This document shows positions 1 through 64,000 of a stretch of DNA of 64,000 bases, piece after piece. Position numbers and translations under genes: made by a program. The DNA lies in contig NC_042997.1 of assembly GCF_006345805.1 (NCBI RefSeq), positions 210,056,001-210,120,000 of the forward strand. The letters run 5' to 3'. Numbering within the stretch: position 1 is the stretch's first letter; the number at the start of each line of letters is the position of its first letter. Under the pieces are notes generated by a model. That model was not told the origin of the DNA and ran no database searches. It saw only the letters and a list, made by a program, of their open reading frames with translations. The stretch is from Octopus sinensis. Its lineage: Eukaryota.

Positions 1-549
1 AGCAGTGTAAATGTGTGTTTGTCCCTGCATACAGGCTTGACCCCTGCCCACCCCCTTCTCCAGCTGAGCATCCCTAATCTTGCAGGCTTGTAGGTGCTGG
101 TGCTACATAAAAAGCACCTGTACCAATGCCTGGGGCCATCGCTAAGCCCCTGCAACCCCTGCAACCACAGGGGGCCTCCATGGTTGAGGGGTCCCATGTT
201 AAGATCAAAGTACGTAGGTGAGTCATCATCTATTTACTTCAGTTAAGATGCTGAACAAGATTTAAACTATGTTCAGGGAAAATTTCAAGAAATAAAATGG
301 TAAAGTTCTTGTAAAAATATTACATTCCACCATTGTCATGTTGCTTTAATTTGATTCTATGTTCTAAGGATTGAACCAAGTTTACTGACTTGGCTTTGTT
401 TCAGGCATCCACCTCATCTCCTTTTCAAGTGAATTTTTGGACTGCCTTCTAATTTGCATACTGGTTTGTTTCGTGAGTGGCGTCATACATTTTGCACGTG
501 GATTTTTAATTCTGCTTTAATCAGCATGAATTTTTTGAGTATATATCTG

Positions 550-778
550 TTTCTTTATTGCCCACAAGGGGCTAAACACAGAGGGGACAAACAAGGACAG
601 ACAATCAGATTAAATCGATTACATCGACCCCGGTGCGTAACTGGTACTTAATTTATCGACCCCGAAAGGATGAAAGGCAAAGTCGACCTCGGCAGAATTT
701 GAACTCAGAACGCAACGACAGACGCAATACCGCTAAGCATTTCGCCCGGTGTGCTAACGTTTCTGCCAGCTCACCGCT
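550..778 (-). mobile_element. tRNA-derived SINE family C (~220 bp)
   Basis: GGCGGTGAGCTGGCAGAAACGTTAGC...GAGTTCAAATTCTGCCGAGGTCGACTTTGCCTTTCATCC. Other copies: 16515-16768(-), 32900-33860(+, x4), 34200-34430(+), 40965-41186(-), 45105-45500(+, x2), 45770-45975(+), 46140-46360(+), 50025-50225(+), 60130-60352(-), 60405-60590(-). Confidence 0.85.
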
Positions 779-2121
779 TTATTTTTGGAGTATATATCGC
801 TCACATATTCACTCCATTATCGGAGTGGCATTCGAGTAATGTGATAATTTGGTATTAAAACATAACATACCACAAGCATGTACCAGACTTTGTGGATTGT
901 CTAATGATATCTACTGAACTAAGAACACCGTCTGAGCGAGATCGTTGCCAGAGCAACAAGCTGGCCTCCATGCCGATGGCAGGTTAAAAACACCATTCTA
1001 GCGTGATTGTTACCTGCGTCGCCTTTCTGGCACTTGTGCTGGTGGCACGTGAAAACAAAAGCATTCGAGCGAGGTCATTGCTAGTGCCGCTGGACTGGCT
1101 CCTGTGCAGGTGGCACATAAAAAGCACCATTTGAGCATGGCCATTGCCAGTGCCGCCTGACTGGCCCTCATGTCAGTGACACGTAAAAAGCACCCACTAC
1201 ACTCTCGGAGTGGTTGGCATTAGGAAGGGCATCCAGCAGTAGAAACTCTGCCAGATCAAGATTGGAGCCTGGTGCATCCATCTGGTTCGCCAGTCCTCTC
1301 ATGAAGCAGTTTCCAATTTTACCATAACCCGGGTCATCCCTTCTTCATTAGATGCTCCATCAGTCCATATTATACTCAATGTCTTCCTTAAGAGCCACAC
1401 TTCACAGTTCTCCATTTGAAGCCTGGGGCAGCCATCTGGTTCGCCAGCCCTCAGTCAAAATCGTCCAACCCATGCCAGCATGGAAAGCGGACATTAAACG
1501 ACGATGATGATGATTATTCTGAACTGATCAATGATTTCGCGAAGTGAAAAGTGTTCCGTGTTTGTCTTTGAAAGTTGGCTGGATTATAAAAATGCTCTTT
1601 TATTCATAGTTGGAAGTTTTACTTATTGAAATTTGTCATAGAGACCGAAATATATTTAACTTGTATTTTTAAAGATGTTCCAAAAGATAACGTGAAATAT
1701 TGAACTTCAGACAGAATAAAGTAAAATATAATACCGCATCGACTGGCCTCCGTGCTGTGGGCACGTAACAAACACCATCCGATCGTGGCCGTTCACCAGC
1801 CTCGTCTGGCACCTGTGTCGGTGGCACATAAAAAACACCATCCGAGCGTGGCCGTCTGCCAGCCTCGTCTGGCACCTGTGTCGGTGGCACATAAAAAACA
1901 CCATCCGAGCGTGGCCGTTCGCCAGCCTCATCTGGCACCTGTGTCGGTGGCACATAAAATCACCCACTACACTCTCGGAGTGGTTGGCGTTAGGAAGGGC
2001 ATCCAGCTGTAGAAACACTGCCAGATCTGACTGGCCTGGTGCAGCCTTCGGGCTCCCCAGACTCCAGTTGAACCGTCCAACCCATGCTAGCATGGAAAGC
2101 GGACGTTAAATGATGATAATA

Positions 2122-2535
2122 GGCACAGGAGTGGCTGTGTGGTAAGTAGCTTGTTTACCAACCAACATGGTTCCGGGTTCAGTCCCACTGCGTGGCACCT
2201 TCGGCAAGTGTCTTCTACTATAGCCTCGGGCAGACCAAAGCCTTGTGAGTGGATTTGGTAGACGGAAACTGAAAAGAAGCCCGTCGTATATATGTATATA
2301 TATATGCGTGTGTGCGTTTGTGTGTCTATGTTTGTCCCCCTAGCATTGCTTGACAACCGATGCTGGTGTGTTTATGTCCCCGTCACTTAGCGGTTCGGCA
2401 AAAGAGACCGATAGACTAAGTACTGGGCTTAGAAAAGAATAAGTCCTGGGGGTCGAGTTGCTCGATTAAAGGCGGTGCTCCAGCATGGCCGCAGTCAAAT
2501 GACTGAAACAAGTAAAAGAGTAAAAGAGTAAAGAG
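2122..2535 (+). mobile_element. tRNA-derived SINE family B (~410 bp, internal (TA)/(TG) tract, (AAAGAGT)n tail)
   Basis: Head GGCACAGGAGTGGCTGTGTGG...GGTTCAGTCCC. Other copies: 9350-9740(-), 12080-12512(-), 20160-20595(+), 32420-32832(-), 34918-35312(+), 47335-47703(-); partial copies at 13150, 27050 and 63945. Confidence 0.85.
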
Positions 2536-3982
2536 TACAGCCATGAATAAAAGGTGAGTAGATTATGAATTTTGATTGAAGGGGTGGGGGGGGGCTCTAA
2601 AAGTCATGCAAAGGAGCTGCCAGTGCCACATAAACACACCCATGCTGGTACTGCATAAAAGTACCCAGCGCACTCTGCGAAGTGGTTGGCATCTTAGGAA
2701 GGGCATCCAGCTGCAGAAACCATGCCAAAACAGACACATGGAGTCTGGGCAGCCCTTCAGCTGACCATCATCATCATCATCATCATCATCATCGTTTAGC
2801 GTCCGTTTTCCATGCTAGCATGGGTTGGACGGTTCAACTGGGGTCTGTGAAGCCAGAAGGCTTCGTCAGGCCCAGTCAAATCTGGCAGTGTTTCTACGGC
2901 TGGATGCCCTTCCTAACGCCAACCACTCCGTGAGTGTAGTGGGTGCTTTTTACGTGCCACCCGCACAGGTGCCAGACAGAGCTGGCCAACGGCCACGAAC
3001 GGATGGTGCTTTTTATGTGCCACCGGCACGAGGGCCAGGCGAGGCTGGCAACGGACACGAAACGGGGCGGTGCTGGCAACGGTCGCGAAACGTTCTCTTA
3101 CATGCCACCGGCACTGGTAACACATCTGCAATTTCCATTGATCGATTTCGATTCTGAGTCAAACCAGCTGACCCATACCAGCACAGAAAACAGACATTAA
3201 ATGATGATGATGATGATGATAGTGTGCATGTGTGTGTGTGTGTGTGTGTCCCACTACTCGATAGCCAGTGTTGGTGTTTTTATGTCCCTGTGATGAAGGG
3301 ATTCAGCAAAATGGACCACAGGAATAAGTGCCATGCTTAAAAAAAAAAACAAAGTCCTGAGGTCAATTCATTCAAGTAAAATTCTTCAAAGTGGTGCCCC
3401 AGCATGGCCACTGAAACAAGTAAAAGGATAAAAGATATTTATTTATGAAATCCGGAATACAAAAAAAAAAAAAACCCAAAACAAATAAATAGAATAAATA
3501 TGATTTTATTTACAAAATAAATATATTTATATTGTGGAGATAATTAGTCAGAAATTAGAGGAAAATATTAGCAAAACTTTGACGAATGTTTTAATTAAAC
3601 AATAAAAAAAATTGTAAAAGAAAACAACAACAATAGTTGTTTTTGGAATAAAACATAACAAAATAACCACCCACCCGCCCACCCCCTTTCACTGTTAAAA
3701 TACCCTGATTTTCCACCCTTAATTCACTGTTTTTTGAAACCTTTGGGGCACAACTGCAGTTATATGTTGGTTGCTACGTGTATAGAGAGAGAAGCTTAGA
3801 TATGTGTCGGGGGTGTTTGTTTGTAAGTGTGTGGTTTAATATGCATAGTTGGGCCTATATATGAATATATACACATATATACATAGATTATGTACACATG
3901 TATATACATACATGCATCTGAGAGACAGAGAGAGAACAATGAATGATAGTTAAATATATTTTTATTCTTACATTTTTCTCTG

Positions 3983-4030
<48 letters not shown>

Positions 4031-4037
4031 TACATAT

Positions 4038-4196
4038 TTATTTATATTAAGGGCATTACTATACATAAATGCCTCACACTATTAGGGACTCTTAAAGTCA
4101 AAACTACCATAATAATGTTTATTATGGTAGTTATGACTTTAAGAGTCCCTCCTGGCGTGAGGCATTTATGTATAGTAATGCCCTTAATATAAATAA
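4038..4196. repeat. Foldback palindrome (~78-bp arms, 3-nt loop)
   Basis: TTATTTATATTAAGGGCATTACTATAC...CCATAATAA TGT TTATTATGG...GTATAGTAATGCCCTTAATATAAATAA. Confidence 0.9.
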
Positions 4197-4324
4197 GTAT
4201 ATTTAAAGGGAATAATTAACAATTTTTTTCCTTTATGAGGTTTTTCACACTGACTACTTGATAAATTCTTATAAAGATTTTATCCTATTTTTAAATTATA
4301 TATATACATACATACACACACACA

Positions 4325-4576
4325 CGGGGAGGGGGTGCAAAAGTAGGTATACAGTTATGAAAAAAAAGAAAATACGTTCAGTACTTGTATATTTTTATCA
4401 AAAAAATTAAAATCACAATAAAAGTATTTTTATAAATTATGATCAATGTATTATTAGGATAAATGACACAGAAAATATCAAAAATGGGGCAAACTTTACA
4501 TTTTTTTGATAAAAATAAATGAGTACCGTATATGTTTTTTTTTCATAAATGTATACCTACTTTTGCACACACCCTG
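4325..4576. mobile_element. Tc1/mariner-type MITE
   Basis: TIR GTGCAAAAGTAGGTATACAGTTATGAAAAAAA / TTTTTTTCATAAATGTATACCTACTTTTGCAC. Confidence 0.7.
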
Positions 4577-4694
4577 CACACACACACATATATATATATA
4601 TATAAAGTTAATCCAAACATGAAAACACAAAAAAAAAACACAACGCGAGGACGTGGAACAAATATATATATTGGACGCTCAGGAAAGAAGGAGA

Positions 4695-4729
4695 GTTTAA
4701 CGTTTCGAGCGGAGCTCTTCGTCGGAAAC
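4695..4729 (-). ncRNA. Minimal type-I hammerhead-like motif within a PLE-like repeat (~4620-4800)
   Basis: GUUU-CCGACGA-A-GAGC(UCC)GCUC-GAAACGUU^AAAC. Stems I and II pair, stem III is the palindrome ACGU, and the core has a U4C variant. Confidence 0.55.
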
Positions 4730-4806
4730 ATAGGAGAAGGAAAGGTCCAGAGAAGGGAAGAAGGAGGAAAAAAATCGCCAACGATACACACGAGGTCACT
4801 TATATA

Positions 4807-5035
4807 ATTATAATTAGGGTTCAGCTAATTGCTTTACCACATACCAAATTTAGAAATAGGAGTTAAAATTCCTTTTCTGCTGCTATAAGAATCTCCATGA
4901 CGGTAAACATTTTTTTTACAAAGGCAAAAAGGAAAAGGAATCCTGGAGATTCTCATAGTAGCAGAAAAGGAATTTTTAACTCCTATTTCTAAATTCGGTA
5001 TGAGGTGAAGCAATTAGCTGAACCCTAATTATAAT
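4807..5035. repeat. Foldback element (~90-bp arms, ~45-bp spacer)
   Basis: ATTATAATTAGGGTTCAGCTAATTGC...AGAATCTCCA / TGGAGATTCT...GCAATTAGCTGAACCCTAATTATAAT. Confidence 0.9.
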
Positions 5036-5164
5036 CATGTAGATAATTTTTACCTATAAAGGTTATTTTAAGGTACTAATATACTTGGTGAAATTGTTAA
5101 TTAATTGATTGATTAATTAATTAATTTAATTATTAAATTTTACCCTTTTATTATTAATCTAAAA

Positions 5165-5489
5165 TTATATACATATATACATATATATATATACATATAT
5201 ATACATATATACATATACATATATATATATACATATACATATATAATATATATATATATATATACATATATACATATATATATATACATATATATATATA
5301 TACATATTATATATATATACATATATACATATTATATATATACATATATACATATATATATATTACATATATACATATATACATATATACATATACTATA
5401 TATATACAATATACATATATACATATACATATATACATATACATAATATATATATACATATATACATATACATATATACATATATATAA

Positions 5490-5523
<34 letters not shown>

Positions 5524-5586
5524 CATATACATATATATATATATACATATATACATATATATATACATATACATATATACATATAC

Positions 5587-5659
<73 letters not shown>

Positions 5660-5825
5660 TATATATATACACATATATATATATATATACACACATATAT
5701 ATATATATACATATATTATACATATATAATATATATATATATATATACACATATATATATATATATATACACATATATAATATATATATATACACATATA
5801 TATATATATATACATATATATATAC

Positions 5826-5856
<31 letters not shown>

Positions 5857-5857
5857 C

Positions 5858-5888
<31 letters not shown>

Positions 5889-5890
5889 TT
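5165..5890. repeat. Long (TA)/(TATACA) compound microsatellite ending in (GATA)n
   Basis: Direct inspection. Confidence 0.95.
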
Positions 5891-5985
5891 ACACTCACAC
5901 ATTAATACAAATATTTGTATATATTTAAATATCATAATTGAATGTGCATGTGTGTGTATGTATGTATGTCACACACACACACATC

Positions 5986-6105
5986 CAGGGTGGGCCCAAA
6001 AGTCACAAAATATAAAAATGCAGTCAGTGCAAACAACAGAAACCACCAGATCATGTCCACAGACAACAATATGCAGTCAGACTTCATGATTTTTGGTCCA
6101 CTCTG
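5986..6105. mobile_element. Small Tc1/mariner-type MITE
   Basis: CAGGGTGGGCCCAAAAGTCAC ... CATGATTTTTGGTCCACTCTG|TA. Confidence 0.55.
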
Positions 6106-6797
6106 TATGTGTGCATGTGTATGTGTGCATACATTGTGTGAGTGCATGCCTTTTGTGCTGTGTGCGTTTTTGTTCCCTGTAACTTGAAACGGTTTCTCTA
6201 CATCTCCACAGAATGAATAGAACTTCTTAAAATGACTGAACTCCCTAAATGGATTAATATGGTCCACCAATGAGGGATGGTCACAATCTGAAAGTTTTAA
6301 AACAAACTTTGTAACGAGAAACCTATCTGAAATTGCCAAATTATATACACACACATGCACACACAGAAGTGTGCGCATGTGTGTGTGTGTGTGCACGCAT
6401 ATAATTAGGTAAACACTATGTGTATAAAAAGGATGAACAGTTGTGTGGATCATGTCCTTCCCAAAGAGATGAAGCAGTGTAAATAAATATTACTTTAGAG
6501 AGAGTGTGTGCATATGTGAGAGAGACAATGTGCATGTAAATGTTGTGTGTAATGATGTGTTATTGGTGTGTGTGTGTGTGTTTGCGTGTGTGTGTGTGTG
6601 TAATGGAGACAAGTACTGACTCTTCCATGTGGCATGCTTAAACAATTGTGAAGATCACTGCACATGAAACCATTGGTTGCCTTGTAAACCTACAAGTAAA
6701 TAATATTTACCCACCAGCGTGGTATGTATTTATCAACTCAGTGTTAAATATTAGATTGCGTGTGAGTGTATACATGCGTGTGTATATATATATATAC

Positions 6798-7025
6798 CGG
6801 AGTAAACACATAAATGTGAAACAAGGTGGGAAAAAAGAGTACTCAAATACCAGTGGTAGAGTAATATGCTTTATTTAAAGCAGCAGAAAATTCAACAAAA
6901 CCTGTTACTCTGAGTTTCTCGTTGCCGTTCATCAGACAGTTTTTACTAGAAAAACTGTCTGATGAACGGCAACGAGAAACTCAGAATAACAGATTTTGTT
7001 GAATTTTCTGCTGCTTTAAATAAAG

Positions 7026-7030
<5 letters not shown>
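6798..7030. mobile_element. Penelope-like pseudo-LTR fragment with inverted partial copy (foldback 6864-7030)
   Basis: Two ~80-nt arms centred on 6947. Each arm has a hammerhead motif followed by AATAAA. The minus arm continues to ~6798. Inverted pLTR ends with hammerheads are typical of Penelope-like elements. Confidence 0.65.
6897..6944 (-). ncRNA. Minimal type-I hammerhead ribozyme motif (Penelope/retrozyme-like), core intact
   Basis: AAAAACUGU-CUGAUGA-ACGGCAACGA-GAAACUCAGAGUA^ACAGGUUUU. Stem I is CUGU/ACAG plus extension, stem III is ACUC/GAGU, the cleavage triplet is GUA. Stem II is weak (2 bp, GCAA loop, A-A closing). Confidence 0.7.
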
Positions 7031-7104
<74 letters not shown>

Positions 7105-7405
7105 TATATATACACCACACACAATGAATATTGTCTCTGTTATTGTACTATTAGTATTGTTTGTGTTGTTGCACTGAGTCAGAGAGGGTGTATAGTGTTG
7201 GTGTGCTGACATTAGCCAGCCTAAAATACTGTGACTTACATAAAAGTTCCCATTTATAAACAACTCTACACATTCGCATTTACAAGCACACATACACGTT
7301 TGTATACTAAATCAACTGTCTATTGTGGTGTTTATATAGTGCCTATGATAAATAGTGCGTCTAGTCACTGAATGCATGTGTATATATGTGTGTGTGCGTG
7401 AATGT

Positions 7406-7437
<32 letters not shown>

Positions 7438-7545
7438 GTAGCCTGATGTATTATTAAGCATGTTTCTAGATTAAATATTTGATCACCAATTCTCTGCACA
7501 GGGTTTGTCCCACCATCAGCAGCTGATCTTCTTTGTTGCCGTTGC

Positions 7546-52130
<44,585 letters not shown>

Positions 52131-52869
52131 ATTAATTATCCTAACAATCTCCGACACAAGGAAATATTTCTTTATATCACTCTGTATATCGATATTCGAC
52201 TCTAAATCTTACAGCAACAGCCTTAACTTGTTACACATGTCCGGACCGAACAAGAAACAAGAAGTGACTGCCGTAAACACAAACGTGTGACGACGTCCTA
52301 AAAAAATACGAAACTCAGTTAATATAAAAAAAAAACATTAAAATATCATCGAAATTTATATTTTCGCTTTTAAAAATAACCAATTATTTTATTTTTGTAA
52401 ATCTGATGCTTAAAACACCTTATATTAAGATGAGTCTTTATAAAATGGAAAATTGCGACGATCGTCTGACACCGAGGGATATTGCAATGGCGGGGATTAA
52501 GAGAGAAAATTATGAAGCTACCGTTAAAAAACTGGATACTTATTATTTTAGACGTAAGTATTTCATTGAAACTTATCTATTCGTGACTCTTTTATCTATT
52601 GCCTGTGTAAATAGAGTGATTCAATATCTTGTTGTTGAGTATTCCACCTACTTTCCCACCTGTGTCACGCAAATGTCGTCCTTTTACCTTGACCTTCATA
52701 TTTTCGTGTCCTCAATTAAACACAGCTGTTTGTTGTTATTGTACACACTACGTTAATCTATACACTCTACATTACTATATACACCCTACATTATTATATG
52801 CTCTACACTATCATACATTCTACACAAAGGCTTTTATACACACCACGATTGTTGGACCGTTGTTGTTGA

Positions 52870-53440
52870 TGATGATGCTGTTTAGCCCTAGGTAAGTCCT
52901 GATCATAAGCAAAGGCGTTCTAATCATGACCATCCCGTCTTTTAGACAGGATATTTCAAATAACATTATTTAACATAGCCTTCGTTCTTTTAAGATAGCA
53001 AGGTGTGATTTGAGACAGATTTAGCTGTTGTTTTTAGCAGGTCGAACAACTGCGTAGAGGCTCCATCGTCATGATGATGATGATGATGCTTTGTGTTGTT
53101 TAACCCCAGATCATCCTTGATCCAGCTGACCTCCCTTCAAAGACGTTCCAGCCATGACCATCTTGTCTTATTTTCAGACATAACGCACACGTAAGAAGAC
53201 AACATTACCCGAAGTGTTTCACTTTTTAATAAAGGAGATTTGGCTGCTATTTCTAGGAGATCGAGCAATAACATATAACGTCTCCCCTCGGCCCTGATCG
53301 AACAGAGTTTCGATTAAAGACAATCCAACCGTGACCATCGTACAGCGTGTCCATTTGTTTTATAACACAATAGCGTGACGCGAGGGAGATTTGACTGTTG
53401 TTTCCAGCAGACTGAGCGACCACGTAGAGGTCGACGATGA
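52870..53440. repeat. Three tandem decayed copies of an unclassified ~170-bp repeat
   Basis: Shared motifs AAAG(G/A)CGTTC..CCATGACCATC and GATTT(A/G)GCTG(T/C)T(G/A)TTT(T/C)TAG. Related pieces lie at 51230-51540. Confidence 0.5.
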
Positions 53441-53569
53441 AATGAACAACGGACAATGGACACAACACAACACAATGGGGGGGGGGATCTTGGTTCGGTC
53501 CGTCTTTTCGTACAAATGTGTCTATTGTCTCTGAAATGGTTTATTGTCGCCTTTCACATTTTCACAAAT

Positions 53570-54317
53570 GGTGTATGTGTGTGAAGTGTGTGTGTGTGAA
53601 GCGTGTGTGCGTGTGTGTGTGTATGTGTGTGTGAAGTGTGTGTCTGAAGCGTGTGTGTGTGTGAAGTGTTTGTGCTTGCGTGTGTATGTGTGTGTGTGAA
53701 GTGTGTGTATGCGTGTGAAGTGTGTGTGTGTGTGTGTGAAGCGTGTGTGTGTGTGTGTGTGAAGTGTGTGTATGTGTGTGTGTGTGTATTTGCGTGTGTG
53801 TGTGTGTGTGTGAAGCGTGAGTGTGTGTGAAGTGTGTGTGTGTGTTTGTGTGTATGTGTGTGTTTGAAGCATGTGTGTGCGAAGTGTGTTTGCGTGTGTA
53901 TGTGTGCGTGCGTGTGTGTGTGAAGTGTGTATGTGTGCGTGCGTGTGTGTGTGTGAAGTGTGTGTGTGTGTATGTGTGTTGTGAAGCGTGTGTGTGTGTT
54001 AGTGAAGTGTGTATGTGTGAAGCGTGTGTGTGTGCGCGCGTGTATTTGCTTGTTTATGTAACAGAAAAGACAAAAATCTGTGCAGTCGAATTTAAGTGTG
54101 AGAAAATATAGGATACCGAATTTTAACATAAGGAAAACCCCTCGTTTTGGGGGCTTAAAATTTGGAGGAAAATGTTTATAAAGTACTATCCATGTGTAAG
54201 AAAATCCCATATTTTTTAACCTGATTTTTGACGGAAAGGGTTCCTTATACACGTTAAAATACGGTAGATAGATAGATAGATAGATAGACAGACAGGTAGG
54301 TAGGTAGGTTGGCAAAC

Positions 54318-54364
<47 letters not shown>

Positions 54365-54620
54365 CAGGTAGATAGATAGACAGGTAGATAGATAGATAGA
54401 TAGATAGACAGGTAGATAGATAGATAGATAGACAGGTAGATAGATAGATAGATAGATAGACAGGTAGATACAGATAGATAGATAGACAGATAGAAAGATA
54501 GACAGGTAGATACAGATAGGTAGGTAGGTAGGTAGATAGATAGATAGATAGACAGGTAGGTAAGTAGATAGACAGGTACATACAGATAGGTAGATAGATA
54601 GGTGGGTAGGCAGATAGATA
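53570..54620. repeat. (TG)n/(GTGAA) degenerate tract (53570-54040) and (GATA/GGTA) tract (54265-54620)
   Basis: Direct inspection. Confidence 0.9.
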
Positions 54621-57356
54621 TTCATCATCACCGTCATCAGCATGAACCTCCAACTTCCATGCTGGCATGTGATGGACAATATGACAGGATCCAGCAAACC
54701 AGAAGACTGCATTGAATTCTTATGTCTGCTTTGGCAGGGTTTCTATGGCCAGATGCCTTTTCTAACACCAGCCACTCTACAGAATATATTGGGTGCTTTT
54801 TTTGTGTGTGTGGTACCAGCACATAAGACTTCTCAACTTTATGCCAGATGTTGAGGGGCCAAAGTATGATAAAGGAACAGGTACACATATCTTGCTGTAG
54901 GGGAGAGGCAGGGAAACAGGTTGTTAATGCAAGTACAGTCAAGTGAAAACTCCACAAGCTGGTTGCCAGAAGTTTCAGGGGTCATCAGGAATGTGCACCA
55001 TTTCAGGGCCTTCCTCTTGGATGCTTTACAGCACACCAGCCAACCACCCGCACTGATATGGAGCCCTACCTATTGTTTTGACTGGTTAGTATTTGACCTC
55101 GTGTCCAATATGGGATCATCACCTCTTGAATACTAGTCTTGCTATAGGGGATATACATGGCTACCTCATCATCATCGTTTAACGTCCGTTTTCCGTGCTA
55201 GCATGGGTTGGACGGTTTGACCAGGGTCTGGGAAGCCAGGAGGCTGCACCAGACTCCAGTCTGATCTGGCTGTTTTCTACAGCTGGATGCCCTTCCTAAC
55301 GCCAACCACTCCGAGAGTGTAGTGGGTGCTTTTTAGGTGCCAGGGGAGGCTGGCATCGGCCAAAGGGGAGGCTGGCATCAGCCTAGGGGAGGCTGGCATT
55401 GGCCCCAGGGGAGGCTGGCATCGGCCCACATTATATAAAGATGAATGGGAGTGGCTGGAAAGAGGATAATAAGAGAATACAGATGTATGTATGCCTATAC
55501 AAGTACAGTGGTTCCCAAACTTTTTCAGGCTGCCGCCCCCTTGGTTTTAGACCATTTTTTTGCTATAAATTCAAAATAACAGTATTTTGCAAATAAAACT
55601 TAATTTAATTAACCCTTTATTTTGTTTGTTTTTTTTGTTTTTTTTTATAGATGGTCAATGCCAGGTCTAACTGACTGGCTCCCGTGCTGGGGGCACATAA
55701 AAAGCACCAAACAAACGTGATCGATGCCAGTACACCCTGACTGGCTATTGTGCTGGTGGCACGTAAAAAGCACCATCCAAACATGATCAAATGCCAGGCC
55801 CACCTGACTGGCTCCTGTGTCGGTGGTCGGCATTAGGAAGGGCATCAAGCTGTAGAAACCTTACCAGATCAGATTGGAGCCTGGTGCAGCCTCCTGGTGC
55901 AGCCTCCTGGGCTTGCCAGTCTGCAAATGAGATTTGAGCCTCGCAAAAGAAAACTGTGGTCTGCCACAAACTGTGCACACAAAAAGGTCATTGTGATTCA
56001 CCTTCTCGGTCATAACATTCTTCTTTAAATCTCTCTTGAGTCTTGCATATGTCAATGTAGCTTCCTCAAACACTTTCACTCCACGCCACACTTTTGTTCG
56101 CCACACACTTATATACCAAAATGTGGCATCTGTCACGTTCACCGTCTGAACATGGCAGATGCCAGCACCGCCTGACTGGCGTCCGTGTCAGTGACACGTA
56201 AAAGCACCAACCGATCACAGCCGTTGCCAGCCTCATCTGGCCCCTGTGCCAGTGGCACGTAAAAAACACCCACTACACTCACATAGTGGTTGGCATTTGG
56301 AAGGGCATCCAGCTGTAGAAACACTGCCAGATCAGACTGGAGCCTGGTGTAGGCTCCTGGCTTCCCAGACCCCGGTCAAACCGTCCAACCCATGCGAGCA
56401 TGGAAAACGGACGTTAAACGATGATGATGATGATGATGATGATGTCTTCTTTCTCTAATCTACATTTTATGACTGCCACATATCATTCCTAACATCCTCT
56501 TCTATCAATCTTCAACGGCCCCTCTTCACTTTTGTTTGCCACCTTCTATGTCCACCCCTACATATCTCTGACCTCCATCTCTATCACCATACATCTCTCT
56601 CTCTCTATCTTCCATCACAATCCTCTGGTTATACAGCTGATATCCACCCTTTCTCTACTGCCTCCTGAGCTCCTCGTATTTCTTTCCCCTTCCACCCCCA
56701 TACCCATATTTACCATTGACCACACATCCACCTTTCTTCACCATTCCTTCTATTCACCTCTACCCTCATCTCTAACCACCTGTCATTCTCCTCTTGCATT
56801 TCTACAACCTTATCCACCCCTCCAGTGGCACGTGAAAAAACATTTAAGCGAGATCGTTGCCAGTGCCGCTGGACTGGCTCCTGTACAGGTGGCACATAAA
56901 AAGCACTATTTGAGCGTAGCTGTTGCCAGTACCACCTGACTGGCCCTCGTGCTGGTGGCACATAAAAGCACCCACTATACTCTCGGAGTGGTTGGCGTTA
57001 GGAAGGGCATCCAGCTGTAGAAACTCTGCCAGATCAAGATTGGAGCCTGGTGCATCCATCTGGTTTGCCAGTCCTCAGTCAAACTATCCAACCCATGCTA
57101 GCATGGAAAGCGGACGTTAAACGATGATGATGAGATATAGATAGATAGTTAGATAGATAGATAGATATAGATAGATATGACTTGAATATATTTATATGTA
57201 AACAGAGTTAGCAGTTATAGTAACCAACTAAGAGATAAAAAATATCCATATATATATATATATGTAAATATCCATATATATATATATTCAAGTCATATCT
57301 ATCTATATCTATCTAACTATATAACAGTATTTTTTCATAGCGTTTTTCAGATGGCC

Positions 57357-57419
57357 AGATAACTGAAGAGATGGTGTTGTGGATTTCCACTTCGGCATCT
57401 GAAACTCAGAGTTTTATCT
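57357..57419 (+). ncRNA. Type-I hammerhead-like motif within a PLE-like repeat (~57330-57500)
   Basis: AGAUAA-CUGAAGA-GAUG...CAUC-U-GAAACUCAGAGUU^UUAUCU. Stem I is 6 bp; stem III has the same ACUC/GAGU as the 6.9-kb motif. Confidence 0.6.
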
Positions 57420-57733
57420 TGACTATTGAGTAATTGTAACATATTATTTTATAGATAAATTTCCTCTATTTACTTTTGTTATCTTACCGTTTTTACCAAT
57501 ATATATATATATATATATAATCATCATCCTTTTTTGTCCATTGTCCATGTTGGCATGGGCTGGACAGTGGCATGGCTACACAGAGGCATGCGTCATTACA
57601 GCCACAACATTACTCCCTGCTTTCAGCAGTCTAGGATGTGTTGTACTTTTCAAAGATTGTGGAGTGTGATGTGATGTGAGATGTATTTGGCTGCTATTTC
57701 TGCCAAGCAAGCACATTGGTGGTGGTGGTGGTG

Positions 57734-57796
<63 letters not shown>

Positions 57797-58128
57797 ATAT
57801 TAGTAGTAGTAGTAGTAGTAGTAGTGATTGTGTGTGTGGTATATGTTTTATTTATGCGTATATATTATATACGTTAATTTTTATATATTTATATATATAT
57901 TACATCTTATATATATATATATAGGACAGACAGATGGAGGGAGAGAGAACTTGCTGTTTACTCCTGCTACCTGCTGGCAACACATATACCAAGTGTCACA
58001 GTTCTACCTAATTGTGGGATAGATTACATTAATGTGAGAGAGAGAGAGAGAGACTGTCTCTATAAATAGTCAAATGTTTGTAGAAAGGGGGAAGGAGGGA
58101 GATAGATGTGATGAAAGACCTTGGAAAG

Positions 58129-58164
<36 letters not shown>

Positions 58165-58997
58165 TACATACATACAGTCTAACAAGGTATTTACTGAAAT
58201 TGCTAGAAATAGCAGCTAGATATGTCACCCTATGCACAGGCATCTTAAATACCTTTACTTGAAGGTACCAGCTGTAACGGTTCCTGAGTGACAACTGGGG
58301 CTACCTTTCTACTACCCAGTTACCCATCCTCTACATCACTACATGGTTGTAACACTGGCAGGATCACAGAAGATGTATCGCTGACGTACCCGAGTACATT
58401 ACCTACATACAGAGAGACTTGAGTAATGTCGGGTGTGACCTTAGGAGAATCACAGTTGAGGTGGTGTCATTGTAATATGACACAGGAATCATATAAGACA
58501 AAATAAGACAAGCTGTATCACAGAACCTGTCTGCCCTGAAGAGGATCAAAATATTCTTTCATGTTTCATCATCATCATCATCGTTCATCGTTTAACTTCC
58601 GCTTTCCATGCTAGCATGGGTTGGACGGTTCGACTGAGGGCTGGCAAACCAGATGACTGCACCAGGCTCCAATCTTGATCTGGCAGAGTTTCTACAGCTG
58701 GATGCCCTTCCTAACGCCAACCACTCCATGAGTGTAGTAGGTGCATCTTACATGCCACCGGCACGGGGGCCAGTCAGGCAGTACTGGCAATGACCTCACT
58801 CGAATCTTTTTACACATGCCGCCGGCACAGGTGCCAGTAAGGCAACATTGGTAACGATCACGCTCGAATGGTGCCCTTTTACGTGCCACCAGCACGGAAG
58901 CCAGTTGGCTGCTCTGGCAATGATCATGCTCAGATGGTGCTCTTGGCACCCTACTAGCACAGGCACAAGTGCCAGTAAGGCGCTTATTTATTTTTAA

Positions 58998-59395
58998 CTA
59001 GCAGTATCACCCGGCGTTGCTCGGGTTTGTAAGGGAAATAACTATATAAGCATTTTTAGAGATGTAAAGTATAATAGCCATCTCAATATGGCTAACCACA
59101 AAGGGGGTGGTGTTACTGTAGCTTTTTACGTTCTGAGATTTAATAATAAATTTTTAGAGAGTTACTTCCCTTATATATGCCAAAAATGCATTAAAAATGG
59201 GAAAAATTGATGGTAATTTATTTTTTAAATCGTAGACTCATCGTAGACACGTGCTAATACCCAGAAGGGCTCGATATGAATCACGACTATAAGATACCCG
59301 GTTTTGGTTAAACTGCACCGCAAAATGTGGGAGAAGTTAGGAATCTAAATCGTAGGAGACAGACAGACACACAACCTCACTTTTATATATAAAGA
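58998..59395 (-). mobile_element. Non-autonomous Helitron (same family as 9963-10352)
   Basis: Minus strand: A|TCTTTATATATAAAAG ... CCCGAGCAACGCCGGG ... CTAG|T. Confidence 0.85.
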
Positions 59396-59399
59396 TTAT

Positions 59400-59570
59400 G
59401 TCTGATCATTTGGAAGCTGAATGGCAGAGGAAAGCAGAAGAGAAGCAACAAGAAAGGAAATGGAGGCTGCAACAACCGAAGCCTTTCCAGGGATCCGTTG
59501 TGAACTTTGCAAGAGACATCCATGCAAGAACCGGCCTCATTAGTCACCAGAGGCATAAACATGGACAGAG
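59400..59570 (+). mobile_element. Possible LINE ORF C-terminal fragment (decayed zinc-knuckle)
   Basis: EEKQQERK...RDIHARTGLISHQRHKH resembles the ARIGLxSHxRxH ends of RTE-like ORFs. Confidence 0.45.
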
Positions 59571-61329
59571 GGGAAGAAGTGGTCAAGAAGAAACCAAATA
59601 AATCACCGGACACACGATTAAATGCCAACGATTTTTAATTAGTGTTAAGACTATATTTTGCAAGGAGGGAGACATAGGATGTTGTGGTGTTCATGTCTCT
59701 CCAAGAGATACTGTTAGCTCAAGTAGAGTAAAAGTAGGGAGCTTATTAAACCTAGTGATGCCAATCCACCTGAGACCACCTCTCATCGTCATCTTTTAAT
59801 GTCCATTTTCCATGCTGGCATGGGTTGGACAGTTTGACAGGAGCTGCACTAGATTCCATTGTCTGTTTTGGCAGGGTTTCTACAGCTAGATGTCCTTCCT
59901 CATGCCAACCACTCCACAGACTGGGTGCTTTTCATGTACCATCACATCAAAGTGGCTGTTGAATGTTACTGCTAGTTTAACCCCAGGCAGATTCTCCACC
60001 AGCTGGTTATCGGTTCAAACACTCTGCATCCTTTATGTAGAATATAGTACTAGCTGGGGGAGCAAACCCTGTTGTAGCTTACGGGACTGACTCAATTAAG
60101 AGCTATTTATGATAAGAATAATAAGAAGAAGAATGATAAGAATAATAATGATTTCAAATTTTTGCCACAAGGGCAGCTTGGGAGAGGGGATTAAGTCAAT
60201 TACATCGACCCCCGGTGCATAACTATTTAATGAACCCTGAAAGGATGAAAGTAAAGTTGACCTTGGTGGTATTTGAACTTAGAATGTAGCAGCAGATGAA
60301 ATACTGCAAAGCATTTTGCCCGGCATGCCAACGATTCTGCCAGCTTTCCACCTTAATAATAATAATTAATAACAATAAGAAAAATAATGATAATAATAAT
60401 AATAATAATTTCAAATTTAGGCAGAAGGCCAGTAATTTCAGAGTAGGGGCTAAGTCGATTACACTGTGCCAAGTGCTCAACTGACACTTACTTTATTGAC
60501 CCCGAGAGGATGAAAAGCAAAGTTGACCTCAACAGAACTTGAACTCAGAATGCAAAGACAGATGAAATGCCACTAAGCATTTTGCTTACAATATAAAGTG
60601 CGGGTGGCACGTAAAAAGCACCCACTACACTCACGGAGTGGTTGGCGTTAGGAAGGGCATCCAGCTGTAGAAACATTGCCAGATAAGACTGGAGCCTGGT
60701 GCAGCCTCCTGGCTTCTCAGATCCCCGGTCGAACCGTCCAACCCGTGCTAGCGCGGAAAACGGACATTAAACGATGATGATGATGATGATAAAGTAACTT
60801 TCTCCCTCTTCTGAAATTGCTGGCCTTGTATCAAAATTTGACAGCAGTATTATAATCATTCTTAAATCCCCCTCTATTTCCATATTTAGTGGTTGAAGCA
60901 CCCTGATTTTTGGTGCCCTTGTTGGGTATCGAGGATTTCCGTATTGAGTTTAACATAACGAATGATCGGTCAGCTTTGTTGATTCTTGTATTTATTCCAT
61001 GAATGCAATCATCATCATCATTTAGCGTCCGTTTTCCATGCTAGCATGGGTTGGACGGTTCAACTGGGGTCTGTGAAGCGGAAGGCTTCAACAGGCCCAG
61101 TCAGATCTGGCAGTGTTTCTACAGCTGGATGCCCTTCCTAACGCCAACCACTCCGTGAGTGTAGTGGGTGCTTTTTACGTGCCACCTGCACAGGTGCCAG
61201 ACAGAGCTGGCAAACGGCCACGAACAGATGGTGCTTTTACGTGCCACCAGCACGGGGGCCAGGCGAGGCTGGCAATCTCCATCCATTATTGTTTTGGTGC
61301 CTAGATAGTTCAGTTCCTCAATGTTTGCG

Positions 61330-61900
61330 ATTGGTTTGTTATTGAAAGTCACACGGTCAGCATCTGTTATATTTTCACAAGGGGTGTATGTTTTATTCTT
61401 GTTCGTTTTGAAACCTATCATCAATTCTCAGCAAGAGCGCCAATTACGATTTTACCAAAGCAACTTACTTAACATCCTCCTCTATGGTTCCGAATGTTGG
61501 AAAACAACCAAAAGTGTTGAAAAGAAATTAGAGGTGTTTCAAAATAAATGTTTACGAAAAATTTTGAAGGTCTAGAGGCCAAATATGATCTCGAATAATG
61601 AACTACCACACACCATGGCTAATGTGAAACCAGTAAGAGAAACTATTGAAGCAGCAAGGAGATGGAAATGGCTGGGTCAAGTTTGGCGCTATAAACTGAA
61701 CTCAATTTTCAGGATCGTTTTGCAATGGGTTCCACAAAATAAAAGAAGACGTGGTTGACCAAAGGAAGAACAATAACAAAAGACCTTAAAAGCAGAGGGT
61801 TAACAATGGAACAAGCTATCAAGGACGCTTTCAGTGTTGGAAGGTGGAATGGTCTTGCTCTCGCCTCAAGTGCCTCAAGGCACAATGCGAACCAAATGAA
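61330..61900 (+). mobile_element. Second RTE-type LINE, C-terminal fragment
   Basis: NILLYGSECWKTTKSVEKKLEVFQNKCLRKILKV ... RRWKWLGQV. Confidence 0.8.
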
Positions 61901-62779
61901 TGAATGAATGTACCCTGATCTGTGTGTCCAATACATACCAGAGTGGAAAACGGATGTTAAAGGATGATGATGATGATGATCTGCATATATTTGTCCTTGT
62001 CTTGATATTGTTGTATTATAGTTGCGTTTGTCACTGTCATATAAACCATGTCATTCATTCCCAATTTTCTAGAAGAAATTGCTTGGTCATGGGGGAAATA
62101 TTACCTTGTTTGGAAGCAAGGGTGGATTGGCAACAGGAAGGGCATCCAGTTGTAGAAAATTTTCCTCAATAAACTCTATCCAGTCCATGCAAGATTGGAA
62201 AAGTGGACATTAACAAACTTTGCCAGATCGGATTGGAGCCTGGTACAACCTTCTGGCTTGCCAGCCCTCAGTCAAACCGTCCGACCCATGCCAGCATGGA
62301 AAGAGGACGTTAAACAATGACAATTACATATCTGGTAATGAATTAATTGAATCTCAGATTATTTTTTTTTTATGTCCTCTGCTAAAAATACGGTCAGTGA
62401 AAGTTGAAACAATTTCTATGTCAATCCAGCATGGAAGCTACTATATGGTTGATTGAATTGCTAGAAATAGCAACCGAATCTTCCTTAAATCAAAATCTTC
62501 AATCGCAATCTGGTAAAAGAACATATTGGATGATGGATTCCAAATTGTGTGCAGGGAAAATACAGTATGGCTAAGCCTTGCTAGATAATCCCTCACTCAA
62601 AGGACTGATTCAACAGATAAGCGCTAACAATTTCAATGTCTCCCTGACGACTAATTTCTTTCTGTTTTCGTCTCCTTAATTACTTATTTACCTCTTTCTC
62701 TCTTTCTCTCCTCGCAGTGAAATCTGAGATTTCCAGATACCAAAGCCTTTCTCTTGGTCTCTACCCGGAGTGTGGTACA

Positions 62780-63060
62780 CCTGATCCTTACAAAGCATCC
62801 AACCATGGCCACGTCCGAGACAGTATTTATTGTGCGGCAGCAACATGGTGTCTCTCACAGGCATACAGGTACGTCTTCCCCCCTCTAATTCTGAATAGAC
62901 CTCTCTTCCACTGACCTCTCTACCAAGGGACAGTGTCGCCCATATTAGAGTACTGACTCCATATCTACGATTGTGCAGCAGCCATGGACATAGACATCCT
63001 GGTGACCATCACCCTGATAGACAACCTTTTACTCACCAACTTACTGCATCTCTTCCACTC
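62780..63060 (+). mobile_element. Decayed CR1/L2-like RT C-terminal fragment
   Basis: LYQGTVSPILEY*LHIYDCAAA resembles the RPxLEYxxxxW motif. Confidence 0.5.
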
Positions 63061-63119
63061 ACTCTCCTTCTCAGAACTAACAAACTCTCCACCTCAAACT
63101 ATCCAAATCTACTCAACTC

Positions 63120-63410
63120 TTCTCTTTCTTCTACTTTTTCTCCTTTTTCACCTTCTCCTCCTCCTCTTTCTCCTCCTTTCCCTTCTCCTCCTCCTCTTTC
63201 TCCTCCTTTTCCTTCTCCTCCTCCTCTTTCTCCTCCTTTTCCTTCTCCTACTTCTTCTCCACCTCCTCCTCTTCCTTCTCCTCCTTTCCCTCTACCTCTT
63301 CCTTCTCCATCTTCTTCTCTTGCTTCTCCTCCTCTTTCTCCTCTTCCTTCTCCTCCTCCTCCTCCTCTTCCTTCTCCTCCTCCTCTTCCTTCTCCTCCTT
63401 CTTTGTCCTG
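63120..63410. repeat. Polypyrimidine (CCT/CTT) low-complexity tract
   Basis: Direct inspection. Confidence 0.9.
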
Positions 63411-64000
63411 AACTACAACACCACCCTGGAACCTCTTCCCCCTCCCCCATTCTCCAATAGTCATCAAATCACATCCTTACCAATCTGTCAGCATCTCCAA
63501 GGGCTATGGACCCACACCTTTCTTCTTCATTAAAATAATAGCATAGCTCAAGGCCATACACATTTTTATCAATCCCCAGCACATAACTGGTACTTTACTT
63601 TCATCCACGTCAAAAGATGAAAGATAAACTTCATCCTGACAGAATATGAGCAGAGAGAAAAAAATGTGAATTAATTACTTTTGTTGAAAGGAAGAGAGAG
63701 AAAACAATTTTAATTAGCAGTCCTAATGGAAGAAGGACCAAGTCTGTGATTTTAATTGGAATTTTATTAATTGTAGTGAAGTGGTGAAAAGATTAGCTGG
63801 ACAACTAATGGTGGTTTAATCTGTTCTTTAGCAAGTAGTGATAACACTGAGAATGTTCCAGTCTTATATGGACCTCATCAGTGAAGATCAAAGAAATCGG
63901 ATTAAATTTGTATTAGTCTTCCAGCTCATGTTTTCTTCTCATTGTATACTCTTTTACTCTTTTTGACTGTGACCATGCTGGAGCACCACCTTTTAGTCAA

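What the first reader, a model, noticed from the sequence alone, without database searches (positions are those of the whole stretch)
6864..7030. Core-intact hammerhead on the ITFG1 sense strand, just upstream of the first canonical poly(A) signal, with an inverted mutant twin
Seen in sequence: about 640 nt after the ITFG1 stop, the sense (minus) strand reads CUGU-CUGAUGA-ACGGCAACGA-GAAACUCAGAGUA^ACAG, a type-I hammerhead with an intact core. I found no AATAAA or ATTAAA between the stop and this point, only weaker TATAAA variants at ~7253, 7331 and 7409. The first AATAAA (6875-6870) lies ~30 nt downstream of the predicted cut (6906/6905). The element is half of a 167-bp palindrome, and the opposite-strand copy has GUA changed to AUA, breaking stem III. 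Established: Penelope-like elements and retrozymes carry such minimal hammerheads, which usually need to dimerise, and inverted pLTR ends are typical. Inference: if the 3'UTR uses this signal, the mRNA carries a self-cleaving site that would remove its poly(A) tail. The upstream antisense arm could sequester that site in an ~80-bp duplex, which is also an ADAR substrate. That would be a candidate TE-derived, editing-sensitive stability switch.
Basis: partly seen in the sequence, partly recalled or inferred. Interest (0 to 1): 0.72.

Follow-up and report, generated by a model that had tools for sequence, protein, structure and literature searches.

The report
Transposon-type hairpin with hammerhead-like relic
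A 167-base inverted repeat just downstream of an ITFG1-like gene contains a sequence that spells a hammerhead ribozyme core, but it is most likely a dead remnant of a mobile element locked inside a very stable hairpin, not a working self-cleaving RNA switch.

Summary
There is an 81-nt/81-nt inverted repeat (96% complementary, 5-nt spacer). All invariant hammerhead core bases lie on the gene's sense strand, with GUA at the predicted cut 640 nt after the stop. The twin copy on the other strand reads AUA. The first AATAAA lies 30 nt further on.

The ribozyme reading does not hold up:
- No Rfam hammerhead model matches, even at E<=10.
- Helix II has only two Watson-Crick pairs, with an A·A mismatch at 10.1/11.1.
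- A descriptor loosened until it accepts this motif also hits 7 of 300 shuffled windows.
- The arm alone folds no better than shuffles, and its best fold is not a hammerhead.
- In the sense transcript the antisense arm comes first, and the hairpin (-128.5 kcal/mol) buries the core, the cut site and the AAUAAA. Forcing the hammerhead fold costs about 78 kcal/mol.
- There is no same-strand partner for a dimer.

The layout fits published Penelope-like element insertions: two 5'-truncated copies head to head, 3' ends outward, next to (TA)44. No other copy could be retrieved, so this origin is unproven. The likely effect, if transcribed, is an ordinary double-stranded RNA structure. Interest is low.

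The parts
6869..6944 (-). Arm A of the palindrome. On the ITFG1-sense (minus) strand it reads 5'->3' outward from the centre and carries the hammerhead-like motif and a terminal AATAAAG.
6897..6944 (-). Hammerhead-like motif. Stem I is AAAACUGU/ACAG(G)UUUU. The core is CUGAUGA...GAAA. Helix II is A-CG-GCAA-CG-A. Helix III is ACU-CAG-AGU. The GUA^ cut is predicted at 6906/6905.
   Evidence: No Rfam hammerhead hit.
6945..6949 (.). 5-nt spacer (ACTAG on the plus strand), which forms the hairpin loop
6950..7025 (+). Arm B, the twin copy, which reads outward on the plus strand. It differs from arm A at two internal positions (G->A, giving AUA, and G->A in stem I). On the ITFG1-sense RNA it is the antisense arm and is transcribed first.
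6870..6875 (-). AATAAA at the outer end of arm A. It is the first canonical poly(A) hexamer after the ITFG1-like stop and is part of the repeat. It is predicted to be base-paired (P = 0.997) in the hairpin.
7019..7024 (+). The matching AATAAA at the outer end of arm B. It reads on the plus strand and appears as UUUAUU on the sense RNA.
7026..7112 (.). (TA)44 microsatellite directly abutting arm B. It may be the insertion target or the site of rearrangement.
6798..6863 (-). 66 nt of unique sequence between arm A (with its ATATG junction at 6864-6868) and a short (TA)7 at 6784-6797. It is either native flank or a one-sided PLE 'tail', and this is unresolved. It contains U-rich and GU-rich stretches that could act as the downstream element of a poly(A) site.
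7546..7605 (-). Last coding exon of the ITFG1-like gene ([19 protein letters not shown]), with the stop at 7548-7546

Best explanation
The feature is a mobile-element-type inverted repeat. It consists of two copies of the same 76-nt terminal segment joined head to head, with 5' ends at the centre and 3' ends (each ending in AATAAAG) pointing outward. It sits against a (TA)44 microsatellite about 520-680 nt downstream of the ITFG1-like stop codon.

The favoured origin is a pair of strongly 5'-truncated 3'-terminal fragments of a Penelope-like (hammerhead-bearing) retroelement. Such a pair would form when both strands of an AT-rich target are cleaved and extended, followed by a snap-back or template switch. 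The hammerhead-like motif is then a degenerate relic of the element's own ribozyme.

In any ITFG1-sense transcript that reaches this point, the antisense arm is made first. The two arms then zip into a continuous duplex of about 76-80 bp that buries the ribozyme core, the cut site and the AAUAAA. No self-cleavage is therefore expected. The realistic consequence is an ordinary long double-stranded RNA structure that could be a substrate for ADAR or Dicer and could occlude the poly(A) signal. It is probably neutral.

Shown here: the anatomy, the absence of any hammerhead model match, the energetics and the poly(A) signal positions. Inferred: the PLE origin, the mode of formation and the RNA-level consequences.
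For: Anatomy:
- Arms are 96% complementary with a 5-nt spacer and abut (TA)44.
- The hammerhead-sense strands read outward, and each arm ends in AATAAAG.

Published PLE features that match:
- Hammerheads lie near the 3' ends, in the pseudo-LTRs.
- A tail is often present at one end only.
- Some clades prefer (TA)n targets. All four points above come from PMC8557442.
- Pairs of minimal hammerheads on opposite strands, and widespread solitary motifs from truncated PLEs, have been described (PMC4209133).
- A purified PLE protein cleaves AT-rich DNA on both strands and extends both (PMC11167929).
- Octopus genomes carry recently active Penelope families (PMC13282606).

Against ribozyme activity:
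- No hammerhead family is reported by Rfam at gathering score, or at E<=10 on 301 nt or 64 nt.
- The strict descriptor and the minimal-hammerhead descriptor (helix II >=4 bp) find nothing.
- The arm alone has an MFE of -7.6 kcal/mol with z = +0.31, and its best fold pairs the core CUGA with UCAG.
- The hammerhead structure scores -1.0 kcal/mol against an ensemble of -8.1, giving P of about 1e-5.
- The hairpin is -128.5 kcal/mol with z = -26. Enforcing the hammerhead in it costs +78 kcal/mol.
- The core, the cut site and the AAUAAA all have P(paired) >= 0.997.
- The PAc PLE hammerhead shows no cleavage without its protein, and no RNA-seq ends map to its cut site.
- Minimal hammerheads cleave poorly in vitro and only as same-strand dimers.
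Against: - No second copy of the arm exists in the 64-kb window, and none could be retrieved from any collection. Membership in a repeat family is therefore unproven.
- There is no PLE reading frame (RT plus GIY-YIG) in the window. The reverse transcriptases present are non-LTR types.
- Helix II (2 bp) is unlike the 7-8 bp helix II described for PLE minimal hammerheads.
- Both arms begin at exactly the same nucleotide. Two independent truncations would not do that.
- The motif's chance rate is not negligible, at about 2% per window under a descriptor fitted after the fact.
- Nearest-neighbour energies ignore tertiary contacts, proteins and helicases, so a minor cleaving population cannot be strictly excluded.
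Confidence: 0.55

Rival explanations
1. The hammerhead is active in the ITFG1 3'UTR and cuts off the poly(A) tail, and the competing hairpin, tuned by ADAR editing, acts as a stability switch.
For: - All invariant core bases and an NUH triplet are present, and helices I and III are in register.
- The motif lies between the stop codon and the first AATAAA.
- A precedent exists for a hammerhead in a 3'UTR, in the Clec2 genes (PMC6155905).
Against: - No Rfam hammerhead match.
- Helix II has 2 bp plus an A·A mismatch at 10.1/11.1, and the strict descriptors fail.
- The hammerhead fold has P of about 1e-5 in the isolated arm and costs +78 kcal/mol in the hairpin.
- The antisense arm is transcribed first.
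- There is no same-strand partner for a dimer.
- PLE minimal hammerheads are nearly inactive alone.
- Editing of the duplex would also change the core adenines (inference).
- The AAUAAA is itself buried in the stem, so it is not known whether this poly(A) signal is used.
Confidence: 0.03
2. It is a foldback MITE, a non-autonomous DNA transposon whose terminal inverted repeats span the whole element, inserted at a TA-rich site. The hammerhead-like motif is a coincidence.
For: - The palindrome is near-perfect with a short spacer.
- The flanks are TA-rich.
- An unrelated tight palindrome of the same general kind lies at 43161-43410 in the same gene.
- MITE families are annotated in octopus.
- The motif occurs by chance in about 2% of shuffled windows.
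Against: - No clean target-site duplication can be read (TG on one side, TA on the other, in a microsatellite context).
- The outward-facing AATAAA at each end is more typical of a retroelement 3' end.
- A chance hammerhead motif falling exactly inside one of the window's two tight palindromes is roughly a 1e-4 event per window (my estimate).
Confidence: 0.15
3. It is a local inverted duplication of native 3'-flanking sequence, created by template switching or hairpin formation at the unstable (TA)44 tract. One arm is original gene flank, the other is its copy, and the motif is a chance one.
For: - The sequence is unique in the window and absent from every collection searched.
- Arm A continues without a break into unique flank.
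- Arm B abuts (TA)44.
- Both arms start at the same nucleotide, as a fold-back copying event would give.
Against: - It requires the hammerhead-like motif to be pure chance within a specific 76 nt.
- The coincidence of PLE-like features (outward 3' ends with AATAAA, motif about 37 nt from the end) would be unexplained.
Confidence: 0.15
4. The hairpin has been co-opted without any ribozyme activity. It would act as a double-stranded RNA element in the 3'UTR (editing, small-RNA production, localisation or retention) and/or as the donor of the gene's main poly(A) signal.
For: - The first canonical AATAAA after the stop is supplied by the repeat, and U-rich and GU-rich sequence follows it.
- Both internal differences between the arms are G·U wobbles on the sense RNA, so the sense hairpin is uninterrupted.
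Against: - Two of two wobbles falling on the sense strand has a one-in-four chance.
- The AAUAAA is paired in the stem.
- The arms differ by only about 2.6%, while a relative is about 21% diverged in flanking DNA. The structure therefore looks young rather than conserved.
- No expression data were available.
Confidence: 0.1
5. It is an assembly or sequencing artefact, a fold-back chimera next to a long microsatellite.
For: Palindromes beside (TA)n tracts are hard to assemble. PLE-type inverted structures are reported to trouble assemblies.
Against: - The arms differ at three positions and the spacer is asymmetric, which a simple fold-back read artefact would not produce.
- The scale (167 bp) is far below typical long-read chimeras.
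Confidence: 0.02

Closest known systems
Penelope-like element (PLE) insertions with minimal hammerheads in their pseudo-LTRs (Cervera & de la Pena 2014, PMC4209133; Craig et al. 2021, PMC8557442; Frangieh et al. 2024, PMC11167929)
   Same: - Type-I topology with a short helix I.
- The motif lies near the 3' end of the unit.
- An extreme 5' truncation sits next to an inverted copy, with 3' ends pointing outward.
- The target is AT-rich or (TA)n.
- Paired motifs on opposite strands are known.
- Intrinsic cleavage is poor.
   Different: - Helix II is 2 bp here, against 7-8 bp in the described minimal hammerheads, and there is an A·A mismatch at 10.1/11.1.
- A 3-bp helix III is present.
- No RT/GIY-YIG frame or other family member was found.
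- Both arms are truncated at the identical nucleotide.
- The two motifs are only about 45 nt apart, rather than 100-700 nt.
'HHR_core' sequences of Naiad-type PLEs (Craig et al. 2021, PMC8557442)
   Same: - CUGANGA and GAAA are separated by a spacer within their 7-17 nt range (10 nt here), in a sequence that does not fit canonical stem/loop descriptors.
- (TA)n insertion bias.
- Tandem or inverted insertion structures.
   Different: - That paper describes cephalopod Naiads as anciently inactivated remnants, whereas these arms differ by only about 2.6%.
- No Naiad coding sequence is nearby.
Discontinuous hammerhead in the 3'UTR of mammalian Clec2 genes (reviewed in PMC6155905)
   Same: A hammerhead motif sits between the stop codon and a poly(A) signal of a protein-coding mRNA.
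   Different: - Clec2 is a type-III motif with a full core, stable helices and demonstrated self-cleavage, and it is conserved across several mammals.
- Here the helices are marginal, no model matches, the motif is sequestered in a hairpin, and conservation is untested.
Metazoan non-LTR retrozymes (Cervera & de la Pena 2020, PMC7229834; bioRxiv 10.64898/2026.07.22.740005)
   Same: Type-I hammerhead linked to PLE pseudo-LTR-derived, non-autonomous sequence.
   Different: - Retrozymes are direct tandem repeats, which supply same-strand dimer partners and give rise to circular RNAs.
- Here there is a single inverted pair and no tandem copy.
Inverted-repeat transposon pairs in 3'UTRs that form long double-stranded RNA, such as inverted Alu pairs edited by ADAR (from my own knowledge, not checked here)
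   Same: This is what the element would most probably work like if transcribed: an intramolecular duplex of about 76-80 bp in a 3' region, in an animal group known for heavy A-to-I editing.
   Different: - The arms are contiguous, in a tight fold-back with a 5-nt loop, rather than two separate insertions.
- No editing or expression data were examined.

Membership tests
Hammerhead ribozyme (type I) | Invariant core: C3 U4 G5 A6 N7 G8 A9, G12 A13 A14, the A15.1-U16.1 pair, and H17 at the cleavage site | tested here: met
   CUGAUGA ... GAAA ... U-A^ at 6935-6906 on the minus strand. The twin copy keeps the core but has a C·A mismatch at 15.2/16.2.
Hammerhead ribozyme (type I) | Three helices closing the core, including a helix II that starts with a 10.1-11.1 base pair | tested here: not met
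   Helix I has 4 bp (plus 4 more after a bulge) and helix III has 3 bp with a 3-nt loop. Helix II has only C-G and G-C, with an A·A mismatch at 10.1/11.1. The descriptor requiring helix II >=3 bp without a mismatch gives 0 hits.
Hammerhead ribozyme (type I) | Match to a curated covariance model (the Rfam hammerhead families) | tested here: not met
   No hammerhead family is reported at gathering score on the window, or at E<=10 on 6800-7100 or on 6885-6948 alone.
Hammerhead ribozyme (type I) | The hammerhead secondary structure is a populated fold of the RNA | tested here: not met
   The arm alone has an MFE of -7.6 kcal/mol with z = +0.31, and its fold is not a hammerhead. The hammerhead fold scores -1.0 against an ensemble of -8.1, giving P of about 1e-5, and costs +78 kcal/mol in the full hairpin.
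Hammerhead ribozyme (type I) | Conservation and compensatory changes in the helices across related copies | not testable with these tools
   No related copy was found in the window or in any accessible collection. No cephalopod genome was searchable.
Hammerhead ribozyme (type I) | Site-specific self-cleavage | not testable with these tools
   This needs an in vitro transcription and cleavage assay, or RNA-end mapping.
Penelope-like element minimal hammerhead / pseudo-LTR fragment | Minimal-hammerhead architecture: helix I of 4-5 bp, a long helix II (7-8 bp) with an unpaired 5' nucleotide, and helix III absent or tiny (definition from PMC4209133) | tested here: not met
   Helix I fits. Helix II has 2 bp. 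A scan for minimal hammerheads with helix II >=4 bp finds none in the window.
Penelope-like element minimal hammerhead / pseudo-LTR fragment | Insertion architecture: 5'-truncated unit with an adjacent inverted 5'-truncated copy, 3' ends outward, and an AT-rich or (TA)n target | tested here: met
   compared with the descriptions.
Penelope-like element minimal hammerhead / pseudo-LTR fragment | Sequence continuity with, or homology to, an element encoding RT plus a GIY-YIG endonuclease, as part of a multi-copy family | tested here: inconclusive
   There is no PLE frame in the window, only non-LTR reverse transcriptases, and no other copy was retrievable. The source genome itself could not be searched.
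Non-LTR retrozyme | Direct tandem repeats, each carrying a type-I hammerhead on the same strand | tested here: not met
   There are only two copies, and they are in inverted orientation.
Foldback MITE | Terminal inverted repeats flanked by a target-site duplication, as part of a multi-copy family | tested here: inconclusive
   The inverted repeats are present trivially. The flanks read ..TAATATG / TATATA.., so no unambiguous duplication can be read in the microsatellite context. Copy number is untestable.
microRNA precursor (Rfam near-threshold hits MIR395, mir-980 and others) | Score at or above the family gathering threshold, on one defined strand | tested here: not met
   All hits are below gathering (for example MIR395 at 53.1 against 56). 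They appear symmetrically on both strands and across many unrelated families, which is the usual generic-hairpin artefact.

The most novel reading that the evidence does not exclude
A host mRNA 3'UTR carries a transposon-derived hammerhead whose cleavage is normally blocked by pairing with its own inverted twin. Cleavage would be released only when the duplex is remodelled by a helicase, by partial A-to-I editing of the antisense arm, or by a PLE-encoded protein supplied in trans. That would couple ITFG1 mRNA stability to editing or to transposon activity.
Probability: 0.03. Interest if true: 0.75.

Novelty: new member of a known kind. Interest (0 to 1): 0.17.

Why it matters
If the ribozyme reading were true, this would be the first invertebrate case of a self-cleaving RNA gating a host mRNA's poly(A) tail, and the first link between cephalopod RNA editing and ribozyme control.

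The evidence points instead to a routine outcome. A mobile-element-type fold-back in a gene's 3' region happens to preserve, or to mimic, a hammerhead core. Three smaller points remain of value:
- It may be an unusually compact example (167 bp) of the head-to-head insertion products expected from a PLE enzyme that primes on both target strands.
- It shows that the 'first canonical poly(A) signal' of the gene is supplied by the repeat itself.
- It is a caution for motif-based scans. An intact core is not enough: a relaxed descriptor hits about 2% of shuffled 64-kb windows.

Tried and rejected
- Rfam on the whole window, on 301 nt and on the 64-nt arm found no hammerhead. The only matches were sub-threshold microRNA-like hits on both strands, which I rejected as hairpin artefacts.
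- The core 22-mer was searched in public contigs. Viral contigs gave 0 hits. Metagenome contigs gave 1 hit, L002, a GC-rich bacterial coding sequence (..KLMNGNEKLD..) with unrelated flanks, which I rejected as a chance match.
- Three protein homology searches were run. The ITFG1 exon queries returned only P0001, an exon-1 reading frame from a related cephalopod read set (Logan SRR11869391), with no 3' region. Translations of the arms returned nothing at E<=10.
- An exhaustive representative search with the arm peptide gave two repetitive proteins with spurious multi-stretch matches, which I rejected.
- Exact look-ups of five mechanical reading frames around the palindrome, made to fetch other assemblies of the locus, found none on record.
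- Low-stringency blastn of the arm and of the 66-67-nt flank against the window gave only self hits.
- Supplementary PLE consensus files of the key papers were not held.
- I considered the ATG inside CUGAUGA (reading frame MNGNEKLRV..., 29 aa) as a possible PLE start codon, by analogy with the Poseidon element. In that element the start lies after G8, and no homologue was found, so I did not pursue it.

Full report
**What is in the sequence.** The region holds an inverted repeat with arms at 6864-6944 and 6950-7030. The arms are 81 nt long and 96% complementary, and a 5-nt spacer separates them. Aligning the two arms in the same orientation shows a 76-nt unit: AAAAACTGTCTGATGAACGGCAACGAGAAACTCAGAGTAACAGGTTTTGTTGAATTTTCTGCTGCTTTAAATAAAG. 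The two copies differ at two internal positions, both G in the minus-strand copy and A in the plus-strand copy. A (C/T)ATAT junction follows each unit.

On the minus strand, 6944->6897 reads stem I (AAAACUGU), CUGAUGA, ACGGCAACGA, GAAA, CUCAGAG, U, A, and then ACAGGUUUU. Every invariant hammerhead core position is therefore present, with a GUA triplet and a predicted cut at 6906/6905. The twin has AUA, which puts a C·A mismatch in helix III. Arm B abuts a (TA)44 tract at 7026-7112. A short (TA)7 lies 66-67 nt beyond arm A.

**Gene context.** Reading frames on the minus strand include an exon-1/2 region that matches FG-GAP_3 (PF13517, E 3.8e-9). They also include a transmembrane exon (8222-8088) and a final exon ending ..AHKFHFDAM* with its stop at 7548-7546. 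This is consistent with an ITFG1-type gene. The exact C-terminal similarity to ITFG1 is from my memory and was not tested.

The predicted cut is 640 nt after the stop. The first AATAAA or ATTAAA on that strand is at 6875-6870 and the next is at 5152. TATAAA variants lie at 7414, 7336 and 7258.

**Is it a hammerhead?**
- Rfam reports no hammerhead family at gathering thresholds. It reports none at E<=10 on 301 nt, or on the 64-nt arm alone, where hits of only about 11-14 bits were still listed. The sub-threshold microRNA hits appear on both strands and in many families, which is the usual response to any long hairpin.
- Helix II consists of C-G and G-C under a GCAA loop, with an A·A mismatch at 10.1/11.1.
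- A descriptor loosened just enough to accept this motif (helix I >=4 bp, helix II >=2 bp with the first pair allowed to mismatch, helix III >=3 bp) finds this one locus in the window. It also finds at least one locus in 7 of 300 dinucleotide shuffles. Requiring helix II >=3 bp without a mismatch finds nothing.
- A minimal-hammerhead descriptor with helix II >=4 bp finds nothing in the window. Published PLE minimal hammerheads have helix II of 7-8 bp.

**Energetics.**
- The arm alone folds to -7.6 kcal/mol with z = +0.31, and 123 of 200 shuffles fold at least as well. Its best structure pairs the core CUGA with the UCAG of helix III.
- The hammerhead secondary structure scores -1.0 kcal/mol against an ensemble of -8.1, which gives a probability of about 1e-5.
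- The full palindrome folds into an uninterrupted hairpin of -128.5 kcal/mol with z = -26. Forcing the hammerhead helices within it costs +78 kcal/mol.
- In a 511-nt model transcript, the core, the GAAA, the cleavage triplet and the AAUAAA all have pairing probabilities >=0.997.

On the gene's sense strand the antisense arm is transcribed first. Each hammerhead nucleotide therefore meets its complement as it emerges (inference). The twin is on the other strand, so no same-strand dimer partner exists in the window.

**What the literature adds.**
- PLE minimal hammerheads are thought to act as same-strand dimers, and they cleave poorly in vitro even then (PMC4209133).
- The hammerhead of a biochemically active Poseidon element showed no cleavage without the element's protein, and no RNA-seq ends map to its cut site (PMC11167929).
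- The one accepted case of a hammerhead in an mRNA 3'UTR, in Clec2, is a full and active motif conserved in several mammals (PMC6155905).
- Promiscuous ADAR editing of a perfect duplex would also change the invariant adenines of the core. Editing would therefore be more likely to inactivate the motif than to release it (inference from hammerhead core requirements).

**What it most likely is.** The layout matches published PLE insertion products in four respects:
- extreme 5' truncation;
- an inverted 5'-truncated copy placed head to head, with 3' ends outward;
- hammerheads near the 3' end, and a tail often at one end only;
- a preference for AT-rich or (TA)n targets (PMC8557442; PMC11167929).

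Opposite-strand pairs of minimal hammerheads, and many solitary motifs from truncated PLEs, were already noted in 2014. The purified PLE protein cleaves and extends both target strands, which offers a direct route to a head-to-head product. Octopus genomes carry recently active Penelope families (PMC13282606). The 10-nt spacer between CUGAUGA and GAAA also fits the 'HHR_core' class reported for Naiad PLEs, which do not satisfy canonical stem descriptors.

I therefore favour a PLE-type relic. This rests on architecture alone. No other copy of the arm exists in the window, no PLE frame is present, and no cephalopod genome could be searched.

Two alternatives remain open. One is a foldback MITE. 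The other is a local inverted duplication generated at the (TA)44 tract, with the motif a coincidence. Both arms start at the same nucleotide, which favours a snap-back or fold-back step in any scenario and remains unexplained under simple dual priming.

**Age.** The arms differ at 2 of 76 internal positions. A relative's exon-1 region (L001, from a public cephalopod read set) is only 79% identical to the window, including across non-coding sequence. I used the calibration quoted for octopus repeats, in which a distance of 0.09 from the consensus corresponds to about 25 My. On that basis the arms separated, or were last homogenised, on the order of a few million years ago, with very wide error. 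I would predict that the structure is absent from that relative. This is an inference and was not tested.

**Verdict.** The descriptive part of the interpretation (transposon-like, PLE-like, sequestering hairpin) is reasonable. The functional proposal of a self-cleaving, editing-sensitive stability switch is not supported. The feature is best filed as a new instance of a known kind: a mobile-element-type inverted repeat carrying a degenerate hammerhead-like motif, sitting in or just beyond a gene's 3'UTR. If transcribed, its expected behaviour is that of a long double-stranded RNA stem that also hides the AAUAAA it brings with it. Interest is low.

Noticed in passing
window 43161-43277 / 43294-43410: A second tight fold-back palindrome (117-nt arms, 91% complementary, 16-nt spacer), unrelated in sequence, lies inside an intron of the same gene. 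It suggests that hairpin-type repeats are common in this genome.
   Followed up: partly
window 30914-31846: A 100-bp satellite with 9.4 copies at 96% identity lies within an intron.
   Followed up: no
window 1760-1959, 13721-14047, 24233-24435 and many dispersed copies: A SINE-like repeat family with internal 62-66-bp tandem units is present in both orientations. It produces recurring pseudo-reading-frames (..[12 protein letters not shown]..) across the window.
   Followed up: no
window ~24070-21300 (-), and 11080-10811 (-): A non-LTR retrotransposon with a reverse transcriptase domain (RVT_1, E 1e-31) sits in an intron, and a second small RT scrap lies elsewhere. Neither is Penelope-like.
   Followed up: partly
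window 5166-5889 and 50530-51100: There is a very long (TA)~366 tract about 1 kb beyond the palindrome, and a 38-bp minisatellite (15 copies) near exon 1.
   Followed up: no
window 6908/6986 and 6902/6992 (the arm differences): Both internal differences between the arms are G in the minus-strand copy and A in the plus-strand copy. They form G·U wobbles in the gene-sense hairpin but C·A mismatches in the antisense RNA. Two of two falling this way has a one-in-four chance, so this is not evidence of selection.
   Followed up: partly
L002 1225-1246 (metagenome contig Ga0307362_103283): An exact 22-nt match to the hammerhead core segment falls inside a GC-rich bacterial coding sequence and even in the same reading frame (MNGNEKL). 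The flanks are unrelated, so it is a chance match.
   Followed up: yes
L001 7-1804 vs window 53088-51071: A public read-set contig from a related cephalopod covers the exon-1 region at 79% nucleotide identity. That read set could be mined for the orthologous 3' region, but these tools could not reach it.
   Followed up: partly
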